Source: Octopus vulgaris
Lineage: Eukaryota
Reading direction: 5' to 3'
Assembly (NCBI GenBank): GCA_951406725.2
Contig: OX597826.1
Location: 81,592,001 to 81,656,000, forward strand
DNA: 64,000 bases
The notes beneath the pieces are model-generated. The model searched no databases, was not told the DNA's origin, and saw nothing but the letters and a program-made list of their open reading frames with translations. The position numbers and the translations under genes were made by a program. The first letter of the stretch is position 1. Each line of letters opens with the position of its first letter. Positions 1-64,000 of this stretch are shown here, piece after piece.

Positions 1-343
1 AGGCAAAGAAAATTTTAGGAAAATGAAAATAAGGATTAAGTCGAACGTTTTACCGGTGAGTGTGTTAAATTATAAGGCGCAAAAAAATGACTCTCCCCAG
101 ACACAACGAATGTACAGATATATATATATACACACAGATCTATATCTGTATATATATATACACACACACAGATCTATATATACACACACATATATACATA
201 TATACACAGATACATACATATAAATATATATATATATTTATAGAGAGAGAGAGATATTTATATATACACACTTATATATATAATTTTTTTCGTAATGAGA
301 TGAAAAATCAAGGGTGTGTAGATTTTAGAACATTTATAAATAG

Positions 344-391
344 GTCTTACAGCTGTTTCTAGGATATTTATCATATCCTTTCATCGGAGAC
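344..391 (-). ncRNA. Type I hammerhead ribozyme-like motif (U4C core variant)
   Basis: Minus strand reads GUCU-CCGAUGA-A-AGGAUAU(gauaa)AUAUCCU-A-GAAA-CAGCUG-UA/AGAC. Stem I is 4 bp, stem II is 7 bp, and stem III is the palindrome ACAGCUGU. Confidence 0.7.
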
Positions 392-768
392 GGTGTGAGA
401 AGGTTATAAAAAAAGGAAAAAAAGAGGAAAGAACGAGAAGAGAAGAATAAAGAAAAGAAAAACAGAAAAGAAATAAAATCGGGGCAAAGAAAATTTTAGG
501 AAAATAAAAAGAAATAAGTCGAAAGTTTTACCGGTGAGTGTGTTAAATTATAAGGCACAAAAAGAAATGACTCTCCCAAGACACTGCAGAATATATATAT
601 ATATATACGCGCACATACAGATATATATATATATATAAACGTATACATACATACAAATATATATCAATTTATATATACATGCATATATATATAAATATAT
701 ATATACATACAGATATATATATATAAACATACAGAGATATATAGAAATATATATGTACATGCATACAG

Positions 769-820
<52 letters not shown>

Positions 821-877
821 TTTCGTAAGGAGATAAAACAATCAAGGCTGTGTAGATTTTAGAACATTTATAAATAG

Positions 878-924
878 TTCTTACGGCTGTTTCTAGGATA
901 TTTTTTTATTCCTTCATCGGAGAA
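878..924 (-). ncRNA. Hammerhead-like motif, copy 2
   Basis: UUCU-CCGAUGA-AGGAAUA..UAUCCU-A-GAAA-CAGCCG-UA/AGAA. Stem I shows a compensatory change relative to copy 1 (GUCU/AGAC to UUCU/AGAA). Confidence 0.6.
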
Positions 925-1118
925 GTTGTGAGATTTTAAAAAATATAAAAAATAAAAATGAAAAAGAGAAAAGAAAGAGAAAAGAGGAATAAAGAAGAGA
1001 AAGAGAAAAAAGAAAGAAAACAGAGGCATGAAAATAAAGAATAAGTCGAAATTTTACTGGTGAGTGTGTTAAATTATAAGGCACAAAAAGAAAATGACAC
1101 TCCCCAGACACCGCAGAA

Positions 1119-1160
<42 letters not shown>

Positions 1161-2010
1161 TACAGATATATATATATACATGCAGATATAAATATATATA
1201 TATAAACGTATACATACAGATATATATCAATTTATACATACATACAGATATATATAAATATATATATATACATGCATATATATATAAATATATATATATA
1301 CGTGCATATATATATAAATATATATATATACGTGCATATATATATAAATATATATATATACGTGCATATATATATAAATATATATATATACATGCATATA
1401 TATATAAATATATATATATACATGCATATATATATAAATATATATATATACATGCATATATATATAATTATATATATATACATGCATATATATATAAATA
1501 TATATATACATGCATATATATATAAAATATATATATATACATGCATATATATATAATTATATATATATACATACATATATATATAAAATATATATATACA
1601 TACATATATATATATAAATATATATATATACATACATATATATATAAATATATATATATACATACATATATATATATAATATATATATATATACATATAT
1701 ATATAAATATATATATATACATATTTATATAAATATATATACATATATATATACATATTTATATAAATATATATACATATATATATAAATATATATACAT
1801 ATATATATAATATATATATATATACATATATATATAAATATATATATATACATATATATATAAATATATATATATATACACATATATATAAATATATATA
1901 TATACATATATATATAAATATATATATATACACATATATATATATATATATATATATAATAAATATATAAATATATATATATACATATATATATAAATAT
2001 ATATATATAC

Positions 2011-2072
<62 letters not shown>

Positions 2073-2119
2073 CATATATATATATACATATATATAAATA
2101 TACATATATATAAATATAC

Positions 2120-2188
<69 letters not shown>

Positions 2189-2391
2189 AATATACATATA
2201 TATTTATATATACATATAAATATACATATATATATAAATATACATATAAATATACATATATATATAAATATACATATATATACATATATATATATATATA
2301 CATATATATACACATATATATATATATATACATATATATACATATATATATATACATATATATATACATATATATATACATACATATATAT

Positions 2392-2480
<89 letters not shown>

Positions 2481-2577
2481 CATATATATACATATACATA
2501 TATATACATATACATATATATACATATACATATATATATATATACATATATATACATATACATATATATACATATAC

Positions 2578-2626
<49 letters not shown>

Positions 2627-2775
2627 TATACATATCTATACATATACATATATATATACATATATATACATATATATATATATATACACATACTGCTATA
2701 TACATATATATATAATTTTTTCGTAATGAGATAAAAAAACCAAGGCTGTATAGATTTTAGAACATTTAAAAATAG

Positions 2776-2823
2776 GTCTTACGGCTGTTTCTAGGATATT
2801 TAATATATCCCTTCAGCGGAGAA
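2776..2823 (-). ncRNA. Hammerhead-like motif, copy 3 (degenerate)
   Basis: UUCU-CCGCUGA-AGGGAUAU..AUAUCCU-A-GAAACAGCCGUA/AGAC. Core A6 is mutated and there is one stem I mismatch. Confidence 0.4.
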
Positions 2824-3065
2824 GGTGTGAGATTTTTAAAAATATGAGAAAATAAAAATGAAAAAGAGGAATAATGAAGAGAAAGAGAGAAAAAAAAGAA
2901 AACAGAGACAAAGAAAATTTTAGGGAAATGAAAATAAGAAATAAGTCGAAAGTTTTACCGGTGAGTTTGTTAAATTATAAGGCGCAAAAAAATGATACTC
3001 CCCAGACACAACGAATGTGCAGAAATATATATAAATATATATATGACTCTCCCCAGACACAGGAG

Positions 3066-7289
<4,224 letters not shown>

Positions 7290-8510
7290 CTTTGATACTT
7301 TGATAGGTTTCGGCCATTATTGCCCCAGGCCATGTCTAACTTAATAGCACCATCTGGTGAAGTCTTTCAAGTCAGAATTTGGGCACTATGGCCCACTCAA
7401 GTAGAGAGTTATTGTTTACAGAGACATATCCGGGTGTAGGGGGTTTATCCGGGATTTCTTGAAGGAATCTGTCCAAAGACTTCTTGAACCCTATAGGGTC
7501 AGTTTCTGTCTTAATGTGTTTTGGTGTAATGTTAAAGAGAGCGGGGCCAATTGAGGTGAAATAATTGTGCCGTATTGTTGTTATGAGATGAGAGTGCGAT
7601 TTTTGTTTTGGGCGGATGGCACGGGGCCCAAGCCTTGGATGTACCTTAAAGGTGATGCCAACATCATTTGGGCAATGCTGATGGAATATTTTCCACATCA
7701 TGCAGATGATGTAGCGCTCACGACGACGTTGGAGAGAATAGAGTTTTAGCTTTTCTAGTCGACCCCAATAGTCGAGGCCTGTCATGCCATCTATCTTTTT
7801 TGTGATTGCCCTTTGAGGTGCTTCGACTTTTATGATACCTTGTATTGTGTGGGGAGACCACAGTGGACAACAGTATTCAAGGTGGGGTCAGGCAAAAGTG
7901 GAGAAGAGAAGGATAATGGTGTGGATATCTCTCGACTGGAAAGTTCTGAGAATCCAGGAACACATTCTGCGGGCCATGTCAACTTTGGTGTTTATATGAG
8001 TGGCCCAGCTTACGTTGTTGTCCACAATTACTCCCAAGTCTCTGATGTTGTTGGACGCCGCGAGAGTTTCACCTGAAGGAAGGGAGTATGGGAGTTTCAG
8101 GGCATCCTCTTTTCCAAAGTGGATTAGCTCAAATTTATCCTCGTTCAGCAGCATATTGTTTTTTTCTGCCCATTGGATAACAGCCAGTAGATCTGACTGA
8201 AGGCATGTCCGGTCACTCGCCTCATTTATGACCTTCTGTAGCTTGGAGTCATCTGCAAAGATTTTTATGTTGCTGTGCTTGATGATGTCATTAATGTAAA
8301 TGATGAAAAGAAGTGGGCCCAGCACAGTGCCTTGCGGAACGCCACTACTGACTTTGGCTGGGCTTGATTTTACCCCTTCAACTACAACATGTTGAGATCT
8401 GTCTGTCAGGAAACACTTAATCCATTTCAGTAACTTTCCAGAGACACCAATGTTGGATAGTTTTTTCAATAGGATCTTGTGATCGACCCTGTCGAAGGCC
8501 TTACTGAAAT
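7290..8510 (-). mobile_element. CR1/L2-group LINE, 3' part (RT C-terminus + 3' UTR), one in-frame stop
   Basis: One reading frame: FSKAFDRVDH..GVPQGTVLGPLLFIIYIND..FADDSK..DLGV..FA*PHLEYCCPLWSP..LYSLQRRRERY. The TGA at 7888 is probably a CGA decay. The 3' UTR has a hairpin and an (ATCAAAGT)2 tail running into (TA)n. Cut off by the assembly gap. Confidence 0.9.
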
Positions 8511-8610
8511 NNNNNNNNNNNNNNNNNNNNNNNNNNNNNNNNNNNNNNNNNNNNNNNNNNNNNNNNNNNNNNNNNNNNNNNNNNNNNNNNNNNNNNNNNN
8601 NNNNNNNNNN
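8511..8610. other. Assembly gap (100 N)
   Basis: Run of N. Confidence 1.
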
Positions 8611-9012
8611 GAATTTGTTGGTGAGATCCAGACCACGATTGACAACGATCTCTCCAAGACATCGCCTGGGACATGGGAGTGTCTGAGTTTCTTATCAAGC
8701 AGGTAGCACATGAAGACATTCGGTATTCCTCATACATGATGAAAAAGGGGTCAATTTTTATCCCAAACCACCAAGGACAAGAGGAAAGACCGAGCTACGC
8801 AGCTTTTGAACAAACTCAAGCATCCCCTCCAACCGAACATGCTGTGGTTTTCCTCAGATGAGAAAAATTTCTGCAAGGATCAAATGGTGAACACAGAGAA
8901 CAACTGTTGGCTGGCCGTGTCCCCAAAACATGTACCAAGAGTAATAAAAATCAAACATCTAGTCAACATCATGGTGTTTGGAGTGATCATTCACCTTCCT
9001 ACACGGCCTTAG
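8611..9012 (+). mobile_element. Tc1/mariner-superfamily transposase fragment (frameshifted)
   Basis: MGVSEFLIKQVAHEDIRY.. followed by LNKLKHP..WFSSDEKNF..NxxNNCWLA..IMVFGVI (first catalytic D region). Confidence 0.75.
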
Positions 9013-10331
9013 ACTTAACATGCGCAGAGAACTGCCAACAGAAAGTTTTCCTGCTAGATCGGTCTTTTTGTAGCTGCAGCCTTTTTTAATCGAGTGGACA
9101 CGACTCAACCTTCTCTCAAGGGAAAACCCAACACGTAGAGAAGCCCCCTTCTACGCGGGAACGGAGACAACATTTTGGCTCACACAAGTTAACTATTGTG
9201 GATAGTTTTATGGACTTGGCTACCGGTTCGCCCCGAAGAAAATATATGTGTATATATTTTATTTGCGAATCCAGGGAAATTTTTCTGTTTTATCTAACAG
9301 GTTGAAAGACCACATATAGTTTCCCTTGCTGTCTCGAATAATTGTATGTGTAACTGTAGCATTATAACGAATATGAGAGTGATTATAAGCTATGTTTATT
9401 GCTTACTAAGTGAAAATAGAACGATGTTAATAGAATCATATCTATAAGAAATTTTGGTGAAAGACATGATAGAAGAGTAAATATAATTTGTCTGGCAAAA
9501 TTCATACATAAAAGATTGCACTGAAAAATATACCGCATTGAGTAAGAAATCCAATGTTTGGGAGTATTGTCCTACTCCGGAGAAAAAAATCTGCAGGCAA
9601 ATATGGCGGTCATATTTGTCTGCATTTGAAGACGCTACGTGAGATGTCACGATAAAGAAATCTTGTCGAAATTTGTGGTGTTTCTTTCCTTATCATGACT
9701 AAAGTTGTTTTTAGAGTTTTCTGGGTTTTTTAAAATCATAATCCTTTAAAATTTAATTTCTGTTTCTATAGTTTATGTAATATAACACAGCTCTATATGT
9801 GTGTGTTAATTCTGTCCCCTTAATACACATTTTTTCATTTTGTGATAACGTACACAAATACAATTTTATCCAGTTCTACTCTGTGTTAGTGATTCCCATT
9901 AACTTTTTCCTCTTTGTGCATCGTTTGCCGTATTGTTTAATGACTTAGAGAAAGAAGCGTAGGACCAAAGATCCTTCACAAAGCCCCAGAGTCTGGTGGA
10001 AAGGAAGTGGGAAAGTTAATCTTACGCTGGTGACATCTCTCGGGGACTGTCTTTAAAATGAAAGAATAATTTAAATATAGTTCTAAATGAATGTTTAGTA
10101 AACGTCTTTCAGAGAATGCTATTTATCACGGTAACGAACGGTAGATTTTGGAAGTAAATCAAGATTTTAACGATTAATGATTAATCTTCCACAGAATTAA
10201 TGACTTGCACAGTCATTTAAAACATAAGTTAAATTGCTTTATTGTAATTTGAAACTAAGGATAATAAATATTTGCTTATTGCCTCGTTATATCGCAAATG
10301 GGCCTCGCTTGTTAACTTCCAAATATGTATG

Positions 10332-10365
<34 letters not shown>

Positions 10366-10432
10366 TGTATGTATGTATGTATGTATGTATGTATGCATGC
10401 ATGCATGTATTTATGATATATACATGTACGTG

Positions 10433-10478
<46 letters not shown>

Positions 10479-11199
10479 CTATATGTATGTGTCCATGTCA
10501 TTCTACTAAAACTGAATTAACCATTAGTTCTAACACGAAACTGCATCTAATTTTGACTTCCTCTGTTAATAGTGGAAGGAAAAATCAAATAATATATATA
10601 CACACATTCACACACAAATAAATGAATAATAATAATAATAGTAATAATAATGATCAAAACCGAAATTCATAAAACTTTATCGGAAAACCTACACTTGAGT
10701 TTAGTTTTGAAGTCTGTGTCATCAGGTGCATATATAATTGCCAGTTGTTGGGAAGGGAGTCACAATAGGAATGACGACATGTCAGCCACTCATAAAGTCA
10801 GTCGTAGAGGGTTCAGTTCAACTGAACGTCGGGAAACTAAATGAGGTGAAGGGTCACATAATATTTTATTACCCGAAACACAAATAAATTTGAGAGATTA
10901 AACCATATTTGTTATCTTTTTTCTTTAAATGGTTTAGTTTGAAAAAAAAGGCGGGGTTTAACGACACTCAAAAGAGAGATGAATAGCAGAGGGCCTTCAG
11001 AGAAGGGGCTGCTCCTCCCATGAAAATATTTCTAAGGGGCTGGGTTGCATCCAGTCATGATTCCTAGACACTCCTCTGCTTTCAGACCTTATGCCACTGT
11101 TTTAGACTGAAAACATTCAAGGTGATTGGGTGCCTCAAAGCCAAGTTGTATTAGCGGTCAACACTTCGCTACCAGAGAACGAGCTGTAAGTAGGCCAAG

Positions 11200-12110
11200 T
11201 TATCCCATCTTATGTTCGCTTCTATCTCAATCGAATCCAATTGGAAATCTTTTCGCTTACTTATATCTTTGCCTTTAGAGCTCTGCTACTCTTACCAGAA
11301 AATGAAATCCGTTTGATGAGATCGTATGCAGGTTCGCCCGCAAGTCCCCTTCTTCTTATCCTTATGGTGAAGACTTTGGCTTGTAAGTCTGATTGGTTTA
11401 ATTGGTATACTTCACAGTGTTAGGTATGTGCGCTTCTTTCGTCCTACTTTCACATGGCGCACTGAGTTCAGTCAAAAACACTTGTTTTTTCTGAAAATGC
11501 GATCTCGTACTACTCTTGCTGATTTCTGGATAATTTTTCCATTCTAGAGGTTTGCCGTGCACTTCCAGTAAGCTATTCCATCCAGCAGACAACTCTTCTA
11601 AGATAGGATTGGCACAGCTGTTCCAGCTCAAAATTTTCTGTCATCTGCCGTGAAGAGCATCGTTGGAGTTTCTGGTATCGTTGTTTCTTTCCTTCTCACA
11701 ATACAGATCACAAATACGATCTCTTTATGCCTTTGATTGTGCCTCCAAGTGGACGCACCATTTTATACAGGCTCAAGGCACGGTTTTCCCGTTATTTGTG
11801 TTGGTAGAAAGGACACCACTTCTTCACAAAGTTCGTATACGAGGACAAGAAGTCATACAGACCCTGAGAATAATGTGGATTCTTAGAAGAGCCAGGCATC
11901 GCGCATACTTTCAGCTAAAGACTTCTTTCCCATATCGACAAGTATCCTTGTTACTCCTGCTGGACTGCCTTTTGCATTATTTTGGCATTCACTTCCCTCT
12001 TAACTTTCTGCATTATCTCGTCTATTTTTTTCCTTTTGCTTTTGGCTAGGTTTGCGTGATTAAGGAGAACTGGAGCCAAACAAGAAAAGACTATCCAAGA
12101 CCTTATTTTC
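11200..12110 (-). mobile_element. Decayed RLE-type non-LTR retrotransposon C-terminus (HERO-like)
   Basis: KAVQQE*QG..WE, LYDFLSS, TWRHNQ, EWKNYPEI, KQVFLTELSAPCESRTKEAH..KY, RGLAG..AYDL. These match the RLE C-terminal motif order, with stops and frameshifts. Confidence 0.65.
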
Positions 12111-13449
12111 TCCTGTTTTCGGTATTTAAACAAATAACTTTTTGTACACAGTTGTTGATAATGTAAATCTGTTTAATTTGTTTTTAAATGGTAATAAAGT
12201 AGAAGTTCAGAAATTTGGGTTTGTTGTTGGAATAAATCGATTCCAGTACTTGAGTAGCCTTTTAGTTTATCCATCGTGGAAGAATGAAAGGTAAAGCCGA
12301 TCTCAGCAGGAGTTCAACAAAAAACTAAAGAATATCGCAAGGCATTTTGTTCGACAACCTTATAAATCTGCCGTTAACACATTGCCAACGTTATTCTACT
12401 ATAACCTAGATTAAACGTTGATTAAAGAGTAAACCTAGATTAAAACTGAGGTTAGGTAAGGTTTGGCGAACACTTAATGGTTCAAACCGTTTGGAATAGT
12501 TTGTTTCCTGCCTGGTCGTGGGGCTGGTTGTCTTGATAAAGATGCAGAGATTTACGTGTGACAGTTCTTTCATCTCCCACCGCACGACCCCATCGACAGC
12601 TCCCACTTCCATTTGCTTTTGTCCCTGTTCCCCTGAACATAGTAACACCACCCGCGAGTCATATAAACAGAACTGGGTTGATAATTTATGAGAAAATTTG
12701 GGAAAAAACAGCCTTGTCAGAAAATAATAAAATAAAGAAAAATGGAAAAGGAGTAAAAATAATAATTCAGTAAAATGATAAATAGCCAGAATGGTTGCTG
12801 TCCAAGTTTATCGGCCCACGCGCGCGCGCGCGCACACACACACACACGATCTTGACTTTTATTGACTAAAAATGAGTTTGAATATACTCCATATGAAGGT
12901 TCATGCAAAAAGGCTATTATTCAATTTATTATTTTTTTACCATTCAACCCTCAAAAGAAAAAGGAAATGTATATATATATATATATAAAGAATAGCGCAA
13001 AAATGAAAAGGAAAATATGAAAAGACTGTCGTTCGATATAATTCTTCACTTTCATGTAGAACAATATCTTAGACTTGGTTAATCCTGTCAAAGCGGAATT
13101 GATTAGTGCTTTCTATTGTATATCTATTTTAAAAGACTTCCGACAGATGATTGACCAGACCAATTATATCAGCCAAATCTTTTACACATTACTGAACTCA
13201 GTGCACTTTGCTCCACTTCTCATGTTTCATCATTATTCTCAACTCATTATTCACAACTCATTATTCTCAACTCTCAGAATGAGATGCCAAAGACCAAGCC
13301 TCTGTGAGATGGTTCAGCTTGGTAGAGATGGCTGTTAAATTTCAGAATAAACCCTTCTTTGAAAAGGATACAATTTGGAATGTGGTTCTGGGTTCTCGGC
13401 AGATAGGAGAAATATGGGGTAATGAAGGTTAACAGAACAAAGCATCTGT

Positions 13450-13784
13450 CTTTACGCGGTCATTCGAGTGGCCAGAGATATTAGCCAAGTCTTCGGCAAA
13501 ATACGGTTTTTGAATAGGACATGTTGAATAACATGGTCCAGAGTTGGCTGTCCATGGATTTGGAGCTGGCCTCGGGCTATAATTTCAGTAGCAGCAACAA
13601 CAAAAATTAACAGTACGGAGAGACAAACAGGGAGCCACCTCCACCCCTGAGAAGATGAGTCTGTCCAGTTGCATCTCCCAGTGTGAGACTGGAAGCAAAA
13701 TAGGGAGAGGATCCCCCGCTGTTGTTTTAGTCTTAGAAACCTTGTCATTTTCTCTTCGTGGTCTCTACGTGGTCACTCGATCTG
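13450..13784 (-). pseudogene. Possible decayed stalk/transmembrane exon of the CUB gene
   Basis: Acceptor ttctatttctag. Phase-1 frame DRVTT*RPRR..TKTTAGDP..LIFSGVEVA, then hydrophobic LSVLLIFVVAA / CCCY across a frameshift. Inference only. Confidence 0.3.
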
Positions 13785-14300
13785 CTAGAAATAGAAGACA
13801 AATCCTTCTACAATCACACATCATGAAGGAAATAGTGGATTTTGTAGTCTGAAATGTTTTTGAGTAAAAGTTTGCTCAACTCTTGCTGAACCGAAAACTA
13901 AACAGGGATCATCTGCCCTATCAAAATAACAGCCAAATCTCTCTCACAATATACTCTACCATCATGTTTAAGGTAGGACATACCTGAGAATATAAACCCA
14001 CCAGTAGAGGATTAAGATTCGGTGAAATTATAGATATATAAAACAAAAGGTGAGGATTCAAGTGAAACAGGCCCTTAAATGGTAAGGCACTGGGTCAGGT
14101 CAAAATTAAAATGCTTGCACAACTAAGACTGACGAATACATATGCGGGTAGCGAAGTAGAGGCAGAAAGGTATTCAGGTTATGTATACGATTAATTCAAC
14201 CCGACTGAGTATATCACTGGCCCTTGCGCTAATCAAGAAACACATACCATATTAAATATATGGTTCCGAGAAGTGTGAATTATAAATAAATAACAATAGG

Positions 14301-14644
14301 TAGATAATGTGTCAATTCACTACAGATGTTTCCAACGAATTTTTAATTGATTAAGGGAAACATTAAGTCATTAGAAAAAAATGTTTTTATCAGCTGAATA
14401 CATGAGCCACACAATTTGGAAACGTTCAAAAACCAACGGCACATGTACCTTCATGATTCTAAACAAGCCTTGCTGGTCATAGAAAAAAAGGCTTGTAGAA
14501 TGATGCCGTTGGTTTTTGAATGTTTCTAAATGTTGTGGTTCATGTATTTAGCTGATGAAAACGGTTTTTTCTAATGATGTAATCCTTCCATTAATCGATT
14601 AAAAATTTGTTGGAAACAGGTGTAGTAAATTGACACATTATCTA
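14301..14644. repeat. Fold-back element (about 140 bp inverted arms) carrying hammerhead-like motifs
   Basis: Arms 14301-14441 and 14504-14644 are reverse complements, with an inner hairpin at about 14456-14501. Confidence 0.9.
14546..14630 (+). ncRNA. Hammerhead-like motif with long stem II (mirror copy 14315-14399 on minus)
   Basis: AUUUAG-CUGAUGA-aacgguuuuu...aaaaauuuguug-GAAA-CAGGUG-UA/GUAAAU. Stem I covaries between the arms (AUUUA/UAAAU vs AUUCA/UGAAU). Confidence 0.5.
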
Positions 14645-14975
14645 TGTGTTGTTTTATATATGTACGTACGTACATACATACATACATACATGAAACACGC
14701 AATGAGTCGAAACAGGGGCGGCTGAAGAAGGGCAATGTTCCTTGTGTTGTGTCTTGTACTGTTTTTTTTGTTGTTTGAAAAAGTCCGTTTCCATGTTTTT
14801 GTTTTTATGTTTTCGTTTCTCATTGTGTTCTACGTTTTTTTGGTGTCCTGTACCCATATATGCGTGTATATATACATATAGATGTAGGTACGTACATATA
14901 TGTATGTATGCATGTGTTTTATTTATTAATTTGTTATTATATGATCGAACGTCACGCATCCACTTCCAAGTAAGT

Positions 14976-15007
<32 letters not shown>

Positions 15008-15199
15008 CTCACACACTCACACACATACATACATACACACACACACATACATATATATATCTGAAATAGAAGCGACTTCATAATGTAAACAAACACTGCC
15101 ACACCCTTAATGCACGTGTGTGGTTTATCGTCCGGAAAAAAAAATCCCTTTAAAGACATATATTTTTACAATAACAGAATATACTTCAGAGGCAGGCAA

Positions 15200-15670
15200 A
15201 ACAAAATCGACCCAGAAGTACACAGGTGGTAGATATTCGTGTCGTTGTGATTGCAGCTTATCAATAAAATAAATTCTAACTTTACGTTTCTGTGAGTGTG
15301 CATCTGTGTGTGTGTGGCCTTGCCTACTATATATGCACTCAGTCAACAATGCTCTCCACACACATTGCGAAATTAAAACACTATGCTTTTGACATTACAT
15401 CCTAACAATAGACTGGTTGATATTTTCTTTGGCGTCAATTCATGTCAAGTTAAAAAGCTGCAGGCAGCTCTTATTGATAAAGAATGGTAAATCAAAAACT
15501 GACCCTCGTGTATAGTAATAAATAGTAATAACTCATCCCCTACTGGGATTTATTTCTAATGTAAGGAACTAATAATCTGACGACTCCCTGCCCGAAGAAT
15601 GCATATATTGAATCTGTTTTGCATGCAAAATCAATGGATCCGATTGGTTGCTGGCTTAAGTATGCATTCC
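15200..15670 (-). pseudogene. Two decayed CUB-domain exons
   Basis: Fragments GQGVVRL / FLTLEINPSRG / ITIHEG|gt (donor after 15504), a 102-bp intron, then ag|GCNVKSIVF*FRNVCGEH..SQKRKVRIYF (from 15401). Phases match the intact CUB exons, but stops and frameshifts are present. Confidence 0.5.
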
Positions 15671-15797
15671 TACTGATTTGAAATTTCTTGAATAAAACAT
15701 TTTATATATTTTTATTCTTTCACTGAATTGTCATGTATTGCTAAATTTTTGGCAGCATATCAACTAAAACTTATTCAGTGGTGTATTACCTGAATGT

Positions 15798-15873
<76 letters not shown>

Positions 15874-15984
15874 ACATAAACATTAGTTTTTAAAGAAATT
15901 TTTGCAATTAGTTTTCAAGTAAATGGTTCCCATAAAAGTTGCTTTAGTTAACAAAAAAAGAGTCAAAGCAGAAATGTGACTCAC

Positions 15985-16075
15985 CTCTGATAAGGCTGAG
16001 GGAAATTTGGTGGATGAATGTAACCGATTGCTGACGACATAGCAACTAATCGATCTTGGCTCGGTGAATTCGTAT
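15985..16075 (-). CDS. CUB-domain gene exon (CUB N-terminal part)
   Basis: tttttcag| (N)TNSPSQDRLVAMSSAIGYIHPPNFPQPYQ(R) |gtgagt. 91 bp, phase 1 to 2, frame-compatible with the 20516 exon. Confidence 0.7.
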
Positions 16076-16449
16076 CTGAAAAATCAATATTAATTTTCAG
16101 TTGTTGGAGTGAGTTGCAGAAAGAAATATATTGAATACTTTTTAAGTTATAAAGAGAAAAATATCTTTTTTTTTGCCCCACAAACTAAATTTAAGAAAGT
16201 TTCCTCTTTAAAGAATATCTTTTAATGATAATATTTTTTAGGAATAAGAAGTGAATAAAAGAGGCAGTGCATTGAGTGTGTGTATGTGTGAGTATGTGCG
16301 TGTGTGTGTTTGTGCACGTGTGTGCATATATATATATTTTGTGTATGTATGTAAGCATAAATACGTGTATTGCCTCCAAACACAAGCAGTTATAATGGCT
16401 AACTAGAATAATTTAGCTCTTTCCCATTCATACACATAAAACTAATTTC

Positions 16450-16806
16450 TCTCTTTGGTCAATCTTATTATAACAATTTCTTCACATTATGCAGAGTCAA
16501 AAGAAACAAGTATCCGAACTTTGAGTTGAAGAGGTCATATAAATCAATGGCGCTCGTGACATTTATCAACCAATATTTTGTCAAATGTTGAGCGTACGCA
16601 GATTAACATTCTTATTTGTTTTTATTGCTGAACATAATTCTTCTACTTTTCTCGGTAGTTTAGTGTTATAATACAGTCATATAGTGCAGAGGAACACCCC
16701 GTAAAGCAGTAATATAGTTTTACAACTAGCAATCGCAAAGTACAAATCATCTTTGCTGGCTTTGGTGCAATAACTGCACAAAACACTCCATCACTGTCAT
16801 TATATT
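16450..16806 (-). pseudogene. Possible decayed CUB exon pair
   Basis: YNDSDGVFCAVIAP..LYD followed by gt, with a defective acceptor (tgcaat). Then KIL..C / YMTSS / KVRILVSFDS. The order matches CUB middle and C-terminal exons. Confidence 0.3.
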
Positions 16807-18156
16807 GCAGCAAATAATGATATTGCATCAGCTATCAGTGCATCACACTCTTCCTTTCTCTCTTTATATAGATATAGATATATTTCTGTGTTCGTTTCAC
16901 AGATCTAATGAAATTACCTATTTCCTTTTCTCTAGTTTATATAATGTAATACCTTTATTTCTATCAAACTCGATAACACATTCTGTTTTACTTTATTATC
17001 AGGTATATTTTTAATATCCACCACCACATCCATATGAAACAACAACTTGATCTCTCAAGTGGCATATTTTTGCCATTCTATCACACCATACAACATTAAC
17101 ATTAACAACAACAACCGACGGCTCTAAGCTGCCAGTTTCACCGAATAATACGGTCAGATGTCAATTTACTGGACATCATTCCAGTATGGCCAAATGGTTA
17201 AAAAGCTCCCTTTACAATCACAAAGTTCCAAATTTGATCCATTCGCATGGCATCATGAGCAAATGTCATTTTCAGTTTGCTTTGAGTTGAGCCAGCGAAA
17301 CCAGGTTTCCATGGAAACGGTTGGGAGGCCCAGTGGACATGTTGCACCTGTATTACAAATGTCAAGCCATATCATAGTCTGAGTCTAAGGAGAATATAAT
17401 GGATATATGTATTTGTGAAATTGCCATCCATTTTCAAACTGAGCAGGTAGTTCTGGTAATTTTTGTAACAGAGATCTACAGAATTTACTGCATAATATAC
17501 CCTTGCAGCATTTTATATTGAAACAATGCATATCTTTCCAATACATCTGTAACTTAACTCCTCCATCTCATTTCCACGACATTGCCATGGCTACAGCCTA
17601 TAGACTGGAACAACCAAATTGTTGTTGTAGCAACTTAGTCCCAGATCAACTCTGTCATTTATAGAACGGTAAGTCACCATGTTATCATTTACAGTATTTG
17701 GTGTAAAAATTTGTGGCTCACTTTTTATATCAGTGATACTCATCTAGAAGATTACTCCGAATATTCTTTCTTCGTTGCTCTCGTCCACAAAACTTGTTTT
17801 CCATAAACCAAAGGACAACATAAAGGGAACAGTTACAATAAGTCACTCGTCTAACGCACCAATACATCTACTAATCTGTCTCTCAGGGTTGCTATTACAT
17901 TATTGACCCTGGAAGGACAAAAGCTGAAATTCACCTCAAACGGATTTGATCTCAGAGGGCACAAATCTGAAATAAACACTATAGGGTCTAAAAACTGACG
18001 CTTTCATGATTCTTTCTGTGCCTGAAAGGAAATAACTAAATTCCGCTCAGGATTTTGTCCACACTGTTCTGCATTTGTCAACCCGTTGTCTGTGAGAAGA
18101 ACAAAATACATGTATCATACATGTATATACATACACAATATTATATATATAGAGAT

Positions 18157-18275
18157 GTTGCGTCTGGGGAGAGTCATTCTGTTTTAATGCCTTATTAATT
18201 AACACACTCACTGGTTCAATTTCCACTTATTATTTTTCTTCTAAAATTTTGGTTATTTCTTGCAACCTCTTCAAT
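18157..18275 (+). repeat. Dispersed, inverted, diverged copy of block A of the 1-3065 array
   Basis: gtctggggagagtcatt..aacacactcactgg..ctaaaatttt is the reverse complement of block A and again abuts (TA)n. Confidence 0.8.
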
Positions 18276-18649
18276 GGTTGTGGACTCTGTCCATTATCAG
18301 AGCTGCGCTCTTTCTGTTTGATTGTGTGCATGTGTGTATGTATGTGTATGTATGTGTGTATGTGTGTGTGTATTTATATATATGTATTCATGTGTGTATG
18401 TTTGCATGTATGTATTCTGCATATTTGTGTGTCTGTGTGCATGTTTGTGCTTGTACGTGTGTGTGGTGTGTGTGTGTATGGTCATGTGTTGCCATCTCTT
18501 TTTGTGAATGTATGTGTGTGCGTGTATGTGTGTGTGTATGCTTGTCTGTCTGTATTACCTATGTACCTATCTATCTACTTATCTATCTGTTTGCCTACTT
18601 ATATATACATATTTGCCTACTAACAAATCTACCTGTGAATGTATAAACT

Positions 18650-19040
18650 TTGGGTTTTGGGGTATCACTACCTTCAATGTGTATCCCCTATTTGTACAGG
18701 GGATGTTTCATATATGACGACGTACTCTTGAATTTGTCTGAGTGTTGGGTCCTTTGGGTGCTTGGATAAAATGTGGATGACAAGCTGACTCTGTGTGCCT
18801 TCATGTTGGTCTTTGGTTGTTGGTAGAGTATGGAAGACTGTTTTGTTTTTGTCATATTGACTCAAATTTTCATTTAATCTCTCTGCAATCCTTCTAGATG
18901 TCTCACCAATGTATGTCATGTTCTTGTCTTCCTTCAGAGCTTTCCTAAATTTTTGGGCTAGTTCTCCATGGGCTGTGGCCTCTATAAATGTCACTCCTTG
19001 ATATTTGATGGTCTTGTACCATGTGTTCACCCGGTTTGCT
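18650..19040 (-). mobile_element. Penelope-like element fragment: linker + GIY-YIG endonuclease (internally deleted)
   Basis: TWYK..FIEAT..L..YIGETSRRIAERLNE..DPTLRQIQE (ORF 18674-19030). Confidence 0.75.
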
Positions 19041-19044
19041 TTGT

Positions 19045-19345
19045 CACGAACTCTGTATCCTATTCAAGTCCTTGATACTGAACTTTAGTCAGAGACTGTG
19101 AACAACAAAGTGCAGCTCTTCCATTCCTATTACATAAAACCCAAAGCTTCTAAGTGTGTTGTTCACAAGAAGCCAGCTTTGCCACACAACATGAAAATCA
19201 AAACATACCGATAGCAGACTTAGACTAATGAACAACCTGTCCCCACTATGCAAACCCTATGAAACAAAAGAAACGTGTACAGAACTTCGTGCAGCGCATA
19301 CAATTCTCTGGATATGATCAGAAAGACAGGATTTGGGTATTCAGG
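19045..19345 (+). mobile_element. Penelope-like RT thumb fragment, inverted relative to the adjacent endonuclease piece
   Basis: PIQVLD..LFHSYYIKPKASKCVVHKKPALP..RLMNNLSP / VQNFVQRIQFSGYDQKDR. Confidence 0.65.
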
Positions 19346-19455
19346 GGAACTAGAAAGCAGTTAGCATTATATGTAATGAAGCCAGTGGCGCCTGCCCTAG
19401 ATATAGAAGACTAGAATAGGATACAGTGAGTATACTCTCTCTCTCCCCCCCCCCC

Positions 19456-20197
<742 letters not shown>

Positions 20198-20515
20198 AAG
20201 GTAAGCTGGCAGAAATGTTAGCACACCGGGCGAAATGCTTAGCAGTATTTCGTCTGTCTTTGTGTTCTGAGTCCAAATTCTGCCGATGTCGCCTTAATAA
20301 TGTATTTTTTGATTAGTTGATTGCATTTTATTGACTGTGGCTCCAAAAAAAAAAAAAAAAAAAATGCAGGCAGGTGTCAAATGCAAGTGTACATATGTAC
20401 TTTGATTCTATTCAGAGTATATTTTTTGCCAAATAATAAACATTAAAGTAATGACTTTGTAATTAGATTACAGCCAGGTAACATCCTTTCAGAAAGCAAA
20501 CCCCTATAAACTTAC

Positions 20516-20665
20516 TTGGAACAGAATAATAGGATCCTAAAAAGCCGTGACTTCCATTTGAGCTCTTTGAAGAGAATATAACCATTAGCTTTTTCCCTGT
20601 TGATGTATATGATGGCTTTGCCTCTCCACAGGACATTCCGAGAAAGCGGTTTGGTACTAAATCAC
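20516..20665 (-). CDS. CUB-domain gene exon (CUB C-terminal part)
   Basis: ttttgcag| (G)DLVPNRFLGMSCGEAKPSYTSTGKKLMVIFSSKSSNGSHGFLGSYYSVP |gtaagt. 150 bp, phase 1-1. Confidence 0.88.
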
Positions 20666-20934
20666 CTGCAAAATAACAAAAATATTTATTTTTGTACAAT
20701 AGAAAACTTTAATGATATACGTATATGCATGCCTGTATGCACACACACACACACACGAACACATGCATACATACACACACATACATACGTACGTACGTGC
20801 ATACATACATGCACACATACATACATATACACACACATACATACATATATACATACATATACACACACATACATACATACACACACACATACATACATAT
20901 GTACATACATACATACGTACGCACGTACGTACGC

Positions 20935-20989
<55 letters not shown>

Positions 20990-20997
20990 TACATACA

Positions 20998-21031
<34 letters not shown>

Positions 21032-21688
21032 CATATTGTTTTTTCTCACACATTTATATGTTCTGGTAAATGTTTAAATTTTCACCTTTTTCTAAAAATT
21101 TTGTATTTTTGTTAACACCTGTAGAGATTTAATTTTTGCCATGTGTCACAAACACAAATTCCTTACTGCTCTAAAATAACGAAGATGGTAAAATTGGTAA
21201 AAATTATGTTTTGTATTGAGAAAAATTCATAACAAAATTCATTATTTCAAGTTATGAGAATTTGAAAGCTTTTATATTCTGAACCGGAATTTTGTTCACA
21301 GCCAACCAACTTTTTCTTTGTTGTTATTGGTTTATCTCAAATGAGATCAGATCAAGCAGGCCTATGATCAAAAGCTTTCCATCCACGGCCATCCAGTTAT
21401 TTTCATATTTGCTGTAATGGCTCTGGCCAGTTCCCTGCATTCAAGGACAGGATTTGGGAATTTTCTTGTAGCACATTCCTGCCACTGACCTCTATTAATT
21501 TCTTTTTAAGGTATAGCTATTTAATCTGACATATAAACAATGCTGAGTGTTTATCTTGCTGTAACGAGAGGAAACGGTGGAGAGAAGTCGTTTATTTTGT
21601 AGTTGATGTTCTTTGATGTTTGAATGTGATGACATTGTTTGTCATCACATTCTCCAGAATTACACCGAAGGTCTGCTTGATGACTTAC

Positions 21689-21822
21689 CATCATAAACAC
21701 TTATACTTTCTTCACTACAGTCTTCTTTCTTTGATAGTTTGGAGTAAATTATTGATAATTTTACAACATCAGGGCCATCAGAAGCTATGACCCAGGCGCA
21801 GTGGCTGGATTTCTTTGAATTT
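21689..21822 (-). CDS. CUB-domain gene exon (CUB middle part)
   Basis: ttttctag| NSKKSSHCAWVIASDGPDVVKLSIIYSKLSKKEDCSEESISVYD(G) |gtaagt. 134 bp, phase 2 to 1, splices in frame to 20665. Confidence 0.88.
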
Positions 21823-21913
21823 CTAGAAAATATAAAATGGGATTGTATTAAAAATTTGAACATTATAAACTAAAAAATCATAAGTAGATACACATAGGCA
21901 CATAATAAAATAC

Positions 21914-23560
21914 ATCATCATCATCATCATCTTTTAACGTCTGTTCTGCATGCTGTTATGGGTTGGATGGTTTGACGGGAGTTGGCCAGCTGGAGCGCTG
22001 CCTGGTTTCCATTTGTCTGGATATCCTTTGCAATGCCGACCACTTTACAGAGTGTACTGAGTGCTTATATGTGGCATCAGCATGAACGCTTTCACATGGT
22101 GCCAACATGAATGCTTCCATGTAGGAGTACCAGCATAGGTGCTTTTATGTGACACCTGCATGGACACTTTTATGTGGCACTAGTACTCATGAGCAGGATC
22201 TCTTGGCTGAGAGGGGGATGTAGAGGACATGCTCGTATGCATGGGCAGTCATGAATTTACTTAGCGTGACGGGTGTTCTGAAGCACAAACCACCAGAAGT
22301 CTTGGTCCCTAGACATCTCTTCTGTGAGGCCCAACGTCTGAAGATCCTTTCTCACTGCTTCATCCTACATCTTTCTGGCTCTAAACCTTCCATACATTTA
22401 CTCTACAATTAGAGATCGGCACTTCTTGATACAGCTGTCCTCGTCCTTACGCATCACATGACCATACCAGTGCAACCTTCTCTCTTGCACACTATACCTG
22501 ATGTCTCGTCTGCCCAATTTTTCTCTCAAATCACTCACATTCTGTCGAACATGCATATTACCCATCAAGCCTTTGCATGGTCCTCAGTAGTCACAGCACA
22601 TGTCTCACTGCCATGTAGCATAGCTGTTCGTACACAGGTATTATACAATCTACCTTTCACTCTGAGAATGAGGCCCTTTGTTACCAACAACGGTTGGATC
22701 ACTTTGGACTTTGCCCAACCTGTTCTTATTCCAGCAGCTATATTTTCAAAAGTGTCTCTTCCACTGCCAAGTTGGTTACCTAAGTAACAGAAACTACCTA
22801 TGATTTCTAAGAACCACCCCGGACATTTGACGGAGTTTATTTTCTGTACGTTACTAGTGTTTTATATGTAGCACATCTTCCACATATGAAGACTACTTTC
22901 TCAGTTAACCTTCCAGTGATACTGCCAAACACCACTTATGTATCCGTCACTTGCACTGGATACTCCGTGTGGTGTTTCTACCAAAACCATTTCTACATAT
23001 CGATCAGGACCATCTAACTGAAGGGATCAGTGATTTGTCTGTTTTCCAACTTTCTAGGATTTCGGTCATTCTTAAATTAAGTCTTGATTCCAGACCTTGG
23101 TTCTACACCTGAAATTTCTTCTCTACTCCTGTAAGTAAATAGAGCAAGGTTATCAGCACAGAGGAGCTCCCAAGGGATCCTGTTTTAAATTCCTCTGTTG
23201 TGGCCCGGAGGACTATAATAAACAGGAGGGAGCTGGAAACCAATCCAAGGTGAACTCTTACCTGTAAACTAAATTCCTTGCTCTACTCATTGCCCTCACC
23301 GACCATTCCTCTATCCTTAGCTTCTGTATTGCTCACCAGATAAGAGAATGAGGGACCGTGACGATGGCTTTCTCCATGTCACACAAAAACCAAACACAGA
23401 AGTGTCTTTTTGGCCAAGAACTTCCCCCGCAGATGCGCCACCAGGAAGATAGTATCAGTAGTACTTCTTCCTGGCACGAAACCAAACTGCATCTCGTCTG
23501 GGCTGACTTTCTTCTTGATTAATTGAGCTAGGATCCCTTCTGTAACTTTCATCACCGGTT
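21914..23560 (-). mobile_element. Decayed RTE-clade LINE, 5'-truncated, (GAT)n tail
   Basis: MQFGFVPGRSTTDTIFLV at about 23440-23495, GHVMRKDEDSCIKKC at about 22420-22465, and (CAT)n at 21914-21931. Confidence 0.8.
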
Positions 23561-23570
23561 CATATATATG

Positions 23571-23838
23571 TACGTGGTCTAATCAATAAATATTCGGACT
23601 GTTGACATAGTAACGAAGCTAAAGCACGCAGAGTGAAGCCGCTTGGCATAGATTGATCTTGAGCTCTGCTGAGCATGCGCTCTAAGTTTTAACGTTCTAG
23701 CTTACTTCCGCTGTTTACAGCAGTGCTTGGAAGGAACGTGTGTAGCGTGTGATCGTCGCATTGACCATGATAGAGAAAGTTGAGCAGAGAATCTGCATCA
23801 AATTTTTCCAAAAGCTTGGTGATACGTGCTCGGAGAGG
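23571..23838 (+). mobile_element. Mariner element 5' end
   Basis: TA-CGTGGTCT..AATAAATATTCGGAC TIR-like start, followed by MIEKVEQRICIKFFQKLG. Confidence 0.75.
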
Positions 23839-24134
23839 AGTGTATGAACCGCACATAAGTGTACAGGTGGTCAGGCGTATATGCACATGATCATATTCAC
23901 ACATTATTCTGAATACATTTACATACAGATGCAAATACACAAGCATATATTATGAGAATTTGAATCTAATCTCACACACACATACATGTAAATCACAGGT
24001 ACAAATACATACACCCACACAAATATTTCACGTACATACACAAACACACATTGTTAACACATTATTCTAGATAAATAAGGCGACATATACATACATACAT
24101 ACATATGTGTGTGTGAATAGTAAAATAAAGAACA

Positions 24135-24640
24135 TTAACTGCATCGAGTGTTGGTAGGATACGGTAGATATGCAAATACCATATCCAATTTAAACTATAG
24201 ATCCGACTCTTACTATAGATCCGTTGTGGCTTTTATAATTTGGGACAACTTTTTCGCTAGAATTTTATTGATTTAGTGCATTCCTAAAGGGTTACATAAT
24301 CATATACAACCCACGTTCACCAGGTAATGTTTTAAACAGGTCAGGCTTTAAACATCGACCCACACATAGCTAACATTAACTGGAGTGTAATTCTTAAGTT
24401 TTACATTCAAATGCAGAGGGTAATTAGGTGTGGCTTAAGACAGCAAATAAGAAACAAAGAGATCATATAAATAATATACAACCTATATTCACTTATCTAA
24501 ATTGGTTTATGGTTTAACAATGACGCACAATTATCTAAGAATCAATAGCTATATTATCGCCATGAGTTGTAATTAAAATGTCTTGAAGACCTTAGCATAT
24601 ATATTGTCAGTTAAAGGAGACATGCCAAGAAGTTCACCGA
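24135..24640 (-). pseudogene. Heavily decayed CUB-like coding remnants
   Basis: Fragments TPNYPLH..NVSYVWV, ERG-C-YDYVT, ttctag|..SCPK..SHNGSIV (with a cggatctatagt duplication) and YLPYPTNTRCS*. Confidence 0.45.
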
Positions 24641-24711
24641 CCACCAGCATCAAACATCAGTCATCAAAGTTCATCCACCCCTATTCATAATATGTACAAT
24701 AGATACACGCA

Positions 24712-24752
<41 letters not shown>

Positions 24753-24757
<5 letters not shown>

Positions 24758-25016
24758 CGTGACCGACCAGGCTATCGCTGGTCACAATGCGCTTCGCATT
24801 GTTTTAGCCTTCAAATGACGCCACCCCGCTGGCTAAGCGAGAAGGCAAACAGAAAAAAGAGTGAGAGAAAGTTGTGGTGAAAGAGTACAGCAGGGAACGC
24901 CACCCCCTGCCGGAGACTCGTGGAGCTTTTTAGGTGTTTTCGCTCAATAAACACTCACAACGCCCGGTCTGGGAATCGAAACCGCGAGTCCGCTGCCTAA
25001 CCATGGGCCATTGCCT

Positions 25017-25019
<3 letters not shown>
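24753..25019 (-). mobile_element. tRNA-derived SINE (family 1) inserted in (TA)n
   Basis: tRNA-like head with A/B boxes (tggttaggcagcggactcgcgg..ttcgattccc). Body is nearly identical to 49056-49368. Confidence 0.85.
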
Positions 25020-25067
<48 letters not shown>

Positions 25068-25200
25068 TATATATACATACATATATCATTTAAATATATA
25101 TGAGCATGTCTAGATATGAAACTGCATGCATGAGAATACATACAATAAAGCAAAACATACAAACCCGCACATATATATATATATATATACATACATACAT

Positions 25201-26192
25201 CTCAAGAAACACTCTTCTTGATGATATCCTATATATATCCCCAAAACAGCTGGGCTCTCTTACCTCAGAGAAGACCTGGATGGAATGCACCCAGCATACA
25301 AGAAAAGGACCCTGCATGGGTATGTTATTCGGAAGCTCGAAAAAGACGGTAGAATTGGCACAAAGCGCAGCCGCTCTTAGACACAAGACCACTACGTCAC
25401 ATCACACTTTGAAGTCTATGCATTTGCAATCCAGGAACAGGAAATTTCCACAAAGTGCCTGGGGAGCAAGAGAGACAGTAAAGTTCTTGTAATCCCAAGG
25501 TACAACCACATGTGTAGACTACGTCATGTTTCTGTGGAAGACATCACGCATGTGATTAGCAGCTGTCCTAAAATGTCGTCACGATACTACCTCCCTATGC
25601 AGCACGATGTTGTTGCTAAAACAATTTACAGTGCCATCTGCAAAGAAGACGGTTCTGAAATAAACTTAGAAAATCCCTTTGTTGTGGAATACATCCATAA
25701 ACATCAATTCAAAGAATATTCCCATCACGTCTGTCAAATGTAAATATAACAGACCGGAGATTGTTGTTTGGGACAGAGGGGCAAATGTATGTACCATCAT
25801 AGAGGTCAGCTGCCCTGTAGATATAAATATCTCTTTGAAAATCAAAGAAAAAGAGGATATCTATGGACAACTACTTCGAAACCTCCAGCTTCTATATCCA
25901 GACTAGGAATTCATATTCGTACCAATAATAATTGGAGCACTAGGTTTTGTTAGGAAATGCTTAAAGGAGAATCTGGATAAACTGGGATGTTCAGAAAGAG
26001 AAATTGACCGGCTAATTCGTACATTAGAAGTTCAATCTGTGAGTGGAACGATATAAATGTGCAAGTCTTTTCTCAAATTCCAAATGTGAATTTGTCTGTG
26101 TTAACTATATTCCAAAGATGGAGCCTCGTATCTTTGTTGGAAACCGGTTCCCACCTCAGTCGAAGATTTATAATAATTAATTAAAAAAAGAC
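25201..26192 (+). mobile_element. RLE-type (R4/NeSL-like) non-LTR retrotransposon, 5'-truncated
   Basis: Zn-knuckle region CRL..EDITHVISSCP..QHDVVAK, RLE motif RPEIVVWD..IIEVSCP, then VPIIIGALG, 3' UTR and an A-rich end followed by (CATA)n. Confidence 0.85.
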
Positions 26193-26579
26193 ACACATAC
26201 ATACATACATACATACATACATACATACATACATACATACACATAAACCATACAATCAGTAATACCTTGTTGTTGATGTAGAAAATCCAATGAAGGAGCC
26301 GTGGATCTAGTTTAGAAAACGGCTCTTTCTCTACTGGCAAAAAATCTTGAAATAAAATTAAACAATGGCACACACAGACACAAACATACACAGATACACA
26401 CAGACACACACTTTATTCACTTTCATGTGTGACTTTATGCCACGAATGCGAGAAATCAGTATTCTACATAAAAATAAAAAGAATAAAGTTCCTTTATCCT
26501 GCAGAATCGTAGGGTCGGTTTCCCAGATGTTCCGGCGTATATACTGCTCGCTTTCCTGGAGGAGACACCGGTTCATTAT

Positions 26580-26731
26580 AGGGATATTTACTTTTGCTCG
26601 GGGAGTGGATTGGAGCTACAAGAAATGAAGTGTTATACTCAAGATTACAATCCATCGCCCGATCCAGGAATCGAAAACACAATCTTACGCACATGAGTCC
26701 AACACTCTAACCACTAAGCCATGCACCTCCA
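26580..26731 (-). mobile_element. Degenerate tRNA-derived SINE
   Basis: Head ggaggtgcatggcttagtggttagagtgttggactc..ttcgattcctgg. Confidence 0.6.
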
Positions 26732-26789
26732 TTGTACTCTATTTATCATTCAGTAAATGAGAAATAAAGATGTATAAACTATTTCAGTG

Positions 26790-27673
26790 AAGTAAAAGGT
26801 TAATGCAGAATAGAACTTCTCAGCTGTAATAATATGAAGCATGTCAAAAGAGCGGATTGAGACTACACTTGTTTCACACGACATGCTTGACATCAATCGT
26901 ATAACCTTCGACGCTCACTTGTATGGCACCAGTAGTTCAGCCGGTGTCTTAATGTCTTTCATCGATAACGAAACTGCTTGGACGGTTTTGTTTGAAGATA
27001 CTTACATAGATGGTTAATTCACTAATCTCGCTAAACGAGCCAGAACACAGAGTCAGCAGATGAGCAACATTTATCCTATTGAACCTAAACTAGACAGTCG
27101 ATGATTCGGAGAATTCGTTAGTTGAAAATCTTTAACGCCGGATCTCTGAAGTCATGTGGAAGATTTTGTTTCTAGAATTATTGTGCAATTTCTGCGTCAA
27201 AAGACATCATGCACTGCTGGTGCTGCTTATCAAGTGTAAACCCGGTTTGCGGACTGAAGGATCCTAACCGACAAAATTACGCAACGTGCAAATATCGTGA
27301 CGAATTAGAACTTGGTTTCTAATGATGTGAGAAATGCTCGTATTTCCTTGTAATAACTTCATGGCAGTGGGAAAAAAACCATGCAGGTATATGGCGAGTG
27401 CTGTCAGGCTTCCTTACTACGTAACAGACCAAGGCTATATAAAAACACACATACAAAGACATACTCTCAAAATATAAAAATTGATCAGATAATATCGTTA
27501 AAACAATGAAATTTGCCAGGAACCTATAAGAAATGATGTTAAGTGCGCAAAAAAACTGATAATACAACACTTATTTTACTCATTACTTTCGAATATAACG
27601 TAAAATTAATGATTTCCAGGTGAAAAAGGAAGTTATCGTGAAAAAACAAAAAAAAAACAACCGCTGAGGTTAA
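26790..27673 (+). mobile_element. Possible piggyBac-like relic
   Basis: DMLDINRI..LY resembles the piggyBac C-terminal NMLDI..NA..LY motif, and the region ends gaggTTAA. Weak evidence. Confidence 0.25.
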
Positions 27674-27721
27674 CTAAACTACCGACACAGGTCAAATCAA
27701 ACAGTAAATACATCTGATGTT

Positions 27722-27826
27722 GTATGTATGTCTCCTCTATTTTTTAATTATTATAAATCTTCCACTGAGGAGGGAACCGGTTTCCAACAAAGATACTTAA
27801 GATTTATTCTCCATTTTGGAGGACAA
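27722..27826 (-). mobile_element. Second 3'-UTR-only copy of the 25201-26192 RLE element
   Basis: Reverse complement of about 26110-26195 (tatctttgttggaaaccggttccc.cctcagt.gaagatttataataatt), also ending in CATACATAC. Confidence 0.8.
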
Positions 27827-28149
27827 TTAATGAGAAAACACAGCTGATGATAGCGATTCAGCACTGGGACCTCTAGACCAAGTTGATATAGAAAGAAATA
27901 CTGAAAAAATAAAACTGCAAAAGAGTCCAATTATTCCTGAGCAAAGCAAAAGCAGATGCTGAGGTGTGCACGAGAGGGAAAACGTCGCGAAAATCAAAAT
28001 ACATGATGCTGCCCTGAAGTTAGTGCTAAGCGAAATCTTATAAGGACATATAGAGCAGGAAAGTGCAGGATTAGGAATTAAGATTAAGGAAAGAAAACCT
28101 ATTAAGCACAAAGTATCAGCGTGGAAGGTTAAGATCCTAAAAGAAAATA

Positions 28150-29935
28150 GATGCTCTGAGAGAAGAACTCTCCTTCTTGGACAAATTAGCAAGAGGTGTC
28201 AACGTTAAAAACAAAACCAGAAAAAATAGCGCTTAGGAAACTGAATCAAAAACAAATGCAACTAAAAACACAGACTACGTAGATACAAACCACGTTGAGA
28301 TTCTATAAGCGAAATAAACTATTCCAGATTGATGCGAAGAAGTTTTACAGGAAGAAAGGAAAAACCAAAAACAGAGATTAAAATTCCTTCCTTGATTGAT
28401 GAATTCACAAATTTGGGGAAAAAATATAGAGTGAGTCAAAAGAGCAAATTAACACAGCGGAATGGAAAGGAAAGGAAAAAAAAAGATGGAAAATATTCCA
28501 TAGAAAATATATAAAGACATCTTTGTGGAAGTTGAGCAACTCTTAAAAGAGCTGCAAATTGAAAGGCTCCAGGAACAGATAAGATCTCAAATTTCTGGCT
28601 ATCTAATCACTCAGCATCATATAAACCATCGTATAAATTATATAAACCACCACATAAACCATCAGCCAAAGCTAACCCCTGCAAGGCTAGTAAAAGACAT
28701 AACTTATCTTCTTGCCCAAATCCAACGAGACTCATAGCCAAAGGATATGAAATTCTGAGAACAATTTTGAATCTTTTAAAATCGAAAATATTACAACGAA
28801 CGCTTAACGGAATCTTAATCTTCGGAATCTGGTCTCCTTTCTCTAAATATCATTGTTACTTATAAATAACAGCTCCAGTCAAACATCTAACTTGCTGTTT
28901 CTTAGGGTCATGGATGAGACTTGGAGCAGCTTGTGTAATGCGAAGCAACATAGTAAACATAACAATAAGAACAACAACATAAATGATGATGATGACGATG
29001 ATGATGATGATGAATACGCTGTGATAGAACTAGGACTTACGTGTGTTGAACTTGAAGAAAAGAAAACATATTAAAGCAGGATAATTTGTGAAAGAAAGCA
29101 CTCGAAGAAATGCCGACACATGGATTATTCAAAAGAGACTCCGATAATGTGAAAACTCCCAACTGAAAGCGTGAGTGGCTCCGGAGTGGAGATTTGAAGA
29201 TAGAAACTTAGAGTTTGTTAATGGCTCTTCAAATTCAACCATCAAAATACCAGCTGAATAAAGATGTACTGTATACTTTACTGATTCAATGGACCAGTGC
29301 CAGCTAGGTTATCAATGAATGAAAAAAATATTGATCCCATTACAGCAGGCTGTAAAATGTTAGCTGAGGAGAAAAAAAAAAGCAAAAGACAAAAAAAAAT
29401 GACAAAAACAAGTAACGCCATAAAAATGTACCCCACAATTTAAACTAGTCACTTTATGAAAGATGAATACAATAGAGCTGGAAAGCAATAGAAGCATGTA
29501 TTAGAGATGGTTCTGAATGAATTTAATAGCTGAAACATCCTGTACGATATTAACATCCTGCGAGAACAACTAAACACGGTAGGCGAGATGTTATTATACA
29601 ATGCTGTAAATATAGAAATGTCTGGTAATCACCATTGCTAAACCTTCAAACAAAAACGTTGCAAAGAATAGAAAATTCTCGAAATATGAATCGAAATGTA
29701 GGAATGAAAACTGAAAGCAATGCCAGTTAATATCGAAGAATTACGTTCAATTCAACTCTGCTCCGCTGCCACAAATCTCACAGACTTCGGACGACGACTG
29801 AGCGTCAAGACAAACAAGTGAGTGCAACCAAAATCAGTCCTCATTAGAGAAGTTCATATTCGTAGAAAGGTTCGTCTGTTTAAAAGCTTTTGTTAAGGCC
29901 TGACAGCAGGAAGAAAAAGAGCACAACAATAATGA
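28150..29935 (+). mobile_element. Highly decayed R4/Dong-like RLE retrotransposon
   Basis: NKLFQIDAKKFY, EWLRSGDLKIET*SLLMALQ, IDPITAGCKMLA, ILYDINI and KSVL..HI.RKV occur in the expected order. Confidence 0.65.
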
Positions 29936-29947
29936 GTAGTTTATATT

Positions 29948-30200
29948 TTGCTTGTTTGTTCCTTTTCGAGTCATGCCTGGCTCATAAGGGCCGGTTTTCC
30001 GGTTTCCTTGGCGTATAGGTTCCCCATCTGGACGGGACGCCGGTCCGTCGCAGGTGAGTTGTGGTACAGAAGTTCGCCATTACTTCTGCCGAAGCTTAGG
30101 TGTTTCGCTAATAAATACACACATCGCCCGGTCTGAGATTCGAACCCGCGACCCCTCGACCGCGAGTCCGCTGCTCTAACCACTAGGCCATGTGCCTCCA
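29948..30200 (-). mobile_element. tRNA-derived SINE, same head as family 1 with a different 3' body
   Basis: tggaggcacatggcctagtggttagagcagcggactcgcgg..ggttcgaatc, then cctgcgacggaccggcgtcccgtccag. Confidence 0.8.
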
Positions 30201-30259
30201 CAGTAGTTTATATCCATACTCTGTAATATGATGATGATGATGACAATCGTAATAAGCAA

Positions 30260-30450
30260 TTCGAGCACGAGAGCTGAAATTTGGAGAAGCGGGGGTTAGT
30301 TGATTATATCCACCCTGGTACTTGACTGGTACTTTATTTATCGACCCCGAAAGGATGAAAGGATAAAATGGCTTCGGCATGATTGGAACTCCGAACGGAA
30401 AGACTTCGAACAAATACTGAAAAACATTTTTCCCGATGCTCTAAGATTCT
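30260..30450 (-). mobile_element. SINE family 2 (Meta/MESC-like core), degenerate
   Basis: Core ttcatcctttcggggtcgataaa..gtaccag. Confidence 0.65.
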
Positions 30451-30784
30451 GTAGAATAAAGCAGAGAATGGTTGCATGAATAATGTTGAGGAAGACTTAC
30501 TTTTTGAAAGGTGTCGGGAATGATGGCGTATGAAGATAGTTCTTTGTATGTCTTTGGGCAGTTAGTTGGCTACTGCCAATACATTCTTCCGCTGCAAAAA
30601 AAAAAAAAAAAAACAAAGGTTAAAATAGGTAAATATCTATGAGGCATACTTTATTGTTGTAGAGCCCTTAAATATATAACATACTGTATAAACCATCATC
30701 GTGCGCGCGCACAAGTGTGAGTGTGTGTGTGCGTGCATGTTCTCTCTTTCTTTCTTTCTCTCTCTCTCTCTGTGGACGAGTGTA

Positions 30785-31698
30785 TACGAAGGGGTACTCA
30801 AAAGAAGCCATAATTTTGCATCCTTATTTTATTTACCTAGTTTTACAAGTTTACACTTTTATCGCCTTTCAAAATATTCTCCATTTAAAGCAATGCATCG
30901 ATCCAGATGCATTTTCCATTGTTGGAAGCAGCCCTGGAACTCTTGCTCAGCGATGCCTTTTAATACCTCCATCGTTTTTTTTCTTCTTCACCTCTTCTAC
31001 ATCTACAAATTCCGTAGTACCAGCTTTCGTCACTGGTGATGAATTTCGGAAAAAGGTCCGAATCAACCTCCAGCCCTTCTTTCAGTTCACGACACGCACT
31101 CACCCGTGACTGCTTTTGATCTTCTGTGAGCAAGCGAGGCACAAAGTTTGCTGCAACTCTTTTCATTCACAATTCCTTGCTCAAAGTTCATTGGAAAAAG
31201 CTCCAGGACACACCTGTCATATCAAGTTCGTCAATTGTTTGGTAACGGTCCTCCAAGATCAGTTCATGAGTTTTCCTGATGTTTTCATTGGTTCGGGAGG
31301 TCGACGCTCGCTCTGAACCAGATTGGTCTTCAAGCGACGAGTGACCGTTTCTAAAGCATGAAAACCACTCGTAAACTTTTGTATTTTGCTCATGGCGGCG
31401 TCCTTGGAAACTGTTTGAAGAATGACAACTATTTCGGTTGGCGTTTTCCCCAGCAGAAAACAGAATTTCACGGAAACACGCTGTCCCTTCGTTTCAGACA
31501 GCAAAAAAATCAACTAACAGGGAAGAAGCACTGCAAAACAAAGATGCATCACGTGGCAGTAAGACCACAGTAGAGAACGCGGGTCGGCAGGCTGATGCCT
31601 GAGGATTGCATCAAGTGGCTTCTAACGGCAGAAGCTTGAACTACAACGGGGTTATTACACAGAAAACGTTTCCGGTTACTTTTGGGTACCCCCTCGTA
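30785..31698 (-). mobile_element. Internally deleted mariner transposon with both TIRs
   Basis: TIRs TACGAAGGGGTACTCAAAAG and CTTTTGGGTACCCCCTCGTA. Coding remnants QRVSVKFCFLLGK, FVPRLLTEDQK..ITSDESW and the C-terminal RCIALNGEYFE. Most of the catalytic core is missing. Confidence 0.9.
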
Positions 31699-32060
31699 TA
31701 TACACGCGCGCACTTACGCACATACATAATACACACACACAGACATATATATACATACAAATGCTTCTATACCAGCAAACTAGAAAGTATATACGCAAAC
31801 ATGTTACGTCGCGTTCTAAATTAGTTTCTACGTGAAACAATTTCGATGATGGAATTTTAGAAAAACAGGACATGAAACGGATATAAAGAGAAGATATTAG
31901 AGTAAAAGATGGGAACTGAAGAGAATGAAAGAGAGCAGAATATTAAGTTGAAACTGGCTTTTGATGCGTTTCAGAAAAAGAAAACGAGAACCCACCGAAG
32001 GATTGGATGTTGATGTCTTACGCCTACTTACGTAAATACATCACACGGATACATGGCAAA

Positions 32061-32161
32061 ACACCGATCGTTTCCACCCAACCAGTATCGACCCCACGCG
32101 GTGAGATACTGTACGACTGGCTGTGGCGCATCCCTCGGTGCAAAGGCGTCTCGTCAGGTGA
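32061..32161 (-). ncRNA. Degenerate hammerhead-like motif
   Basis: UCAC-CUGACGA-(structured GC-rich insert)-GAAA-CGAUCG-GUGU. Canonical core and palindromic stem III, but the cleavage triplet appears lost. Confidence 0.3.
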
Positions 32162-32265
32162 TTTTACAAGGGTATCTCGTTAAATAAACCCTCGGCATTA
32201 ATGGCGCATGTTGTTAGTGACTGAAGGTGTAAGCCGTTGGGTAGGAATGGCGGGCGACGAATTCC

Positions 32266-32359
<94 letters not shown>

Positions 32360-32600
32360 GAGTTTTACTGGAGATACTAATAACAGAACAATTGTAATGA
32401 GAAAGTATATTTAATGCTCAGGTTTGGTGGGTGAAACATAGTCGGAGGAGCAATTAAAGAAAGAAAGCGGTAGGCTGGATGGGTTTCAATGTAACAGATT
32501 TGAACTTCAGGAGCAGCTGTTACTGTTTTACCTCTGCCCCACCTTGACTGAGTAGGCCTATGATCAAAGGGCTAACCGTGACCATCCTGTACTTTTCTAG

Positions 32601-32750
32601 AATCAAGAAAGCCCAGAAACATTTTGCTCAACAACCTTATTTTGTTCAAATCGGAAACCACACATCAAGTTAACGAAAATTCTCAACCGAATTCCAGTGC
32701 CCCCGCTGCACGCCACGGCGCTTCATTTCACGATGCAGCCTCGATATGCG
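32601..32750 (+). other. Candidate isolated exon (antisense to the CUB gene)
   Basis: tcctgtacttttctag| 150 bp |gtaaga. Two frames are open. No recognisable homology. Confidence 0.25.
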
Positions 32751-35700
32751 GTAAGATGTTGGGAGATACGTTGAGTGGTTATGGACACATTGCTAAGTCT
32801 GGGGTCAACAGGACGGCTCCCTATGTGGCTGTATGACGTAATAGAGTTAACAACAAAATCTCAAATTAAATTCCACCCTACCATCTTAATAAAGAACATG
32901 TTAGATAACGTGGCCCCAACTTCCTAACGACAAAACAAATAAAATTTAAAAAAAAAATCAGGACGGAATGCTTTTATCACACGTCTGTTCGATTAGCGTT
33001 GAACTTGGGCTAAACAACAACGGCAACAACAACATTTTTATTTAAAATGATTCCAATTCCCAAACGCTTATCTTGTATTCTATCGACTCAGCTATTCTCG
33101 TTCGGAAATATCACACAAACGCACTCCTCCTTTAATCTCCTTTAGCTTCCCCCCTTTTTTACTAGTCTCTATTGTTATTTTCTCATTATATTTCATACTA
33201 ATTACTTTCTATTTAGTTATCTTCATTCCATTACAAATTTTTAACTCATGACTTGTTTTCTTCTTTGTTGGCAAAATATTTATTTAAATGGCTACTTAAA
33301 TTATCCAGCTGGTTGGAGTTTGGAACTCACAAAGTAGAAACAAAATTATGAAATCACTTTTCCAGAAACTTTACAAAAGACATAGTAATACATTCCAATA
33401 CGCGTGAAATATAAAATATGAATTTCTAAATATAATATCGAAACTCTATTAATAAACACAATAAACGCATTTTTTACTCTTCAAAAAAGATCCCTGCTCT
33501 CAACTGTCAGACTTCCACCACTCTTTCATAATACGTTATTATTATTCATTTTATGAATAATAATAGATTGCCATCAAGGATCTTGGCTGGTTCTGGTTGG
33601 CATATGACTCATAGGGCAGGCAAGCAAAATTGTGGCCGAGAAAGCCACCCACCATATTCTCCATTTCAACTGGAGGGGACATTACTTGACGAATAGACTA
33701 TGTGGGCTACAATTTTCAGTCAGGGATATTTTTTAAGGATGTAGGCGTGGACGAGAGGTTGACATTTAATTTACAATGAACCCCATTGTAGGGATACCTT
33801 AAGCAAGAGAATATTTTTCTTACCCTAGCCTCAGATCAACCCGAGCCTTATGATTGAAAGTGGACTAGTGGAAACTGTGCAGAAAACTGTTGCTTACACT
33901 GTCCCTGACTGTGCAAAGGTCCAGCCTTGTTGCCCTGTATCATTGTTGATTCTACTGGATGATTACGAGCATGGAACCTAACTCACGCTTTCGAGGGTTG
34001 GGCTGTGTAGTGATTCAATCAAGTGAAGCGCTTATACGTTGTTTTCGACGGTGGGAGCGGGGACCATTCTAATTATTCTAAACATTTTTAAATGAGGGAA
34101 ACAGGAACACTTCTATGCTTGACCTTTTAGCAATAGCGTTTCTTCCAATGAAATGCTATTGTTTCCTTAAAAAAGGAACACGCATGGTCCTACACACTGT
34201 CAATAGAACGAAATGATGGGACAAATACCTTGAAATGGATGTCTGACTTTGGTGTAAAGGGTTTCAGCACAACGGAGTAAAGGGTCTCGGTTGTTTGGGT
34301 TTTATTGATGACAAATATCAACAGGGTATATATTGAGAACAGAATGAGACAATCATCTTTGCAGAGAGCAATCAATGCGGAGTGCATAGAAAAGGTGGAA
34401 AACTTGCTCAATCTTTCAATTTGATCAAAGCAGGTAGGGACAACAACTCTGTCTCTCTTTTTCATGTAGATATACGTTGAGTGTTCGATTAGATCACGAC
34501 TGAGCAATATTGATTTTAGTATTTTATAATAGTAGCAATAGTGGTGGTGGTGGTGGCAGTAGTAGTAGTAGTAGTAGGAATTACTCTTGTTTTTATTATT
34601 CCGTCTCAGTTCATTTCACATCAAGCAATGCTATGATCGAAGGAATGGCCCTGAAAACATTTCCCAAGCACAAGGAACCCCCAAAATATTACCCAACGCA
34701 TTGACAGAATGTGATATGAGAGCGATTTGGTTACTATTTCTAACCTCTAAATTGACCATGTTGAGGTTCCTTCGTTGTCATGACGCCGCTTGGGTTGAGT
34801 CAATGGAAACAAACGTTAGTCATGATTAAATTGTCTTGTTTTCAGTATTTTTGTATCGCTGCGTAGAAGTGTGTATATACGTGTATATACGCAGTTGTAT
34901 GTGCATACATGGGTGTGTGTGTATGCGAATGAAGTTGATTGTGTTTGTATAGTTTTGTTATTCCGTTTTGAAGTGTCTGTCAAAGAAATTGGAGAGCTAC
35001 GCAGAGAGATGGAAGATTTTTTTTTGTTAATGTTAGCAGAGCAACAAACATAACAAACTTTATATTCGGCGGAAAAAAGAAATGAAACGAGTTGAGGTTT
35101 GATTGGAGAAAAGCTACAAAACTAATAACTGGGTGTAGGCAACCACTTAAAAACTTGTTTGTAAATAGAAAGTTGATTGATTAAATGCACGAATCGCAAC
35201 GAAGCAAGACATGAAGTGTTACATTGTAAGGATTCAAAACAGCAGAGAGATATTTGCTAATATTTGGTAAAATAAAGATCTTCGCTGACATTTGCTATTT
35301 AATAAGGTATTTGCTGTATTAAGGCAATGTTAAGAAGGAGAAAATGGTAAAAAAAAAAAATCTAGTTTCAACTCAGCTGCCGGACAAATGTGAAAACAAT
35401 AAAAAAGAAAACTCGTACGAAATCCGCCAAAAGAAGAAAACAATTGTTTTAATGAGAAAATTTCCTTTTTAGGGTAGGTTACGTTTTACTTTCACTTTCT
35501 TGTTGTTTCTAAGAATGGATTTCATTCGAGGGAACCATTGACACATTATGGCATGAAGCTAAATCATAAAAGGATAAAAAAACAAAACGTTTCTTCTGTC
35601 AATTCCTATTTGCTTTTACTCTTAAGCGGCCATAGATTCTGGATTTTTCCATATTTGTAGAACATAACCAAGTAAATTGGTAAAATACACTTCAAGCGGA

Positions 35701-36208
35701 AGGTTATATGGTAAAGGCAAAATGTTGAATTAATTGAATAGAAAAGTCAAAAGAATTACACTGACATTATGTAGGCAAGAATGGAAACAACCATAAAAGA
35801 CTTCTTTCAATGGAGGATATTATTTAATAACAACAACTCGCTTCCTCTTTCCCTCCGATCGATCCTGCTGGCTCGGTTCTTACAGCTTACAAATAACATG
35901 CTTAGACTTTTAATTATTTCTTCCTATCTATGAACACGCTTGTCAGATTTGAAGTGAGACAACTAGTTAACGCACGCATGCGTGCACAACGGAAAATGTA
36001 TGCTCAGACGTAATTGCGTTTATTTACTGCGCTTTCTTTCTTTCTTTCTTCCCGTCTCTCTCAACTATATGTGTGTGTGTGTGTGCGTGAATATGTGTTT
36101 GTATGTGTGTGTGTAGATATAAATATAAACGTAACTAGGCTGGTTGATTGATTTCTCTAGTCATGGTCTAAATTGTATGGAATGAGGAGGGGGGAGAGAG
36201 TGAGTAAA

Positions 36209-36239
<31 letters not shown>

Positions 36240-36331
36240 AAGACAGCACTAATAGAAGTGATTGTCAGGAGGCTACACACACACACACACACATACACAC
36301 ACACACACACACACATACACACACACACACA

Positions 36332-36702
36332 CATCATCATCATCATTGTTCGACGGTAGTCGAGACAATGGAATTTACTATGTTACGCCAGACTTCACGG
36401 TCCATCATAGCATTACGGAGGTCCTGTTGCTGGATGCCTGTATCCCTGGAAATTACATCAGGGTAGGAGAGTGTGCGCCCTCTGGTATCGCGAGTAGATG
36501 GCCTCCAGAGGAGAGGAGTAGAAATTACCTCGTTTTCAGCTCTACAACAATGTCCAGCAAACTGGACTCTTCTACCTTTCACAAGAGATGACACAGGTGG
36601 TAGTTTCCCATATATTTGTACTTTGGTTGGATGACGCTTCCACGAGAGATTTTGAGCTCTCATAAGGAGGCGAGTGTAAGTTCCATCCAACCGCCTCTCA
36701 AT
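36332..36702 (-). mobile_element. RTE-clade LINE 3' fragment with (GAT)n tail
   Basis: LDGTYTRLLMRAQNLSWK..RRVQFAGHCCR..AMMDREVWR*, followed by (TGA)n. Confidence 0.88.
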
Positions 36703-36989
36703 ATGCATGTAAGCGTGTATCTTAGCATTTATGATAAAGGTCCATGATTTTAAACACAGAATAAGGGTTTCCTGGTTGAGAATTCAGCGCGGATCTGTTA
36801 CAATATTTTCCTCTAGGAAGCTAATCGTTAAAATCAAAACGATATCGAAGTTATGCTTTCCCACTTAAGCAAAAATGACTCGCATGAAATTTAGCGAAAG
36901 CTTAATTGCAAAAAAATAGCAGTATTGTGCGTGAGGATGGGGAATAGGAGCTGCGAGATGCTGCTGTTTTCAGGAGGTCAAATGCATGC

Positions 36990-38300
36990 TGCCATAAGAT
37001 GAATGGAAACAGAACTAAGAAGACAATAAATGGATAAGACAATTAATGAAACAGAGATTCAATGAGAGACGTAGAGGAGGTTTATGAATGGGAAGAACTG
37101 AGGTCAGAAATATGTTAGGTACCAGCAGAGAAGATCTGATGGGATATTTACGAGATTGGGAGGACATATTCAAGTGGGTGCAGTATCGGCTTCATGCAGT
37201 GTCGACATGGGTGCAGTTTCATGTGAGTCTAAGAGTGGTGCAACGCTTGATTGCGTGTACACGAGAGTGCATATTCAAGTGCACCTGAATATGGTGCAGC
37301 CGTCAACGTCGATTCGAAGTCGCTCATTCAGGGTGGTAGCCTCGGAAGATTTCCGGGAATGTGTATGCATTGTGTGACAGGTGACTTAAAAGTAAGTGCG
37401 GAGACCAAGTGTGCTTGGTGCTGTGGTCGTCGGGTGTAATTTTCTATGGGTAAAGCAAATACGACAACCTAGAAAACGCATAGTGGATGCGCCGAGCCGA
37501 GTGAATTCGAACTCGAAACACTGTGACCAGAGTGAGCTCATATTCAGAAAAGAAGGGAAAATGTTTGAGAGTAAAGATGCAGAAATCATATTCTGTGTTC
37601 CTTATTGGCAATGCCAGGAAAATACAGCAGACAGTGTTAAGACATCTGGTCAAGTGAAATTGGAAAGCGACAATAGCAGCAGAAATGTAAAACAGTGCAA
37701 TGCAAACTGTTGTTAAATGCATCATCCGACAGACACAATGTTGGGAATTAGAGTTTAAGATTGATAGGATTCCCCCACCCCCCAGGCACAAACGCTGCGA
37801 TGCATGTGTGCAATTAAGTGTATGCATGGCTGTATGCTGGAGCATCGTATTCGCCAAAGAAAAAAAAATCCCCGTATATTTGAAATAGAGCAGCAGAGTT
37901 AGTTTACGGTAGAGTTGGGTAAATCACCAATGAAAGCAATGCAAAGTAGTTCGTTTCAGTTGGAGGAGTCGGGTGTGGCCTGATGTAGCTGGGGTGCGTT
38001 GTTCAGCTCGGTCCGAGTCAGCAAATGTGATTGGTATGTCGGAGGTCGGAGTGTGGAGTGATATGCAACATGTAGGAAGCATCGGGGTTACTAATTGTAG
38101 CATGCTGGAAGTGCTCGGTTTACCAGTTGTAACTGATTCCATGCGTAACAGTTACCATGTAATATACATAGAGGTCGCCAAGTGTAACAGCAGAATTGTA
38201 ATTGGTTTGGAGTTTGGGTCAGGCTGCGTGTAACGATTTGAGAAGACTACGTTTGAATTAAGGCTACGTGTTGCACAGTTGGTGTGTTCAGTATTCTTTT
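36990..38300 (-). mobile_element. Very old LINE relic (probably CR1-like)
   Basis: GC-richer stretch with broken frames and faint LINE C-terminal resemblance. No intact motif. Confidence 0.3.
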
Positions 38301-38548
38301 GAATAATTAATACGAGAAATGGTTCATAATTGTCATAGATTTGTGTTCAACCGTTATAAAGTTTCACAACTGCGACGAGAATGCAAGTTAGACATATATA
38401 AATGGAGAAGCTCCCGCTGTAGATGCGGAGGTTTACTACTCGCAGTGTGGAAGGAATTGTATAAAGCTCGAGCAAGGTTTGCCATTGAGGACAAGTTAAT
38501 TGTTTGTTAGTGGCGGGGAATATAGGAAGTTAACTCTACGAAAGTTGC

Positions 38549-38554
<6 letters not shown>

Positions 38555-38621
<67 letters not shown>

Positions 38622-39554
38622 GTGAGTGAGTGAGTGAGTGAGTGAGTGAGTGAGTGAGTGAGTGAGTGAGTGAGTGAGTGAGTGAGTGAGTGAGTGAGTG
38701 AGTGAGTGAGTGAGTGAGTGAGTGAGTGAGTGAGTGAGTGAGTGAGTGAGTGAGTGAGTGAGTGAGTGAGTGAGTGAGTGAGTGAGTGAGTGAGTGAGTG
38801 AGTGAGTGAGTGAGTGGTGGTGGTGAGTGAGTGGTGGTGGTGGTGAGTGAGTGGTGGTGGTGGTGGTGGTGGTGGTGAGTGGTGGTGAGTGGTGGTGAGT
38901 GGTGGTGGTGGTGGTGGTGGTGGTGGTGGTGGTGAGTGGTGGTGAGTGAGTGAGTGAGTGAGTGGTGAGTGGTGAGTGAGTGGTGAGTGGTGAGTGAGTG
39001 ATGAGTGAGTGAGTGAGTGAGTGAGTGAGTGAGTGGTGAGTGATGAGTGAGTGAGTGAGTGAGTGGTGAGTGGTGAGTGAGTGAGTGAGTGAGTGAGTGA
39101 GTGAGTGAGTGTGTGAGTGAGTGAGTGAGTGAGTGAGTGAGTGAGTGAGTGAGTGAGTGAGTGAGTGAGTGAGTGAGTGAGTGAGTGAGTGAGTGAGTGA
39201 GTGAGTGAGTGAGTGAGTGAGTGAGTGAGTGAGTGAGTGAGTGAGTGAGTGAGTGAGTGAGTGAGTGAGTGAGTGAGTGAGTGAGTGAGTGAGTGAGTGA
39301 GTGAGTGAGTGAGTGAGTGAGTGAGTGAGTGAGTGAGTGAGTGAGTGAGTGAGTGAGTGAGTGAGTGAGTGAGTGAGTGAGTGAGTGAGTGAGTGAGTGA
39401 GTGAGTGAGAGAGTGAGTGAGTGAGTGAGTGAGTGAGTGAGTGAGTGAGTGAGTGAGTGAGTGAGTGAGTGAGTGAGTGAGTGAGTGAGTGAGTGAGTGA
39501 GTGAGAGAGTGAGTGAGTGAGTGAGTGAGTGAGTGAGTGAGTGAGTGAGTGAGT

Positions 39555-39600
<46 letters not shown>
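38555..39600. repeat. Compound (GA)n-(GAGT)n-(GGT)n-(GAGT)n-(GA)n microsatellite
   Basis: Directly visible. Confidence 0.95.
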
Positions 39601-39602
<2 letters not shown>

Positions 39603-40380
39603 TCGGTAAGGAAAGAGGTGTCTCGAATTTATACCTGGATCAAATGTTGAATGAAGTAACAATGAATCGGATGAATTATCCGAACTGAGCTCTTTATCTC
39701 CTGAGATTGTGGCGAATTTAACTGGTGACACTATTACAGTGTGAGTGTAGATTGCGAGAACAATGGAAACTAACATGCAGATCAAGGTTTCGATTCTTGG
39801 TTGCGAATTCAGTGTGTATCTACCGCATACATATCTGGAGCTGTACCTACTCGCGCGTGCAGCCCGCTATATATACACACACACACACTTGTTGAGGAGA
39901 AATTAAACAGTTTAGATTTTTAAAATAAAATAAAACGTTAAATTAATTTTGACATTTTACACGCAGGAACTAAGTTACGATGAATAGACTCAGACCTGTT
40001 TATGGGAATCGAACCATGCAAATGCAGTAATCCAGACGAATATACTGCTATGCCTCCAGAACATTCCGTCCATTCTGATTACTGCGCATTAAGTGTTCGT
40101 AGCCAAGGTGGTTTGCGTTTATTTTTACCCGTTTCGTCTCTCAAATGAGAATCCTTGATATTTGGTGGCTATTTCAAACTAGGCTGGAAGAAAAGCATTT
40201 CAATTCTTTGTTTTTCATTATTGATTAAGTATTCAACAGGAGGCGCACGGTGCAATGGTTAGCGTGGTCCAGATTATCACACATGCATTGTTCGACGACC
40301 GCAAAGGATACTATGCAAATGTTTTCGATCACGAGTTCGTATTTGTAAAATATCTAATGTTTATTTCATGCATACGTATA

Positions 40381-40432
<52 letters not shown>

Positions 40433-40470
40433 GAAAGTCATATAGAGATACAAGGAAATATAGAAGAGTG

Positions 40471-40533
<63 letters not shown>

Positions 40534-41754
40534 AATGATAACACGAAGCCCAAAGTAAGATATATAGAAACAAGTGAAGTAAAGTGAGAACATCCAGTAA
40601 GATTTGTAAGTTTGCTGTGTCTAAATGACTAAATATCTCATAAGCGTTGTATGCATGATTTGATATACGGATATGTGAACAATTTCCAAATGAGGCGAGC
40701 AGACGATAGATGGAAACAGAAGAAAGAGAACTGAAAAGATTGTGCGATAAATAATGCGCTGCTGTTAAGTTTTTAGAACTGGTAAGTATGAGTTAGTGAG
40801 GTGGAAGAGCGGATGAGAGAAGCAGAATTGAGAAAGGAGGAAATAAAAAGACAAGAGTTTAAACTGAACATAAGATGGAGTTTAGAACCGAAGAATGTAG
40901 CGAAAAAACCAAAAATTGAGGAGTCTTTGTATAATGGAAGGAGAGACGTATGTGGTACGGGAGTAGGACAATCAGTTATAGAGAAAAGAAATATATATAT
41001 ACGTATATACATAGACACACACACCTATAAATAGATATCTAGCCACATGTGTGTACATAATGTAATCAAAGCATGGGTGAATAATCAAAAAAGTTCGTTT
41101 AGAATTTATGAGGTTCAGTTTCGATTCGGTCATGTGACATCTTGAGTAATTGCCATTTTCTCTAGCTTCAATTTGAACCGTACATTGTGAGAGAAACTGG
41201 GGGAGACGGAAACTGTAGAGAAGCCAGAAAGGTGGATTGTATTTCATACAAGTAAAATCTCGTTACAGATGGTGTTTTGCTTATTCTGGTTGAAACTTAC
41301 TTTAAGGGCGAATGTATTTTCTGGAGCAAGCCACCAATTAATCGTTAGTTCTGAAACTAGTCTTTCAGTTTGTTGATAAACTGGACAAAGATGGTGGTGC
41401 GACGGAGATCAATCAATCATGCATGCATGCATGCATGCATGCATACATGCATACATACATACATACATACATACATACATACACACATAAAATATACATA
41501 CGTACACACATACATACATACATACATACAACAAACATACATACACACATAAAACATACATACAAACATACATACATACATACATACATTGCATATATGT
41601 GTGTGTGTGTGGAAAAATATGTAAAGTATTACACGTTGGATCAAATCTGAAAGCATGTGGAAGTTAAAAAACCTGCATAACCACACAGCCACATATCCAT
41701 TATGTTCGCTGGTTTATTTTGTAAACACACGTTTGTAGGTATTTATGGATTAGA

Positions 41755-42157
41755 AGGTGGTGAGCTGGCAGAATCGTTAGCACGCCGGGCGAAATGCTTA
41801 GCGGTATTTCGTCTGCTGTTACGTTCTGAGGTTCAAATTCCGCCGAGGTCGACTTTGCCTTTCATCCTTTCGGGGTCGATAAATTAAGTACCAGTTACGC
41901 ACTGGGGTCGATATAATCGACTTAATCCCTTTGTCTGTCCTTGTTTATCCCCTCTGTGTTTAGCCCCTTGTGGGTAATAAAGAAATATGTATTTCGTCTG
42001 TTTTTATGTCCTGAGTTCAAATTCTGCCGAGGTCCACTTTGCCTTTCATCCTTTCGGGCGTTGATAAATTAAGTGCCAGTTACGTACTTGGGTCGATCTA
42101 ATCGACTGGCCCCTATTCCCCAAACTTTTAGGGCCTGGTGCCTAGAGTAGGAAAGAA
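41755..42157 (+). mobile_element. SINE family 2 (Meta/MESC-like core), full copy plus tandem 5'-truncated copy
   Basis: gagctggcagaatcgttagcacgccgggcgaaatgcttagcggtatttcgtc..gactttgcctttcatcctttcggggtcgataaattaagtacc. A second core starts at about 41990 with a different tail. Confidence 0.88.
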
Positions 42158-42605
42158 TATTGCCCCCCAAACATGAAAAATATTTATTAAACGAAATAGC
42201 AGCTAAGCATGTAACAGTTATGAAAATCAGCCAATCCGATTTAATGAAGTCCTTAAAAATAAAGCGAATTAGATTCATCTGATCCTTCTTTTCCTGTCCA
42301 CTGTGTTTATTTAAACTCCCTTTACGCACCCAGAGCCCGTTGAAATACATAGGAAAAAAAAAAGAAAGAACCGCTAAGGCGCCTATAATATATCTGTATG
42401 CTTGTGTGTGTGTGTATGGGTGTGTATGCTGGTATACACACACACATACATCTATATATGAACATGTATTTGTAAGTATTTATGTATATATATATGTATG
42501 CATCTCTCTCTTCACGCACACACACAGACACACACACAGATATATACATAATATATATATATATAAATATATATATATAAATATATATATAAATATATAT
42601 ATAAA

Positions 42606-42641
<36 letters not shown>

Positions 42642-42891
42642 TGTGTGTGTGTGTGTATGTATGTATAAGCATGTATCTTATATATGAATGCGTATATGTG
42701 CGCGAGTGAACGCATGTGTTAGACACCTGCAAAGAGATCCGTAATTACAGTTGTAGGTGAGAGCTCGATGAAGCCTCTCCAGGGAAGATGCGGAAGAGAG
42801 GAAAACAAATGGAAAACAAATGATGGGGAGAGAGAGAGAGGAATTTCCTCTGCAGCTACACACGAACACGAATTTACGTCTGTGTGTATGC

Positions 42892-42925
<34 letters not shown>

Positions 42926-43173
42926 GCATGCATGTATGTGATTATACACCCCACACACAGGCATAAATGCAAGACATACGTTCATATTTATTCTCTCTCT
43001 CTCTCTCTTTCCGTCTCACACACAAAAGCAGACTGGGCCACGTGTTTCGGTATAGTTCTGCACACTCTCTCCTCCTCCTCCTCCTTCGTACAAATATAAA
43101 CATGATGATAGCCTTCGGCTCTTCATCGAACATTATCATTGATGAGAATTGGTTTCCCTTTCGTAATGGCTAC

Positions 43174-43228
<55 letters not shown>

Positions 43229-43397
43229 ACGGCCCCTGCATATTGCCTTGAGCTTCTTCTCCCTCACCAATTCGCTAACTACTCATTCCACAACAACTGA
43301 CTTCCACAAAACAAAAACAAATTCATTAAAGTTTCTACAATATTCTTCCATCTTCTAGTTTTTCTTTTCTTTTCCTGTTTGTCTGTCACAATATTTA

Positions 43398-43546
43398 TAA
43401 TAACAACAACAACAACAATAATAATGATAATCATAATAATGATAATAATAATAATAACAATAATAATAATAATAGCAACAATAATAATAATAATAATAAT
43501 AGCAACAACAACAATAATAATAATAATAGCAACAACAATAATAATA

Positions 43547-43579
<33 letters not shown>

Positions 43580-43664
43580 ATAACAATAATAATAACAATA
43601 ATAACAGTAAAAATAATAATAATAATGATAATAATAACAATAATAATAACAACAATAATAAACA
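43398..43664. repeat. (AAT/AAC)n trinucleotide microsatellite
   Basis: Directly visible. Confidence 0.95.
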
Positions 43665-43761
43665 ACTCGACGACATATCAAGGTAAAACATTACCTACTA
43701 GAATAAAAGTGGGAAACATTGTTTCACACGTTATGCATACACACACACACACACACAGATG

Positions 43762-43796
<35 letters not shown>

Positions 43797-44802
43797 CAAC
43801 AAAGTTTAGTTATGATTGTCTGCCAAACGTGGTGGTCATCAGAAATTGAATTAAAATTTATTGCAACAAGTAATTTCTTATGGCTTAGGAATATTTCGAT
43901 GTGAATTACTTCCCTTGCGCTGGCTAAACCAGAGAAGGAGAAACTTTTACTGAAGATTTAAGTTTGTTGAAAGAACTCTAACGAGGAGGAAACGGTACGA
44001 ATACGATAAGTAATCCGTGTTTAGTAAGAAATAGTTTTGGCAATCAGAAAGGTTACTTAATGATCAGGGAGTTACATTTGATATTAGATATCATATGATT
44101 ATATTGTTAAAAGTTGGAATTCTTAGGGGGAAATATCTCGCACTATAAGAATAAGAATTTAAAATTTTGAGTGAATAAAATTGAGTTTTAGTCCGAGATT
44201 AACGGATATAATAAAGTAAAGATAATCTCGAGTTGGGAACTAAACAGTAAAGGTTTATGGTTGACCCTTATTGCTGGTGTGGGGATGAATTAGGGAGATG
44301 TAAGTAGGTGGGGGCTTGTTTTAAATATCAAGGATTTATTCACTAAACTGCTGGTAGACTTTTTAATTGTTGGTTTTCGAAGTGACAGCATTTATCGATG
44401 TCCTCTGATGTGACAAATCAGTCAACAGGTTGTTGAGGTTTATGCTCATACGCAAGATGAAGTAATCAAAAGCTTGCCAACCGTGACAACTCCAACTTTT
44501 TCAGATTACATTAGATAATTTCACATTCTATTTTCTCAAATGATAATAGACTGTAATTTGTAAGAGATTTGACTGCTATTTCATGTCCAAACCAGACACA
44601 GATCTCTTAGCTTCTTCATGTGTGTTGTTTTGAGGTGGGGCGGCGACTGTATAAGGGTTTCCTATGCTGTAGTCTGGTGTGGTTTGTTGCATTGAACAGC
44701 TATTTGCTATGTGCACTATGGTGTAGTATGATGAAGTTTGCAGTACCGTGCACCGAATTAGGCAACAGCATCCACCTGGCCATAAATGATACCAGAAGAT
44801 AT

Positions 44803-45025
44803 ATATTTCTTTACTGCCCACAAGGGGCTACACAGAGAGAGGACAAACAAGGACAGACAAAGGGATTCAGTCGATTACATCGACCCCAGTGCGTAACTGG
44901 TACTTAATTTATCGATCCCAAAAGGATGAAAGGCAAAGTCGACCTCGGCGGAATTTGAACTCAGAACGTAACGACAGACGAAATACCGCTAAGCATTTCG
45001 CCCGGCGTGCCAACGGTTCTGCCAG
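44803..45025 (-). mobile_element. SINE family 2 copy with possible TSD
   Basis: Reverse complement of the 41755 copy. ccagaagata occurs at both 44792-44801 and 45022-45031. Confidence 0.88.
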
Positions 45026-45155
45026 AAGATACAGAAAGAAAGGACAAAAGAAAATGTGACAATTTTAGTTCTCAATTATTTCTAGATTCTGATCAATGAT
45101 ATTGTGCATTGGAAGTCGATATCGAAAAAAAGAAGTTTGAGCTGTGAGCACTTGC

Positions 45156-45305
45156 CTTTTCTCTCGGAATAATAAGCTGCAAGAAATCGACCAGTTAAGT
45201 TTGTGTGTCCCTTTAGTAAAACCATCATTTGCTGTCCTGTCGATATGTAAGTTTTCGGTTCGTTCCCGCATACGACTCCTAAAAGACCGTCTCTTCGGCT
45301 GTTAC
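45156..45305 (-). CDS. CUB-domain gene exon (CUB C-terminal part), GC donor
   Basis: tttcag| (G)[52 protein letters not shown]|gcaagt. 150 bp, phase 1-1, paralogous to 20516-20665. Not in the ORF track. Confidence 0.85.
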
Positions 45306-45336
45306 CTGAAAGTGTAGAGGCAGATGAAGTTATAAA

Positions 45337-45496
45337 CGATAGACAGATCGATAGACAGACAGACAGATAGATATATAGTTAGATAGATAGACAGACAGAC
45401 AAATAGATCGATCGATAGACAGACAGACAGACAGACAGACAGATAGATCGATAGACAGGTATAGATAGACAGACAGATAGATCGATAGACAGGTAG

Positions 45497-45549
<53 letters not shown>
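45337..45549. repeat. (GATA/GACA)n microsatellite
   Basis: Directly visible. Confidence 0.95.
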
Positions 45550-45869
45550 TGCAAGCAGATATGAAGGTAGATAAATAAGTGAGTAAATGTGTATGTTGTT
45601 AGATAAAGAGGTCGAAATATAGTAATAAATCAAAATGTAGAAGAAGCAGACACAATTGAATATACTTTCATAATCAGATGTAAATAGGTGATGGATATAT
45701 ATTGTCGTTAAGACAGAGACAACGAGGTGCATAAATATCTCGTTCATATCAATCAGCGCGCGCGCACACAGAGGAATGAGTGGAAGTCACGTGGTTGATC
45801 GACTTGCTAAAAACAGGTTACAAAAGGTGTGGTCACGGTGTCCAGGCGGGCTTCTCAAAGAAAGCCATT

Positions 45870-46200
45870 GCTTCTCGTGTTGGATCAGTTCTAGGCTCAT
45901 TAAACGAAAATTGCCAAGAGTAGAATAAATGGATAGAAAACTAAACATGAAGGATTAACAGGTCAACTACAACCTCTGGAGATATCAATAAGCAAACCCT
46001 TCAAGGCCTATATGCGTGAGGAACAGCAACAGGTCGGATGAAGAAGTCTATAAGAGCTCGAGTTTGTGAATGAAAAATTCTTGGGATGAAGCTTTCACTG
46101 CATCCCAAGAATTCTCAATCTTTTAAAAGTTGTGGCATTAACAATTCGCTTGATGGCACAGAAGATGACCTTTTATATGAAAAATCAGATGTCTCTGATT
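45870..46200 (+). mobile_element. pogo-like DDE transposase C-terminal relic
   Basis: GLTGQLQPLEISISKPFKAYMREE and SFKSCGINNSLDGTEDDLLYE. Confidence 0.8.
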
Positions 46201-46584
46201 GATGGCACTAGTGACACCCGAGGGTGAAGGCATGGATGAAGAAGATAACAGCAGTAGTGAATTTGGAGAGCGTTATGATGACCGCCCTCGCAAATACTAA
46301 ACGGACACAGACTTTGTGTCATTGGCCAGCTGGAGGAGATATCTTCCTGGGGCTAAAAACAACAGTAACCTAGTCCTCTATAGGACCGCCACATTTAGTT
46401 GGCAAATAGATTAGAATATGATACCAATTTTTCTGAAACAACCACTTTTTGTTTGTACGTACGCATGTATGTATGTATGTATGTGTGCATGTGTGTATGT
46501 ATGTATGTATGTATGTATGTATGTATATATGTGCGTGTGCGTATGTGAGAGAAAAAGACAGAGGGAGAGATAGCTGTGTGTGTG

Positions 46585-46628
<44 letters not shown>

Positions 46629-46765
46629 TATATACATATATATATACATATAGGGGAGTGTACGAGTGCGTTAACATTTTTAATGAGTGTACTGATCACG
46701 TTTAAAGAATTGGCTTCAAATAATCGAAAATATTCCCAGTTAAGAATATCTGAAGGAAACAGATT

Positions 46766-46826
<61 letters not shown>

Positions 46827-47097
46827 GTACAGATACATAAATATCAAAGGAGAATGTTATAATTAAAAACTAATTGGTGTGCAACAACCAAAGCATGAAA
46901 CCAAATTACCTTTCGGAAAGTATAATGAAAAAAACTATGGCAGTCGGTCGTTTAGTTTCGTCATTTGGAGATTTTCTCTAAAAGCCTCGCCACTCACAAA
47001 TTCTTCGCATTTGTCAGGGAATCTGACTAAAAGTTTATTTTCTCAATTCATACACAGATTTCAATTTCGCTGATTATTCCCGTTCTCTAATAGTTGT

Positions 47098-47151
<54 letters not shown>

Positions 47152-47405
47152 AGGACATTGCTTAAATTTCTAACATTCTTCTAAAGCCTTTTTTTACTCC
47201 CCCCCCCTAAACTTTCTCTAAAACTATATTTATCGTTTGTTTAAGTGACAATAGATCCTTAATGGCTGGGATAAAGTTTCTTTTGCATTGCAAATAACAC
47301 ATAACACATATACACACACAGTCTAATATATACACACATTATTTTATTTGTATGTGTTAAATATATATGTGGGCATACGTACACACACACACACATATGT
47401 ATGTG

Positions 47406-47445
<40 letters not shown>

Positions 47446-47967
47446 CTATATCAGTCAATCAAAAATGAATGGGGTTAAAAAAATATAAAAATTAAATAAC
47501 AAAAAGCATAAGAGCAGCAGCAGCAGCAGCGGCAGCAGCAGCAGATAAAACAGCATTTCCAAATATAAGATGAAAGAACTCTAATGGAGTAAAAGTAGAA
47601 AAATGGTTGAAGAATTATATTAAAGAAGAAATCCTTTAAAAAAAATAAAGAAATAGCAAATGGGAGATTGTAACATGAAAGATGGATCTCTGACAAAAAT
47701 GACTTTCGTTTCTTGTTGTTGAGATTTCGCTTTATTTTTTGCAACCGCTAAAATTGAAATAACGTTATGTACTCTCGCTTGTGTATATGAGTGCGTCACT
47801 GGCTTGTGTATGAGTGCGCCTGTTTGTATGTATGTGAAGCCACTATTTGCACTAGTATGTATGGCGGCCAAACATGTACAAATATGTATGTATACATATA
47901 TATCATATATCTACGTATATAAGTACATACATTTTCATATATTTGTGCATATAGGTATACGTGCACC

Positions 47968-48061
<94 letters not shown>

Positions 48062-48290
48062 TATACATATGTGTAGAGAGGAAAAAGTATATATACACAT
48101 ATAGACACGCATCTATACCTATGTATAGGCAGAAAAGTATACGGGATGCAGCAAAACGATTTTCCAGATGACTCAAAGATCGAAGAATAACCAATAAAAT
48201 ATATAAAATACTTGAATAAAAACTGCAGAGGCAAACTGAGGCAAACACACACACATAAAAATGCACTTATATAGAGATATATACATACAT

Positions 48291-48494
48291 ATTGCTCGAC
48301 ATTTTAAAACTGATGTAATACTTACTGTGTTTAATAAAAGGAAGTAGCATGAAACAATTGTACTACTCTACCTTGGATATCCTTGTTGCTTATTTTGATT
48401 ATAATCACCCCGTTTGATTTATATGGATAACACGATACGAAATGCTGGTGCCTTTAACTTAAGTACCATATTCATCTGAATCTAAATTTTGCCG

Positions 48495-48497
<3 letters not shown>
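48291..48497 (+). mobile_element. Single-arm copy of the 54665-54992 element (hammerhead-like)
   Basis: attgctcgacattttaaaaCTGATGTaatactt..catGAAACAATTGTActactc..ttcatctgaatctaaattttg, flanked by TA/CATA repeats. Confidence 0.8.
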
Positions 48498-48528
<31 letters not shown>

Positions 48529-49055
48529 CCCTCACAATTGTACATGAATGCTTACTAACATACACTCTCACTCACTCACACATACAAACAAACACAAACT
48601 CTCTCACACACACATACATGTTAACGCACATACACATACATGTGAATTAAAAAAATCTACTGGAATCAGCTTTAACGATATGAATTTCTTAATCTTGGGG
48701 GATATTTTAAGTCGAGAAATAAAGTAACATTTAAGAAAGTATCTTGAATCGTTGGAATAGGTGTAATGAAATGGCGGCAATGGAACAGGAAAAGATGTCT
48801 TGTGAAAAGGACACCTGAAGAGTTGTAAGGTCATTATCATTCCTGGGGGTGAAATATTTATATCTTAAAAAAATTTTACTGAAAAATTAGTTATGAGAAA
48901 ACTCGGTTCTATGAAATTATAGATATTAAAATTCAGTTTGTATCTGAATACTATCCTAGGGTTTTATGTATATTTAATACACACACATATACATACATGC
49001 ATACATACATACATACATACATGCATGCAAGCACACACACACACACATATATATG

Positions 49056-49368
49056 TGGAGTCGCAATGGCCTAGTGGTTAGGGCAACGGACTTACGATCG
49101 TAGGATCGCGGTTTCGATTCACGGACCGGGCGTTGTGAGTGTTTATTGAGCGAAAACACCTAAAAGCCCCACGAGGCTCCGGCAGGGGGTGGTGGCGATC
49201 CCTGCTGTACTCTTTCGCCACAACTTTCTCTCACTCTTTCTTCTGTTGGCCTGCTCGCTTAGCCTGCGAGGTGGCGTTATTTGAAGGCTAAAACAATGCG
49301 AAGCGCATTGTGACCAGCGATGTGTAGCAACATCTGCTAGCCTGGTCGGTCACGGTGATCACGGTGAT
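49056..49368 (+). mobile_element. tRNA-derived SINE (family 1), full length
   Basis: tRNA-like head, body shared with 24753-25019, and a (CACGGTGAT)2 tail running into (TA)n. Confidence 0.88.
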
Positions 49369-49541
49369 ATATATATATATATATAGATAGATACACATAC
49401 ATATATAACTACCTATCCACCAATATATTTTATCATATCAAAGGGAAATGGAATTTAAAATTAAAAACATTCAATCAAAATTTACATTTCCAGTGGTCTA
49501 ACGCGTAAAAAATTTTTAGTCAAAAAGACTATATATTAGTC

Positions 49542-49623
49542 ATACGATATAGTGTATATTTAAACACATAGAGAATCCACTTACAGGGATTCTCTATATG
49601 TTTAAATATACACTATATCGTAT
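49542..49623. repeat. 37-bp near-perfect inverted repeat with 8-nt loop
   Basis: atacgatatagtgtatatttaaacacatagagaatcc / ggattctctatatgtttaaatatacactatatcgtat (one mismatch). Confidence 0.9.
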
Positions 49624-50268
49624 CCACCGATATAGGTAGGGGTGGGTCATTATGTTGCTGATAATAAGCGTGAATGACCATACAAATAAAAAGTTCAATA
49701 CATTTAACTTTATTAATTGCTGACATCTGTACACAGGAGTATTGAAGAACCTTTCTGTGTGTCTAACATACAAGATGTGAAGATTGACCTCCTTCAATTT
49801 ATGTTGCATGAATCTTTTGAGACAAAAAAGAGCAGGTAAAAAGGTAAAAGATGGATGACGTCGTTTAAATACAAGAATAAATTAAACTTTCTTGAACATG
49901 TATTCTTAGAGTATTATAAAAGCGCAGGTTGAAGGTGATGAAAGTATATTTGGCAGAACAAAGTAATACATTTCCGCCTGGGATTGGAGTTAAGACTGGC
50001 GTGTACCCGACTCACTGCTTTATATAACCATGGGCAAAACCTTCAAGAACTTTCGAAATGCAAACTAACAGGAAGCTTACAGAAGTTTCCGCTGATATTC
50101 TTCGGTGTGAGTTGATTCAAACTAGAGAACATCAAAGCTGATTCGCCGGTGGACACTGACGAAGGTGTTTCATCTCTCGTGAGGTTGGGCATACCTTTTA
50201 TGGCTGTATTTTTAGGTTGTGGTTAAACACACACGCACACACACGCACACGCACACTCACTCACTCAC

Positions 50269-50305
<37 letters not shown>

Positions 50306-51049
50306 GAGACATGCCCACACACCTTTATGTATTTTGTTTTGGCTGAGTCAGTCTGTTGCTACTCTGAGTTTCGTTCGTGGGTGCACAGGGTCTTTAGGCA
50401 AATTACGAGAGAAGAAATGATGGAATTTACATGAATATATATATAGAATTTCTGTCATATGGTAAAATGATGGAGGGGAACTGAGATGCCTCAAAACAAT
50501 ATATATAACCATAAAATTATGCTGTATGGCATTGTAAAATAAAAGGGAATAAAACTTGAGGATGTATCAGCCTCCATATGCACTCTTCTTATAATTATTG
50601 CAAATATACACTCCATATAATGCTACCATCCTCAGAAATGCACACAGAATTACCCATCGGAGGAATTTACAGCATGAGTGACAACACCTAGAAGTCATGG
50701 ACGTTAAATACTAATCGATGCAGTTAGCTATAACCTGGGACATGATTGAGAGCCACCACGACATCCGTCTGGATAATATATCCCTCTAACCCCCCCCCCC
50801 CCCACACACAGATGCCGAATATGCATCTGTTGGAAAAGATGTTGAAATTAAAAGTCAAATCTCTTTGATATCATACCCTAAAATCTAAAAACAGAGACAC
50901 TAATTCTAGGTACACCATATTTAAGCCCCTTTCCACATAGACATGCTGGTCCAGGGTTGTTTTGTGGTTACTAAGCAACACAAATGTTTCTGGCAAATGG
51001 TCTAAGTCCACCTCCACATGAGAAGCATAAGCATAAACAATAATAGTTT

Positions 51050-51262
51050 TAAATTTTGGAGCAAAGCCAGCAATTTTAGAAGAGGGATAAATCGATTACA
51101 TCGACCCCCCCCCACCACCAGTGTTAAACTGGAACTTATTTTATCGTTCCCCAAGGAATGAAAGGCAAAGTCGACCTCGGTGGTATTTGGACTCAGAACG
51201 TAAAGTCGGGAGAAATGCCGCTAAGCAGTTTTTCCGGCAACGATGCCGTCAGCTTGCTTCCT
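51050..51262 (-). mobile_element. SINE family 2 copy
   Basis: atgaaaggcaaagtcgacctcgg..actcagaacg..ccgctaagca. Confidence 0.75.
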
Positions 51263-51907
51263 TAAAGTCTTAAACAATGAAAAAATTTAATTGGTAGCAC
51301 AGTGAATAAGAAACGGGTTCTCCGAGTGCAAAAGTAGGAAACTTATGGCAAATTTGAGAGTAGATCGCTTTGTTTTTAGAGGAGCAGCATTTATTTCATT
51401 ATTTTGTAAAGTTTAAAATCTAAACGGCGAATGATGTGATCTTGTCTACACGTAAACATTTGAAATCAATCGAACTGATTTTTATTTTAAGTGTCCCTTT
51501 AGATGTATATTGAAAAAGATTAATTACAAGTGCTAATTATAGAGAGGCGCCATCCGCATGTAAACTACATTTAAAATTAACTTTTTTAATAAAGTGATGC
51601 TCAGTTCATTAAAGAAGAAAATTAGATTAAAAGCATAATTAGTCACAAGTATGCGATGAGGAAAAGAGAATATTAACTCAATGATGAGAAACATAATTAT
51701 TGCTGCGGTTTAACGTGCACTCAAATTCCGCAGTACTTTTATGATTTTGTTGAAAATAATGAAGAAATACGGAGATGTACTTGCATAGCAAGTGACCTGA
51801 TCTGAGAACGTGTTTTGGAACGAAAACAATTGCAGCGTGGAAGGTGTTTACAAGCCATTTAAGAAACACACTAAAACCGTTAGATTCACTTCAACATTTA
51901 AATTTAA

Positions 51908-51958
51908 TTTGTCAAATTATTTTCGTCGCCGTGAGACCGCGACCTGTTCACTGACAAA
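51908..51958 (-). ncRNA. Hammerhead-like motif with swapped G3-C8 core pair
   Basis: UUUGUCA-GUGAACA-G-GUCGC(ggucucacg)GCGAC-GAAA-AUAA-UU/UGACAAA. Stem I is a perfect 7 bp and stem II a perfect 5 bp. Confidence 0.6.
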
Positions 51959-52456
51959 ATTCCGTGCTGCATCTGAGAAAGTAACAGTTAGTTCATGATA
52001 TATATGTACGTATGCATGAGTGCGTGTGTGTGCATGTGTATGTAGGTATGTATGTGTGTATGTATGCATGCATATATGCATGTGCGTATGTATGTACATG
52101 TATGTGCGCATGCATGTGTGCATGCCTACACGCATGTATGTATGTATGTATGTATGCATGTACGTATGTACTTACGTATGTATGTGAGTATTTAGGAGAG
52201 TGTGTAGACGTGTCTGTGTGTGTGTGTGTACATGTGTATGTACATGTGAACGTATGTTTATGTACTGATATGTGTCAGTTCAAGTTGTATACATGACTGT
52301 TACTTTGTTGAAGGTTGTATATATATACACACATATACATGTATATAGACAAACACACACACATATATACGTGTATGTGTGTGTGTGCGTTTGTCCCATG
52401 AGTGCAGAAATGGTTTCACTTTTTGTACAAAATTACTGGAAACTAAAAATACTCAC

Positions 52457-52581
52457 CATCATAAACTGCCAGATATGCGTTTGACATGCATTGAGATTCT
52501 TGTGGAAAATCGGCGTACATGATTTCGAGTCGAATTACTTGGTTCTTAGACGTCGTAAGAAGCCAAGAACAAGATCGCATG
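52457..52581 (-). CDS. CUB-domain gene exon (CUB middle part)
   Basis: tttcattgcag| MRSCSWLLTTSKNQVIRLEIMYADFPQESQCMSNAYLAVYD(G) |gtgagt. 125 bp, phase 2 to 1, splices in frame to 45305. Not in the ORF track. Confidence 0.88.
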
Positions 52582-52915
52582 CTGCAATGAAATCGAAAGC
52601 GAAATGAATAACAGAAATCCTTTGTGAAGGGATCGACATGTATCGAACGCTAATGAAAGATAATGGAATAACAGATTAAACGAATACACATCACACTCAT
52701 GTGCTCTTTTTCACTTTGTCCCACTCTGGGTTTCTCTCTTTTAAAACCGCAAAACTTCCTGACTGTCATCTGAAATTACACTTCTTAACTATTCTGTCCA
52801 TGTCAACAGATTTGTATATTTGAATGTAGTAATGATGATGATGATGATGATGATGATGACGACAGAAACTATATGGATAGCCAGATGAGAAGGTGGGGAT
52901 GTAAATTTTCACACA

Positions 52916-52958
<43 letters not shown>

Positions 52959-53000
52959 AGCAGATGAGATCCAGAGGTGCTCAATACAGAAAATACTTTA

Positions 53001-53220
53001 AGGTGGCGAAGTGGTAGAATCATTAACACGCCAGGCAAAAGGCTTTGCGGTATTTCGTCTGTTTTCATGTTCTGAGTTCAGATTCTCCACCGAGGTCGAC
53101 TTCGCCTTTCATCCTTTTGCGGTCGATAAAATAAGTACGAGCTAAGCACTAGCATCAACGTAATCGACTAGCTCGACTAGTTCAGAATTGCTGGTCTTGT
53201 GCCAAAATTTGAAACCAATA
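53001..53220 (+). mobile_element. SINE family 2 copy
   Basis: ggtatttcgtc..gaggtcgacttcgcctttcatcc..gtcgataaaataagtac. Confidence 0.75.
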
Positions 53221-53346
53221 TAGAAAACACTTGGCGCTAGATATACAAAATATATACATGTAAATAGAGAGAAAACAAAGACTGAAAGTATTCAAGCGAT
53301 GAAGTTTCATGTATAAAATTAAGGGGAGAAGGTGAGGTATTAGAAG

Positions 53347-53474
53347 CCCGACAGCTGTTTCTGGGGGCTCGGAATTACCTCATAATGTTGGTAGGTGTAG
53401 TTCGCATAAAGGTAAAGATATGCAGCCAGTAGTGGAAGCATATAAACATTGAGTCCAACCTCCGTTTTCAAGGT
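53347..53474 (-). ncRNA. Hammerhead-like motif, U3-A8 core, long stem II
   Basis: ACC-UUGAAAA-C-GGAGGUUGG...CCGAGCCCCC-A-GAAA-CAGCUG-UC/GGG. It is preceded on the minus strand by a pyrimidine tract, as in the 1-3065 units. Confidence 0.4.
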
Positions 53475-53733
53475 GGGGGGATATCTAACGTTTAAATCAT
53501 ACTGCAGAGAAATTTAAAGGTAGAAAGGATGAAGAGGAAGGTCAACAGAAGTGGAGGAAGGGAGTAGGCGGCTCGAGATGTAGTTGTGGGGAGTGTTGAA
53601 GCAAGGAGAGTCGGGAGATGAGTGGGAAAGGGTGGGATGGATAGTATTTTGAAGGGTGGTCTTTATTGTTGGGTTTCATAGCAGATGTTAATAGTTGGGG
53701 ATGGTGCCACTAAAGAACTGCGAAAGGGAAATT

Positions 53734-53767
<34 letters not shown>

Positions 53768-53830
53768 GGAGTAAACACATAAATGTGAAACAAGGTGGAA
53801 AAAAGAGTACTCAATACCAGTGGTAGAGTA

Positions 53831-54006
53831 ATATGCTTTATTTAAAGCAGCAGAAAATTCAACAAAACCTGTTACTCTGAGTTTCACGTTCCCGTTCGTC
53901 GGACAGTTTTTGCTAGAATTCTAGCAAAACTGTTCGACGAACGGGAACGTGAAACTCAGAGTAACAGCTTTTGTTGAATTTTCTGCTGCTTTAAACAAAG
54001 TGTATA
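53831..54006. repeat. Near-perfect palindrome centred on GAATTC (53916-53921) containing two divergent hammerheads
   Basis: Arms of about 88 bp with no spacer. The element extends left to about 53765 and is flanked by (TA)n on both sides. Confidence 0.92.
53869..53906 (-). ncRNA. Minimal type I hammerhead (U4C variant); mirror copy 53930-53967 on plus has C3U
   Basis: CUGU-CCGACGA-ACG(ggaa)CGU-GAAA-CUCAGAG-UA/ACAG. All three stems pair, and stem II has a GNRA loop. Confidence 0.75.
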
Positions 54007-54018
54007 TATATATATATA

Positions 54019-54496
54019 TATATAGTTTGTATCCAGTTAAAAGAAAAAAAAGCGAAGAAAGTTAAGGAAGTTGACAATTATTTATTATTACCAAATTGGT
54101 CATCTTCGCTTCTTGTAGCCGTTTTAATTAATACTCAATAATTTAATTACAAATTTGTACATTAAGTTTGCATTTGTGTGACATGAGTATAATTTCATCA
54201 GAGGAAAAAATAAGATGTACGTTGGGACGTTAGTTGTGGACCTGTCAATTCATTTCAGCAGAAACGGTCTGAATTGACAGGTCCGCATATAACCTCCAAA
54301 TGTACATCTTTTTTCCCCTCTGATGAAATTATACTCATGTCACATAAATGCAAATTTAATGTAGAAATTTGTAATTAAATTATTAAGTATTAATTGAAAC
54401 GGCTATAAGAAGCGAAAATGGCCAATTTATTAATAATAAATAATTGTCAACTTCATTAACTTTCTTTTCTTCTTTTAACTGGATATAAACTATATA
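54019..54496. repeat. Fold-back element (about 230 bp arms, 17-nt loop) with hammerhead-like motifs
   Basis: Arms 54019-54252 and 54270-54496. Confidence 0.92.
54316..54411 (+). ncRNA. Hammerhead-like motif with long stem II
   Basis: CU-CUGAUGA-AAUUAUACUCA...UAAGUAUUAAUU-GAAA-CGGCUA-UA/AG. Canonical core with weak stems I and III. Confidence 0.5.
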
Positions 54497-54612
54497 CTGA
54501 ATATATACCTATCGTTTTAAGGGAATTTCATTCCCCAGCAATACTAGGTATTGACCCAGTACTTACTTTGATGCAACCAGCCCTTCACGAGGTTGACATA
54601 GCCTCTAATTAA

Positions 54613-54664
<52 letters not shown>

Positions 54665-54665
<1 letters not shown>

Positions 54666-54992
54666 TTCAGCAAAATTTAGATTCAGATGAATATGGTACT
54701 TAAGTTAAAGGCACTAGAATTTTGTATGGAATTATCCATATAAAGCAAATGGGGTGATTATAACCAAAATAAGCAACAAAGATATCCAAGGTAGAGTAGT
54801 ACAATTGTTTCATGCTACTTCATTTTATTAAACCCTGTAAGTATTACATCAGTTTTAAAATGTCGAGCAATCTATGTGGCTGAAGATTGCTCGACATTTT
54901 AAAACTGATGTAATACTTACAGTGTTTAATAAAATGAAGCAGCATGAAACAATTGTACTACTCTACCTTGGATATCTTTGTTGCTTATTTTG
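54665..54992. mobile_element. Partial fold-back element (arms 54765-54873 / 54884-54992) in (TA)n
   Basis: Full copy on minus plus an inverted truncated copy. Carries CTGATGT...GAAACAATTGTA. Same family as 48291. Confidence 0.85.
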
Positions 54993-55016
54993 TTTATATA
55001 TATATATATATATATA

Positions 55017-55523
55017 TCACATCGGGGTCACCAGTGTTGCGAGGTTGGATGTAACGTGTTCGAAGGTAATAATGTCACAATATAACGTGGAATAGAGTGT
55101 ATTTAGAAATGAAGGCAATTTGTTAATTATACAGAGCAATTTTATTTGAATTGTTGACAAGTGCTGAGCAAAGTGGGCGAATGAATGTAGGAGTCAGAGA
55201 ATAGCGTTGTAAACTTCTAAATTACGCAAGTCGTTTAGAAGTTTGCAGTGCAAAGGATGTAAGAAATACAAACAGGCCATAACCGGGGTGGTAGGAAGGC
55301 TGGTATGAAATGTCAAGATCTGTCCGCTGCTGGTTGTGGAGCTCTGATCGCTGACGGTTGTGGCGTCGGGGTCTTCTACTGACTGAATACAAAAAGGCAC
55401 GCTCCTGCTGGGCAGATGACTGCTGCTTTTATAGGGACACGACCAGCTCTGGTTGGCTACAGTTGCCAAAACACAATTGTGCCAATACCTGACCTTCAAA
55501 TACAGCTACCTCGACTCACTAAA
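55017..55523 (-). mobile_element. LTR (Gypsy-like) with primer-binding site, internal region lost
   Basis: Minus strand: T(T)TAGTGAG start, TATAAAA at about 55430, AATAAA at 55141-55146, ..GCAACA end at 55035, then TGGTGACCCCGATGTGA PBS. Confidence 0.75.
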
Positions 55524-55538
55524 TATATATAAATAACG

Positions 55539-55835
55539 ACACAAGAAATTTGAAATATTTTGGTATTATCTATTCATCATTACACGTGTTTCATTTGCTA
55601 ATAGATATAATTTATACATGTAAGATAGACATGCAAGGGATTTCCTGTTAGACAGAGAAGTTGAATAATATTCAAATCAAATAATACCAGTCTTATTTAA
55701 TTTTTCTATCCGAAAAATTTCTAATAGCAAATCCCTTATATGCTTATCTTCCATGTAAAACTTAGCAATATCTATTAGTAAATGAAACACGTGTAATGGT
55801 GGATAAATAATACCAAAATCCTAAATTTCTTGTGT
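55539..55835. repeat. Older fold-back element (arms about 55539-55652 / 55720-55835)
   Basis: Inverted arms, each carrying GAAA-CACGTG-TA (hammerhead 3' half with palindromic stem III). The 5' core is decayed. Confidence 0.8.
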
Positions 55836-56025
55836 TTATATACAATAATTTTGCAAATAGTATTTGCATAATTCTCAGAATTAATAATATATAATTTGAA
55901 CTGATATAGAGCAACAGCTGGGACGACATATTGAATTTACCCTAACTACCTACATCATAGGTGTATGTGTGTATGTGTATTTGCATGCGTGTATGTATGT
56001 ATGTATGTATGTATGTATGTATGTA

Positions 56026-56062
<37 letters not shown>

Positions 56063-56116
56063 GTGTGTATGTATGTATGGAGGCATGCATGTATGTGTGT
56101 GCGTATGCCAGTGTGT

Positions 56117-56324
56117 GCACGCCGGACGAAATGCTTAGCGGTATTTCGTCTGCCGCCACGTTCCGAGTTCAAATTCCGCCGAGGTCGACTTTGCCTTTCA
56201 CCCTTTGGGGGTCGATTAAATAAGTACCAGTTACGCGCTGGGGTCGATATAATCGGCTTAATCCGTTTGTCTGTCCTTGTTTGTCCTCTCTGTGTTTAGC
56301 CCCTTGTGGGTAGTAAAGAAATAG
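56117..56324 (+). mobile_element. SINE family 2 copy (5'-truncated)
   Basis: Near-identical to 41780-41990. Confidence 0.88.
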
Positions 56325-56342
56325 GTGTGTGCGTCTCTCAGT

Positions 56343-56508
<166 letters not shown>

Positions 56509-56692
56509 CGAAAGATAATGTTGTTGTTGTTCGCTGTTTTAGACGGAGTTTCGCTTATCTCCAACAGCTTCTTCCACGCTTATGTAATATCGCTAGAGAT
56601 TGTCCTCCACGCGATCTATTCATCTTTGTCTCTTGCATGAAATATCTCCGTTTCAGTTTGTACGTAGTGTGCGCATGGCTATACTGCAATGT

Positions 56693-56737
<45 letters not shown>

Positions 56738-57138
56738 CACACACACACACACATAAATACATATATGTGTGTGTGTATACATACACACGCACAAACACAC
56801 ACACATATAGACACAGCCCCATATTCGCACGGCTGTTGAAGATGTATGAACGTCCATCTATCGGATTCTCAAACGTCATTGCAAGGAAACATTCCAGATT
56901 CCACGATTAATGGCCTATCGCGCTGACGCCTGCCAAAATTACGATCTAGCATCGGTTTGTACAGAATTATTGTAATTGCTTTATTTGACGTCGCTTGAAA
57001 TTCATGCTTCGTTGAAATATTGTTATCATAAGAAATAGGATTAAATAACAAGTTTAAAATGTTGTCTCCATTCTTCACCATCTATTCATGGCACATGTAT
57101 CCATTATGAAGACCTACACTAATTATCTTGTTACACCG

Positions 57139-57185
<47 letters not shown>

Positions 57186-57193
57186 GCACTTAC

Positions 57194-57310
57194 ATCTGAC
57201 CGCTGGAGCAAAACGATATAAACGTTGAAAACGAATAAAATGTGTAAAAGTTGAATGGAACGATTTGGACGAAGGTGATTGTTACGTTTACAACCAAAGA
57301 GAAATCCCAT
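57194..57310 (-). CDS. Candidate first (signal-peptide-like) exon
   Basis: ATG..MGFLFGCKRNNHLRPNRSIQLLHILFVFNVYIVLLQRSD|gtaagt. Phase 0, so it needs an unseen linking exon to join 52581. Confidence 0.3.
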
Positions 57311-57440
57311 ACAAGAATAGTTTTAGAATTTACAAAAATAGAAGTGAAAGAGTTTCTGTCAGGAAAATAAAGGGCAATGCCGGAGAAAAAGAAAGTTAAG
57401 TAGGGAGTAAAGTATGGGCAGTTGCTAAGCTTTGATGGGA

Positions 57441-57621
57441 GAGGGTGCTGAAAAGTTCCTGGCTTCAGGGGTTTCGGGAAAGGCCAGGCTGGAGGTTCAA
57501 TCTGAAGGACCGTTGCAAGAAGTGTGTGAACCTGAGAGTGGAATAGGTTGAATAAAATCATAGTTGACTGATCCTCTTGTATTTTTCTGTTACTGAAAGT
57601 CAGAACTTTGCAGCGCACCCT
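57441..57621. mobile_element. Mariner-derived MITE relic
   Basis: Degenerate TIRs gagggtgctgaaaagttcctggc / gtcagaactttgcagcgcaccct. Confidence 0.55.
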
Positions 57622-58589
57622 AACAGGCGTTTTAGCAAGATTCATGCATAAATTAGACTACTAATTATATAGATACGTATACATAGGAGAGAAGGGTAAT
57701 TAGAGTCTAGTAAAAAAAATAATGCATGTACTAGATAAAGAAATTAGAAAGAGATATCAGAAGTGGATGGCGAGGAGTAAAAAATTACTGCGTTAATTTC
57801 CCAGCTGTAATGAAAATGAAAGCAAAAGTACAAAAGTAACGGACGAAATACGATTTCAAAGATAGAAAAAAACATGGCCACAGATGCTCGAAAAAGTCTT
57901 TCCTCCGGAAAAGTATTTCGTTAAAACAGAAACAATATTGAGCTACGCTACACCATCACACCCGACATGGCTAGTTATGCTGTTGTATCTAACAAGTTGA
58001 AACTTGCTAAATATAATACGTGGAGATGCTTTGGGGAAATTGTGGAGTGGAGAGCCACGCCTGGAAAAATATCCCAACCTACATCGCGCACACTCTGGTA
58101 TCTACTCCAAGAATACTTGTAATGTGGGGGAACTGTCACAGGAAGGAGGAATTTCCGGCAATTCTACAGATCCAAGTAGATCTCTACTCGACAGCGTAAG
58201 TTACACCCCCCGGGCATGCGTTCCACCACTCGCTACTGTATATAACTGACGAAACCGACCACCCAAAGTCCTCGCTCCTTGAATATAATTGTAGCACCAC
58301 CCTGGCTGGGCAATGCATACATACAAACGTAGTATATAAAAGTTAGGAAGTTATAAGCCATAACACACACACACACACACACACGTAAAACCGCGGCGAG
58401 GAGAATGTATTAGTTAATAGTAAACACCTACTTAATAAACGTAAAGGTATAAGCATTTATTGCGCTCACTGAAAGATTAGAACGTTCCACAAGGCACGGA
58501 CTGGAATCTACCCGAGCTACGAGGAGTTATGCTAAGATACACCCGTTCATATGATTGACACGGGTATAATTGTCACACAATATTAGGTT

Positions 58590-58775
58590 CACATTTTGGT
58601 ACAAGGCCAGCAATTTTGGGAGAGGGCGTAAGTCGAATATATATGGACCTCAGTGTGCAACTGGTACTTCTTTTATCGACCCCAAAATGATGAACGACAT
58701 AGTCAATCTCAGCGGAATTTGAACTCAAAACGTAAGGACGGACGAAATGCCGCTAAGCATTTTGCTCCGCGTGCT
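58590..58775 (-). mobile_element. SINE family 2 copy, degenerate
   Basis: ctggtact..ttatcgacccc..ggaatttgaactc..gacgaaatgccgctaagca. Confidence 0.7.
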
Positions 58776-59177
58776 CGGCACTGAATACTATGTGTTTAGA
58801 AAATCTAATGATGTTCGTACACATGGTACGATTACGTAAAATCCTCTCGTTGTACACGCTTGCCTTTATGTCCATGCACGAATTCCTTCCTCATCCTGTC
58901 CAGCTACTTATATACACCGACTGTGCTTGTGTTGGTAACAGTTTAATAGAGTACCGGATAATGGCAGTAAATAGCAACAAAGAGATGCGTAAGAATGGAT
59001 TACGTGATGTACCCTTCATCTTGAACATGGTCCAATAAGCAATACTCATTCTCGGAACGATTATCGAGATTTCACAAAATTATAACGACCTTCTGTAGAA
59101 TGCATTGTGCGTCATCTGCCATTGGCGACGTAGGAGGCGCTATTAACTTCGAGGAGCGAATGGATTCATTTAATATT

Positions 59178-59536
59178 TCTCTCTATATATAAACGGCAAC
59201 ATGTCTGTGTCCTTTATACAAATCCACAATTTTTCAGTTAGAGGGCTCGCACTTTCTATGGTCATTCAAAACCGTCCAAGGGTGGTCGTGCACATCTTTA
59301 CATTTCCCCAGTCACCCTGCAAAGCCATTAAAAAAATCAATAGAAGTGACTTTTTTGTGAATTTTCTATCCAAAACCCAATCAAAATGCCCGAAATTTGA
59401 TACGTCAATTGAATGCCAGCTAGCTGTACGTGATTGGTCGGAAATTTGGACAGTACTCGTGTGTATGTGCACACGCATGCAGTTGTATATGCATGCACTT
59501 GCACTATGACCTGGTGTTGCCGGGTCATATTGCTAG
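59178..59536 (+). mobile_element. Non-autonomous Helitron
   Basis: 5' TC(TCTATATATAAA). 3' hairpin TATGACCTGG-tgttg-CCGGGTCATA (59505-59529), then CTAG|T. No TSD. Confidence 0.75.
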
Positions 59537-60100
59537 TACTTGGATAATCTAACATTTTTTGAATACCTACGAACTTGTAGGCAAGGATGCGAAAGCGGGT
59601 GCAATGAGAAAGTGCAGTGGAACGTGTTTAGGTATCAGTATGTGCACCTAGATGCATTGGTGAATGTATAGTTATGTGCGTATGTATCTATGTGTGCAAG
59701 CGTGTGGGTGTTTGAGTGTATGTGTGTGTATGATGTGTGTGTGTGAGTGTGTGTGTTTGTGTGTGTGTGTGTGTGTATGTGAGAATGGTTAAATTTGGCG
59801 TTGTGTGCAAGAGTGCGTGTAGGTACGGTATAGTGGGTGTATATATGTGTGAGAGTGGTAAGGTGAAGGTGGTGGATGGACTACGTCTTGACCAACGTTG
59901 ACCACTGATATTCCGATAAACAGGCGATTTGTCTGTAGACTATTTGCATTTCTGATACAATAAAGAGCCGCCGATTCCTTTCTTTACTTTTCCTTCATGA
60001 GTGGAGCAGCTCATGCTTCGGCTGTTATTCTTGCTATTTGAATTGTTATTGCCATTGTGGTGGTCTGTGTGTTAGTCTAACATTCGGGAAGTGAGAAAGT

Positions 60101-60136
60101 CTTTTACGTTTCGAGCCTACGCTCTTCGACAGAAAG
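60101..60136 (-). ncRNA. Minimal type I hammerhead-like motif (A6U variant)
   Basis: CUUU-CUGUCGA-A-GAGC(guag)GCUC-GAAA-CG-UA/AAAG. Stem III is reduced to the palindrome ACGU. Confidence 0.65.
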
Positions 60137-61359
60137 GAACACAGAAAGAAACAGAAAAGGTTTAGTGGCTAGCGATCTATACATGCACACCTACATATAT
60201 AGATACATACATATATACATACATATATATATTTACATATATACATAATACATATACATACATGTAGACATACATATATATATATATGTACACGCGCACG
60301 CACATACAAACGCATATTTTCATATATGGGTTTGTGTGTGTGTATGTGCTTTGCAAACGATTAATGATACATGGCAGGGTAATTCGAAAGGTGTGGAAAT
60401 GAAGCAAACATGTAGACATTTATTTAAAAAAGAAAATCAAAACATAAGGATTGCATTTCGTGGAAGTATAATGGTAGAGTTGTAGAGACGGTAAACAAAG
60501 TGAATAAAATCTCTGGAGATAATAATAATAATAATAACAATAATAATAGTAATAATAATACGACTTGTATCGGAAACAAAATTAATACTTTGCTAATGAC
60601 GATAAAATAGGAGTTTAAAATCGCTTCATTCATCCGTATTGATTTTTTAACGAAAAGATTAGTAATAATTGACTTTTTGCACGGCGTAAAGAGAAATCTA
60701 AATATTAAAGTAAATAAATGAATATATAGAAGAAAAACAAATAAAAAATACACAATATATTGCCAATATGCCAAAAAGATACAGAAAAATAGAAAGAAGA
60801 AACCGCTTTAAAACCCAGTTATATAACAACAACAAAACGAAAAGATTAAAATATAGTTTAATTAAGTTGGGGGATATTTTTATTATAATCGCGGAATTGT
60901 CGGGAATATTATTCTTGAGAGTGAGTGAGAAATTTGGCAAGAACATTGACGAAAAAATTAAGAATAGCACTATTAAAAGTATAGACACGCGTACACATAC
61001 ATACACACAACACACACACACACATATATATATATACGTATATATCAACATAGATACAATGTCAGGAAAAATGTGAAATCTTAGTTATATCTGGAGTAGT
61101 CTCTAATAAAAGAAAACTAAATTAGATTCTAATATCCCATATGAATGAATATTGTATATTCATCGAGTCGGTGATTCAAAGAAAGACTACAAGATAAAAA
61201 ATCGCAAAGAAATTATAAAATAATGAGAATTACTCTTAGCATACGGAAAAATGTTGATTGTGCATAATTGGACTATTTCTGAATTGAGGCAATCAATTTT
61301 TTCGATATAGATGCACATATGGATAGGTAAAACCCGCATATATATATATATACATATGT

Positions 61360-61412
<53 letters not shown>

Positions 61413-61859
61413 CGTGTTTGTAAATGATATGTGTTCACGCGACGAGAAATAGAGTACTCGGTCCAAGTGTAAAGTGAAATATTTATACAATATGATAGAG
61501 TAGATTAAATATAATACATCGTTCTTTCACTACTACTGTCCAGTTTCTTATATATTTTAAAACTCACTCCTCCTTATGCAGGACAGTGATTAATTATGTT
61601 TATATAGTTGTTTGGTATACAAATTATTTTATTTTCCTCAAATGTCATCTTGTGGCTCAGTAACATAACACTACAGAGTTTTTTGAGGATCCCGTTTATT
61701 TTTTTTTCCCAGAAAACGGTTTTCTTTATTTTTTGAAGATATGATACTTGACCTAGCGTTGTATTGTATTTAATGTACTATACAATATCACACACATTTA
61801 TGCACGCACACACATACACATACAAACGCACACATAAATATAAAAATCAAAATCGAAAA

Positions 61860-62720
61860 GGTACCGAAAGTTTGTATATATTTTGAAAATATATTATCAA
61901 TTTAATGTTTACTCGTTGCAAGGTTCGACATACACAATCACCAGTAAGTTGATTCAGGGGGTTTTCCTTGCCTATGATTGTCTTATATGCTGCGGTTCAG
62001 AATCACTCTTCTACATAGTGTTAGGCCAGTTTGACCAATATAATATTCTCTGCAGTCTTTGTATATCAAAATATATATTGAATATTAGGAGCAACACGGA
62101 AAGTTACGTTTGAAATAGATTCTTCCTTGAAATGGAAATCGGAACTTTCTAATAGTTGCTTGCTTCAAAATTCGGTGAATATACTTCCTCACTTTTACAT
62201 GCATAGTTTTCCAATGTAGCTTTGCTTGCATCAGTGTCGTTTTTAATTTCGCTTGTCTTTCAAAAGTTCTTTTCAGTGACCTTTTCATCTCCAGGTTTCG
62301 ATGTAATATTGATAAGTTTTGATGAATGGTTGCAAAGACTTCACAGTTTTTGGAGTCAAAAGTATAACTTCCTTTTCACATTTCTCTTTTGCATTTCGAA
62401 GTACCTCAATATCAATTTGTTTCGCTCATTGAATTTCATTGTTGATTGAATTTAAGAAGTGCATTTCGCTAAGTTGTTGGGAATTTTAATGGCAATCAGC
62501 TGAAAGTATATGTCAGTTTATTTCTTTTTATTACTTATGTATCTAAAAAAGAGTTTGTCATTTTCGTATTCCATAGCGAATTAGATGAAAGAATTTTTTC
62601 TTGTTTACGATACATTGGCATTCATTTAACTGTTAAAGATTTTCGCTCCATAACATATGAACCTGCACTGTCTTTAAAATGAGACAACTACACTGAAAGA
62701 AGAAAATTCCCTTGAATCAA
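61860..62720 (-). mobile_element. Decayed Penelope-like element (RT + GIY-YIG)
   Basis: FAMEYENDKL-FLD..TDIY (RT, about 62510-62580), then FPCCS*YSIYILIYKDCREYYIGQTGLTLCRR (about 62000-62102). Confidence 0.7.
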
Positions 62721-64000
62721 CATCCTGATTACCGTGGGGTGCAAACTCGAATTTCTTCTATAGCAGGGTAGCGATTCAACAACAGAAGTGCCGCGAATAA
62801 ATAAATAGAATTTATAAGCAAATATCGGCCATCAAAACTGAATGCCTTCTTCTGATCTCTTCCTTTACAGCGTCATTCGACATCGTTTACAAGAAGGGCT
62901 TCGAATATCCTAGTTCGAAAGCGATGTCTCTCAAGTGTCCCAGCTTATGTAACAGTGGCTGAAGAGTCAATACATAGAAAAGGATCAAGGGGTTTCTGGT
63001 AATTTCTGATCGATTAACCTTAACATCAATGGCTTCCAGGGCTACATTGTGATTACAAGATTCTACTCTAAAAAGAATTAAAAAAAATATCCCGTTTTAT
63101 TTCTTTTTCTTTTTTTATGTTTCTCGTGAAAAACGCTGGTTATGATTTGAAGAAAACTGGACTGCTTTCTAGCAGGTCAAATAACCACATAAAAACTTTC
63201 TGTTGTTGTTGTTGCTGTGTTTCAGTTTTAGGTAATCTCTGATCTTTAGCATCGCTGATAACACAATCGCGACCATTCCGCCTTCTTCATCGGACATGTT
63301 TATTGCTTAGAGGCTTTTTTCAGTAAAGTGTAAGCATACTGGATTTGTATGCACCAACCCCAGTTCTTATTTTACTCACTGGTACACATTTAATCGATTT
63401 GATAATGATAAAAAGTTGCACTCAGAACGAAATGAAAAAAATCTGTAAACGGAACGGAACTCGACGCAATAATCTTTCTACCAACCACTGCTCCTTATCT
63501 GTGGTTGCATTAGCTAATGTGTCCCTTTTTATATTTAAGCTGTAATTTGAAGGGGATTTGGCTGTTTGTTTTCTAAATTATCGAGCACCCAAGCAACATC
63601 ACTCTCTCTTCGTCTCGTATTTCAAGGAATTTAATGTAGTTTCACGCCAAGTTTGCCCTGATCGACAAGCACTATGAGTCAAAGTATTCTTGTGGTCCCC
63701 ATCTCATCTTCCTGTATGTAGGAAACCAATGAGAGTATTATCCAATGTAATTTTTCTAAAGCGGAAGGCTAGCAGTGAGTTAAGTGAGATTTGACTTAGA
63801 GTTCCTAGCGCGTTAAGAGGCAACACGCACCCATCTTAGTTGGCTTGTATTTCAGAGAAGTAGAGTGACTTCAATATGAAACTTTGCAGAAAGAATAGCG
63901 CATCTATTAGTTACCGTAACTATCACCGAACCTCTCTGTTCCACAAACACCACCAACAATGGCAACAATGAAAATAGCAACAGCACATTATTAGAGCTCG

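Follow-up and report, generated by a model that had tools for sequence, protein, structure and literature searches.

Five unrelated families of short repeats, E1 to E5, are stacked between TA runs at one locus of the Octopus vulgaris window analysed in this study (the whole stretch of 64,000 nt on contig OX597826.1), with unequal arms lying head to head. Each is probably the product of a separate event in which a Penelope-like enzyme (reverse transcriptase plus GIY-YIG) copied the 3' end of an RNA into the same TA microsatellite. The geometry, the unequal arms, the short TA runs at the short ends, the varying centres and the repeat status are all observed directly. The locus itself is likely to be ordinary debris of a known kind, the remains of Penelope-type insertions. 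Such palindromes are easily misfiled as MITEs or microRNA hairpins. Where copies are plentiful and combine two outer ends with variable centres, they would allow the second-strand and inversion steps of Penelope insertion to be studied in natural material. The five families may perhaps be undescribed in the literature; a search by term of the PMC8557442 supplement, in which two octopus Naiads are present, found none of four motifs of the cluster.

Layout of the cluster and its elements

The window is microsatellite-rich animal DNA. Inverted repeats were confirmed at 53831-54005 (E2), 54009-54507 (E3), 54759-54998 (E4) and 55539-55835 (E5), with arm-to-arm divergences of 3.7%, 9.3%, 2.6% and 13.4%, respectively. 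Perfect TA runs were located at 53736-53765 ((TA)15), at 54003-54024 between E2 and E3 ((TA)11), at 54616-54663 ((TA)24) and at 54995-55017 ((TA)11), and a degenerate one at about 55520-55534. The initial annotation, which described four fold-backs packed together with TA runs between most elements, is thus borne out. It had also held that the families differ in sequence and that their motifs point outward from the hairpin centre; nhmmer found no mutual similarity among E1-E5, and the ribozyme motifs run 5' to 3' outward from every fold-back centre. Six non-microsatellite fold-backs were found in the window, four with centres inside 1.8 kb, a clustering equalled in 328 of 200,000 random placements (a post hoc test).

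The cluster DNA is real and no assembly artefact, since near-identical contigs at single-copy depth were found in all four public runs for E1 and for the LTR-like stretch described below, and in all four for parts of E5 (32 pieces listed). One of these runs possibly derives from the source sample itself, and no single contig in the four spans the whole cluster. A Pfam scan of 36 of the 178 listed open reading frames gave no match inside the cluster, and ARAGORN found no tRNA gene. Scans for the exact motifs returned no loci in metagenome contigs and none in prokaryote genomes, and blastn against phages was likewise empty.

E1 (53241-53735, minus strand) is a single arm in which contig depth drops from 11,535 to about 200 toward the 5' side. 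Its low-copy stretch 53474-53735 is only possibly part of the element and could be the displaced leader of the LTR described below. The long arm of E2 (53766-53918, minus) ends in a 65-nt tail (53766-53830) and carries a predicted minimal type I hammerhead, in which the core, a U4C variant, is at 53902 and the predicted cleavage site at 53873. Its short arm (53919-54003, plus), in which the core has an extra C3U change, stops at the recurrent short end of the family. The E2 centre is a perfect palindrome without a spacer, and depth at the centre of this copy is 2,624 as against 1.69 million on the arm. Both arms carry a letter at 53924 that is absent from most of the 18 contigs covering it.

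The short arm of E3 (54019-54262, minus) has a perfect CUGAUGA core at 54201, and its long arm (54263-54615, plus) has a core at 54320, a 69-nt helix II region and a tail of about 119 nt (54497-54615). In E4 the long arm (54664-54873, minus) is cut within the catalytic core and bears a 95-nt tail at 54664-54758. The complete motif lies in the short arm (54874-54998, plus), with a CUGAAGA core at 54880, a 59-nt helix II and a predicted cleavage site at 54957. The left arm of E5 (55535-55652, minus) retains only the 3' half of the motif and is cut inside helix II, followed by a spacer and right arm (55653-55840, plus) with a decayed core at 55710; a tail past 55840 is possible, although the depth bins do not establish one. 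The fold-back positions given by the initial annotation stand, and its outer boundaries are to be extended: E1 reaches about 53241, E2 extends left to 53766 and E3 right to about 54615, while the E4 core is found only in the right arm.

Predicted hammerhead motifs

Rfam recognised no hammerhead, with no matches at the gathering threshold and none of this type among the 43 matches at E<=10; its matches below threshold include miRNA hits. The 3' half of the motif (GAAA, a self-complementary helix III and UH) is present in four of the five elements, E1, E2, E4 and E5, compared with a shuffle mean of 0.32, and a count of four was reached in 3 of 2000 shuffles. A relaxed type I hammerhead descriptor, written after the motifs had been seen, combined a CUGANGA core (or the U3-A8 variant), GAAA, UH and helices I, II and III. 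It was matched by both arms of E2 and by the right arms of E4 and E5, with one core deviation in the E2 left arm, none in E4 and two in E5. The proposal of five hammerhead-type elements is partly confirmed: three of the five (E2, E4 and E5) fit the full descriptor, and the copies of E1 and E3 present here fail it. Matches arose in 0 of 1000 shuffles for E2 and 2 of 1000 for E4 (one core deviation) and in 11 of 1000 for E5 (two deviations), and no joint shuffle out of 1000 reached three elements.

In E1, the helix III half is at 53350-53361 and a putative U3-A8 core at 53465-53471, with only two helix I pairs and a long helix II closing at the core. Both E3 arms combine a perfect core with a broken helix III and with mismatches in helix I, one of them C-A; helices I and III of the long arm are damaged. 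The majority of the E3 family has G at 54405 (A>G, 63 contigs), which restores the helix III pairing and leaves the helix I C-A mismatch, and both E3 arms of this copy share the non-family letter at 54116/54405. When the helix II folds were compared with 300 shuffles each, none was as good for E4, 22 for E1, 51 for E5 and 92-110 for E3, only E4 being clear. Judged by sequence, the predicted hammerheads are good in E2 and E4, probable in E5 and E3 and plausible in E1, and most of the copies here are likely to be inactive.

Two further readings of E4 were considered and rejected. A CTGATG(T) inside its arms cannot serve as the core, as it sits within helix II and the true core is at 54880, and a rewired hammerhead is unnecessary for E4.

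Outside the cluster the descriptor matched at five places, four of them chance-like and only one, at 387, looking real; two copies of a SINE-like repeat give probable chance matches. Within a large TA satellite, a unit bearing a hammerhead with a CCGAUGA core is repeated three times in direct orientation (284-480, 817-1015 and 2716-2892), the third repeat lacking the core. A hammerhead-like motif on the minus strand at 50330-50420 has a helix III as in E2, is otherwise different and has a damaged core. A fold-back at 14260-14660 bears a hammerhead-like motif with a long helix II; its arms are 15% apart, and one of them has a tail of some 20 nt. An 82-nt hairpin with 90% self-complementarity and no assigned motif is found at 49542-49623.

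Arm ends, copies elsewhere and the origin of the insertions

In all three fold-backs where it could be assessed the arms are unequal, with tails of 65 nt on the left of E2, about 119 nt on the right of E3 and 95 nt on the left of E4. At the end of every short arm lies an internal TA run, 4-6 nt in length; the long ends show TA homology of 0-1 nt. By a post hoc count, internal TA runs cover 5% (E2), 10% (E3) and 16% (E4) of the possible junctions, and the E2 arm holds just one such run. From the predicted cleavage site to the short end, the distance is 42 nt in E2, 89 nt in E3, 41 nt in E4 and 40 nt in E5; in the unrelated fold-back at 14.3 kb it is 37-40 nt.

Copies elsewhere in the genome were assessed from contigs, among which 12 of 640 loose ends, 15 of 86 joints and 12 of 23 joints with filler were listed. 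In the rows listed, 41 contigs of one run (agreement 0.95) and four of another reach the recurrent E2 short end at 53831 and pass into TA there. All 12 listed joints with filler (of 23) are distinct left-to-right centre joints, four in E2 and eight in E3; they contain 1-40 letters of filler, and their depths, 41-140 compared with about 47 for single-copy sequence, are about 1-3 times the single-copy value. Four opposite-strand rows and four skips within arms were excluded as probable palindrome mapping effects or plain deletions, long-arm ends were left out of the tally as reads are cut at TA runs, and in one contig mapping all the joints and loose ends listed belong to the neighbouring SINE. 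For E4, no centre joint was found among the same 15 of 86 joints and 12 of 23 joints with filler. The arm-tail junctions were bridged by contigs from other copies in E3 (54496) and by a contig from another copy in E2.

The 5' ends lie near the motif. In E2, 83 contigs leave the family at 53910 into mixed sequence (agreement 0.51); in E3, four of the eight listed joints fall at 54256-54262; and in E4, where the sequence of 64 contigs goes on beyond 54873 to include the core and the strand of helix I, the median 5' end is 21 nt upstream of 54873. Summed depth over single copy, which does not give a copy number, is about 10^4-fold for E2 and E4 and about 10^2-10^3-fold for E1 and E3, E2 and E4 being among the deepest repeats in the public runs mapped. 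A second copy of E4 in the window (48291-48495, plus), amid TA/TACA repeats, is a single long arm without an inverted partner; it differs by 6.4% from the E4 long arm and carries the E4 tail with the same long end. It was also observed that contigs of one run share the E4 tail at 54744-54788 and then diverge, one with a related helix III region. The shared tail with differing continuations suggests a sister family of E4.

The initial annotation had proposed variable inversion breakpoints, a fixed outer end and (TA)n flanks as signs of inverted Penelope-like insertions. Centres do differ among copies of E2 and E3, and the recurrent outer end of E2 has a TA flank; instead of one fixed outer end, each family appears to have two, a long and a short one. 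A head-to-head, inverted and truncated copy with a variable junction was thus found for E2 and E3. One-end tails occur in E2, E3 and E4, with a recurrent short 3' end in E2 and a shared long one in the two E4 copies, and a hammerhead in the terminal repeat was found together with an AT-rich or (TA)n target. For EN+ Penelope-like elements, PMC8557442 describes insertions in which an inverted copy is truncated at its 5' end and tailed on one side, with (TA)n as a preferred target; pLTRs inverted head to head have been described as well (PMC3846280). As far as the available parts of these sources go, the cluster resembles such insertions in its head-to-head ends, one-end tail and (TA)n target, and also in a hammerhead near the 3' end and no readable target duplication, and differs from them in having no open reading frame, no direct pLTR-ORF-pLTR body and five families stacked at one site.

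The motifs likewise resemble the metazoan hammerheads of Penelope-like elements (PMC4209133), for which the part available describes a U3-A8 core, a bulge at helix II and pairs of minimal motifs on opposite strands, separated by 100-700 bp. The similarities are a minimal type I form with short helix I and palindromic helix III, the bulge at the base of helix II, the U3-A8 variant and the opposite-strand pairing over 100-700 bp, whereas the helix II region of 59-103 nt in E1, E3, E4 and E5 contrasts with a 6-8-bp stem there, and the U4C core of E2 differs as well. For Poseidon of Anolis in vitro, the accessible part of PMC11167929 reports that both strands are cut and extended, that two reverse transcription start sites bound the tail and that ribozyme cleavage is not needed. 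Two starts that define a tail and cutting and extension of both AT-rich strands would suit the cluster equally; unlike here, where short ends fall on TA runs and no open reading frame was seen, the Poseidon starts described there lack target homology, are close together and lie inside the ORF.

Under the preferred reading, the endonuclease would cut both strands of (TA)n, and each cut end would prime reverse transcription, the long arm with its tail arising from a distal start and the short arm from a proximal one, 40-90 nt beyond the hammerhead cleavage site. At the proximal start, a TA run of 4-6 nt would pair with the primer. Synthesis of both cDNAs would stop close to the hammerhead, on its 5' side, and the two would be connected at a head-to-head joint containing a few filler or shared bases; TA would persist or re-expand on both sides, keeping the site a target. 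The hammerheads may then be passengers copied from uncleaved RNA. Arm divergences of 2.6-13.4% fit separate insertion events and agree with the earlier suggestion of repeated landing at one TA site. The youngest inserts would be E2 and E4, flanking the older E3, each across a TA run, with E5 older still, an order that assumes arms identical at the start and no conversion. Two of the points that do not sit easily with this explanation, as judged from the portions of the sources available, are these: the starts in PMC11167929 are without target homology while the short ends here show TA homology, and the tails of 65-119 nt exceed the published 30-40 nt.

A trace of this enzyme class is also present within the window. 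A decayed ORF piece of a Penelope-like element at 18677-19410, in a head-to-head inversion with no hammerhead seen adjoining, has its endonuclease part on the minus strand (19063->18677) and its upstream part on the plus strand (19062->~19400). It has no sequence in common with E1-E5 and implies that enzymes of the class have acted in this genome. Elsewhere in the window, a fragment shows 43-55% identity to a Penelope-like protein that bears the label Octopus vulgaris. In the cluster itself, tblastn with 105 proteins gave a best E of 0.022 and linked no ORF. A word-index search with the GIY-YIG remnant as query found nothing, and none of the 43 relatives from phmmer or the 63 from a second search matched the cluster. 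There was also no convincing Met-started frame running off any long arm.

With no ORF tied to any arm and 5' ends near the motif, the templates are equally likely to have been short non-autonomous units or truncated pLTRs. The description of these elements as inverted pLTR-only retro-insertions therefore keeps its inverted Penelope-like layout, while "pLTR-only" is indistinguishable from short non-autonomous units. The chances are evenly balanced that the templates were short ribozyme RNAs, retrozyme-like or SINE-like, mobilised in trans by the same insertion mechanism. This accords with the 5' ends clustering near the motif in E2, E3 and E4, with a summed depth of about 10^4 times single-copy for E2 and E4 (again no copy number) and with the lack of any coding trace in the cluster, but the window holds no tandem unit or wrap-around, a strong hairpin could halt reverse transcription at the same place in a long template, and the 5'-ward tapering of E1 depth is what truncation predicts. 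Animal non-LTR retrozymes (PMC7229834; 10.64898/2026.07.22.740005) are, in the parts of these accounts available, similar in being non-coding type I hammerhead repeats linked to Penelope-like elements, and dissimilar in forming tandem arrays in which every unit, about 300 bp long, has its own hammerhead, E1-E5 being inverted or single and showing no direct repeats at the locus. A different route to the second arm, namely fold-back or self-priming on one nascent DNA or antisense template of the same elements, was raised in the available part of PMC3846280 and is considered rather unlikely here. The perfect spacer-free palindrome of E2 would suit it, as would the rare letter at 53924 and the non-family letter at 54116/54405 shared between arms in E2 and E3, respectively, although shared letters equally fit a single source locus or later conversion between arms. 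Copying by fold-back alone leaves unexplained the short end recurring on an internal TA run in 41 contigs, and the two arms of E4, like those of E5, differ in their 5' starting points, one holding sequence that the other lacks.

More doubtful still is a role for the hammerhead as ruler and clamp instead of cutter, in which two RNAs paired through the palindromic helix III would each be copied from one cut (TA)n strand, with a short TA run some 40 nt beyond the cleavage site as the proximal start. Spacings of 42, 41 and 40 nt in E2, E4 and E5 and of 37-40 nt at 14.3 kb point this way, E3 with 89 nt being the exception, and such pairing would explain the overlap of both arms. In L1 twin priming, by comparison, the arms are not known to overlap. 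Very improbable is that the arms were equal at insertion and that a subsequent deletion, from an internal TA run to the flanking microsatellite, removed one tail. Deletion would account for the TA homology of short ends without special priming, and one contig joins the E4 tail to TA at the same point (54761); on the other hand, exactly one arm is short in all three cases, the two youngest included, and a one-sided tail is a described feature of insertion in the available parts of PMC8557442 and PMC11167929. Least credible of all are MITEs of a TA-targeting DNA transposon, presumably of the Tc1/mariner type, with incidental hammerhead-like motifs. High copy, inverted arms and TA flanks are all consistent with MITEs, target duplications would be unreadable within (TA)n, and Rfam found no ribozyme. 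The final 65-119 nt of the termini are not mutually inverted, however, centres vary in E2 and E3, single-arm copies exist (48.3 kb and E1), and the descriptor was matched in three unrelated families, a number reached in none of the 1000 joint shuffles. Unequal termini, variable centres and single-arm copies together largely refute the MITE reading, as the initial annotation had anticipated; TA flanks alone would not have refuted it.

The LTR fragment and other repeats of the window

The LTR with a primer-binding site, which had also been noted earlier, was found again between E4 and E5. An LTR-like stretch on the minus strand (55518->55035), a low-copy repeat, begins with TG and ends with CA and has termini complementary at 8 of 11 positions. 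One base after it comes an 18-nt primer-binding site (55016-55033, minus), which ends at the TA run and agrees in 17 of 18 letters with the Rfam RSV_PBS consensus, with a model score below the cut-off; the corresponding primer we take to be tRNA-Trp. The 5'-end features of an LTR retrotransposon (TG...CA, inverted termini and an adjacent primer site) are thus present, and the internal region is absent. Plus-strand strong-stop DNA has the form of a complete LTR extended by the primer site and nothing more. The sequence fits either such a strong-stop DNA or an element interrupted or deleted at the AT junction.

Other repeats are common in the window. The interval 1129-8691 holds a 6-kb TA satellite and, after it, a piece of a LINE-type reverse transcriptase (RVT_1, E 1e-16) that continues up to an assembly gap. 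Next to the cluster, at 53000-53221, lies a very abundant SINE-like repeat with similar copies at 20.2, 30.3, 41.8, 44.8, 51.1, 56.1 and 58.6 kb.
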